From positions 62,001-126,000 of the forward strand of contig MCFE01000165.1 in the NCBI GenBank assembly GCA_002104905.1: 64,000 bases of DNA, in the 5' to 3' direction. Shown in pieces: positions 1 to 64,000 of the stretch. How positions within the stretch are numbered: position 1 is the stretch's first letter; each line of letters starts with the position of its first letter. The position numbers and the translations under genes are program-made. The notes under the pieces are model-generated. The model had not been told where the DNA came from. It worked only from the letters and a program-made list of their open reading frames with translations, and ran no database searches. Origin of the DNA: Basidiobolus meristosporus CBS 931.73. Taxonomy: Eukaryota > Fungi > Basidiobolomycota.

Positions 1-90
1 CTGAAGAGCATGCTCTAACATATTTGGGACTGTTACTAGTGGTTGATAATAGCACTAGCTTGATCTTGACTATGGTGAAAATATAGCCTC
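1..90 (-). repeat. Degenerate fragment of Copia family A LTR
   Basis: Aligns by eye to the reverse-oriented LTR at ~7980-8070 (gagcat..tgtaaca..ttgatcttgactat). Confidence 0.55.
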
Positions 91-2622
91 ATCCATCTAG
101 GAAAAAGTGACACCAGTGAGGGTGATGGTGAAGTTGCTCAGTGGTCCAGAGTAGTCCTGACTTGCAAGTTAGCTTCCAGCTATTAAATGATACCAAAAGG
201 TTCATTATATTGTTGGAGACCTGCACAGGTGTGTCTGGCACATGCTGAGCAAATTGAGCACAACAATGCTTTGACATGCCCTTTGGGATAAAAAACATTA
301 TGCTCTGCTAATACTCAATTTCAACATGTGTCTTGTTAAATATCTTCATAAACACAATTGGTCTTTAAGCCACAGCTATTGGCTGCGGCTTTTCTATTTC
401 TGATGACTCTATGAGTTAAATAATTGTGCAAGATTCATAAAGGGTGCGCTAATATCAGTATGAAAGCTCACAATTGACTCTAGGGCCATAGTTAAATCTT
501 TTGGCACAAGCTCAAACAGGTCCAACATTGCTTTATCAGGCCCTTACTGCACAGGTAAGCTGCAGGGATGGATGTTGCCACAGTTATACTCATGATTGGT
601 ACCCTGGAAGAAATAACTTGGCTAATCCTGCCAAAAGGCCATCACAAAGTTAAGATCTGTGACTAAGAGATATTGATCCCATGAGGACACTGTGCAAAGA
701 CCGTTAGAAAATAATTATAGCCCAGATTTAACAAAAAACTTAAAAAAGGTTTTTCATCACAACAATCCATAGGTGGCTTTTGATTGGGTTAATGCCTGTG
801 CTCTCACTTTCAGATCCTGAACACTGTATTACCTCCTACATATGTGCGCATTGATTGGCTGTTGCATCTTTTCACACCCTACTTCTTGACTCAACCACTT
901 CTCTTATTTTTCATGCTTACAAATAGATTAATTTCCATTATAGCTTCAGTTGTAACTTCATTGTCAATTTTTATGACCTAAATAAGTCCCATTACTACAA
1001 ACCAACACTAAGCTCCACCCCACACTCAGTATGTAACACCATTAAAATTCACTCATCAATAAATATTTTTGCTGTAATACTATATTTACATGACTCCAGC
1101 AGGAACCCAATGGCTTTATGCCACTGTTCAATCACTGGTTCTCATACATCCTGGTCTTCAGCCAGCACTGCAATGTCTGGCACCTCTTCTACTAGTCTTT
1201 GCAGTAGATTCTTGCAATATTCAGGTGGACTCTCTTAGGCACTACTCTTGGAGAAGTGCGCAACCACCCGGTATGCCTATTAGTGCTCCCAAATTCCAAC
1301 ATAGGCATTGTGATTGTCTCTGAGCAACAATGCATAAGTGGCTTATGATTAGCCCTCTGCCAATTCTCAACCTTTCTAATTGCATAGACTCATTTGCCTC
1401 CTATGTTAGTGTACATTGCTTGCCTGTTGCCTCTTTGTCACACTTCTTACCTCCTGATTCAACCATTTCTTCTACTTGCCATATATGTGAGCTGATTTAT
1501 CTTCATTGGAGCTTCATTTGTACCTTGATAACCAACCATATTGATCTATACAGGTCCTCATATCCAACTGTAGCTTTAGGCCCAGCCCTTCCCTCAACCA
1601 GTAACTCTATTAAAATCTACCATTTGTCAATGTTTCTGCCATGGCACTCTTTTTCCCTGATTTTGGTGGGAACACTGTGGCTTTATGGCAATGTTCATTT
1701 GCTGGCTCCCATGTGTCATGGTCTACCACTGGCACAGCCAGCTCTAGCACTCTAGTTGCCAGTCTTTGCAATCAATCATTGCAAAATTCAAGCATATGTT
1801 TTTGAACACTTCTTTTGAAGAAGCTCTGCACCCTTTTGGTATGTCTATTGATACTCCAAAATTCCACGGTAGGCATTGTGATAGTCTCTGAGCTCTTGAC
1901 ATTGCTACTTTGTCTGTTGCAGGAATCTCCACTCTTTCCAAAATGGAGGAAGTGGGGGCATGGTAGACTTATTGCTTTTGTTTGCAACCTCATCTACCTG
2001 CTAGAGTGTAGCTCAACCAGCTGTGCTTACAGCTCTTGAGAAAACTGCTTTTGTCTGGTGAATAACTCTCCTGGCAATGATGAGATTTAGCCTGTTCTGG
2101 GCTGATGGCATTGTTGAGTGAGAGCTAATGCTTATTTCCACACCTCCCTGACTCTAGCTTTGGTAGACTTGTTTCTCTTTGTCTTTTCCATTATCATTGC
2201 CTAGTCTCTCACAGCTGCTTTTACTGAGTGCTTCTTATTTGAACTTTACCTCCTCCTTGGTAAATGCGGCACTGGCGCATCTGCTTTTGCCTGCTGTTTC
2301 ATGCTGGTACCCTCCAGCCAGCCTGGCATGTCTTTGCTGCATGTTTGGAATTTCAAGCTCCTGAGAAAGCAGCAGGTTGTTAAAATGGTCAATCCCTTGA
2401 CTGCCACTATGACTAAGTGCTTCTTTTATCAAACCTTATTTCTCCTTGATGAATGCTGCACTAATGCGTTTGTTTTTTCCCGCTTGTACCTTATAGGCAC
2501 ACTTCTAGCTACCTAACATCTCTTTGCTGCTTCTTCAGGTACTTTCTGCCTTGCTTATGACAAGCTTTTAAGGAAGCAACTGGATTTCAGCTATTGCCCC
2601 CCTGTTCTACTGTATTTGAAAG

Positions 2623-2992
2623 TGTTGTAATATTGAACTATTTGGTATAATTCAGCAGCTAAAAGTTTACTTAACAATTCTAGACTAGTCTTAGTCACTG
2701 TAGGACTCATTTACTACCTTAACTTTGCCACTTTCTCCCAATATATGATCTTATGATTATTCCCCTATAGTCAGTATCAAATTAGCACTATCAGCAAACA
2801 TTATGTACTAACCCTGAAACTGTTACAGAATGCTCCTGAATATTGAGAAACCCTCCCTACTTAGTGTTACAGCTGTATTACTTCTACAAAGGTATAAATA
2901 CTGAGCTTTCTTTATGAATAAACAACAGTTCAACTTTTATCACTATTTCTTGATAAGCTCCTTATATCCAAATCACTTCTTAAATTGCAACA
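2623..2992 (+). repeat. 5' LTR of Copia A (370 bp)
   Basis: Direct repeat of 6943-7312, TGTTG...CAACA ends. Confidence 0.97.
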
Positions 2993-3004
2993 GGTTATGA
3001 GCCC
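2993..3004 (+). promoter_or_regulatory. Primer-binding site complementary to the anticodon stem-loop of initiator tRNA-Met
   Basis: GGTTATGAGCCC directly after the LTR; complement of GGGCUCAUAACC. Confidence 0.85.
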
Positions 3005-3028
3005 CAATTGCCTTAATCTATTCTAAAG

Positions 3029-4561
3029 ATGACTTCTACCAGCAAACAGAGCAATACCATCATCTTCCCTTTAACAGAGAGGTTTGATAGGAAGAACAAC
3101 AGACTTTGGAGAATCAAGATGTGGATCCACCTTGAGGAAAGAAAGCTATGGAACATAGTAACAGGAAAGGAAGTTGAGCCCAAAGGAACAGCAGAAGATG
3201 GGGAGAAGTTTCATGAGAAGGAGAGAAAGGCCTTCAATGCCATATGCATCAGTGTGCAAGACTCCTTCATTGGACAGATTCATGCCTCAAATACTGCCAA
3301 AGCAGCATGGGAATCCTTAGAGAAGATCTTTAGAGCAAAGTCAGTATCAAGCAAGCTTTATTTGAAACAAAAGTTCTTCAACATGAGGAAGAAGCCAGAT
3401 CATGACATGCTACAACTCATTACCAGAATGGAGACACTTGCAGAAGAACTTTACAGTATTAATGCTGGTGTAGGTAATGAAGAAAAGATACTCTGTCTGC
3501 TTTGCAGCCTACCAGACAAGTATGAGCCTCTCATACTTTCTTTTGAAAGCAGAGAAGTCAATTTGACTTTAGACTCCGTCAAAGGAAGACTTCTTCATGA
3601 AGAACTCAGACCTAATGATCAAGCAGAGAAAATTGAAGATAATGCTTTATTCAGTTCAGAAAGGCACACAGAAAAGAAGGGAAAGCAACAAAACCAAAGA
3701 AAACCTGGCTGCTGTAACTACTGTAAAAAGCCAGGACACTGGGCAAGAGAATGCAAGAAGAAACAAGCAGACAAAAAACAGAAACTAGAGCAGGCAAACC
3801 ATATAACTAATGATGAGCAGTTATTTGTAACTGTACAAGAGAGTGCAAGTGACCAAAGTAAAGAATGGTATATTGACTCTGGAGCATCACAGCATATTTG
3901 TGGTATAAAGGATTGGTTCAGCAACTTAAAGACTATTCCCGTAAGAAAGGTTTATCTGGAAGACAACTCTGCGGTGGAAGCTACTGCCAGTGGGTCTATA
4001 CAACCAAATATTAGTGATAACTCAGGGGCAACAACAGCAAAACTGACTGACGTACTTTATGTACCTGGAATAGCTAAGAACTTACTCTCAGTCAGTAAAG
4101 CAACTACTCAGGGACTGAAATTTGCTTTTACTAAGCTGAGCTGCTCAATATTGAGTGAAAATGGACAAAAATTAGCTTTTAGAATCAGAGATCACAATAT
4201 ATTCAAGTTACAATGCAAGATCATTGTACCTGAGCATGTCAGCATTGCTAAAACTGATGAAACCAGCTGGGAGACGTGGCATAGCAGGTTAGGACACATA
4301 GGGGAACTAAAAATGAGGCAATTGGTGAAAAATCAACTAGTTTTGGGCCTAAATTACATAATTCCAATCATATTGAATGTCTGTAAGGAAGGTTCATATG
4401 GCAAACAAGCTAGGCAGCATTTCAAGAGCTCAGGAGGCATCAATACTACCAAAATACTGGCTATTGTAAACTCAGATATATGTGGTCCTATGAGAACACT
4501 GTCCTCTGGAGCCAAGAAATACTTTATGACGTTTATTGATGACAAGACAAGATATACATGA
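3029..4561 (+). pseudogene. Copia gag-protease-GAG-pre-integrase ORF (510 aa), 5' part of an interrupted polyprotein
   Basis: UBN2-type gag, zinc knuckle CNYCKKPGHWAREC, protease WYIDSGAS, WHSRLGH, integrase start NSDICGPM...TFIDD. Confidence 0.95.
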
Positions 4562-6930
4562 GTGTACTTCCTCAAAACAAAGGATAAAGCTTTAGAGATG
4601 TTTAAGCACTTCAAGAACATGACAGAAACACAAACTGGGTGTAAATTGAAGGTGCTACAAAGTGATAATGGAGGGGAATACTGCTCAAAAGAGCTTGCAA
4701 AATACTGCACATCTACTGGTATGCTTCAACAAACCACTGTTCCTCATAATCCACAGCAAAATAGAGTAGCAGAATGTGCAAATAGAACAATAGTAGAGAT
4801 GGGAAGATATATGCTACACCATAAGGGAATGGACTACAAGTCTTTGGGCTGAATCTGTTGCTACCGCTGTATACATCACAAACAGATGCTCAACAACAGC
4901 ACTACGTGATTCTGCACTATTTGAAGCATATACAGGCAAAAAAACCAGATCTCCAGCACCTCAGGATCTTTGGCAGTGATGTTTTTTATCACATCCCTGA
5001 CAAAAAACACTCTCTGTTGGAATCAAAGAGTAGAAAAGGGATCTTTCTTGGGTATTGTGAAGATACCAAAGGGTATAGCGTGTATGATGGCAATATTCAG
5101 AAGCTGATCAGGAGAAGCAACATTGTATTTGAGGAGAACTCAGATCAGAAAGCCACAGAAATCATTTGACCAGCTGCCAGATGATGCAATCTACACTAAT
5201 GAAGAAGATACGCACCAAATCCAGCTGGATACGGAAGACATTTCTACCAGTTGCAGATCAGAACAGATTATCCCAGTTAGCAGATCTATTAGAATAAGCA
5301 ATGCCCCTGGATCCTGGTGGCAGACATCCAATGGTGATGAAGAAGCTTATCTTGCCTTATGTGCCAAGCCTCAGAATCTGCAACAGGTAATGCAAAGTCT
5401 AGATGCTACTTAGTGACAACAAGCCATGCAGGATGAGTACTAATCACTGATCAAGGCAAAAATGTGGGAACTGATAGATTTACCAAATGGGAGTAAGCCA
5501 ATAGGGTGTAGATAAGTCTACAAGATCAAGATAACCTCTAATGGTGCCGTTGATAAGTACAAGGCTAGATTGTTAGCTAACGGCTATTCCCAGATCCAGG
5601 GACTAGACTTTAAGGAAACATTTGCTCCGGTTGCCAAGTTTAACTCTATTAGGACAGTTCTAGCCCTGGCAGCTGTACACAGTCTAGATCTACACCAAAT
5701 AGACGTCAAAACAGCCATTCTAAATGGGAATTTGCAAGAGACTATATATATGGAGCAACCAGAAGGTTTTACCAATCCATAAGGCCCCCATAAGGTGTGC
5801 AAACTTAGAAAATTGCTGTATGGGCTTAAGCAGGCACCCAGAGCATGGTATAACAAGATTGACACATATCTAGAGGAAATTGGGTTCTCTCGTAGCACTG
5901 CAGATCACATTATATATGTGAAACAGCTCAAAAAGGGCGTGATCCTCCTAGTTCTTTATGTGGACAACCTACTTATAGCTACAAGTGACTAAGAGGCACT
6001 TAAACAGACAAAATCAGATCTCTTCAGCAAGTTTGAGATGAAAGATCTTGGAAAATTGAGCTACTTTCTTGGAATTGAGGTCAAGTTTGACATACCTATG
6101 CAGAAAATTGTGCTGAATCAGTCTAAGTACATCAGAGATATTCTTAGACGCTTCAAAATGGAAAATTGCAAACCTGCAGCAACCTTTATGGACAATAACC
6201 TGAAATGAAGCAAATCTCAGCCAGTTATAGATGAAAATGGCTCAAATATGGACCAAAACTTTCCCTATCAATCAATAATTGGTAGCCTAATGTACTTGAT
6301 GGTGTCTACATGTCCAGATATTGCAGTGGCAGTTGGAATAGTCAGTCAATTCATGCCAAATTATGGTTCAGATCAAATTGCAGCAGTTAAGTGGATTTTC
6401 AGATATCTACAAGGTACCATAAATATGGTACTGGAATACTCTGGAGCAGCTAATAGGCAGGTATTTGATGGATATAGTGATTTTGATTGAGGTAGGGATC
6501 TGATTGACAGATGCTCTACCACAGGCTATGTATTTCTTTATGCTGGTGCAGCTATTACTTGGAATTGCAAGAAACAACCAGCTGTTGCCCTATCTACAAT
6601 TGAAGCCAAATATATGGCTGCATGTCAAGCAACTAAGGAGGCTATATGGCTACAAATATAATTCAAAGACTTAAGTATTAATTCAGATGAGCTAACATGT
6701 ATGTACAAGGATAAACAAAGTTGTATTTCATTTGCTAGAAATCCTACTAATATGCCAGAACTAAGCACATTGATATACAGCATCACTTTGTGAGGGAAGC
6801 TGTAGAAAATAACTTGGTGTAGTTAGTTTACTGCCCAATTGACAAAATGGTGGCAGATATATTGACAAAACCACTAGCTAGGCCAAAGTTTGAGATCCTT
6901 AGAGAGAAATTGGGATTAAGAAATTATTTA
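4562..6930 (+). pseudogene. Copia integrase core, RT and RNase H with multiple stops/frameshifts
   Basis: SDNGGEY, PQQNRVAE, ETFAPVA, LYGLKQAPRAWY, LYVDNLL, GYSDFD motifs spread over broken ORFs. Confidence 0.95.
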
Positions 6931-6942
6931 GTTGAGGGGGAG

Positions 6943-7312
6943 TGTTGAAATATTGGACTATTTGATATTGTTCAACAGCTAAAAATTTACTTAACAATTC
7001 TAGACTAGTCTTAGTCACTGTAGGACTCATTTACTACCTTAACTTTGCCACTTTCTCCCAATATATGATCTTATGATTATTCCCCTATAGTCACAATCAA
7101 ATTTGCACTATTACCAAACATTATGAACTAACCCTGAAATTGTTACAGAATGCTCCTGAATATTGAGAAACCCTCCCTACTTAGTGTTACAGCTGTATTA
7201 CTTCTACAAAGGTATAAATACTGAGCTTTCTTTATGAATAAACAACAGTTCAACTTTTATCACTATTTCTTGATAAGTTCCTTATATCCAAATTACTTCT
7301 TAAATTGCAACA
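6943..7312 (+). repeat. 3' LTR of Copia A
   Basis: Direct repeat of 2623-2992, preceded by a polypurine tract. Confidence 0.97.
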
Positions 7313-7474
7313 GAAAGAGTCTGCTATTCCTGACACACTTTCTCAGCATACCAGTGCTGGCACAAAGTCTGTTTGTTATCTTGAATTCTGGACACTGCTC
7401 ATGGAACAAGTCAGGTACATTTTGCTTGGCCTTGAGTTCCTGACAGCCTTATGGTATGCTGATCTTGAGGTAAC

Positions 7475-8195
7475 TGTTGCAATTTAAGAAGTGATTTGGA
7501 TATATTGAACTTATCAGAAATAATGATAATAGGTGACGTGTTGTTTATTCACAAGGAGGGTCATTATATATACATTTGTATAAGTAATACAGCTGTAACA
7601 TAGAGTAATTTAGGTTTCTGAACATTCAGGAGCATTCTGTAATAGTTTCAGCAGTAGTACATTATGCTTGGATAAAAATGTTAATTTGATCATGACTAGT
7701 GGAGATTAATCCTAGGTCATAGATCTGAAGAAACTGGCTTCTCCTTTACAGGGAAGATGTTTGTATTGCTCTGTTTGCTGGTGGAAGTTATATTGAGAAG
7801 AGATCAAGGTAATTGGGGCTCATGACCTGTTACAGTTTAAGAAGTGATTTTGATATACTGAACTTATCAAAAAAAATTAATACTAGTTGAACTGCTGTTT
7901 ATTCACAAAGAGGGTGAGTATTATACCTTTGTAGAAGTAATACAGCTGTAACACTAAGTAAAGAGGGCTTTCCAACACTCAGGAGCATTCTGTAACAGTT
8001 TTGGGATGGCACATAATACTTGGTAAAAAGCATTGACTTGATCTTGACTATAGCAGAATAATAACCAAGTAAGAGTTCTGAAGAGACTAGCAAGGTAAGG
8101 GTTGTAAGCTAGTTCCACAGTGACCAAGGCTATTCCAGAATTGCTAAGTAGGTTTTTGAATACAGAATGATATCAAATAGTTCAATATTTTAACA
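7475..8195 (-). mobile_element. Miniature internally deleted Copia A (full 5' LTR 7828-8195, PBS, ~90 bp leader/gag start, truncated 3' LTR 7475-~7740)
   Basis: Two reverse LTR copies, PBS ggtcatgagcccc, near-perfect TSD GTAAC/GTAAT (7470-7474 / 8196-8200). Confidence 0.85.
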
Positions 8196-9699
8196 GTAAT
8201 GCCATGCTTAACTTCTAAAGGCTACTTGGATATTGGACAACTCTTCCTTATTGAATTTCACAGCTTCATTGGTGTGCAATGTCTTTGATTTCTTGGCTTG
8301 GGTATATACCACAAAGTACTTCAGTCCATGCTGTAATTGGTTTTTCTGTGGGCTATGTTTTTGGACACTGCTTTTGTGCTTCAAAGACTGTACAGGGTTC
8401 CTCTTTGGTTGCATTGGGAAATGATGCAATTCTTGCCTGTGATATTGATCTATTTCAGTTCCTTCTTTGCACCAAAGATACTGACTTCTCACCCAGAACA
8501 TTATTTGCTCTGCCCCTATTTGACTTACTCCATTGTACCATGCCAGGGCATACAGTGCAATCTGCAATTGCAATGAACAATGGGGTGTGATATTGTAGCT
8601 ACCAGTAGGCAGGATTGCTATTAGACAATTGTGCACTATCCAAGATAATCTTGTAGACTATGACCCATCAGACATGATGAGGCAAGCACCAATGATCTTA
8701 CCAACTTGTAATAGTTGCATCACATGCTCAATTGGATATTGTTTATGCGGTAGGTAAAATCTGGTATTTCAATATATATCTTCAATGTAAATGAAAATAA
8801 ACACATATCACACCATAAGCTACATTAATACCTGCAATTTTTGTATTGTTGCTCTAATTGAACAGTAAGTCTCTGGTTGATTGATCTTAGATTATCCTCA
8901 GGCTGTTAACCCCCAATTGGCCCACTGACCAGTGCACAAGCTACCTGATTTGCCATCAAATATCCAATTTTACCTGTTGAACAAGTAAATCCCTGATCTT
9001 TGTGATTGGACAAGGTGTCATAGCCAGCACGCAACCTAATGTGTATGTGCAAATCAGTTCAAGTTGCTATACTATGCTTACAGATGATGTATACCTATGC
9101 AGAGTGCTTATTGTATGGGCTCTGTCTCATATATGAGCTAACCCTGCTATGACCTATCACAAAATTTCAGTGATCACTGATTTGCAATGGCTCATTTTAG
9201 ATTGCAAAAAAGCATTATTGAATCATGATAAATAGTAACAGTTCAGTTCAACTGCATCACCTTCTATGTCTTTTTCTCACAAGGATTACTACCAAAGCAT
9301 TTGGCAGTGATTCACTTTGCACACCTGAACTACTTCCTTGCTAACTATCATCTTGGCTACTTGTATACTAGTAGTCAGTGTTCTGCCCCATTGTGATGAG
9401 TGTATGTCAAATTAATTCAGGGCACTTGTATTAAGGGTGCCAGCGTAGATTGGACTGATGTGCACCAGTGCACTGACATTACAGGGGAATGTTTGGAATC
9501 CAGCAAGGCACATTGGTGCAATCTAGACTCAGTTGCTTGCAGCCTGTATTCTTCCTCTTGAAGCTCACCTTCCTATTCCTCAAGGTATTCACTTACCCTC
9601 TGTCTGATACTTTGGAACTGTTGACTTGATGAGTCCTGTGTTTATTGTTCTTAGAAGCCACTTAGCTCTTCTTATATATCATGTACTACATGAGTCATT

Positions 9700-9875
9700 T
9701 GAGGCAAAAACTTTTCAAAGTCTAAGCAGAAGTCCTCGTATTCTGGCCAACACAAGGCACATTGTGTGACATTTCAGGCACTGTTCAATATTGAGGGTAA
9801 CATCCTTAAGTTTAGTGGGCCATTTGCTGGAAGTAGGCATAACAAAGCACTCTGGGTAGAGAATCATCAATAATT
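9700..9875 (+). pseudogene. PIF/Harbinger (ISL2EU/DDE_Tnp_4-like) transposase relic, N-terminal part
   Basis: Translation KQKSSYSGQHKAHCVTFQALFNIEGNILKFSGPFAGSRHN resembles Q..YSG.K..H..K.Q....G.I....GP..GS.HD. Confidence 0.65.
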
Positions 9876-10243
9876 TGCTATGATCTGCCGCTTGAATGTT
9901 TAAGTTAGATCAGTTTTTAGCCAAATCAATTAGTATATGTTTAGGTTATCAGTATATCAGTATTATCTATCATATCAGTAGCATTAGTCAGCAAATGGAT
10001 CAGCAGATCCTTATCAGACTGAAATAGATATATTAAGTAGGATCTTATTGGGTGATGATGATGCAATCAAATGAGTCATCAGCCACAACCTACATTAGGA
10101 AATACAATTAGTCAGCAATTGATCTGGCAAAATATATATAAGGAGCTGCTGGAACCTCAATAAAGATCAGTTCAAGTTTTAGTGAATACAATACTAGCTA
10201 AACTCCCTATTCCTATACAACTCTTATACCAAGACTTGTAACA
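9876..10243 (+). repeat. 5' LTR of Gypsy
   Basis: Direct repeat of 14452-14820; TG(C/T)TA...TAACA ends. Confidence 0.95.
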
Positions 10244-10301
10244 TTGGTAGCAGCAATAACCAGAAACCTCCCTCCTGAAGAAAGAAGAAACCACCCTCAA
10301 G

Positions 10302-13300
10302 ATGTTGGACAATCAAGGATGGAAGAATGCCATACAGCAAATCCTGGCCCAACAGCAACAGTTACTCCAGATCCTCAGCCAACAGCAACAAGGGATGACT
10401 ACCATGGCTCAGAGCCAGCAAAGCCCTGTCAAGAGCAACTTTAGTGTGATGGTCAACCAGTACCATGGCAGAGTCAATGAAAGCCTGGGAACTTGGCTCT
10501 TTCAGATTGAAGAAGCTTTTAGGGCTAAAGGAATTGCTCCAGAAAGCAAGGTACATTATGCAGCCTCTTACCTGGCAGACGCAGCTTTGCAGTGGTACCA
10601 CAACAGGATCAGGTCAGCCACCATGATGGGATGCTCTACAATCTCTACCTGGGATGAGTTTGTGTTAGAAATTCAGGATGCCTTTGCGCCTCCACACCAA
10701 CAGACACTACTAAGAAGAAAGTTGAAGACACTCAGACAAAAAGGAATGGTCCAAGAGTACATCTATGAATATAGATGTCTACTTGGGCAAATCTAAAGAA
10801 TGGACCCTCTGGATCAAGTTGAATACTTTATTGATGGGTTGAAAGACAGAACTTGTAAGGAAGTGAATTATCAAAGACCTCAGACTATGAAAGAAGCCAT
10901 CAAGATTGCCATTGACTATGACTCAGCTATGTTTGGAGTTGGGAAGCCCACAATGACTAATCAGAGAGGCTACAATCACTATAAAATGAGACAATCAGAA
11001 GCAGTGCCAATGGAAATAAATGCTCTGCAGAAGAATCCTACCTCAGAAGAATGTAAGAAGAAAGGTCTTTGCTTCAATTGCCACCAGCAAGGACATATTG
11101 CAAAGTACTGCCCTCTGAGAAGAAATGGACACCAGCCATCAAGAACCTTTGACCGTATTGAGGCCAGGGGGCATAGTAACATGGAGGATGAACTTGAAGA
11201 AGACTCAGAACTCACCTTCCACATGACAGAAGAATACCTATCCCAGATGACCTCAAATTCAGGAAAGCTATTATACTTGAATGGAGAAATCAATGGAGTA
11301 CCTGCCAAGATCATGATTGACTCAGGAGCATTGCATGAGTACATGTCAGAGCAATTTGCTCTGAAAGATGGAATCAACTTGGAACCTACCAAGTCAACTT
11401 CAGTCTCCACAGCTGATGGGAACTCTCACATAATCAACTGTATTACTCAGCCAGTAAGGGTGAAGATCAATGGCTATGAAGAAGATCTACAGGCCTATAT
11501 ATTTGGGAACTGCAAGTTTGACCTTGTACTTGGGAAAACCTGGCTATTTTGTTGTAATCCATCAATCAACTGGAGAACCCATGCTACTCAGATCCAGAAG
11601 GACAACAAGACCTATGAGCTATTACCTGCCAGACTGGATTTCAGCTTGGACAATTCCAGTATGTGTGAGACAAGTGAGCTTAGCACAACACAGTTCTGTA
11701 GAGCACTAAGAAAAGGCACTCAGATGTTCTTCATGGCAGTATTATAGGTGGATTCCTTGACTCCAGTACACCAGAAGGTCCAGACTCTTTTGAAGGAGTA
11801 TTCAGACGTATTTTCAGAAGAGCTTGTAAGCCTACCACCAGTCAGAGATGTGGATCATGCCATTGAAACAGGAGATAGCCCTCCAGTGAGTAAGACACCT
11901 TACAGAATGAGTCCATTGGAGTTGGAAGAGATGAAGAGACAAATAGATCAGTTATTGGAGCAAGGATATATCAGACCCAGCAAATCACCTTGGGGAGCAC
12001 CAGTACTTTTTGTGAAGAAGAAGGATGGAGCACTTAGGATGTGCATTGACTACAGAGCCCTCAACTCAGTTACTGTGAAGAATAAGTACCCCATACCTTG
12101 GATTGATGAGCTCTTGGACCAACTCAATGGAGCCACTATTTTCAGCAAGATTGGCTTCATGTCAGGATACAACAAGATTAGGGTGAAGTCAGAAGACATC
12201 CCTAAGACAGCATTCAGGACCAGATATGGACATTACAAGTACTTAGTCATGAGTTTTGGCCTCACCAATGCCCCTGCAACTTTCATGACCCTGATGCCGA
12301 CTGCCTTCCAGGAGTACTTAGACAAGTTTGTTATAATCTACCTAGATGATGTACTGATATACAGCAAGACAGATGAGGATTATGTGGTGCACATTGAAAA
12401 GGTCTTGAAGAAGCTAAGAGAGAGCAAGCTTTATGGCAAGCTACCCAAGTGTGAATTCTTTAAGGAACGCATTGAATATCTGGGACACATAGTGACTAGC
12501 ACAGGAGTAATCTTAGATCCTAAGAAGGTGGAAGTAATCAAGAATCTGAAGCATGCCCATAGCAAACAAGAGCTCAGATCATTCCTTGGAATGGTTTCCT
12601 ATTATTGGAGATTTGTTAAGTCATTTGCAAGTATTGCAGCCCCTTAACTGATATCTACAAGAAAGACAATACCTACAAGTGGGACATAGCTTGTGAGACT
12701 GCCTTCCAGATGCTCAAGAATGAACTTGCTAAGCTGCCAAGCTTAAGAATAGCAGACTTCAGAAAAGAGTTCACTCTGTGCACAGATGCTTCAGATTATG
12801 CAATTGGTGGAGTGCTGAGCCAAGAACACAAGGGAAAGGACTACCCTGTTGCCTTTGAATCTAAGAAACTGAACTCAGCAGAGAAAAACTATCCAGTCCA
12901 TGAGAAGGAGATGCTTGCTATAATACACTGTTTGAAGACATGGAGATGCTATATTGAATGAGTCAAATGCACTGTGAAGACTGATCATGCCTCCCTCAAG
13001 CATATATTTACTCAGAAGGTACTCTCTAGAAGAATGACAAGATGGAGTGAATACATTCAGCAATTTGACTTGGAGATTGTCTACTGCCCTGGAAAAAACA
13101 ACACGGTTGCTGATGCCTTATCAAGATTAGATCAAGTTGCACAACTCAACTTGGTGCATGAATCAGATTGGCCTAGCCTATTACCAAGGTACTTGGAGGA
13201 CCAAGCCATTCCTAATGAGGTGGATGAAGATATCAAAAAGATAATATGTGATGAAGCCAGCAAGTTTGTAGTACAGGATGAAACACTCTACCAAATTGAT

Positions 13301-14400
13301 GATGGAAGCTCTATTGCCTATTGTCTATTGCCCTTATGTTTCTTGCCTGCATTTCAATACATAAGATACACAATGGACATGGTCATCTTAGAATTGAAGG
13401 AACCTATAGTCTTGTGAAAGCCAGAGCATGGTGGCCCTGAATGAAACAAGAAACTGAGAAGCTAGTGAATACATGCCCAAATTGCCAAATCAACCAAGGC
13501 CAATTGCAGAGAATTGCCAAACTCTTTCTCTTGGAGTCTGTAAGGCCATTTGAAAGATGGGGAATTGACTTTATTGGAAGACTGCCAACTACCAGGAAAT
13601 GCAACTGTTGGATCCTAGTAACAATGGACCATGCCACCAAATGGCCAGTTGTTAAAGCTGTACCTATAGCCAGTGAACAAGAAGTTGAAAGTTTCATCTA
13701 CCATGAGATCCTTATGAAATTGGATGCCCTGTAGAGATTCTATCTGTTAGAGGTGCAAACTTTATGGCAAAGACATTGGAAGCTTACCTGGAAATGCAGC
13801 AGATCAAACACTTGAAAACCTTGGCTTATCACCCCAAAACAAATGGAGTCACTGAACGGTTTAATGAATTATTTGGAAAAATGCTGACCAAAATATGCAA
13901 ATGGAGTTGACAGTAGATGGATGAGTATATAGACCAAGCACTCTTTGCATGCAGAGTTAGAGTACACAATACCACCCAGCAATTGCCATTTTACTTAGTG
14001 TATGGAAGTGAACTTAGGATTCCAGGAGATCTCACACAACCAAAGCTCACAGACACCTTAGAAGATGAACTCAGTCAGCCAAGTAGACACCAGCAACTGG
14101 AACATAGATGTCCAGAGGCACAGACCAAAGTATCTCAAAGTGCAGAAAAGATGAAGCAGAGATTTGATAAGACTATAGCACCAGAAGCATTGACAGTTGG
14201 GAACTCTCTATTGCTAAGAAACAACACTTGGAAGAAGTTTGAGCCACAATGAACAGGACCATTCAAGATCATCAGAGAATGTCCATTTGCAACTTACCAA
14301 CTAGTGGACAAACAAGGCAATATTTGGGAAGACTTAGTGCATAGGGACAAACTCAAGCTTGCAAGACTTGCTGATAATACTGAACCATCAAGATATTGAT
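10302..14400 (+). pseudogene. Gypsy gag-pol polyprotein, broken by stops/frameshifts
   Basis: Retrotrans_gag, CFNCHQQGHIAKYC, protease IDSGA, RT SPWGAPVLFVKKKDG..YLDD, RNase H CTDASDYAIG, integrase RWGIDFIG; gag, PR and RT pieces share one frame. Confidence 0.95.
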
Positions 14401-14451
14401 ATCACAAAAAAAGAGATTCAGGAGAACCCTCTCAACTTTGGTAGGGGAGAA

Positions 14452-14820
14452 TGTTATGATCTGCCGCTTAAATGTTTAAGTTAGATCAGTTTTTAGTCAA
14501 ATCAATTAGGTATAAGTGTAGCTTACCAGTATATTGTAATTATCTATCAAATCAGTGGCATTAGTCAGCAAATGAATCAGCAGATCCTTATCAGACAGAA
14601 GTAGATATACTAAGTAGGATTTTATTGGGTGATGATGATGCAATCAAATGAGTCATCAGCCACAGCCTACATTAGGAAATACAATTAGTCAGCAATTGAT
14701 CTGGCAAAATGCATATAAGGCACTGCTGGAATCTCAATAAAGATCAGTTCAAGTTTTAGTGAATACAATACTAGCTAAACTCCCTATTCCTCTCCAACTC
14801 TTATACCAAGACTTGTAACA
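14452..14820 (+). repeat. 3' LTR of Gypsy
   Basis: Direct repeat of 9876-10243. Confidence 0.95.
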
Positions 14821-15050
14821 AATTCAGTAGCAGTGAGAAATGTATAGCAGACTTGGACCATATAGGAGAAGACTGTCAGAAACTAGGATATTGCAGTTCA
14901 TAGAAAGCCAACAGATGGTGTGCTTAGAAGGAAGTAGAAGCTCTATAATAAGACATATAGTCACTTCATAGTGCAAGTAGTGCCTATATTTGTAAATCTA
15001 GAGAGATTCAGCACACTAGCAGGTAAATACCAAGGAAAGTCATATATAGA
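14821..15050 (+). pseudogene. PIF/Harbinger-type transposase relic, C-terminal part
   Basis: EKCIADLDHIG...HRKPTDGVLRRK*KLYNKTYSHFIVQVVPIFVNLERF resembles AD.GY.G...KKP.gg.L...qk..N...s..R..VE..F..lk.f. Confidence 0.6.
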
Positions 15051-16019
15051 AGAAAACTGCAGTGCAGATAAATAGTCATGATGCTTGCCAATGCACAGTG
15101 CATTTACACATGAAGACATCCACTGAGAGAAATGTGTCTGGAGCATTACTAAGAGTAAATAAAGCAAGAAAAGCACTGCTCTGAGCAACATAAGTACAAA
15201 TGAGTAAAATACTAGTAACTGTATCCTACCACCAGCATCATGGTGGAAATCAGAGTGCTAGATAGTGCTGTAGGGTGCCAAATTGATCTAGCAATGTAAG
15301 CATGCTGGCACTATATGGCACTATCCTACAGAGCAAGTCTAATGACAGAAAGTGTTATAATAGAGTTATAATACTTTGTTTTAAACTGCTTGCCCTGTGG
15401 GGAAGACAACTTTGATGCAATGCTGCAAAAGAAGAGAAAATAGACTGTAATGCTATTGCTACAAGCCTTTCAGCTCTAAAGCACTCAGACAGCATAGGAG
15501 GTATTACAAGGATCACAGCCAGTGTACTGCCACACATATCAGATTTGAGCATTCACCAGGCACAACTGTACAAGCAATATCTTACCAGCTACTTGTTACT
15601 TTGGTCATAGCACCTAGCCATATATGTCACCTTCCGCAACATGAGTCTGGGGAGTCTGTTAGGCTTACCCCAACCTTCTGAACATGGCCCACAGAGTGAT
15701 AGCCCTGAAGATAAGAGCTCACAGACAGATTGTGAGCCTATCTCCCCTTATGACAGTACAATGAATGAGCCTGACCAGTTCCCAATATGCAATGAGATTA
15801 TACCCATACAAAGAATATCAAGTATGTTCTATGGTGCCAAGTGAGCCCAGTAGTCTATCTACTGGTTAATGATGTGACAATGTTGCCACAGAAGTGAAGT
15901 GTTTCCATGGATATAAGTAATGGGGTATTGAAGACCTTCTGCTACTTTGTGCCAAAATCATTCCAGGATGCAACCCACCATGTTCATGGTACAAAAGGAA
16001 AACCAGGCTGCAGCTGGCA

Positions 16020-17450
16020 GCTTATGACCCAGATCCCATCCTATTACTAGCATGTGCTAATAGTTGCATAGCATTCTTATCAAAAATGCTACTATTGTAA
16101 GGTGCTTAACTTGTCAGGAATCCTCCACCATTGAATGAAATCATCACTGACACTCTAGAGATATCCCAGTAATACCCTCTCTAAAGAAGCTTGTGCTGAC
16201 CAACAAATATTGTGAACCTAGAAGTACTGCATGCAGTATCAGTCAAGCTCAAATATTTCTATTATATTTGAGGGAAAATATTACCAACAACCAAGAAGCA
16301 AGGGCCACTTTGAAGGTATATATGACCATGCATTTGTCTTAGGAGTTGATGAATTTTCATCAAACAAGTACTCTGCCAGTAGTTTCTGCTAGCCACTGAT
16401 TCTCATCAACCTGAATCTGTCACATATCTTGCAATATCATAATAGAAATTGGATGGTGATCTTACTGGTATCTGGGCCTTAAGCACCATCTAACCTGGAT
16501 AGCTACCTGTATACATTGCATATTGAATTTTATATGCTTTTCAGCAGGATACTACCAAAAGGTTATCATATCTCAGCACAAGTTATTATCTGCATTGATG
16601 ATACCCTGGCCAGTATTGCTGTCAAGTATGTGAGGTCAAGGGGATTTACTCTGTAACTCAAACTTATTACTATTATCCAAACACCTATACTAAAATCATC
16701 AGCTTCCCACAGAGAGAACATACAGAAGCCTGCATGCACTTGCAGTAAAGTTGGTAAGCTATAGACCATTGGCCTGAATATGGAATTAATTGGAACCCAG
16801 TGATACTCAAGATAGTGAGGATCTGTTGGAGCAAAAGCTTTCTACTAGTAGCAATGCATTTGCTTTTTGACAATATTGTTATACTAACAGTCAGGTTGCA
16901 CATGGGTCATCTCAAGCTAAATGAACCCTTCAAGATACCAGAGAAATGTTAAAGAATTGGCAAGATTTTACTGACTTTCTGCTACCTAAAGCACTGCTAA
17001 TGGGCTCCTATCAATATTGATATGCATATGAAACAATACAAATGCAAGGACTGGATGAGTGGGATATATATTTATTCAAGTGGCCTTCTGAAGCCATTTC
17101 TGACAGGAGTACATTGGAAGCACTTGAAGTTGTATGCCAACATTGTAGGAATAGTTACCCACAAAAAAAGCAACAACATCAACTTAATGCATCTGCAGCT
17201 TTTATGAAAGGCATTTGTGATGCTGCTTGAGCACTATAAAATAGGTTTAAAGCTGAATGTGTAGATCTCTGCCACTACTGTATCCATTCTTAATGCCATC
17301 TTGCTTTGTTTGGGGGAATATTGTACCTTGCTTCACCTTTTGGTAGTTTGCTATGGAGCAGATATGTGGGGAGATAGGAAGATGAGTCTAGATGCAGTAA
17401 CTACCATATCCCTATCTCATCAGGAATATTACCTCCAAGTCTGTAGTGGA
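16020..17450 (+). pseudogene. CACTA/EnSpm (Transposase_21/TnpD-like) transposase relic
   Basis: Frame-shifted motifs in the expected order: ACANSCIAF..C..C; IFEGKYY..GHF..DHAFVLGVDEF; PLILINLNL..N..SGP*APSNLDSYL; YKCKDW..YS..LL; W*FAMEQICGEIG. Confidence 0.8.
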
Positions 17451-17959
17451 TGTGATGAGCTGGCACATGGAGGACAGCCAGGAAGAGTTGGAAAATACTG
17501 AGGACAAATGTGCACATGGAGACACTTATGCCTGTGGCATTAAAGAGCTAAACAGCTGCAATGCATGGGCAACCAGTTAAGTAATGCAAAGTTGGGTTGA
17601 GGGTAAAAAGCAACCAGTTTTTATTAAAAAAGCTCTTTCAAAGTATACCAGGCTATTCTTGGTCGCAAGGTAGTTTCTATACCATTCAATATGGATTTCA
17701 CGCAAACAAGAGCGAGAGCACACCTACAAGTGGGACCAGAACATAGCAGGGAGAAGGAATGTACTGGCTAAATACCAAAAGGTTATTTGCAGATACTCAG
17801 AAGGTGTTCATTGTATAAGCAGTGGCAACTAAGCATATGTTTGAAAGATGTAAACATTTCCAGTAATACAAGGTATATGGCAACTTTGCAAGTATCACAC
17901 TAAAACGCTGTAAAGTTGAGGTAATAATGGTATATCAATTGCAGCAGGTGTGTGCGTTT

Positions 17960-18460
17960 GCAGAGGTTAGTAAGCAGGAGGCTATATTTTTCTGAATTGA
18001 ACTATATGCTGAATACTCAAGGTAGTAGTGGGTAAGCAAATGAAGAGGGGTCATTCTGTAGTGTAATATATGAATTGCGCAAGGGGAGGTAGAAAAAGAA
18101 ATACCATTTGGTAGATTACATGGTTGCATTATACAGGATTAGCTGTAGGCTGCCATACTGTCAAAATAATAGCATCTGAGGCTTGCAATGAGGCCATCAA
18201 ACCACCTTATAGCTTCTTGTTGTATAAGGCCATTGACTGTACTGATGGGTAAGACCCACTCAAATAGTTGCAGAGCACCCTAAGACTGTGACCAGGCCAT
18301 GCCACCCTTGGCAAAACACTGTACATACACTGTGATGTTTGTTACTTTATTTAGATATAAAACTAGCCATATGCTGTTGTGATCCTGCCATAAGATTGTG
18401 TAGATGGTAATTAATTCTAAGCTGCTGGCACTATAACAGACTAACTGCAGGATCCTGATG
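17960..18460 (-). repeat. CACTA subterminal region, inverted homolog of 28195-28650
   Basis: Reverse complement aligns over ~500 bp with 28195-28650 (e.g. gtatggcagcctacagcta, tttttctacctcccctt); GGATCC-like repeats. Confidence 0.7.
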
Positions 18461-18472
18461 GCTTAGGGTTAG

Positions 18473-20552
18473 GCAGTATTTTGCAAACCCCTTTGAACAG
18501 TTTTCTCCTCCATTGTCACTTTGTAGTACCTTCAATTTACACCCAGTTTGTGTTTCTGCCATGTTCTTGAAGTGCTTAAACATCTGTAAAGCTTTATCCT
18601 TTGCTTTGAGGAAGTACACCCATGTATATCTTGTTTTGTCATCACTAAATGTTATAAAGTATCACTTGGCTCCAAAGGACAGTGTTCTCATGGGGCCACA
18701 TATGTCTAAGTGTACAATAGCTAATATTTGGTGGTATTAATTCCTTCTGAGCTCTTGAAACATTGCCTAGCTTATTTGCAGATGAACATCCCCTACAATC
18801 ATTCAATTTGATCAGAATTGGGTATTTTAGGTCCAAGAAAAGCGGATTTTTCACCAATTGGCTCATTTTCTGTTCCCAAATGTATCCTAGCCTCCTATGC
18901 CACATCTCCCAGTTGGTTTCATCAGTTTCAGCAATGCTGACATACTCAGGAACAATGATCTTGCATTGTAACTTGTATATATTGTGATCTCTGACTCCCA
19001 AAACTAATTTATGTCCATTCTCACTTAATATTGAGCAGCTCATCTTAGTGAAAGCAAATTTCAGTCCCTGAGCAGTTGCTTTACTGACTGAAAGTAATTT
19101 TTTAGCTATTCCAGGTACACAGAGTACATCAGTGAGTCTTGCTGTTGTTGCCCCTGAGCTATTTCTCACATTTAGTTGTATAGACCCACCTGCAGTAGCT
19201 TCCAGAGCAGAGTTATCTCCCAGATAAACCGTTCTTATGGGAATAGTCTTTAGGTTGCTGAACCACTCCTTTATACCACCAATATGCTGTGAGGCTCCAG
19301 AGTCAATATACAATTCATTACTTTGGTTACTTGCACTCTGTTGAACAGTTGCAAATAACTGCTCATCAGTAGTTATATGGTTTGCCTGCTCTAGTTTCTA
19401 TTTTTTGTCTGCTTGTTTCTTCTTGCATTCTCTTGCCCAGTGTCCTGGCTTTTTGCAATAGTTGCAACAACCAGGTTTCTTTAGTTTGTTGCTTTCCCTT
19501 CTTTTCTGAGTGCCTTTCTGAACTGAATAAAGCATTATCTTCAGTTTTCTCTGCTTGATCATTACATCTGAGTTCTTCATGACAAAGTCTTCCTTTGACA
19601 GAGTCTAAAGTCAAATTGACTTCTCTGCTTTCAAAAGAAAGTATGAGTGGCTCATACTTGTCTGGTAGGCTGCAAAGCAGACAGAGTATCATCTCTCCAT
19701 CATCTACACCTGCATTAATACTGTATAGTTCTTCTGCAAGTGTCTCCATTCTGGTAATGAGTTGTAGCATGTCATCATCTGGCTTCTTCCTCATGTTGAA
19801 GAACTTTTGTTTTAAATAAAGCTTGCTTGATACTGACTTTGCTCTAAAGATCTTCTCTAAGGATTCCCTTGCTGCTTTGGCAGTATTTGAGGCATGAATC
19901 TGTCCAATGAAGGAGTCTTGCACACTGATGCATATGGCATTGAAGGCCTTTCTCTCCTTCTCTTGAGACTTCCTAATTCTGCTGCTGCTCCATTGGGCTC
20001 AATTTCTTTTCCTGTTACTATATTCCAAATCTTCCTTTCCTCAAGGTTGGTCAGCATCTTGATTCTCCAAAGCCTGTAGTTTGTTCCATCAAACCTCTCT
20101 TTTACAGGGAAGATGTTTGTGTTGTTTTGTTTGCTGGTAAAAGTCATCTTTAGAATAGATTAAGGCAATTGGGGCTCATAACCTGTTGCAATTTAAGAAG
20201 TGATTTGGATATAAGGAACTTATCAAGAAATAGTGATAATAGTTGAACTGTTGTTTATTAGTAAAGAAGCTCAGTATATATACCTTTGTAGAAGTAATAC
20301 AGCTGTAACATCAAGTAAGGAGGGTTTCTCAATATTCAGGACTGTTCTGTAACAGCTTCAGGGTTAGTACATAATAGTTAGTATTAGTACTAATTTGATC
20401 CTGACTATAGGGAAATAATGATAAGATCATAGATCTGAAGAAAGTGGCAAAGTTCAAGCTGTAAGTTAGTGCCTCAGTGACCAAGACTAGTCCAGAATTG
20501 TTAAGTAAATCTTTAGCTGCAGAATGATATCACATAGTCCAATATTTCAACA
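18473..20552 (-). mobile_element. 5' half of a Copia A element (LTR 20184-20552, PBS, gag, protease, partial integrase)
   Basis: LTR matches family A; PBS GGTTATGAGCCCC; ORFs 19366-19923 and 18645-19313 close to 3029-4561; truncated in integrase. Confidence 0.93.
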
Positions 20553-20934
20553 TAGTCTGTCTCATTGCTACCCAATCAGTTGCAGGTTAGTATACAACTT
20601 GTTCAATCCCTAAGATCAGGAAATTACATCAACAATAGGCAAACTCAGATATTTTATGGCAAATCATGCTACTTGTGTAGTGGCCAATGAGCCAATTAGG
20701 GGCTCACAGCTTCATGCTACTTTAGGAACAATTAATCACCAACATATTGTCCAATCAGAATGATGGTACCAAAATAGTAAGTATCAGTATAGTTTATAGT
20801 GTGGTATGCAATTATTTCTATTTACAATGAAGAAACATACCCAAATTTCAGATCTTACCCTCTGTAATGGTGGTATCCAAATGCACATGTGATACCAACA
20901 TTACAACTTGGCTCAATCATCCATGACAACCTTA

Positions 20935-23900
20935 TTGGCATAAGTGTCATGAAGCTATTGAAGTGATTGGGGGAACAAGTAGATTATGTGATGTTCACTT
21001 AATGATTTATTGGATGTAAGGTAGTATTTATACTTTTACATGATCTTGGCATAGCAAATATGCAAAATGTGCTTAGAAAGGTCCTAACAGCATGTGTACA
21101 AAGTCTGGAGTGGTCAGGACAAATTTGAGAATTTTCATGCTCTAGGTACCTGATATTTTAGTGAAAGTATTCTAAATATATCATGGCAAAGAATTTGGTC
21201 AGTGTTCTCCAAGATTTGTAGGTATTGATCTAAGTGACTAACATAGGTGAGTATTTAGGTGGAACTACAAACTTTTACAACACTCCCACACAGCTAAATG
21301 TTCACACTGACTAGTCCTAATTTTGACCTAACCTATTCAAGTTTGTCTTGAACTAATGGTATGGTGAATATATATACAATCATCTTATCTGTAGGACATT
21401 ATACTAAGTTAAACAAGTTATTGTCTATAGCCTCACATATGAAATGATGTCTAATATCTGTGTGCTTAATTCTAGTGTGAAGCATTGGATTTCCATTTCT
21501 TTGAATACATCCTTGATTACCTTAAAACTTCAATAGGCATTTTAGACATAGGCCTCAGTCTGTAAAATACTTTCTTAGCCACATTGCTTCTTGTGTAGCT
21601 TCACAGGTGGCAATATACTTTGCCTATGTGGTAGAAAGTGCCACAGTTGGCTGCTTTCTTGAATACTATGAAAATGCTCCTTCACAGTTAAGAAATATGT
21701 ATCTTGTGGTGGATCTTTTGTCTTCTAAATCTTGTCCCCAATCAGCATCAGAGTATCCTACAAGATCTGATTCTGATCTTTGATGGGTATACCTTACACA
21801 TATATCAGCAGTTCCCTTTAGGTATCTAAAAATCTGCTCAACTGCTTAAATATGCTCAAATCTATTGCACCAATTGTGCTGGCTGACAACTCCTACTGGA
21901 TATGTAATATCTGGATATGTTCCTATCATTATATACATCAGACTGCCAATCTTATACTGATAAGGAGAGTGCAGTCTTTTAGATGGCACCAAGATCTCTA
22001 GATTTGGTTGAGTTTTGACCAAGCTAAGGTTTGTCTTCATTGGGGTAGCTGCCAGTTTACAGCCTTACATTTGGTTCTTCTCTAGTATAACTTGAATATA
22101 CTTGAATTTGTTTGGGTTATAGTGTGAGACTTCCATTTCCGGGGAACTTTATCCCCAAGTATTAAATGACTTCTCTAAGATTGAACATTATGAAATCTTT
22201 GAACAGGCTGAATTTAGTCTCTCATAATGTTTCTTGGTTATTGGCAGCTGTAATATTACCATCAACATATAGAGCTAATAAAACTGAACTTGCTCCTTCT
22301 GGCTTAAAGTACATGCTATAGTCAGCAGTACTTCTTTGGAATCTCAAAGACTTCAAATTACAATCTATCTTGCAATTCCAGGCTGCAAGTGATTGCTTGA
22401 GTCTGTATAGAGATTGTTTATGCATGCAGACCAAATGGAGGTTGTCTTGGTCAGCAAACCCATAAGGCTGGTTCATATACCTGTCCTCAGCAAGTTCCCC
22501 ATTCAAAAATGCAATTTCTACATCTACTTAATATATAAAAAGCAAATATTTGGCTGCAATAGCCAATAAAAATATGATAGAATTAAACTTGGCTACTGGT
22601 GCAAAGGTCTTGGTAAAGTCAACTCCTTTTGTTTAAGTGCATCTTTTGGCCACAAGTCTTGCTTTATATCTTTTAACTGTATTGTCAGCCCTGTATTTTG
22701 TCTTGAAGACTTCTCTGCATCCAATTGATTTTTGGTTGAAATAGAATTTAACAAAGTCCTAAGTTTGATTTCCCATCAGGGCCTGATATTCCTTAGTCAT
22801 TGCAGATCTCCAAAACTATATCTTAGGGCTGTTGTGGGCCTCTTTTACAGTCTGGGGTTCATTAATATGGACTGAATAGTCATAGGCTAAGTTTTTACCC
22901 TCACTGGTGTAGTAGTTTAAGCTATTTCTGGTCTGATTGGAACTCTGGGCTTGTGATACTAGAATGATCTATTCTGGGATGACCCTTGGCACTGATTCAG
23001 GCCAAACCACAGTCTTAGAGCTTTCCAGAGTGAAAACTTTTATTGTGTTGCTCCAATTCATTCATGACTGCTGATGGACTTGAGATCAGGTTTGCATCAT
23101 CATCTGATATCATTATTTGTGAAAATTTCAGATTTTCATTAAAATTGTATATGTGAACCTGAGCAGCTTCTTTGCCTTGATATCATATGGACTGTTTGCT
23201 TCACTCACACCATAGTAGCCTAAAAATATGCCTTTTTCACCTTTTGGTTCAAATTATGACTGATTACTGGACAGTTCCTTGGCATATGCTGTACACCCAA
23301 ATATTCTTAGATATTGTGCACTTGGCCTATATCTATACCACGCTTCAAATGGAGTAGAGCTACAAAGTATTCTGTTACAACTCCTATTCTTCAGGTTTAT
23401 AGCTGTGACAACTAATTACACTTAAATATTATAGGATAATATTTGATCCTGAAATATAGATCTTGTCATATCAACTATTGGTCTGTTTACACATTCAGCT
23501 ACTACTCTTTGCTGTGAAGCTTATGGTACATTAGTTTCTTGCTTTGTCTCATGTATCATGCAGAAGTGGATGCAGAGTTTTGAGCAATATTCTCCACCAT
23601 TGTCTGATCATATTTGCTTGATTTTTTCACTAGCTTCTCCATCCATCATGGCTTTGAACTCCCTGGGCTTAGACTGAGTTTTTCCTCTCACTACATCAAG
23701 AAGAACCACATGTATCTGCTTAACCATTAATATAAGCTTTAAATATTTCATCCTACTAAAGGATAAACTTTGCATAGGTCTGCACAGATCTAAGTCCATT
23801 TAATCTAGTATTTTTTTGGTTTTGATTTACTCAGAGCTGTTTGATAGACCTCTAGTTTGTTTCCCATATATGTGGACTCCACAGTGCCCCAAATCATCTG

Positions 23901-24440
23901 GGGGAGCAGTTTTTACTCCAGATGTTAGCTGATCTTTGATCATTTTGTGTTGATAATCAAAACCGGGTCATTGTGAAATGATCTTGCTTACAGGTAGTAG
24001 GATCTTGTCTATTGCTGGTACATAGAGTATTTCTTTTAAGGTCAGTGTATGGCTTCCTTCACTGCTTCTAAGGTTTACTTGGATAGATCCTTCTGCCACT
24101 TCATCAGGTGTTCTATTGTCACCCATGAGAACTCTCTTGATATTGGGTACAAAGTTCATGTTGGTGTGAAAGTGTTGAGATGCTTCAGAGTCAATATACC
24201 ACATTGGAGAATTTTATTTATTGGTTACATTTAGTGCAAATATGAATAGTCTATCTGCAGCTGTTGCAGCATTTGCGTATTAAGGCATTTTCTGCTAACT
24301 TTCTAGTGTTTTGAAGCACTGGCTTGATTTTTGTCCTTTCCTTTTGCAGTAGTTAAAAACCAGGTTGCTATTGCTTTTAAAAGGTCTTGGGTATCCCCTT
24401 TGTTGGTCTTGGTTGCTATCAAAGCATTTTCTTTTTCCTT
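20935..24440 (-). mobile_element. Highly degenerate Copia B (3' LTR ~20935-21282, RH, RT, IN, PR, gag end)
   Basis: LTR tail and PPT resemble 32846-33205; WYIDSEASQH and RT/RH remnants. Confidence 0.85.
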
Positions 24441-24789
24441 GAAACACAAAATTTTCATAAAAATATGACATCAGATGATGACAAAAATTAGATCTCAAGT
24501 CCACCATCAATGAGGATTGAATCAGAGCAAAGCAACAGGAACCTTTCACTCCAGAGGACCCTACAACCATAAATTAGTCCAAATCAGTGCCCTAGAATAT
24601 CCCAGAAATGACCATTCCAGTCTCACAAACTAGGAGATCCAACCAGACCTGAAATAGCTCAAATTACTGTAACAATGAGTGTCCAGACTTAGCCTAAGCC
24701 TATTTAGTCCAAATTGATGAGCTGCAGACTGTAAAAGTGGCCAAAACAGTCCTGAGACAAAGCTTTGGAGATCTACAACAACAGAGTAT
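24441..24789 (+). mobile_element. Copia B fragment (IN-RT linker), opposite orientation to the left neighbour
   Basis: Matches 40740-41090. Confidence 0.75.
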
Positions 24790-27700
24790 TGTTATAAAGA
24801 TTTGTAATTCCACCTAAGTATTCACCTATCTTAGTCACTTGGATCTTTACCATCAAATCCTAGAAAATACTGACTAAACTCCTTGTTGGGATTTACTTGG
24901 AATGTTTTCACTAAAATACCATGTACCCAGAAAATGAAAATTCCCAAAGTCGTCCAAACAGCACCAAACTTCAGCGCCAAACTTTGCACATGTGTTCTTG
25001 AGACCATCCTTAACCAATTCTATATGCTTGTTATGCCAAGACCATGCTAAAGTATAAATACCACTTTTTCATTCAATGAACAATTAGGTGAAAACCACAT
25101 AATCTACTATTTCTCCCAAATCTCTTCCAACATCTCCAAGACACTTACAACAGAACTTTGGTTGCACCTCAGTTGCCAATTGTGTTGACCCTTACAAGCT
25201 CCTACACACTTGCTGCAATGTCTACCACTGCTATTACTACACTTTTCCCTCTGCTGAAAAGTTGGATGGATCTAACTACCAGGTGTGGAAGGTGAAGATA
25301 AAAATGCTACTACAAGAAAAAGACCTTTGGAATACTGTCATGGGAGAAGAATGCTCTCCCAAAAGTGTGGGAGAGAAAGCCTTAAGATACATGAAGAAAG
25401 AACAAAGTGCCTTTAACTGCACTTGCTTAAATGTAATAGACAAATTGCTAATTCAATGCTCAAGAGCAAAATTGGGAAAGAAAGCCTGAAAGGCATTTGA
25501 GGACACCTACTAGTCTTGTTCAGCTGCTAAGAAAAAGTATCTGAGAAGAAAACTCTTTACTTCAATGATGCCGGCAGGAGAAAAAATGAAAATCCTGCAG
25601 GTGGTTGATATGGAATCAGTGGGAGTAGAAACTACTGATGAGGATGTGATAGTAACCATCCTAAGTAGCCTGACAGACAGGTTGCAGGCCCTTGTATCAG
25701 CCTCAGAGTACAGAACTCAAAATTTGACCTTAAAGTACCTATATGGAAGGCTCTTGGATGAAGAATTAAGAAAATCAGGTGCCAATCAGAAGGAAGAAGG
25801 GAATGCTTTAATAAGTAATAATAACCAGCAAAGAAGATACCAAAGACCTTTTAAATGCAATACCAGTCTGTTTTACAACTACTACAAAAGGAAAGGTCAC
25901 ACATCAGACCAGTGCTTCAAAAAGAAAGATAGTTGACAGAAAAAGCCTCAATATTGAAATGCTGCAACAAGTGAAGCTAGACTACTCTTATCTGCACTGA
26001 ATACCACCACAAGCAAGGACTCTCAGACATGATACACTTACTCTGCAGCTTATCAACACTTTACACACCAAGAAGAATTTTTTACCCAATATCAAGAAAT
26101 TTGAATCAAGAAAGTTTTCATGGGCAACAATAGAACACTTGATGCAGTGAGAGAAGGAGCTATCCAAGCAAACCTGAGTAGCAGTGAAGGAAGCCATGCA
26201 CTGACCTTAAAGGAAGTATTCTATGTACCAGAAATAGCCAAGACCCCACTACCTCTAAGCAAAGCCACTGCAGAATGACTTCATTTCAGCTTTGACAATT
26301 CTGGATGCAGGATCACTGATCAATATGGTGAAGTAACACTAATGCTTTGGCACATCAATATTGATTATCTGAGCAAAACAATCAAAGATCAGCTAATTTC
26401 CAAAGTAAAATTGATCCCCCTGCTAGTTGGAGCCACTGTGAAGCCTGAAAAAGTGGAAAACAAGCCAGACAACCATTCAAGAGCTCTGCATTAGTTGAAA
26501 CTAAGAAAAAAGTAGATCCAACTGACTTAGATCTGTGTGGACATAGGTAAAACTTATTCTTGGGCAGGATGAAGTATGTAATCACTTTTATTGATGATTA
26601 AACAAGATACACAGGGGTCTTCTTCATTGTGAGAGAGGAAGAGCTCTGTCTAAGCTCAGAGAGTTGAAAGCTATGGTGGAGAAAGAAACTGGTGAAAAAT
26701 CAAGAAAAATGCTCTGAAAGTGGTGGAGAATATACCTGGAAACTCTTCATCCACTTCTGCAAAATTCATGAGATAATGCAAAAGACTACTGTACCATACT
26801 CCGCACAGCAAAATGAAGTGGCAGAATATGCAAACTGATCAATAAATGATATTGCAAGATCATAATCCATGATCAAGAATTATCCTATGATTTTGGGCCA
26901 AATCAGTTGCCCCAGCTATATACCTTAAAAATGGGAGTGATTACCAAATACTTTGTGATTCAACTCCTTATGAAGCAGGGTATGGATACAGACTAAGTGC
27001 AGAACATCTCAGAATTTATGGGTGTACAGCATATGCCAAGAAAATGCCTGGAAATCAATCAAAACTTGAGCCAAATACAGTTAAATACATGTTTTGGGCT
27101 ACTGCAATGAGAGTAAGGCATACAGACTTGATAATACCAATAGCAAAAAAGCTGATCAAGTCCAGGGATGTGTTGTCTGATGAAAACTCAAAATGCTGAC
27201 ATATAATTACATCAAAGGATGGCAAAAATTTGATTGCAAGTCCACCAATAGTCAGGATTGAGTCAGAGCAAAACAATGTGAGCTATGCCTATTCAGTCCA
27301 TATTGATGAGCCCCAGACTGTATAAGAGGCCCTAAATAGCCCTCAGACAATGCTTTGTAGATCTTCAATGACTGAGGAATATCAGGCCTGGATGGAAAAT
27401 CAAACATGGGACTTAGTCAAATTACCAATCAACCTAACATCAATTGGGTGCAGATGGGTCTTTAAGGCAAAATATAAGGCTGATGTTACAATTGAAAGAT
27501 ACTAAGCAAGACTTGTGGCTAAAGAATACTCCAAACAAAGGTCTTGACTAAACCAAGACCTTTGTACTAGTAGCCAAGTTTAATTCCATCAGATTAATAT
27601 TGGCTATTACAGTCAAATACAAGTTTTTTTTACATCAATTAGATTTAAAAACCTCACTCTTGACTAAAGGACTGAATGATGACATGTATATGGACCAGCC

Positions 27701-28143
27701 TGATGGGTTTGCTGACCAAGATAGCCCCCATTTGGTCTGCAAGCTTAAAAAATCTCCCTATGGTCTGAAGCAATCAACAAGTGCCTGGAATTACATGAAA
27801 GATTCTTAGTTGGAATCTTTGGTCTCAAAGGAATAGTGCCATCTATGGTATAAACTATTAGCCAGATAGAGCAAGTTCAGTACTATTTTGCTCTATCTAA
27901 ATATGATCTTATTATAGCTGCCAATAATCTAGCAACATCAGAAGAGACTATATTCAGCCTATCTAAGGAGTTCAAGATGTCCAATCTAGGAGAACTCAGT
28001 TACTACTTAAGGATAAAGTTTTCCATAGACAGAAGTACCCAGACTATGACCCTGAGCCAATCCAAGTATATTCAAGATATACTAAAGAAGTACCAGATGG
28101 AAGACTGTAAACCAGCAGCTACACCAATGGAGACAAACCTTAA
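24790..28143 (+). mobile_element. Degenerate Copia B (LTR 24790-25152, gag, PR, IN, RT part), cut by the CACTA insertion
   Basis: LTR homology; gag ORFs 25262-25936; RT remnants 27600-28143. Confidence 0.88.
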
Positions 28144-29820
28144 CACTATGAAAAATAATTTGGTCCCATGGGTGGATCCAATCCAGATCAGCTGTCAGGA
28201 TCCCATATAGAGACTGTCATAATACCAACAGCTTGGAATTAGTGACCCTCTTAACCATCTTATTTCAGGATCATGATGGCATCCTGCTAATTTTACTACC
28301 AAATAAAGTGATATAACTTGACAAGATTTGATTGGTGCTGTGACAATAATTGCATGGTATGTTGCAATTTTATTGTGCTCAACAACTATTTTAAATGGAT
28401 ACAGCTAGCCAGGACACCCATTTGCCTTATATGGCAAGAAACTTGATGGTATTTTGATGGCCTCACAGCAGGACTCTGATGGCATTGTAATGGCAGTATG
28501 GCTGCCTACAGCTAGTTCTGTTTAATGCTACCATACCAATTTACCAAAAGGTATTTGCTTTTTCTACCTCCCCTTGTGCTATTCATATATTCCACAGACT
28601 CCTCAGGCTCTCATTCAAGTAGGCAATTGAGAACCTCTGCAGAGCCACAAGCTGACCATTATGCCCAGGCAGATGATAATGTTGCAAATGCAGTACCCCC
28701 AGTTGAAGACCAGCAAGTGGCCATGTGAACATCACCGCCACCCATATTAGCAAGTAAGTTGTCAGCTCATACCAGAGCATTAATGAAGCAATTAGGTGCA
28801 GTGGCTGATAGGATACATGCATTGGCCCAGGGAAATCAGGAAATAGTCCAGAAACAGGATGAGTAGATAATATTTGTAGAGCAATCAATATTCCAGGTAG
28901 AGAAAGCAGTATCTTTGCTGCAAAGAAGGAACTTAAGTAGCTCAATGTCACAGCCAAGAATTGAGCCATTTCCCAATGTAACAGCAGGGGAACACCACAG
29001 AGTCTTTGAAGTGCAACAACAGTGCCCAAAGATAAAGCCCCCAGAAATGCCTATCACAGCATGGGAGGGAGACAATGTGGTGTTCATACCAAATCCAAAA
29101 AATCAAAAGACATAGAAGATTCTTGAAGCTGTTGAATGCAATAATGAAGAGTAGGCTAATATTCAAGAAGCCATCAGAAGTCTAGAACCCCATCACCTTA
29201 AAGCCAGCATACCCTGGGACCATCAGGAACTCAAGGCCAAGCAGAATGCACTTGACTTGTTCCATGAGCAATATCCTGGACTCAAAAGTGCAAAGAGATT
29301 TTGAGCCAGCATTGTTATGCAAAGAAAGTATCTTAAGAATAGCAGAAACTATCAAAGGCAGAAGAACAAGGGTGCTAAGGCTAAAAACCAGTGGCTTCCT
29401 CAAGAGCCTGTTACAAGCAGAGCCAAAAGCTCCAGACCAGCATCAAAGAGATGTTGGGTAACTGGAAGAGTGCCAATTAGAGACAAGCAGGCAGACACAG
29501 ATGCACCAGCATAACATTTATCAAGGAAAAAGCATAGTACCACCCAAGAAGCACTCAGTAAAAGTAGCAGTGAAGGACCAGGCAGTGATAAAAACCAGCA
29601 GCTTTTACAGGAGCCTGTCACAACTACAGTTGAGAGCTTGATACAGGTGGAAAAGCAATGACAGGCTGCCAGGAGAGTGACAGCAAGGGACAAGCAGGCC
29701 AAAACAGATGTGTCAGAGCAGAACTTATCAAGGAGAAATTGCAGTTCATTACAAGCAGCGCTCAGACAAAGTAGCAGTGAAAGACCTGGCAGTGATAAAG
29801 GAAAAGGTAAAGGCAAAAAT
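28144..29820 (+). mobile_element. CACTA/EnSpm element left end plus degenerate ORF X, copy 2
   Basis: Copia RT breaks exactly at CACTATGAAAAATAA; GGATCC/GATC subterminal repeats; ~400-codon broken frame ~28630-29820. Confidence 0.75.
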
Positions 29821-32800
29821 GTGCTTCTTTAGTATATCTTGAATATTCTTGAATTGGCTTGGGTGATAGCCATGGTACTTCTGTCCATAGAGAACTTAAT
29901 CCCAAAGTAGTAACTGAGTTCTTGTATATTGAACATCTTGAACTCCTACATAGGCTGGATTTAGTCTCTTCCAATGTTGCTAGGTTATTGACGGCTATAA
30001 TAAGATCATTCACATATAGAGCTAATAGAACTGGACTTGCTCTATTTGGCTATAGTATATACTATATTCAGCATTAATCCTTTTGAAACTCAGAGATTTC
30101 AAATAAGAATCTATCTTGCAATTCCAGGCTCTTGGTGATTGTTTGAGACCATATAGTGACTTTATAAGCTTGCAGACCAAATGGGGGCCATCTTAGTCAG
30201 CAAATGCATCAGGCTGGTCTATATACACATTCTCATCAAGCTCCCCATTCAAAAATGCATTTTTACATCCATTTGATGAATAAAAAACTTATATTTGGCT
30301 GCAATAGCCCATATTAATCTGATGGAATTAAACTTGGCTACTAGTACAAACGTATCAGTATAGTAAAGTCCTTTTGTTTGAGAGTATTCTTTGGCCACAA
30401 GTCTTGCATTTTACCTTTCAATTGTACCATCAGCCCTGCATTTTCTCTTGAAGACCCATCTGCATTCAATTTATTTTTGGTTGTTTGGTAATTAGGCTAA
30501 GTCCCAAGTTTGATTTTCCATCAGGGCCTGATATTCCTCAGTCATTGCAGATCTCCAAAACTTTGTCTGAGGACTATTTAGGGCCTCTTTTACAGTCTTA
30601 GGGTTCATCAATATGGACTGAATAGGCATAGGCTAAGTTTGTGCCCTCATTGATATAGTACTTTGGGCAATTTCTTGTCCAATTGGATCTCCAGGCACTT
30701 GATACTGGAATTATCACTTCTGGGATATTCCTGGGCACTGATTCTGGCTAAACCACAGTTTTTGAGTCCTCTGGAGAGAAGAATATTCATTGTTTTGCTC
30801 TTATTCAATCCTGACAATTGGTGGACTTGAGATCAGATTTTTGTCATCATCTGATGTCATTTTTTGTGAAAATTTAAATCTTCATCAAACAACACATCCC
30901 TGGACTTGGTTAGCTTTGTTGCTTTGGCATTGTACAGTCTGTATGCATTACTCTCATTGCAGTAACCCAAAAATATGCATTTTACACTTTTTGGTTCATA
31001 TTTGGACTAAGTTCCGGGCAGTTTCTTGGCATATGCTGTACACCCAAATATTCTTAAATATTCTGCACTTGGTCTATACCCATACCATGCTTCAAATGGA
31101 ATAGAACCACAAAGTATTCTGCTATAACTCATATTTTTAAGATATATAGCAATGGCAATTGATTCCGCCCAAATATCATAGGATAATTTTTGATCATGGA
31201 TCATAAATCTTGCCATATAAGTTATTGATCTGTAAGCACATTCTGCTACTCCATTTTGCTGTGGAGAGTATGGTACAGTATTCTCTTGCTTTATCCTGTG
31301 AATATTGCAGAAGTGGATGAAGAGTTTTGAGGCATATTTTCCACCATTGTCAGAGTGTATTTTCTTGATTTTTTTACCAGTTTCTCTCACCACAATGGCT
31401 TTGAGCTCCCTGAGCTTAGACAGAGCTTCTTTCTTTCTCTTTATGAAGTAGACCCATGTGTATCTTGTCTAATCATCAATAAATGTGATTAAATATCTCA
31501 ACCCACCTAAGGATAAATTTTGCATAGGTTCACACAGATATAAGTGAATTAGATCTAATTTTTGGTTTGTTTTAATTAACCCAGAGCACTTGAATGGTTG
31601 TCTAGCTTGTTTCCCATATATGCAGGCTTCACTGTGCTTCAAACTAGCTGGGGGATCAGCTTTTACTCTAGAAACTAGCTGATCTTTGATCATTTTGCGC
31701 AAATAATCAAAAATAATGTGCCCAAATCTCCTGTGCCAAAGCATTCAAGTTTCTTCATTTAAGTTACTTATATTGGCTTCCAGATATGATGGAATACAAG
31801 TCAACTTGTATGGTTACTTATCTCTGATATCCAAAGCAATACGTGCACCATTTTGATCAGTGACCTTGCATCCAGAATTGTCAAAGCTGAAACTGAGTCC
31901 TTCTGCCATGGCCTTGCTTACAGATAGTAATTTCCTGGCTATTTCTGGTACATAGAATACTTCCTTAAAGGTCAGTGTATGGCTTCCTTCACTGCTTCTT
32001 AGGCTTACCTGGATAGTTCCTTTGCCCACTGCATCAAGTATTCTGATTGTCACCCATAAAAACTTTCTTAATTTGAATTTCTTGATATTGGGTAAAATGT
32101 TCTTTTTAGTGTGTAAAGTGCTGAGATGCTCCAGAGTAAATGTACCACATCTATGAATCCTTGCTTGTGGTCATATTAGTGCAGATATGAATAATCTATC
32201 TTAAATTATTGCAGCATTTTCATATTCAGGCTTCTTTAGCTGATTAACTCGTTTTTTGATACACCAGTCTGATGTGTGTCCTTTCCTTTTGCAATAGTAG
32301 CAAAACAGGTTTCTGTTGCATTTGTAGGGTCCTGGGTACCTCCTTTGTTGGTTATCATTCCATATTAAAGCATTTTCTTCTTCCTTCTTATTTGCACTTG
32401 ATTTCTTAATTCTTCATCCTGAAGCCTTCCATATATGTATTTTAAGGTCAAATCTTCAGTTCTGGACTCTAGGGCTGATACAAGGCCCTGAAGCTTGTCT
32501 TTCAGGCTATTCAGGATGGTATCTAGCACATCCTCATCAGTAATTGCTATGCCCACAAATTCCATTTCATCTGCCAGCAGGGTAATTCTGTTAATTTTAT
32601 TTTTCATATCTATGCCTGGCTGCATCTTTGTAGTAAAGATTTTTTTTCTCAGATACATTTTCTTGGCAGCTGAACATAACTGGTGGGTGTCTTCTAATGC
32701 CTTCCAGTCATTCTTTGCTGGTTTGCTCTTGAGCATTGAATTAGCAGTTTGTCTTTAATGTTAAGGCAATTGTAGTTAAAGGCACTTTGTTCTTTTTTCT

Positions 32801-33205
32801 GGTACTTCAAGGCTTCCTCTCCCATGTTTTTAGGAGGGCATTCTTTGTTGTAAGAGTCTTGGAGATATTGGAAGTGATTTGGAGAACAAGTAGATTATGT
32901 GGTTTTCACTTAATGATTTATTGAATGTAAAAGTAGTATTTATACTTTTACCTGGTCTTGGCATTACAAACACGTAGAATAGGTTAAGGAAGCTCCCAAG
33001 AACATGTGTGCAAAGTTTGGGGCTGTTTGGACAACTTTGAGAATTTTCATGTCCTGGGTACCTGGCATTTTGGTGAAAATATTCTAAGTCAATCATGACA
33101 AGGAATTTGGTCAGTATTCTCTAGGATTTGAAGGTAATGATCTAAGTGACTAAGTAAGGTGAATATTTAGGTGGAAATAGGAATTTTTACAACACTCCCA
33201 CTCAG

Positions 33206-34717
33206 CTAAATGTTCATACTGACTAGTCCTAATTTTGACCTAAGATATTCAAACTTGTCTCTAGCTAATGGTTTGGTAAAAATGTCTGCAATCATTTCAT
33301 CTGTAGGACAGTAAACTAAGCTAACTAAGTTATTCTCTATAGCTTCACGTATGAAATGATGTCTAATATCTATGTGCTTGGTTCTAGCATGAAAAGTTGG
33401 ATTTCTACCTAATTGTATACATCCTTGATTATCTTGAAATAAAGTAATAGGCGTTTTTTGACATAGGCCTAAATCTGTAAGCAGCTTTCTTAACCACATT
33501 GCTTCTTTTGTAGCTTCACAGGCTGCCATATACTCTGCCTCTGTGGTGGAAAGTGCTACAGTTGGTTGTTTTCTTGAATTACATGAAATTGCTCCTTTAC
33601 AGTAAAGAAAGGTGTATCCTGTGGTGGATCTTCTGTCTTCCAAATTTTGTCCCCAATCAGCATCAGAGTATCCCACAAGATCCTGTTCTGAATCCTTATA
33701 AGTGTATCTTAAGCAGATATCAGCAGTTCCTTTTAGGTATCTAAAAATCCGCTTAACTGCTGCAATATGATCAGATCCATAATTCTGATTATGCTGGCTG
33801 ACAACTCCCACTGAATATGAGATATCTGGACGTGTTCCAAGCATGATATACATCAGACTGCCGACTGTAGATTGATAAGGAAAGTCAGGGCTTTCAGATG
33901 GCACCAAGCTCTCTTGATTTGGTTGAGCTTTGACCAAGTTAAGGTTTGTCTCCATCACGGTAGCTGCCAGTTTACAGTCTTCCATTTTGTACTTCTTTAG
34001 TATATCTTGAATATACTTGGATTGGCTTAGGGTAATTGTCTGGGTACTTCTGTCTATGGAGAACTTAATCCCTAAGTAGTAACTAAGTTCTCCTAGATTG
34101 GACATCTTGTACTCCTTAGATAGGCTGGATTTAGTCTCTTCCAATGTTTCTAGATTATTGGTGGCTATAATAAGATCATCCACATATAGAGCTAATAAAA
34201 CTGGATGTGCTCTATCTGGCTTATAGTATATACTATAGTCAGCATTACTTCTTTTGAAACTCAAAGATTCCAAATAAGAATCTATCTTGCAATTCCAGGC
34301 TCTTGGTGATTGTTTGAGACCATATAGTGACTTTTTTAGCTTGCAGACCAAATGAGGGTTATTTTGATCAACAAACCCATCAGGCTGGTCCATATACACA
34401 TCCTCATCAAGTTCTCCATTCAAAAATGCAGTCTTTACATCAATTTGATGAATAAAAAACTTATATTTGGCTGCAAGAGCCAATATTAATCCGATGGAAT
34501 TAAACTTGGCTACTGGTGCAAAGGTCTCAGTATAGTCAAGTCCTTTTGTTTGAGAGTATCCTTTGGCTACAAGTCCTGCTTTGTATCTTTCAATTGTACC
34601 ATCAGCCTTGTATTTTGTCTTGAAGACCCATCTGTATCCAATTGATTTTTGGTTGATTGGTAATTTGACTAAGTCCCAAGTTTGATTTTCCATCAGGGCC
34701 TGATATTCCTCAGTCAT
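33206..34717 (-). pseudogene. Copia B RT-RNase H (503 aa)
   Basis: ETFAPVAK, LYGLKQSPRAW, LYVDDL, GYSDADW, TKHIDIRHHFIRE. Confidence 0.95.
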
Positions 34718-34738
34718 TGCAGATCTCCAAAACTTTGT

Positions 34739-36229
34739 CTAAGGGCTATTTAGGGCCTCTTTTACAGTCTGGGGCTCATCAATATGGACTGAATAGGCAT
34801 AGGCTAAGTTTGTACCCTCATTGATATAGTAATTTGGGCTATTTCTTGTCCAATTTGATCTCCGGGCATTTGATACTGGAATGATCACTTCTGGGAAATT
34901 CCTGGGCACTGATTCTGGCTGAACCATGGTTGTAGAGTCCTCTGGAGTGGAAAAATTTTCATTGTTTTGCTGTGACTCAATCCTGACAATTGATGGACTT
35001 GAGATCAAATTTTTGTCATCATCTGATGTGATTTTTTGTGAAAATTTTGAATTTTCATCAAACAACACATCCCTGGACTTGATAAGCTTCATTGCTTTGG
35101 TATTGTAGAGACTGTATGCCTTACTCTCATTGCAGTAGCCCAAAAATATGCATTTTACACTTTTTGGCTCAAATTTTGACTGATTTCCGGCCAGTTTTTT
35201 GGCATATGCTGTACACCCAAATATTCTTAGATGTTCTGCACTTGGTCTGTATCCATACCATGCTTCAAATGGAGTAGAATCATAAAGTATTCTGTTATAA
35301 CTCCTATTTTTAAGATATACAGCAGTGGCAACTGATTCTGCCCAAAAATCAAAGGATAATTTTTGATCATGGATCATAGATCTTGCCATATCAATTATTG
35401 ATCTGTTAGCTTGTTCTGCTACTCCATTTTGCTGCGGGGAGTATGGTACAGTAGTCTCTTGCTTTATCCCATGAATTTTGCAGAAGTGGATGAAGAGTTT
35501 TGAGGTATATTCTCCACCATTGTCAGAGTGAATTTTCTTGATTTTTTCACCAGTTTCTTTCTCCACCATGGCTTTAAACTCCCTGAACTTAGACAGAGCT
35601 TCTTCCTTTCTCTCCATAAAGTAGACCCATGTGTAACTTGTACAATCATCAATAAAAGTGATTAGATACTTCATCCCGCCTAAGGATAAATTTTGCATAG
35701 GTCCACACAGATCTGAGTGAATTAGATCTAATTTTTTCTTAGTTTTGATTAACCCAGAGCTCTTGAACGGTTGTCTGGCTTGTTTCCCATATATGCAGGC
35801 TTCACAGTGCTCCAAATTAGCTGGGGGATCAATTTTCACTCCAGAAATTAGCTGATCTTTGATCATTTTGCGCAAATAATCAAAATTGATGTGTCCAAAT
35901 CTCCTGTGCCAAAGCATTGGTGTTTCTTCACTTAAGTTACTTATATTGGCTTCCAAATATGATGGAATATAAGTCAACTTGTATAGATTCTGATCTCTGA
36001 TGCCCAAAGCAATATGGGCACCATTTTGATCAGTGATCCTGCATCCAGAATTGTCAAAACTGAAACTGAGTCCTTCTGCTGTGGCCTTGCTTACAGAGAG
36101 TAGGTTCTTGGCTATTTCTGGTACATAGAGTACTTCTTTAAAGGTCAGTGTATGGCTTCCTTTACTGCTTCTAAGGTTTACTTGGATAGTTCCTTCTCCC
36201 ACTGCATCAAGTGTTCTATTGTCACCCAT
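34739..36229 (-). pseudogene. Copia B protease end, GAG-pre-integrase and integrase (496 aa)
   Basis: LWHRRFGH, HSDLCGPM, HSDNGGEY, PQQNGVAE. Confidence 0.93.
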
Positions 36230-36372
36230 GAAACCTTCTTAATTGGAATTTCTTGATATTGGGTAAAAAGTTCTTTTTAGTGTGTAAAGTGTTGAGAAGC
36301 TCCAGAGTCAATATACCACGTCTGAGAATCCTTGTTTGTGGTCATATTTAGTGCAGATATGAATAGTCTATC

Positions 36373-37177
36373 TTAAGTTGTTGCAGCATTTCCATATTCA
36401 GGCTTCTTTTGCTGATAATCTCTCTTATTGAAACACCGGTCTGATGTGTGTCCTTTCCTTTTGCAGTAGTTGCAAAATAGGTTGCTGTTGCCTTTGTAGG
36501 GTCTTGGATACCTCCTTTGTTGGTTATCATTGCTTATTAAAGCATTTTCTTCTTCCTTCTTATTGGCGCTTGATTTTCTTAATTCTTCATCCAGGAGCCT
36601 TCCATATACGTAATTTAAGGTCAAATCTTCAGTTCTGGACTCTAGGGCTGATACAAGGCCCTGAAACTTGTCTGTCAGGCTATTCAGGATGGTAACTATC
36701 ACATCCTCATCAGTAGTTGGTATGCCCAAAGATTCCATCTCATCTACCAGCAGGGTAATTCTGTTAATTAGATTTTTCATTTCTTCTCCTGGCAGCATCT
36801 TTGTAGTAAAGAATTTTTGTCTCAGATACATTTTCTTAGCAGCTGAACATGACTCCAAGGTGTCTTCTAATGCCTTCCAGGCATTCTTTGCCGTTTTTGC
36901 TCTTGAGCATTGAATTAGCAATTTGTCCTTAACATCAAGGCAAATGCAGTTAAAGGCACTTTGTTCTTTCTTCTGGTACTTCAAGGCTTCCTCTCCCACG
37001 TTTTTAGGAGGGCATTCTTCTCCCATGACAATATCCCAAAGGCCTCTTTCTTGTAGCAGCATCTTCATCTTCACCTTCCACACTTGGTAGTGAGATCCAT
37101 CCAACTTTTCAGCAGAGGGAAAAATTCCAGTAATAGCAGTAGTAGACATTGCAGGGAGTGACAGCTTGGGGCTCATA
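36373..37177 (-). pseudogene. Copia B gag
   Basis: UBN2-type gag and CNYCKRKGHTSDRC knuckle; ends at TAA before protease. Confidence 0.9.
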
Positions 37178-38049
37178 GCCTGTTGTAAGAGTCTTGGAGA
37201 TATTGGAAGTGATTTGGAGAACAAGTAGATTATGAGGTTTTCACTTAATGATTTATTGAATGTAAAAGTAGTATTTATACTTTTACCTGGTCTTGGCATT
37301 ACAAACACGTAGAATAGGTTAAGGAAGGTCCCAAGAACATGTGTGCAAAGTTTGGGGCTGTTTGGACAACTTTGAGAATTATCATGTTCTGGGTACCTGG
37401 CATTTTGGTGAAAATATTCTAAGTAAATCCCGACAAGGAATTTGGTCAGTATTCTCTAGGATTTGAAGGTAATGATCTAAGTGACTAAGTTAGGTGAATA
37501 TTTAGGTGGAAATACGAATTTTTACAACATTCTTCTCCCATGACAATATCCCAATGGCCTCTTTCTTGTAGCAGCATCTTCATCTTCACCTTCCACACTA
37601 GGTAGTGGGATCCATCCAGCTTTTCAGCTGAGGGAAAAATTCCAGTAGTAGCAGTAGTAGATATTGCAGAGAGTGACAGCTCAGGGCTCATAACCTGTTG
37701 TAAGAGTCTTGGAGATATCAGCAGTGATTGGGAGAACAAGTAGATTATGTGGTTTTCACTTAAGGATTTATTGAATGTAAAGTAGTATTTATACTTTTAC
37801 ATGGTCATGGCATAGCAAACACATAGAATGGGTTAAGGAAGCTCCCAAGAGCATGTGTGCAAAGTTTGGGGCTGTTTGGACAACCTTGAGAATTTTCATG
37901 TTCTGGGTGCCTGGTATTTTGGTGAAAATATTTCAAGTATATCCCAAACAGGAATTTGGTTGGTATTCTCTAGGACTCAAAGGTAATGATCTAAGTGACT
38001 AAGCTAGGTGAATATTTAGGTGGAATTACAAATTTTTACAACATTATTC

Positions 38050-38265
38050 AGTGAAAACCAGTTAATCTACTTGTCCTCTCATATCACTTCCAATATTGCC
38101 TAGACTCTTAGAACAGCAATATCAGGCCCTGATGGAAAAGCAACTTGGGACTTAGACAAATTACATGTTAGCCAAAAGTTGATTGGATGCAGATGGGTCT
38201 TTAAGACAAAGTGCAAGGTGAATGGTACAATTGAAAGATACAAAGTATGATTTGTGGCCAAAGGG
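38050..38265 (+). mobile_element. Copia B LTR tail (to ~38112) followed by an RT-start fragment
   Basis: Matches the family B LTR 3' end and the YQALMENQTWDL region. Confidence 0.7.
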
Positions 38266-41200
38266 TGTTGCAAAAATTTGTAATTCCACCTAAATAATCA
38301 CCTAACTTAGTCACTTAGATCATTGAACTCAAATCCTAGAAAATACTGACCAAATTCCTTGTTGGGATTCACTTGAAATATTTTCACCAAAATACCAGGC
38401 ACCCAGAGTATGAAATTCTCAAAGTTGTCCAAACAGCCCCAAACCTTGCACATATGCTCTTGGGACCTTTCTTAATCTATTTTACATGTTTGTTATGCCA
38501 AGACCATGTAAAAGTATAATACTACTTTATATTTAATAAATGATCAAGTTAAAACCACATAATCTACTTGTTCTCCCAATCACTGCAAAATCTCCAAGAC
38601 TCTACAACAGGTTATGAGCCCCAAGCTGTCACTCTCTGCAATATCTACTACTGCTACTACTGGAATTTTTCCCTCTGCTGAAAATTTGGATGGATCTCAC
38701 CACCAAGTGTGCAAGGTGTAGATGACAATGCTGCTTCAAGAAAGAGGCCTTTTGGATATTGTCATGGGAGAAGAATGCCCCCCTAAAAATACGGGAGAGG
38801 AAACCTTAAAGTACCAGAAAAAAGAACAAAGTGCCTTTAACTACATTTGCCTTAATGTTAATGACAAATTGCCAATTCAATGCTCAAGAGCAAAAACAGC
38901 AAAGAATGCCTGGAAGGCATTAGGAGACACCAACCAGTCATGTTCAGCTGCCAAGAAAATGTATCTGAGACAAAAATTCTTTACTACAAAGATGCAGCCA
39001 GGAGTAGATATGAAAAATCTAATTAACAGAATTACCCTGCTGGCAGATGAAATAGAATCTCTGGGCATAGCAATTACTGATGAGGATGTGCTAGTTACCA
39101 TCCTGAATAGCCTGAAAGACAAGCTTCAGGGCCTTGTATCAGCCCTAGAGTCCAGAACTGAAGATTTGACCTTAAAATACATATATGGAAGGCTCCTGGA
39201 TGAAGAATTAAGAAAATCAAGTGCCAATACAAAGGAAGAAGAAAATGCTTTAATAAGAAACAATAACCAACAAAGAAGGTACCCAGGACCCTACAAAGGC
39301 ACCAGCAACCTGTTTTGCAACTACTGCAAAAGGAAAGGACACACATCAGACTGGTGTATCAAAAAATGAGATAATCAGCAAAAGAAGCTTGAATATGGAA
39401 ATGCTGCAACAACTGAGGATAGACTAATCATATCTGCACTAATATGACCACAAGCAAAGATTCTCAGAAGTGGTATATTGACTTGGGAGCATCTCAGCAC
39501 TTTACCCACTAAAAGGAACTTTTTACCCAATATCAAGAAATTCAATTTAAGAAAGTTTTTATGGGTGAAAATAGAACACTTGATGCAGTGGGAGAAGGAA
39601 CTATCCAAGTAAGCCTAAGAAGCAATGAAGGAAGCCATACACTGACCTTTAAGGAAGTGTTCTATGTACCAGAAATAGCCAGGAAACTACTATCTGTAAG
39701 CAAGGCCACAGCAGAAGTACTCAGTTTCAGCTTTGACAATTCTGGATGCAGGATCACTGATCAGTATGGTGCCCATATTGCTTCAGGTATCAGAGATCAG
39801 AATCTATACAAGTTGACTTATATTCCATCATATCTGGAAGCCAATAGAAGTAATTTAAATGAAGAAACACCAATGATTTGGCACAGGAAATTTGGACACG
39901 TCAAATTTAAGTATTTGCGCAAAATGATCAAAGATCAGCTAATTTCTGGAGTAAAATAGATCCCCCAGCTAACTTGGAGCACTGTGAAGCCTGCATATAT
40001 GGGAAACAAGTCAGATAAGCGTTCAAGTGCTCTGGGTTAATTAAAACTAACAAAAAATTAGATCTAATTCACTCAGATCTGTGTTGACCTATGCAAAATT
40101 TGTCCTTAGGTGGGATGGTGTATTTGATCACATTTATTGATGCTTATACAAGATACATGTGGGTTTACTTCATGGAGAGAAAGGAAAAAAGCTCTGTCTA
40201 AGCTCAGGGATTTCAAAGCCATGGTGGAGAGAGAAACTGGTGAAAAAATCAAGCAAATATGCTCTGACAATGGTGGTGAATATACCTCAAAACTCTTCAT
40301 TCACTTTGGCAAAATTCATGGGATAGAGCAAGAGACAACCATACCATTCTCCTCACAGCAAAATGGAGAAGCAGAATGTGCTTACAGATCAATAGTTGAT
40401 ATGACAAGGTCTATGATCCATGATCAAGAATTATCCTATAGTTTTTGGGCAGAATCAGTTGCCACTGCTGTATACCTTAAAAATAGGAGTTATAACAGAA
40501 TACTTTGTGATTCTACTCCACTTGAAGCATGGTATGGGTACAGACCAAGTGCAGAGCATCTAAAAATATTTTGGTGTACTGTATATGCCAAGAAACTGCC
40601 CAGAAATCAGTCAAAATATGAGCCAAAAATTGTAACATGCATATTTTTGGGCTACTGCAATGAGAGTAAGGCATACAGTCTCTACAATACCAAAGCAAAG
40701 AAGCTGATCAAGTCCAGGGATGTGTTACTTGATGAAAATTCAAAATTTTCACAAAATATGACTTCAGATGATGACAAAAATTTGTTCTCAAGTACACCAA
40801 TTGTCAGGATGGAATCAGAGCAAAGCAATGAAAATTTTTTCACTCCAGAGAGCTCCACAACCATGGTTCAGCCAGAATCGGTGTCTAGGAATATCCCGGA
40901 AGTGATCATTCCAGTATCAAATGCCAGGATACCCAACCAGACAAGAAATAGCCCAAAGTACTATATCAATGAGGGTACAAACTTAGCCTATGCCTATTCA
41001 GTCCATATTGATGAGCCCCATACTGTAAAAGAGGCCCTAAATATCCCTCAGACAATGCTTTGTAGATCTTCAATGACTGAGGAATATTAGGCCATGATGG
41101 AAAATCAAACCTGGGACTTGGCCTAATTACCAAACAGCCAAAAATAAATTGGATGCAGATGGGTCTTCAAGAAAAAATACAAGGCTGATGGTACAATTAA

Positions 41201-41268
41201 AAGATAAAATGCAAGACTTGTGACCAAAGAATACTCTCAAACAAAAGGACTTGACTATACTGATACCT
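38266..41268 (+). mobile_element. Copia B, 5' LTR 38266-38609, PBS, gag, PR, IN, truncated early in RT
   Basis: LTR, PBS GGTTATGAGCCCC, ORFs 38722-39369, 39561-39959, 40137-41090. Confidence 0.93.
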
Positions 41269-42695
41269 AAACACTTCATCCACTTCTGCAAAATTCATGG
41301 GATAATGCAAAAGACTACTGTATCATACCCCCCACAGCAAAATGGAGTGGCAGAACATGCAAACTGATCAATAAATGGTATTGCAAGATCATAATCCATG
41401 ATCAAAAATTATCCTATGATTTTGGGCAGAATCAGTTGCCCCAGCAGTATACCTTAAAAATAGGAGTGATAACCAAATACTTTGTGATTCTACTCCTTAT
41501 GAAGCAGGGTATGGATACAGACTAAGTGTAGAGCATCTCAGAACTTATGGGTGTACAGCATATGCCAAGAAAATGCCTGGAAATCAATCAAAACTTGAGC
41601 CAAATACTGTTAAATACATGTTTTGGGCTACTGCAATGAGAGTAAGGCATACAGACTTGATAATACCAAGGCAAAAAAGCTGATCAAGTCCAGGGATGTG
41701 TTGTCTGATGAAAACTCAAAATGCTGACATAAAATTACATCAAAGGATGGCAAAAATTTGATTGCAAGTCCACCAATAGTCAGGATTGAGTCAGAGCAAA
41801 ACAATGAGAACTATGCCTATTCAGTCCATATTGATGAGCCCCAGACTGTAAAAGAGGCCCTAAATAGCCCTCAGACAAATTTTTGGAGATCTGCAATGAC
41901 TGAGGCATATCAGGCCCTAATGGAAAATCAAACATGGGACTTAGTCAAATTACCAATCAACCAATCATCAATTGGATGCAGATGGGTCTTCAAGGCAAAA
42001 TACAAGGCTGATGGTGCAATTGAAAGATACAAAGCAAGACTTGTAGCCAAAGAATACTCTCAAACAAAAGGACTTGACTATACTGAGACCTTTGCACTGA
42101 TAGCCAAGTTTAATTCCATCAGATTAATATTGGCTATTGCAGCCAAATATAAGTTTTTTATTCATCAAATGGATGTAAAAACTGCATTTTTGAATGGAGA
42201 ACTTGATTAGGACATGTATATGGACCAGCCTGATAGGTTTGCTGACCAAGATAACCCCTATTTGGTCTGCAAGCTTAAAAATTCTCTATATGATCTCAAA
42301 CAATCACCAAGAGCCTGGAATTGCAAGAGGGATTTATATTTAGAATCTTTGAGTATCAAAAGGAGTAATGCTGACTATAGTATATACTATAAGCCAGATA
42401 GAGCAAATTCAGTTCTATTAGCTCTATATGTGGATGATCTTATTACAGCTCCCAATAACCTAAAAACATTAGAAGAGACTATATCCAGCCTATATAAAGA
42501 GTCAAGATGTCCAATTTAGGAGAACTCAGTTACTACTTAGGGATAAAGTTTTCCATAGACAGAGGTACCCACACTATCACCCTAAGCCAATCCAAGTATA
42601 TTCAAGATATACTGAAGAAGTACCAAATGGAAAACTGTAAACTGGCAGCTACCCCAATGAAGATAAACCTTGACTTGGTCAAAACTCAACAAAGA
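41269..42695 (+). mobile_element. Copia B IN-RT fragment
   Basis: Near-copy of 26740-28143; RT ORFs 41758-42710. Confidence 0.88.
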
Positions 42696-42797
42696 ATGAG
42701 AAGTATATAGTTTACTTGCTCTTTGAATAACTTTGCATATCATCAAGTCTCTAAGAACAACTTTATATCAAATCACCTAATGATATGCAGCAGATTA

Positions 42798-42829
42798 TTG
42801 ATGTCAGTACACTTATGTACTGACATCAA
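42798..42829. repeat. Perfect 14-bp inverted repeat (TTGATGTCAGTACA-ctta-TGTACTGACATCAA)
   Basis: Read directly from sequence. Confidence 0.95.
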
Positions 42830-43645
42830 CTTAGATACTCAGAACCTAGCTTACAAACTTCAGTATTTCCAGCCCAAAGTCTTTGTCAGGATTGACTTCG
42901 TATATTTTCATCAAGATGACGAATGCCCGAAATTGAAATTTCTTGCAATTGATCACAAAACCTTTCGAAGATATAAAATCTACGGAATTGTTAGTCTTAC
43001 AATCAATTGGCTAGGCGGAAGCACACTAAGAAATTGAACAATATATACCTGGATACTCTGCGCGAGAACCTCAATATTCGAGTTTTTCATTGGTGGTTTA
43101 CAGAATATAGCGCAACAACATGGTGATACGAATGATTCGAGTATTTGGACCAAGAACACCACATCTAGTTGTTCAAGTGGTCATATAACACCAAACAGCC
43201 GAAACAGCCGAAACAGCCGACATTGTACTGCTCAGTTGTTACGTACAAGGCATTTGTTGAACCAAAGAGCACATCCACTGCAAATGGCAATAAACCAGTA
43301 CATATAGAGCTGATTCGGTGGGCCGAAATTGGTGATGTCTACCGCTTTATTTGGTGAAGCAGGCATGAATGGATGTTGATGGGATGTTGACGATCGTTAT
43401 CCGTTGATTCGTCCGCTGGTCGGCCATGGTAAGTTCTACGGCTGGCCAATTCAAGCCAATCTATACCGGATTCATCGATATGGGTCACGCGATTAGCCAA
43501 TAGCTCCTCTATCAACAATGCCAGTGAATCACCTTTTCTGTCAAGAGCCACTCTGCTACCAATATGCGGGCGCTGCTCGAGTATATATGTGTGCACCATC
43601 CACTGGTGCGCCACACAATCATTGTTAGTTTGCGATTTACCTGAT

Positions 43646-45348
43646 ATGAAAGCTACCGAGCGAGAGCAGATGCAGGAGCGGTCTGCGTTGTTAGCTGAGC
43701 ATGCGCCTAGAAGGGAGCATCAGGTCCCGTATATTTGGCTTTACTTGTACCACACCTTCAAGTATGTTCCTATCTTTCCCGTCTCTTCATCCCTGTACTG
43801 ATGTCGACACTTTGCATGGCAGCACCTGGAGCGATCGGTTTTACGAGTTTGCCACCTTTGTATTTATCATGGATATCTTCAAGAACACGCTGCTTCCCTC
43901 CTCCCTGTACGGCTTCGTTTTCACCGCCTCTGGGATTCTTTTGAGTAGCTCGGTTGGGAAGTGGATTGACCGGACTCCCAGGCTTCGAGGTAGTACTGCT
44001 TAGGTATCCTCGGGGGTCTAGCAACTAACGTGCGATTCCCTTGTAGCCATTCAGGTTTTCGTTCCAATCAAGCGACTCAGTGTGGCTTTGATATCACTTG
44101 GCTTCATTGTCCTCTTTGCATTTTACGACTATGAAGTCATCCCCGACAGTGCAAAGCCGATGTGTTACACAATCTTTGGTGCCATCGTCCTGCTCGGTGG
44201 TACGCTGAAATTGGCCAGCGTTGGCGCCAGCATTGTGGTGGAGAAGGATTGGCTTGTGGTGATCGCGCAGTCCGATTCCGTCATACTTACGCGTGAGTGC
44301 ATGGTTGTTTTCGGTGGTCACCGATCGTAGGCTCATTAGATGTTGTTAGGCGCAAACTCTTTCATGCGGCGTATCGAGCTTGTCAATAAGATGATCACCC
44401 CGCTGGCTTTTGGCCTGATCGTCTCGCTACGATCCACGATGTTCTGCGTCGTCTTCACGGGCATCTGGTCCATCTTCTCGATGGTGTGTGAGCTGTATCT
44501 GATCAGGAAGGTGTACGACAGCATTCCCTGGCTGTCGGAGACCAAAGAGCCAACATTGGCCCAGTACTTCAGTATCGTCAACCACGAAGATGGTGCTGAG
44601 CTAGGGGAGCAGCTGGATAGACGAGAATCTGAACCGTGGCCCCGACGCCTGTACAATGATTGGCTGGAGTACTACAAGCATCCCATATTCGCCGGTAAGT
44701 GTCTCAGAGGCTGCGGAGTGTTGATGGCGTACTAACGGGGCTGCTTAGTATCCCTTTCGTATGCGATGGTGTACATGTCGGTTTTGAGCGTCGCTGGCAC
44801 CATGGTTTCTTGGCTCAAGTGGAGAGGCTACTCGGACTCCTCGGTTGGCATCATGCGCAGTGTTATGGCGCTGCTGGCCATCCTTGGGACATTCCTGATG
44901 CCCCTGATGTCGCGTTTCTTGGGATTAATGAAAACGGCCCAGATCGCAGTGAGTCTGGAGTGGGTCGCGCTGATCCCAGTGATCATCACATTCTTCTTGA
45001 GCCCCAGCTGGCTCACCACTGTACTACTCATTGGCGGTATCTCGCTCTCGCGAACCTGCGTGTGGATATTCGATCTTAGCCAGATGCAGATTCTCCAGGA
45101 GCAAATTTCCAACGGCCAGACTGGGCTCATCCATGGCTGGCACTTCACGTTGTGCAACTTGTTTGATCTTGGCCAGTTTCTTTTGACCATCATCTGGAGT
45201 GATCCGCGTATCTTCAAGATCCCAGCCATGGTTTCATTTTGCATGGTCTTCTTGGCCGCTTGTACATTCACTAGGTAAGCGTCGGCTGCTGATTTGGTCA
45301 ATTTGGTTGCTAACGTGTGGTTCTAGATTTTACTACCGGTCCTCCTAG
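43646..45348 (+). CDS. FPN1: Ferroportin-like iron-regulated MFS transporter (spliced, ~6 exons)
   Basis: LYLYHTFSTWSDRFYEF, LLPSSLYG, GKWIDRTPRL, VEKDW, MRRIEL, SRTCVWIFDLSQMQILQE match FPN1/SLC40; GT-AG introns keep frame. Confidence 0.85.
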
Positions 45349-46729
45349 ACGGCTGTTCTGTATACTGTATAAATAACCCCTATGCCTCCCATAAACGACA
45401 ATAGACCAAAGATAGTAGAACACCATTCCTTCGGTGGAATCTTCCGCACTTGCCTTATGGTGGAATCTTCCGGACTTACTGCTTTTGACTGAGGATGTGA
45501 GGAGGGAGCGTATTATTCCGAGGATAACGGTTGTTGGTAGTTCATGAACCACAAATAGTAATATATAAATCAATAGTACGCAGATGCGGTTAATCGATGG
45601 TGAAATCGGCTTAGTCGAGTGCGTGACTGATCACTGGCCGGTGTGGTTGATCTGATCACAGAATCTGAGATTTATTAAAGCCCAACGGTCTGGCGACATC
45701 GTATTGGTGGCTATGCCTAGAATCCATTGTATTGGTGGCTATACCTAGAACCCCATGATTCATATCATCTGCAGTAGATACACTGTAACGATTATCTCGC
45801 ACAAAGCAAGCATGAGATGCGAAACAGTTTCACGTAGAGATTAGAGAACAAAACAATCGATTGTTGATGCAGTGTGGTGAGCATTGGCAGCCAACTAACT
45901 CGTACCAACAACCCATTGATGATTAAAGCCACATTCATTTCCGCCACGCAAGAATTCCGTGAAACAAACTACATGGTGATCTGCAGCCTTTGCCGCGACT
46001 TACCGTTATCCCTTGTTTGATGGATATTCTCTATCCATGATGTCAACATTTTCTATCTGTCCGCTGGAAGTTCATCACGCAGATGAAGGGCCTACAGGTG
46101 CATGGTAATGGCTGGAGATAGTCCGAAATGCACAGCACTACAGTCAGGGGAAGGTGATAACGGTCATTGATATTGATCCTTACTGGAATCATACCTCACT
46201 GATTCCTAAAACGATGGGAATAAGCTTCTGTTTCGTTAAACGAGTTGGCTTTGTGACTCGATGTTTTCTGTTCATGCACGATTGGTGCACATGTGACGAG
46301 ATTCTGGAGAACCAACAGTCACACTTATAAATGTACATTAACTTGTTTCTGTACGAATAATATTTCCTAGTGTTACTATACTCTATCGTGCAGTCCTTTG
46401 ATTCTTCCTTCCTTTAGTTCAAGTGCCATTCCATCGACTTTTCTCGGTCGTTTGAGATTTATCTCTCTCTCTCTCTCTTCATACCCTAAACTGCTTTCAT
46501 TCATTAAATCGATATTCCCTATATTATAGAAGCGCACTCACTAGTCTTCGCCACTCTATCCACTTCATTTGATATACACAAGAATGAGCTCCTACTATCA
46601 GAGTGAAACTAAGCTTGGTCAGCTAACTTCACAAAATCCCAGTGAAGAAAGCCTCTATCCTGTTCAACCCGTCACAACTTGGAGTATTTCGCAGGTAAGA
46701 GCCAGGAATTTCCTGTGTAGATCCACCAT

Positions 46730-49700
46730 ATGGAAAGAAATCTAACTTCTCTATTAAAGGAGAAGTCATTTTCCTCAAGACCTTATGATTCACATGGCCA
46801 ATCCGGGTCCGGCCTCCTTCCTCACGATAAGCTAAGCCAACTGAAGCATAATTCTCACAGCTCTGCCTTCAGGGGATTCCCGCATTACTCTGAGGGTGCA
46901 AGCACTCGGTTCAATGCTGATAGGCCCGGCGTTCTAGGATCCCAAAATTCAGGAGTAAACCTGAATGGACGTCGCATGAGTCTTCCCTTCGGAAATAGTA
47001 GGTCTCAGGATCATCACCGCCTTTCCAGACTAGATACACACCTTCACCTCCCAGGTCTGGGTGATTTGCATTCACCTGAGCTAGCCCAACCGAAGCTTCC
47101 GAACTTCCTGTTGAGTGGAGACTATGATTCGCCAGATCTAGAGCATTCAATATATGCGGATTTCTTGAAAAGCACGACAAGCCGGCACCCATGGGAGAAT
47201 ATATCTTCTCCCTATTCTCATTTGTCTCATATGAATACCTCCAGTCTGCATAAAGCAAGCGGAAGAACGCCTGGGCAACCTCACCAACAACAGTGGGGTA
47301 TGAGTCACAGCCATCAAATGAGTGCCGAATTGAATGGACGCTATATTTTCAACCCCGAGAACAATTCCCATACAATATCCGACAGCTTGTGGGATCCGAA
47401 GGGCTCCAATACTGAACTGAAGTACCAAGGTGAGTTGAACCTAGTCCGAATGTGTGGATAGACTTGCTAACCAGGCTCTTTGCTGATATGGTGTAGCAAA
47501 CCAAATCCTCTCTTTGTTGCACTCCCAAGCACCACCGTATGACTTGAATCAAGAGCAGTATTCACATTCGGGTATGTTGGTTTGAAATCGCTAGAGCTCT
47601 TTATGCCCAAAGGCTTATTTTCTTGCGTATCTCTTTTATTCGTACCAACAGGCTATCCACTTAAACAGACTGGTCACGGTATTGTGAATCCCTTAGTATC
47701 CCATTTCGCAGTTTGGTCACTAATCCATGTACTTACCACAGATCAAAATCGGAAATTCCTCTTCGATAAATACTACTCCGAGGAAGTCCTGGCGGAAGGG
47801 TTGCAATTGGGAACTGTTCTAAAAGGGATTTTAAGAATAAATAAACGAAATCGCTCGGATGCGTATGTCGTCACAGAGGAGCTCGATCAGGATGTGTACA
47901 TTTGTGGCAATCGATTGAGAAACCGTGGCTTAGAGGGTGATACAGTGGCCATTACTCTATTAGACCAGCAGCAGGTACAAAGAACTCGTCAGCAGCGTAA
48001 CCGAGAGGCAGAAAGACGCGGTAGAAAGATCAAAGCCACCGACGAAGAGAATGATACCGAGCCAAAATACTATGGTCAGGTAGTCGCCATTTTGCAGCGC
48101 GGTGGAGGCAACGTATATTCTGGGACATTAATGCTGAACCGGCCGAACTCGAAATGTCAGGACTCCGAACAGCCGAAAAACCCTTCGAAGGAGCTGGAAA
48201 AGCCGACCATGAAAAAACCTCGTATTGTGTGGTTCAAACCATCCGACAAAAGACTACCGTTGATGGTTCTTCCTATTGATGAAGCCCCGCCGAATTATAT
48301 GGAGGACCATGTGGAGCATTCGAAACAAATATTTCTGGTTTCTATCAAGCGCTGGCCTCCTACCACTCTACATCCGTTTGCTACCCTAGTCGGAAAGCTC
48401 GGGAGCATCGGGGATATCGAAGCCGAGACTGCCGCCATTCTGGCTGATAATGACATTACCACCGAAGACTTTGACGAAAGCGTACAAAACTGTCTTCCGG
48501 CCATGCCTTGGTCAATCCCAGCGAGTGAATACCAATCGAGAAAAGATCTACGGGAAGATCGCATCTTCACCATCGATCCATCAACCGCCAAAGATCTGGA
48601 TGATGCTGTGTCCTGCAAGCGACTTGAAGATGGAAACTTCCTGATTGGTACACACATTGCTGATGCCTCATACTTTGTACGTCCAGGAACACCGTTGGAC
48701 CGAGAGGCTAGGAAAAGAGCCACTTCAGTTTATTTGATTCAGAAGGTAATACCTATGCTGCCGCCAGTGCTCTCTGAAGAGCTCTGCAGTTTGAACCCAG
48801 GAGTGGACAGACTAGCGTTTTCTGTGATGTGGAAGATGACACCAGATGCCAGGATCATTGACATGTGGTGTGGGAGAACAGTGATCAAATCGTGCGGAAA
48901 GCTTTCCTATGATGATGCGCAGAATGTGATTGAGGGGAATAGTCTTGGCCAGGACGTTCAAGTCTTTGGTCAGTCTCGCGAAGAGGTGGAAAAAGATATC
49001 CGCACTTTCCACAAACTTTCTCTTGCTCTTCGGAAGATGCGCTTTGACAACGGTGCCCTTTCCATCGACTCCATCAGATTGCAATTTGAGCTGGATCAAG
49101 GCTCTATTCCAACCTCGTGCTCGGTCTATAAACTCCAGGATAGCAATCGTCTTATTGAGGAATTTATGCTACTAGCAAACATAACCGTCGCACAACTGAT
49201 CTCCTCGGCATATCCAGAGCAGGCGATCCTCCGTCGACACGCCCCGCCCATCGAAAAGAGGATGAACGAATTTGTCAAGTCGGCCAGAAGCCTGGGCTAC
49301 GACATCGATCCTGAAAATTCTGGAACTTTGCAGCGGTCGCTGGCGGAGATCGAATCCCAGGAGGCTCAACAGATCCTGAAATTGATGTGCATCAAGCCGA
49401 TGCAACGGGCCAAATACTTTTGCACCGGCTTCATGGATGAGGAGGACTTCAAACATTTTGCATTGAACATACCTTTCTATACGCATTTCACCTCTCCGAT
49501 TCGTCGGTACGCAGACATCTTGGTTCATCGCACGTTGCAGCAGGCGCTCGTAGGGAACCCCCGATTCTTCTTGAGTAAAGAGGAGGTTCAAAAGGTTGCC
49601 ATCCAATGCAATGTCAAGAAAGACCACGCGAAAGCAGCCCAGGAGATGAGCTCGCAGCTTTACCTTTCCTATCACTTGAATTCACTGTTGGCGAAGCAGG

Positions 49701-50388
49701 GGGAGATCGAATGCGAAGCGGTGGTGATTGATATTCATGAAAATTCATTCGATGTGTTGGTTCCGAGGTACGGTTTGGAGAAGCGAATTCACCTCGAGAA
49801 ACTCCCCCTCCAAAATGCCATCTTCCGGGCGGACGACGTAAAAACACTTGATCTAGTTTGGACCACGGGCCAGGAAGAGGTCTCTGGAAGAAAGGAAGCG
49901 GAAGAAACCGAGCTTACCGAGGACTACGAGGAGCTTTTAACCGATGACTCCGAAGGCTTGGATATGCAAAGCCTTCGGCTAAAAGACACCCGGCATGACT
50001 CCTGCCCTAGTTCACCAAGATCATACTCCAACGGTAAGATACACAGAATGACCCTGAGCTTTTTGCCTGGCTAACCTTTATTCTCTTAGACTCCATGAGC
50101 GAGATCAACTCTCCCATCTCAGAGTCAAGCAAGACACGGTTTCCGAGCAATGACAGTGTAAGTAGCTACTCTTGCTCGCCCAAGAGCGTAGCACTCGAGG
50201 ACCTGGACATATGCACAAACAGTCTTGGACTGCTTGACCATATTGTGACCTCCAAGTGTGAGGCAGCCTCAAAAGGAGCCAATGTACAAACTCTTCGAGT
50301 CTTTGGTCACCTCCAGGTGTCCATCACAGTAGATATCACCAGATCCCCAGCAGTGATCGGGGTCATTGCCAAGAATCCGTACCACTAG
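46730..50388 (+). CDS. Dis3L2/Ssd1-family RNase II (RNB) protein with long low-complexity N-terminus (spliced; start uncertain, possibly 46584)
   Basis: GILRINKRNRSDAYV..RNRGLEGD cold-shock domain, FKPSDKRLP, FTIDPSTAKDLDDA, NRLIEEFMLLAN, YTHFTSPIRRYADILVHR. Confidence 0.92.
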
Positions 50389-50730
50389 GGGAGCTTGTCT
50401 ATTTATTATTTCCGCCCCCATGGCAAACAACATACCCTTGTAGAGTAGTAGCCATTTTTTGATAACCGAATTCAATATCTCCGCCGACCACTCTTCCCAC
50501 TCGCTACATAATGTAATAGAAGTACCGCTTCAAGAAAATAAACCACGGTATCGTTTGATTCCACCCATGGCTGATTTAAGCGCAATCCATAGCAATGGGG
50601 TTAAGTTACGCATCAGGATTATCCCATCAGTGGGACCCTGAATTGGATTCCCATCACGCTCATGTAGCTCGCTGCTGACCACTCTTGTACCCACTAGCAA
50701 CCACACGCCGCACAACGTAGATCTACCGGT

Positions 50731-52400
50731 ATGAGCTACACCTCAAGATCGGTGTCAAGTTCGCCGTCGCCTCAGATCAACCAAGACACCGCCCCTTCAG
50801 GTGAGTGCTTTGGACCCCACGCAAGGGGACTGACCCAACCGTAAGATTGAGTGGCCAAGCAGCAGCAACAGCACACCTAACCCCACGGCTTGCTTTTCTA
50901 AAACGGGGAACGAACAGTGACCCACCCAGGGAACCACGAAACGCCCAGCGAGCGAAAGCACCATGCGATACGGGAGCGTCTGACCAACCTAAAGAAAGAG
51001 TTTGTTTCCACTCGAAACGGGTACTCCCTCTCTATCCAATGCTTCTTTGACCGCCCCGTTCCTTCCCATACTCACCCTTGTTTCTTGTCCCCTACGGCCC
51101 ATCCTACCCTCTCTTCCCTCCCCTCACCGCTGTCACGCTCTTCTTCTCTTTCGTCACCGTCTCTGTTTCCTCCCCTCCTCCCCTGTGGTTAACTAGGATT
51201 TTCGCGGAGCTGATGTCAAGCTTAGAGAACGAGTTTCGACAAGTGTTTGAAGGTATGTTGGGTGAAAGTGGAAGGTGGAAAGGGAAGGGCGTGGAGTTTG
51301 GTGGGAAAAGGAGGCTCGGGCCCAGTGTTTAGGACGAAGTGAACAAAAAGAGGGCTGGAACGGCTAAACGGGTGTGAGAAACGCCTCCCACCCCACCGCC
51401 AAGGTACGCGGGACCCGAGACTAACGTGGTTTCTGTTGGTTCGGTTGGGCCGGAACCGTAGGGGAGTTCGAAGAATACGCCGAGCAGATAGAGGACCTGG
51501 AGAAGATCTGCGAAGAGAAAATCCTCGCCGCTCAGCTCCACCGGGACCACCACTTGGACCAACTCGAGAAGGATTACGAGGCGGAGTTGGAGCGCGCCCA
51601 ACAGGAGTATCTGGTAAGTGGGTTCCAGACTCGATTGGGATAATCCATATCCTCACGTTGCTTAACATGGATCCCTTCTTCACCCAACTTAACCTTGCCC
51701 TACTCACCATCCCTTGGCCTACACTTTCTCCTCCTCACCCTCACCCTCACCCTCCCTTGACTTTTCCTTCCCCCCCATGGCCTCCCCTCTCCAGAAAGAA
51801 AAGGAGTCCCTGAAGGAACGGATGCTCCTGCAAATCGAGGAGAAAAAGAAGAAACTGCGCGAGGACAAGGATCAGCTGGAGATCAATAACGGTTCGTATC
51901 GGGTCGGGTAGCCCTCTTGCGCCGGATTACTGACGGAGATTCGTGAACAGATATCGCCATTGAGGCCTCCGCCCGGGTCCACACCACGAGGAGGCACCGT
52001 AAGAGAGACGCTCAGCACCCGGAAGGGCGTACGAGCAAGAGACGTCACATGACGGATATCCTTTTCGTGATCGGTCGGCCGAGCTTGTGCTTGTGCTTGT
52101 TAAGTGCTAGTTGACATGTTTCTTCCTTGACTTGATTCCCTCCCCTCTCCCACCCGACGTGATGATCCTTCAGCTTAAAGAGCAGGATATCTCCCAGGAC
52201 GTTGCACTCATACAGAAGGTAAGTCACACTCGGACCCTCCCCTCCCTTCCCCCCCCCCACACCTGTCCTACCCAACACCCATTCATCCGGTCCACTCGTC
52301 CATGTAGCGTACCACCGAGTCCCCGGAAGGGGATGCCGCATCCAGCCACGCTCATGGAGCGACCCATAGAAAATCCACCACCACCAAACACCGACGCTGA
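50731..52400 (+). CDS. SDS3: Sds3/BRMS1-family Sin3-HDAC subunit (8 exons)
   Basis: Spliced frame gives RERLTNLKKEF...ELERAQQEYLKEKESLKERML...LREDKD...LQLKEQDISQDVALIQK, the Sds3-like pattern. Confidence 0.8.
52056..52153 (+). other. U12-type (minor spliceosome) AT-AC intron, 98 nt
   Basis: 5'SS ATATCCTTT, branch site TTCCTTGAC (52123-52131), 3'SS CAC; removal restores the frame, retention gives a stop. Confidence 0.9.
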
Positions 52401-52509
52401 ACCCCTACGACGAATTGAAATTTTATATGTATACTGTGGACATTGTTGAATAAATAGGCGGAGAATCCCTAGATGCGGAGCAATGGATGGGTGGAGGGAT
52501 CGGGTTGGG

Positions 52510-52620
52510 ATGAAGTGGAGTGGAGTGGAGTGGAGTGGAACATGAGCGAAGGGAAGGGAAAGAAGATGGAAAGGGAAAGGGAAATGGAAGGGAAGTGGAG
52601 GTGGAGGTGGAGGTGAGATA
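52510..52620. repeat. Purine-rich simple repeats (GGAGT)n, GGAA(A)-rich, (GGAGGT)n
   Basis: Read directly; intergenic. Confidence 0.85.
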
Positions 52621-53015
52621 TGGGTGGAGTTAGCACTGAGGCTGACCGACATCACCACCACCAATTTTACCAAATCCGCCGAATCCCACCACAATCGCCA
52701 CCTCTCCCCCAAGTGAAACCGAGCTCGAGCTAGAGCTAGAGTTCGAGGGTGGATTTTAATGAATTCCTTTATTGAACTCCATTAAATCCGATCCATCACA
52801 CCCGTTTCGACCGCCATGACGAAATGACAGGCTCGCCTCGGAACGGGCCTAGACCGCGTCTAGATTCCGCGCAGCGATTCGATGCGAGGCGAGGAGGTCG
52901 CCGGCAGCAGTGCAGCGCCGGTCTGGCAAGGCGGAGCGAAGGTTATTTAAGGTTACGCTCGGCGTACAGCATTCCTTAGAATCCCCAATCACCCACCCAC
53001 ACCCACACACCCGTC

Positions 53016-53366
53016 ATGTCTTCCAAACGTATGCTGCTAACCCTGTTCGGCGCCAAGGGGTGCGACCTCTGCCACGAAGCCAAGAACACCCTGCTCAAAG
53101 TGCGGAGAATTGTAAGTACCTCACGTAGTTGTTGACCCCACGTACCCCACACCCCACACCCACTCACCCGGGATTCCCATTTCCTTACGCAGTACCCGTT
53201 CGAGTTCAAGGAGATCGACATCAACCAGCCGGAGAACAAGAAGTGGGAGAAGTACACGTTCGACATCCCCGTGCTGCACCTGAACGGGGAGGAGATCATG
53301 ATGCACTCGGTGGACGAGAAGAAGCTGACGGACCAGCTGAAGAAGAAGATGTCCGAGCCCCAGTGA
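53016..53366 (+). CDS. Small glutaredoxin-like protein (DUF836/YDR286C-like), 2 exons, ~89 aa
   Basis: MSSKRMLLTLFGAKGCDLCHEAK...EIDINQPENKKWEKYTFDIPVLHLNG; CxxC motif. Confidence 0.9.
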
Positions 53367-53734
53367 TACGCCACCGAGGTACCGGTCTCTTCCCCCATAC
53401 CCCCCCCCCTTCGCTTCACCAGGACTTTTTGTATACTTGATTCTTTGTGACCTGTAATAAATGTCAATAGGCTTTTCGGATATGTGATACTTCATTGGGC
53501 TCCGTGGAACCATACAAGAGAGATATGAGGGGGGGGGTCTTGGAGGGTGGAGCGGACGGTTCGTTGGCGGGAAATGGGAAGGAGAGGTGGGGGAAGGAAG
53601 GAAGGAATGAATGAATGAGGGAGGGGGACCTTGGCTATCGCTATCTAATGACTATCTACACTGGGAATTCTGGAAAGTCCCGCGCTTGGATGACTTTTGG
53701 GAGGGTGGATGGGCTGGCTGGCCAATCCCCCGGC

Positions 53735-55152
53735 TCAGTTACAGCACCGGCCTCTCTCCATATCCAGCTCCTCGTCGTTCAGATAGATGCTGCCGTTCGA
53801 TCGCTGCCGTTTATCCCCGTCCAGATCGAATTCTTTTTCCACCAGTTGCCGGGCGATCTGTACGAAGATCTCGTCCACCCCTAGGGTACCATTACATGTT
53901 AGTCCACTTGCCTCAGTGGGAAGGTGGGGGTTTTATCACCTTCATCGTCCTTTGCGGAGACCTCATGAACGGTATACCCGGCACCTACGGTCCTGTCCAC
54001 AAACTCCACCGCCTCATCCAGCGTGACTTCCCTCCGGGTGCTGGCCAGATCGAACTTACTACCCACTATGTGAATGACTACGAGGCGAATTAGCGACGCA
54101 CGGAAGGGGAACCACATGAAAACTCACTCAGATCCTCGGTCATGTTCTTCTGTAGCTCTGCCAGGGGAATGGGTCGGTTAGTACGTCGGCTACGACAAGG
54201 GGAAACTGAAGCGGGCTCACCCTTCAGCCAGACTTCTATCTCTTCGAAGCTTTTTCGATTCGTGATATCGTACACAATGATAGCGGCGTTGGCCTAGGAA
54301 AGCACCGGTTAGTCCCAGCGAGACGGGACGAACGAACCACTCGAGCTTACCCCTCTATAGTACATGGGCGCCTGGTTGGGGGGGGGGAGTTGGTTAGTAC
54401 GGCAGGGGGAGGGAGGGTCGATGAATCGGCAGTGAGTCATGTGCACTTACCATGGAACGAAATCGCTCCTGCCCGGCGGTATCCCATATCTGTAGCCGGA
54501 CCTTGAAGTTGTCCACCACCCTACCGGACGATTAGAAATGCGCCTTGGTTATACTGGGATCATTGGCATATGACCCAACCGCCACCCTGCCCATTCGACG
54601 CTCTACCCTTTCTGTTTGGCTGATATCCCCACCTTGTTGGCTTGTATCTATCGTACTTGGCCCCAAACCTCCTCTGCTCCTCAAGCCAGGGGGCTTCGCT
54701 GAGCCACCCTCTCGCTATCAGGGGCAGCTGGGGCTGGCGAGCGGTACTCGAACACCGTAGGAAGGGTAGAGTGGTCGAAAGGAGGGACCGGGTGCGCACT
54801 TGGCCAGACAACCATCCCCCCCCCACTAACAAGAAAACCCCGGACTACTTACAATTTTGTGGTCATGAAGGAGGCGCCTATGGTGGAAGAACAGTTGGGC
54901 GTGAAGGTCTTTTGAACGTAGCGCACCACAAGGGAAGTCTTCCCTACGGCTGGGGTAAGATGGAGTAAAGGCGCATCAGTAGGAGCAAGGGCACTCTACA
55001 CAGCGCAGCCCCACCCTCCTGCCCCGCTTCATCCCAGCGGAAGCACCCTAGATATTTCGTCTGGCACGGGGCTGAGGGTGTGGGTGAAGGGAAGTTAGGT
55101 TACCTTGACTTCCTAGAATGACCACTTTGGCCTCGAGCAGGTCGGTGTGCAT
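53735..55152 (-). CDS. Rab5/Rab22-like small GTPase (8 exons)
   Basis: [42 protein letters not shown], C-terminal CCN; GT-AG introns. Confidence 0.93.
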
Positions 55153-55650
55153 CGAACGAGAAGCTAACGGCGGGGGAGGAGAGGGAAACGTCTAGTTGGG
55201 TGTGCTGGCGGGGGAGGGCCCGTTCGGAAGAATAAGGGGAAGCGTAGGTTGGTTGGGCGGAAGAGAAAAGGGAAGTTCGCCTGGATAGACAGCAAAGAGG
55301 GAGGGTTCACAACAACCCAGCATGTACAAAGAATCGCCTGAGTGTAACTCAAATCAAATCCACCAACATCAGCGCAGCAATAAGGGATTTGATTCATACT
55401 TGTACTAATTAATTGATTCATCATCGGTCAATGGAATCATTCCATGGTTTCACTTCCAAAAATGGCCGGCCCTCTTCACCTACACCCGTACCGCACTTGC
55501 GCACACACCCACCCACGCCCGTAACCGCACCCTCTTCACCACCTTCCCCCCCCATACACCTGCTGTTTGCTAGATGCAGCACTAACAAGGGTTTTATTGT
55601 ACAATGAACAGTCAGTTATTAGGGAGGCAATCGATCTAACAGGGGCTATG

Positions 55651-57964
55651 TCAGTCATTATTGGCGGAGAAAAACTTGGGCAGATTGGTTTGGGTTCGCT
55701 GAAAACCGGCCGCGCCCTGGGGAAGATCCTCGTAGATGAAGCTCGACTGGCTGGGGGGCGAGTGATGGCTGATGAACGCGGGCTTGGGCGAGAAGGTGGA
55801 CACCGAGAGGTTGCCGCTGGACCTGGTGTCGGTGGTGTCATCGATCAGTACCTCCTGGCGTAGACCGGCCGACTCTCGAAGATTCGCCATGTACCGATCG
55901 TACGGGGACAGGCTCATCCCGTCCGACAAGGAGACGAACGAGGGGTTGTCGCTCTTCGGTCGGTATGCATCGTACGCACTCTCGGAGGAGAACGGCCGCT
56001 CCATCTTGGGGAGGGTCGGGCCGCTCATGACACTCGTGGAGCCGGAGATGTGGCTCGAGGCACCTCGCGGGCGGGACGGGAGGTGCGAAGTGGAGGTGAT
56101 GACGGTGGCAGCCCCGCCGGAAGTCCTAGGTTTGGCACACCGGTGGATGAGAATCTCGACAAGACACATGATCGCCCGTACGGCCCAGAGGAGCTGGAAA
56201 AGCATGATCATAAAGACGCTGATCAGCCCGCACCAATCCTTGGCCTCGCTGCTTGCCTTGACCGCAGGCAGGTAGACGAAGAGAAGGGCCACCAGCACCA
56301 CCCTGAACGCTTGGTAGATCCCCTCCCACACGTTCACACTGGTGCTGACATATGGATGCACCCCGAGGATGGCGTAGAACAACGCCACCTCGCGACACAG
56401 CACGAGGACCAGCTGCACCAGACCATTGCTCTGGCCGAACGCGACAATCGCGGCAAGTACGAGGTGGTCGCCGAACCGCACCCAGGCGTACCGATAGGAG
56501 TTCGGGGTGTAGTTGTTGTAGAGTGGCCCGAACATGAGTATGTAGAAGGCGTCGATGAAGATGGTGGACGATTGGGAGAACTTCGTCAGGTAGATCAAAG
56601 AGCCACCTATGATGGCGAAACTAACCACCACGACCAGTACGGCGGCGACCACGGTCAGCCAGATCGGATCGTGGATCATCAGCTGGTTGAAGGCGAAGAG
56701 GGTGAGCGGCAAGTGGAACAGGAGCAAGAAGCGTAAGATGTTCCCTACATGGGATGGAGCGGGTTAGACGAGGTGCAGCGAGGGTGAGGGGGTGAGGGGG
56801 TAAGGGGGACTGGCGTTACCTAGCGTGAAGGCGAACAGCTTCTTCTGCGAATAGGAGGACCCATCCGATCTCATCACCAGCACGGCCACCCCGATGATCA
56901 ATCCACTAACCACCAACACCGCCAACAGAACAAACGCCATGAGGATGAGCAAGGAGACCAGAAGTCCACTGGGCTCAAGCCCCACGAAATGAGTGAAAAA
57001 GGTGATGCCGCGGTCTTCGATGGGCAGATGGGAGCTGGCCTGGGCTTTGATGGCCCCGCCGTTGGTGACCGAATCGCCCAGGATCCCCATGACGGAGTGC
57101 AGCCTGAATAGGAACTGCTGATAGAACAGAGAGTAGTCCAGATTGAGCAGCCCGAGAACCACCAGGAACTGAAGGTGGTACACAAGATCGAAGAAGCTCG
57201 GGTACCGGAGGCTTTGGGCCTGTCGAGTCACCCCGAGGTTCGAGGTGTACGCGAAGATGTCCTGCACGTCCCCGAAGAAGTAGGCGAATGCCAAGGTGAG
57301 AATGGGTAGTGCCAAGGTGCACAGCATCACAATGGTGACGATATGGTTGTACGTCTCCTCCGTTTGACTAACCAGCACCGTGAAACATCCGTACTCTCCA
57401 TTGTTTTCGTCGATCAGAACCCCGGTCACATTGACGTCAACAAATGGGCTGTAGTTCGGAACACTCAGGACCTTTGGAGGAGGGAGGGGAAGCAATGAGT
57501 ACGGTATGATATGCCAGTCAAACACAAACCGTCCCCCACCTTGTTCAGGGTCACGTTACCCGCACTGGTTGGACACTTGCCCAAAGACGCGCACAGGTCG
57601 GGGTCTACTACGGAGCTTCTGTAGTTCAGAGTCGACACGATGTACAGAGCGGTGGCAATCTTCCCTATAGAAGCAGTCAATAAACCACCTTCACAACCCA
57701 AACGCACGCAACGGTCCTACCTGGAGTTGACGTGGAGACGCCCACAAGGGAGTCCTTGGCTACACCGGTCACCTGGATATCGATGGACCGGCTGCCTATG
57801 TCGAATTTGGCGGTGCCATCTATGGGGTCCCAGGAATGGGCGGGGTTGCCGCAACGCAGAAACGGGGAATTGCTTAATACGCTTTGGCTAGATAGAAGCG
57901 CTATGAAGAGGGTGAAGAGGGTGGGGAGTGAAAAGCGGGTATATCGGGTTTTCGGGGGAACCAT
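55651..57964 (-). CDS. TRP-like multi-pass membrane protein (Flc/Pkd2-type, TRP_N + TRP), spliced
   Basis: Signal peptide, lumenal domain (YGCFTVLVSQ), FFDLVYHLQFLVVLGLLNLDYSLFYQQF, FGPLYNNY, hydrophobic helices, Ser-rich tail. Confidence 0.85.
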
Positions 57965-58437
57965 ATAAGAAAGGGACTTGTTTGGGGGGGGGAATTATAC
58001 AGATATAGCTCGATGGGGTCTATTTAGGAGGGCAGTAAAGGAAACCTTTGAGGCATGCCGCCTAGGTGAGAATTAGATACAGTGTGGATGACGAAGAAGA
58101 CAGCAACACGAAGATCCACTCGACTATTTAAGAGGCATAGCCATTTAATCAGTATATCAAGCACAGCCAATCGCTTACTCTTGTTTGTGGAAAATGATCT
58201 GAGGCGTATTTTCGGTAGCACCGAATGCATCAGTTGGTATTGCTTTGGACTGGAAATTCGAATTTAAGCTATTGAAATGGTTGGCCAGGAATATTGCATA
58301 AATGGCGATTTCTATTTTGATCATAATGAAGGCGGTGGCCAATACGGGGAGCAGAAATAAATACCCACTTCCAAAAATAGCAGGTGCGCATGGAAGTTAC
58401 TTTTAGCTGAACACTAATGCTGGGAGGGGGTGGCTTT

Positions 58438-58496
58438 GAACGGTGGTGTGGTGCGGTGGTGCGGTGCGGTGGTGCGGTGCGGTGGCGCGGTGGTGA
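58438..58496. repeat. GCGGT/GGT microsatellite just downstream of the RAV1 stop
   Basis: Read directly. Confidence 0.85.
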
Positions 58497-58501
58497 CTTC
58501 C

Positions 58502-61500
58502 CTAGTTCCCTGTTGGTTGGTCTGGTCTCTCTCTCATCACCAAACGCCAAATAAGCTTTTGTTCTCGAGATTGCAACCACTTGGAAGCATCCAATGCTGT
58601 GGGAGAGAATGGAAATTAGCATGCTAACCACACAAGACCTATTTCCGCAAGATTCTACCTTCTGGATGGTGACCACGCAACCGAATCATACGCTTATAAA
58701 GATTGATCAACGGCTCAAGAATGCCGACCGTCGTGAAGGACCTAAGCTCTTCTGTAGATAAACAACGAGTAAGCTTAAAACTGCTAGTAGTCAATGGATG
58801 GTCAAGCCGGAATATACCATCACTGCGTGTTTCCAGGGATTGGACCATGCTTTCTACGTGGTGGATCAGGAATCGGGTGCTGGCTTCGTAGATCGCACGG
58901 TGGACTTGGGTTTCCTTATCTGCGGGGAGGTAGTCTTGAGGCTCGTCAGGATCGTCACTGAGCTCATCCAACTTAAACTCCTCCAACTCGACTGTGACCT
59001 CGGAGTCGGTCTAAGGCCTTAGGTTAGTTATGATCTCAGTAGGTCAGTTGAAATAGCACGCTTACATCAGGTAGAACCCCGTTTACGAAGTCTTTGATCA
59101 CCAGCTGAAGCTCGAAAGTATCATCGGTTAAATGGCGGATGAATCTTCCGGCTCGGACGATGTACAGAAGAGCGCGATCGTACTTGGCGTCCGCGAGGTT
59201 GCCTAGGAACAGGGCGATGAATGCGGACAAGGATAGCTTTTGGATGTACACTTTGGCAACAGAATTGGACATCTTGTCTTGAAGGAAACGAACCACTGGG
59301 CAGACGATTTGAAAATTTCCCTACATGGACGATTGGTGAGTGGGGAGAAGCTGGACGAGACGGAGGCTTCTGCTTACCGAGCCCACTGGATCTGGTAGGA
59401 GTGATCGGTCCGAGTATAGTTCGAGGTAGAGAAGACATATTGGAGAAGCGAGTTGAAGTTGTCGGTTAGCATATGAATGAACCGGGAGTTTTCCGTGGGG
59501 TTAACCAGAATCCCTTGGAAGAGCAGCTCAAAACAGACCGAAACCGAGTCGGTTTCTAAGCATCTTGAGATCAAGATGTTGTCAAGAACTCCGGGAGAAA
59601 CCCCGCTCTCCTCACAGATAGAGTGAAGCCCGTCTCGGATCTGGTCTAGATAGCCTTGGAAGAACTGGCATTTCTGCATGCACGAGCCTTTGACCGTGGC
59701 AGCGGATAATGCATCCAGTAGATACTAAATCGCAAAGGGTTACGGTGTGTTCAGGAACAGCTTCAGCCTCCACGCCAACTTACTGGGATAGATTGCAAGA
59801 CGATGTTCTTGCGACAATACGTGATCCACTCGATCTGGTCGTTGCTTGCAACCGTAGCGGCGGACTCCTGGGGTTTCTCGAGGTCCGGTTGGTGATCAGG
59901 ATCGTCCACGCCAATAGACGTTTCGTAGTCATCGAACAGGTTGTCGGCAGTGATTGCGGGTGTGTAATCATCAAACAGATTATCAGATGTGATTGCGGGT
60001 GTGTAATCGTCAAACAAATTGTCGGCGGTGACCTTGGGGGCCTCATAGTCATCAAAGAGATTCTCGGCCGTGGCAGGCTTTGATTTTGTTACAGGCTGAT
60101 CCCATCCCCAGTCATCAAAACTAACCACTCCGGTGTTGATCAAGTCGGTGGGCGCATGGTTGCGATCCTGGGCGCCATTCTTGCCAAGCCCGGAGGCGGG
60201 GGATTTGGATAGGACGCCGAATTCCCAGGTCTGGGTGATCTCAAGGGCAAGAAGCGGACACCCTAGGTCTTGATAAGCAGCTATCACCTCCCAGATGTAA
60301 TTCGTTTCTTGCTCTGGCGTAAGAGAAAGCTGGTCCCACCGGAATTTATATGGCTTGTCTTTGAATGACTGAAGCAGAACAAGCGACGCTGGATCAATAC
60401 GAGACTCTGCAGGCTCTTCGTCCAGGCCTATGCCTTGTGTGAGATTGGCTAGTGGCATCTACACGAAGCTCTATGAGTCTTTCGAGGTGAGCTACGCAAT
60501 TGCGGATCTGCCCCTTACCATAAGTGCTTTGAATGATTTCTCGCGCTCTCCTAACAGCCAGAAGCCCAATGCTACCAGCCATCTATCACCAGACGTGAAT
60601 CCCTGCACCAGGACATGCTCACGCACCAGGTCCTTTAATGTTGGGCTGTTGTCGCCTGCCAGTTGGATTGTGGTTAGTGAAGGCGAGGCTTGCTAGACAG
60701 ATGAAATGAAGCAACCTTCATAGCAACGACAGATCGCAATGGCCAATTGGAAGTCGTTTAGATAATTAAGACACACTCGAACAGCGTCGTTTAGACGGCC
60801 ACCCAATAGGAAAAAAGCAGCAGCGTATTCTAGCCAGAGGCACTTGTATCAGACAATTGGAGAATCACAACTGGACATCCGTGCGAAAGCTTACCGTATC
60901 GTTGCTTGCCCAACAGCACGAAAGCATTCTTTAGGGCTGCCTGCTGCCATCTCGGCTCGGTGAAATCGTTGGCCAAAAACTTCACCATTGCTGGCTTTTC
61001 CTTGTGGTACGATACATTTTTCCACAGGCTGTGCAGCAATTTAACTTTTTTCAGTGCCAGGTAGTAGATGGTGCTCTCCACGGGATCCTTGTCCTCTTTG
61101 GCCATATAGTGGGACTTTCCGATCAGCTCCATCTGTCGTTTCTGTTACACAAATGCCAGGTTAGCGCATACAACGACATGTTGTTACGATAATGGAAACT
61201 AACGAAGGTATCTTCATTGTTGATCCATAGTGCGAATCCGTAGGATTTGGCGTCATTCCATAGCAACTTTCCGTCACAGCTTTCTGCACAGAATTCAACC
61301 AGAAGATCCTAAGAGGCGAGAACTAAGCAGAGATTCGATGAGGATCATTCTAGGCTACATCTGGTACCTGTGATTCACTGTGCAATGCCCATATCATGTC
61401 TCTATAAGAGAACTTGCCAGAGTTGGACTTGTTTGGGGAAGGGGAGTACTTCATGAACGTATTTAGCTTGAGAGAGAGTAAGAAGCGGCCACCATTTTCA

Positions 61501-64000
61501 TCCAGAGCACGTGCTTGCTCCTCCATCTAAGTAGTTGATTCGAGGGTTACTATGGTGCAGGTGGCTGAATCGTAACGACGCCCGAATACCTTGCTTATCC
61601 CGTCAACTATACCCATCAAGTGCATTTGCTCCAAGTTGGAGATTCCGTTTAGAGACTTTTTTGTCAGATGATCGACGAGGGCTTCGGCCTGGACTGTGTT
61701 GAATTCTTTGGATTCTGCTTGCTTCTGTCTGAGACCCACAGGTTGAGGATGTTGGTCGTGCTGGAGTGATGTGCTGTATACTTACTTCCAAGCATCCCTA
61801 TCCACGTATTCATCGAAAAGCTGGTTGTATTTTTCCTGCGTAAACACCGGCATCTGTTACAGCGTGAGTATGCTATCTCTATTCCAAGTGAGTGATTGGT
61901 GTAACCTTGTTGTGGATGAAGTACTTCATAGGAACTGGAGGCACTTCGGAGCTTGCATTGGTGGTTTTTGCAAACGCCTCCATGTAGTTGTACAGCTGGG
62001 TCAAGATATACTTGACAACATTTACTTTGCCTAGATCGGCCAAATGGGACAGAGGTTAGCAAAGCGCGTTCTCCGCTATCAAGCAGGCCTACGGTACCCC
62101 AGAGCATGTACTGCGTAAGATTGTTGGGATGGTGGTGCGGTAGAGGAGCTCTTTCGGTGATAAGCGAGTGGATCAATGATGGGCTGGAGTTGTTTGCTTT
62201 TCAAAATAGTCAAGTCAGTTCCCTGCTTGAAATGGGGCACAAAAAATTCACCAAACCTGCGCGGTCTTTTTGGGTGATGATCCATTTGGAGAAATACCAA
62301 AGCTGGTTTCCTGTGGCGACAATAAGTCCTTCTTTCGACCAGTCTGCACTTGTGATTCCTTGCGACGACAGTCTAACGGAAGAATGCAGGTTATTCTGGA
62401 GTCAGCACGTCGCTAAAACCAACAGGACTTACTCTAGCATGTTGATGGTTCCATATTCACACCAAACCGAGGATTTCGAGAATTCGTCATGCTCTTTGTT
62501 GACCAACAAACGTAATCCGATTTTTAAACACAAGTGCCAATATATGCTCTCCAAGTGAGGTGGCATAGAGCTCAATCGCAACTAGCTGATTGTTTTCCCT
62601 TGGATGTTTGTGAGTAAGAAAAGTTTTGAATTGGATGTGGACGGGTATTCACCTGATGGACATCTCAAATTCTCTGAGCACTTTCGTTGCGTGCATCGAC
62701 ACTCCGTAGAATCGAACGTAGAGTTCAGTTTCCTGGTACGTTGCTACAAAGAACTTGAGTGGATGACTCTCTCAAGAAGATCACATCCCCTGTACCTGTC
62801 ACGATTTTTCCGAATGGACTCCATCGGATGTGTTCCACACGTTCGTCGAAACCATAGTTAACTAGCTCACTCCAGGACCCATCAGAGGTGGTAACGGCCC
62901 AGCAACGAAGTACTCGGTTGTCCTCAGAAAAAGTAACCAAGTCAACCTGATCATTGTTGCTGCTGACAAAGGCAAAGGAATGGACATCTGTCTGGCATTT
63001 TTTCCCGATGACTGAGATTTTTTCTTGGACTGGCAATGAATGGCGTGAGCAGAAAGTTCCAAAAATCTGCGAACCTAGAAAGAGAATGTGAGCAAAGGGA
63101 ACGGAGCAACACTCTTGGCAAAGGGCTTACCTGTTAAAGTGATGGACCAAACGAAGACGGTGTTCTGATTTGGACTAAATCCGTACACGTAATACCGATC
63201 AGCATTCTGCTCGAGCTGAAAGACGACATCAATGGTGGACAAAGGATACTCCGTGTCATAGTCATCCAAAGGAAACCGATATCTCCACGCCTCATTGGTT
63301 TCATACGTATAAACACCAATGCTTTTCCCATCGTACAGCAGGATTACGTTTCCTATAGAAACGTGAGTAGAGCCATCCTCACGTATAGACATGGTCTCAA
63401 TAAACGACAAACCTTTGGGTAAACGCTGCGCAAATCTCATAGTGCTACCCACAAACTGTGAGATGACCTCGGTCATTGGATCCTTGTGGCTTTTTCCAAA
63501 CTACCATGAAAAGACAATTACTACGCATTCAAGAGCCATGGACCACACTGAACGTATCGAACCCTGGGGGCGCTAGCTTCCCAAATGCCGATCTCCCCGT
63601 CGTCTGAGCAAGTGATGACGTTGTTATCGTAGAGGGAGCCCAATATGGACGAGACAGCTCCACGAGGACCGCTCAATGATCGCTTCAAAAACAGCGCAGA
63701 GTTGCTGGCTTCGGTGGTTATAGAAGTATAATCCAAAGTGTAGAAATCAATGGAGCCCTGAGGATGCTGAACTAGGAATGTGATTTCGGTATTTTGTGTT
63801 ACACCTACAGTAACGCATTGGTTAGATGTCTAACGAGCGGTGGTGAGCGCAAGTATTGTACCGCACCATAATCCTCTTCGGGATACTTGATGGACGCCAG
63901 CACTTTCTCATTGAACGAAGCAAACGCTGTAGATGAGAGGAAACAGGGCATTTTGAGCAGTAAGGAAAGCGTAGGTTTCTCTTGGGGATAATCGTCCAGA
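58502..64000 (-). CDS. RAV1: RAVE complex subunit Rav1 / DmX-like WD40 protein, spliced, 5' end beyond the window
   Basis: KDPVESTIYYLALKKVKLLHSLW...FLANDFTEPRWQQAALKNAFVLLGKQRY (Rav1p_C), LGCPLLALE; frame open to the window edge. Confidence 0.92.
59923..60072 (-). repeat. Four in-frame 36-nt repeats in RAV1 (T[AS][DE]NLFDDY...)
   Basis: AENLFDDYEAPK-VTADNLFDDYTPA-ITSDNLFDDYTPA-ITADNLFDDYETS. Confidence 0.93.

Follow-up and report, generated by a model that had tools for sequence, protein, structure and literature searches.

A probable U12-type AT-AC intron in the Sds3-like gene of Basidiobolus meristosporus, shared in position with human Sds3-family genes

The Sds3-like gene and its product

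In the 64,000-nucleotide window (the whole stretch of DNA that was analysed, taken from contig MCFE01000165.1 of B. meristosporus assembly GCA_002104905.1), an Sds3-like gene adjoins an 830-aa open reading frame (47582-50074) of a Dis3L2/Ssd1-type RNB exonuclease, whose best match, with 80% identity, is found in B. ranarum. The gene model was assembled by reading positions 50400-53400 for obvious splice sites (Table 1), and six of its seven introns are ordinary GT-AG introns, whereas the remaining one, the sixth in order, is bounded by AT and AC. The spliced product of 246 aa does not differ in a single residue from the GenBank protein ORX95904.1, and the gene range annotated on the contig coincides with that of the model; over the 9670 bases compared, contig and window are 100% identical. 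The initial annotation, which was made from the sequence, had expected standard gene predictors to truncate this gene; this expectation failed, since the public protein equals the AT-AC spliced product.

Table 1. Positions of the Sds3-like gene, its AT-AC intron and the retrotransposon remains in the window
Feature	Position	Strand	Basis or remark
Sds3-like gene, ORX95904.1 / K493DRAFT_314767	50731-52400	+	8 exons, 246 aa product
Exon 1	50731-50800	+	model from splice sites
Exon 2	50918-51020	+	model from splice sites
Exon 3	51197-51252	+	model from splice sites
Exon 4	51462-51613	+	model; Pfam Sds3 match
Exon 5	51795-51891	+	model; Pfam Sds3 match
Exon 6	51951-52055	+	ends ...KRRHMT + G, first base of the split Ala codon
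Probable U12-type AT-AC intron, 98 nt, phase 1	52056-52153	+	sequence signals; junction in public protein
5' splice site ATATCCTTT, predicted U11/U6atac recognition	52056-52064	+	matches U12-type consensus /ATATCCTT
In-frame TGA met upon intron retention	52112-52114	+	read-through translation
Branch-point sequence TTCCTTGAC, predicted U12 pairing site	52123-52131	+	branch A 52130
3' splice site CAC, first AC past the branch site	52151-52153	+	sequence read
Exon 7	52154-52218	+	encodes (A)DVMILQLKEQDISQDVALIQK, conserved C-terminal Sds3/BRMS1 motif
Exon 8	52308-52400	+	model from splice sites
Copia-type gag, integrase and RT ORFs	3029-4561; 33206-37308	+; -	
Gypsy-type protease and RT	10800-12647	+	
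Integrase fragment	40137-41090	+	

Regarding the identity of the product, exons 4 and 5 match the Pfam profile PF08598 colinearly (profile positions 40-86 and 88-118), each staying below the cut-off when taken singly, and PF08598 is precomputed for the complete ORX95904.1. Moreover, the protein matches yeast SDS3 in the PDB (E 8e-11) as well as S. pombe sds3 and the coiled coil of mouse SDS3, and the cluster that contains it in the Atlas is named 'Sds3-like'. In the PDB comparison, the product of exon 7 aligns weakly with LQSLKPDEVTEDISLIRE at the C terminus of yeast Sds3, and the C-terminal 43 residues had no match in the PDB search. Querying 1.8 billion representatives with exon 4 returned two proteins, both from Basidiobolus; a word-index search for Sds3 homologues recovered B. 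ranarum and one chytrid only, and a metagenome scan for Sds3 relatives found none. The assignment to a fungal Sds3/BRMS1 gene, already proposed from the sequence, is backed by PF08598, by the yeast SDS3 match and by the Atlas cluster, and the Basidiobolus protein can be inferred to act as a subunit of the Sin3-HDAC corepressor.

Splice signals, reading frame and conservation

The sixth intron opens with ATATCCTTTTCG at 52056 and closes with CCAC at 52153, and the distance from the branch A to the last intron base is 23 nt, at the upper end for U12 introns. Between the branch site and 52152 there is neither an AG nor an AC dinucleotide. Joining 52055^52154 gives acg g/cc gac (a slash marks the splice site here and below), which reads ...KRRHMT-A-DVMILQL... 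across an Ala codon split in phase 1. When the intron is read through, the product continues as ...HMTDILFVIGRPSLCLCLLSAS, that is, with 19 foreign codons before the TGA. The features by which U12-type introns are recognized were found throughout: the 5' site, a branch site of the form TCCTTRAY lying roughly 10-30 nt upstream of the 3' end, AT...AC ends at an in-frame junction, and signals that are kept beside a diverged interior. The coordinates, signals and junction given in the initial annotation agree in every detail with this reading of the sequence, and its statement that retention meets a TGA, with loss of the C-terminal motif, was confirmed by the read-through translation.

In B. ranarum the orthologous gene, K7432_009799, follows immediately after the Dis3L2 orthologue, in the same order as in the window, and mapping its protein on the DNA places the orthologous intron (95 nt) at L001:3999-4093, at the same Ala codon and in the same phase. 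It begins with ATATCCTTTC, and the 5' site ATATCCTTT and the terminal CAC are common to both species of this syntenic pair. In contrast, the two introns differ in length (95 versus 98 nt) and in the gap from branch A to end (10 versus 23 nt), the branch site of B. ranarum being the consensus TCCTTAAC, and their interiors are unrelated. When the two introns are aligned, the exons on either side match, as does the 5' site, with an interior no better than random, and a 5' site kept beside an unalignable interior is the pattern that would be expected of a functional splice signal. Compared with L001:4077-4093 of B. ranarum, the longer branch-to-end gap of B. meristosporus (52123-52153) is occupied by a C/T-rich run, ttgattccctcccctctccc.

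Four isoforms are annotated for K7432_009799 (L001:3001-4332), differing in the retention of other introns. HMTADVMILQ is present in all three that reach the region and the AT-AC junction is altered in none; as transcript support for the junction these isoforms are no more than suggestive. One isoform, with intron 5 retained, stops after 177 aa; another keeps the last intron and ends in IQKVRTSRK; an alternative 5' end was also recorded.

With respect to chance, RTATCCTTT has three occurrences in the window where 1.6 would be expected, and TTCCTTRAC has five where 1.5 would be; the two 9-mer motifs are by themselves weak evidence. A loose composite pattern, which tolerates up to 1000 nt between the 5' site and the branch signal, was present in about 20% of simulated windows. 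Since such a pattern is common by chance, significance rests on the junction, understood as the in-frame join of the exons, on the match with the annotated protein, and on conservation in B. ranarum and in the human paralogues. On the signals, the frame, the identity with the annotated protein and this conservation, all of them directly observed, we infer that positions 52056-52153 are spliced out and that their removal depends on the minor spliceosome, so that this would be a U12-dependent AT-AC intron of the B. meristosporus Sds3 gene, with a probability of about 0.9.

Other accounts of the region

[quoted passage not shown] We hold this to be very improbable, given that the protein encoded by exon 7 is conserved in both Basidiobolus species, in a chytrid, in yeast and in animals, and such conservation of a downstream exon across fungi and animals makes sense only if it is translated. 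Furthermore, the comparison with B. ranarum found the splice signals kept and the intron interior not kept, which also speaks against predominant retention.

Harder still to credit is excision of the region as a GT-AG intron by the major spliceosome, with the AT-AC signals being coincidental. The initial annotation had seen no plausible GT-AG alternative, which calls for a correction: ten stop-free, in-frame GT-AG combinations exist on paper, for instance 52067-52173 (GTGATC donor, cttcAG acceptor), and the loose U12 composite pattern is, as noted, not very rare by chance. However, the donors on offer (GTGATC, GTCGGC, GTGCTA and similar) are poor when set against the GTGAGT, GTATGT and GTAAGT used by the same gene, and nine of the ten options would remove part of the ADVMILQLKEQ block, which has one E/D change in B. 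ranarum and aligns with animal BRMS1. The tenth (52067-52110) would keep DVMILQL, but with an intron of 44 nt and with about 19 unrelated residues inserted. Moreover, the GTGATC donor at 52067, the most usable one and the start of five of the ten options, is missing from the B. ranarum orthologue, and HMTADVMILQ is present in the annotated proteins of both Basidiobolus species.

Most improbable of the three is removal of the AT-AC intron by the major (U2-type) spliceosome, because, although U2-type AT-AC introns occur and 85 major AT-AC introns have been mentioned (PMC8280824), a ATATCCTTT 5' site with a TCCTTRAC branch site near the 3' end is a U12-type signature that does not suit the major-type consensus, and the homologous human introns belong to the U12 class and respond to the loss of minor-spliceosome factors.

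Human counterparts, age and possible regulatory role

In humans, SUDS3, BRMS1L and BRMS1 all carry a U12-type, phase 1 intron at the corresponding place, ahead of the C-terminal motif (PMC8280824 supplements). That of SUDS3 is AT-AC, with flanks CCTGCTCCAG/ATATCCATTT and CAACAC/CCCAGC that read P-A-P-A-Q; that of BRMS1L is likewise AT-AC, with GTTGTTTCAG/ATATCCTTTT and TTCAAC/GTCCAT, read V-V-S-G-P; and that of BRMS1 is GT-AG, with CTGGTTTCTG/GTATCCTTTC and CACAG/GCCCAT, read L-V-S-G-P (PMC8280824). The comparison of position and phase with these three genes, which the initial annotation had proposed as a check, found a matching point and phase 1 in all of them, and the alignment that it drew between the junction and the G/PYIVYML region of animal BRMS1-like proteins is reflected in the VVS-G-P of BRMS1L and the LVS-G-P of BRMS1, both in phase 1.

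Human SUDS3 intron 7, a standard U12 test intron in minor-splicing assays, resembles the Basidiobolus intron in being AT-AC and phase 1, in splitting an Ala codon as G/CC and in lying immediately before the C-terminal motif; exon 8 of SUDS3 (primer) encodes IMEDLRTL, the Basidiobolus counterpart of which is ISQDVALI. The human intron differs in size (about 1 kb versus 98 nt), in its 5' site, ATATCCATT, and in its branch site, TCCTTTAAC. In BRMS1L and BRMS1 the phase 1 intron interrupts the codon just before PYIVYML, which corresponds without gaps to the Ala before DVMILQL, and the ATATCCTTTT of BRMS1L is identical to the Basidiobolus 5' site, as is the TTCCTTGAC branch site of BRMS1 to the Basidiobolus branch site. 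On the other hand, the codon split in these two genes is Gly rather than Ala, their introns measure roughly 1 kb or more, and in BRMS1 the subtype has switched to GT-AG. The spacing from intron to motif in SUDS3 is presumably one residue off that of Basidiobolus Sds3, and the human reading frames, together with the ungapped BRMS1(L) alignment of PYIVYMLQEIDILED with DVMILQLKEQDISQD, agree with the alignment drawn in the initial annotation.

Since U12 introns stand at the same codon in homologous genes, and coincidence is implausible, the intron would predate the split between fungi and animals; and since a U12 intron is common to SUDS3, BRMS1L and BRMS1, it would also be older than the SUDS3/BRMS1 duplication in animals. 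Thus, the suggestion of an ancient opisthokont intron gained from the phase 1 U12 introns at the matching site of the three human genes, and these comparisons support the view that the AT-AC intron was inherited and predates both the fungus-animal split and the family's duplication in animals. In the chytrid Blyttiomyces sp. JEL0837, the last exon of the BRMS1-like gene (L002:2501-3497) crosses the AT-AC site with no intron, and the gene keeps the two preceding intron positions, EYL/S and NT/D, in what looks like a precise, lineage-specific intron loss. As this homologue has no intron at the site, the AT-AC intron position is not universal among fungi.

Concerning the host, B. meristosporus has been published as the species with the highest minor-intron density among fungi (0.554%, n=249; PMC10639083), and a second survey gave 237 minor introns; it also recorded U11, U12 and U6atac with high confidence for several zoopagomycote species and, for B. 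meristosporus itself, a putative, divergent U4atac (PMC11347168). The host deduced from the sequence, an organism outside the Dikarya with a minor spliceosome, is in line with both reports; the novelty that this deduction implied is not, for the species was already on record as the fungus richest in minor introns (PMC10639083; PMC11347168). The published minor-intron sets were drawn from the very genome and annotation that contain the Sds3 intron, which, lying within an annotated CDS, was available to both surveys and presumably belongs to the sets of 249 and 237. The Sds3 AT-AC intron is very probably genuine and is correctly annotated, and its host genome was known beforehand to be rich in introns of this type; with the organism, its minor spliceosome, its wealth of minor introns and the gene model all public, little is new. 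The modest value added lies in one U12 intron that keeps a single codon position from a zoopagomycete fungus to all three human paralogues of the Sds3 family, and the loss of the AT-AC intron in a chytrid that keeps the neighbouring intron positions forms part of the same clean example.

In the established course of U12-type splicing, from which the pairing steps given here are drawn, ATATCCTTT at the 5' end of the intron would be paired first by U11 and later by U6atac, and U12 would pair with TTCCTTGAC, leaving the branch A at 52130 bulged out; position 7 of TTCCTTGAC is G where the consensus has A, and this G would give a G-U pair with U12. U6atac would displace U11, and the first downstream AC (52152-52153) would serve as the 3' end, by which splicing would unite the split Ala codon and bring the C-terminal motif in frame. 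Left unspliced, the message would encode a protein that stops 19 codons into the intron and in which the C-terminal motif is absent, a consequence that follows from the sequence. This motif is what we take, from mouse SDS3, to be the Sin3-contacting part of Sds3.

In this context, one may speculate that a slowly spliced U12 intron has persisted in all Sds3-family genes for more than a billion years owing to its site directly before the C-terminal motif, a proposal that we consider unlikely. If it were true, retention would lead to a truncated protein or to decayed mRNA, and the activity of the minor spliceosome would determine how much complete Sds3 is made, and hence the assembly of Sin3-HDAC, in Basidiobolus, much as already proposed for human BRMS1L. 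Minor introns acting as rate-limiting switches have been published, with BRMS1L named as released when U6atac rises (PMC3728624), and human precedent for the switch idea comes from BRMS1L (PMC3728624) and from SUDS3 intron 7 (PMC8280824). Furthermore, the introns listed as retained on CENATAC loss include A-type (AT-AN) minor ones, among them the introns of SUDS3 and BRMS1L (PMC8280824). Sds3 would be a convenient gene, in a culturable fungus, for the study of minor-intron retention as regulation of a chromatin complex.

Elsewhere in the window, two occurrences of GTATCCTTT were considered as U12 5' sites and rejected: that at 34556(+) is antisense within a copia-type retrotransposon ORF and that at 63241(-) falls in what is apparently coding sequence, with no branch site nearby. 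An Rfam scan of the 64-kb window detected no snRNA or other family. A nest of LTR retrotransposon remains makes up positions 1-44000, the initial two thirds of the window, with a GC content of 35-43% against 44-57% in the genic third. On the 3' side of the Sds3 gene, the spacer at 52490-52620 holds purine-rich simple repeats (GGAGT and GGAAA/GGAAG units), and it is followed by a small two-exon gene at 53016-53366 (+) that starts MSSKRMLLTLFGAKGCDLCHEAK and has, by eye, a glutaredoxin-like (thioredoxin-fold) appearance. Further downstream, a gene for a TRP-like ion channel (Pfam TRP, PF06011) is represented by ORFs at 55651-57525 (-), ahead of which the public annotation places a small Arf/Ras-type GTPase gene.
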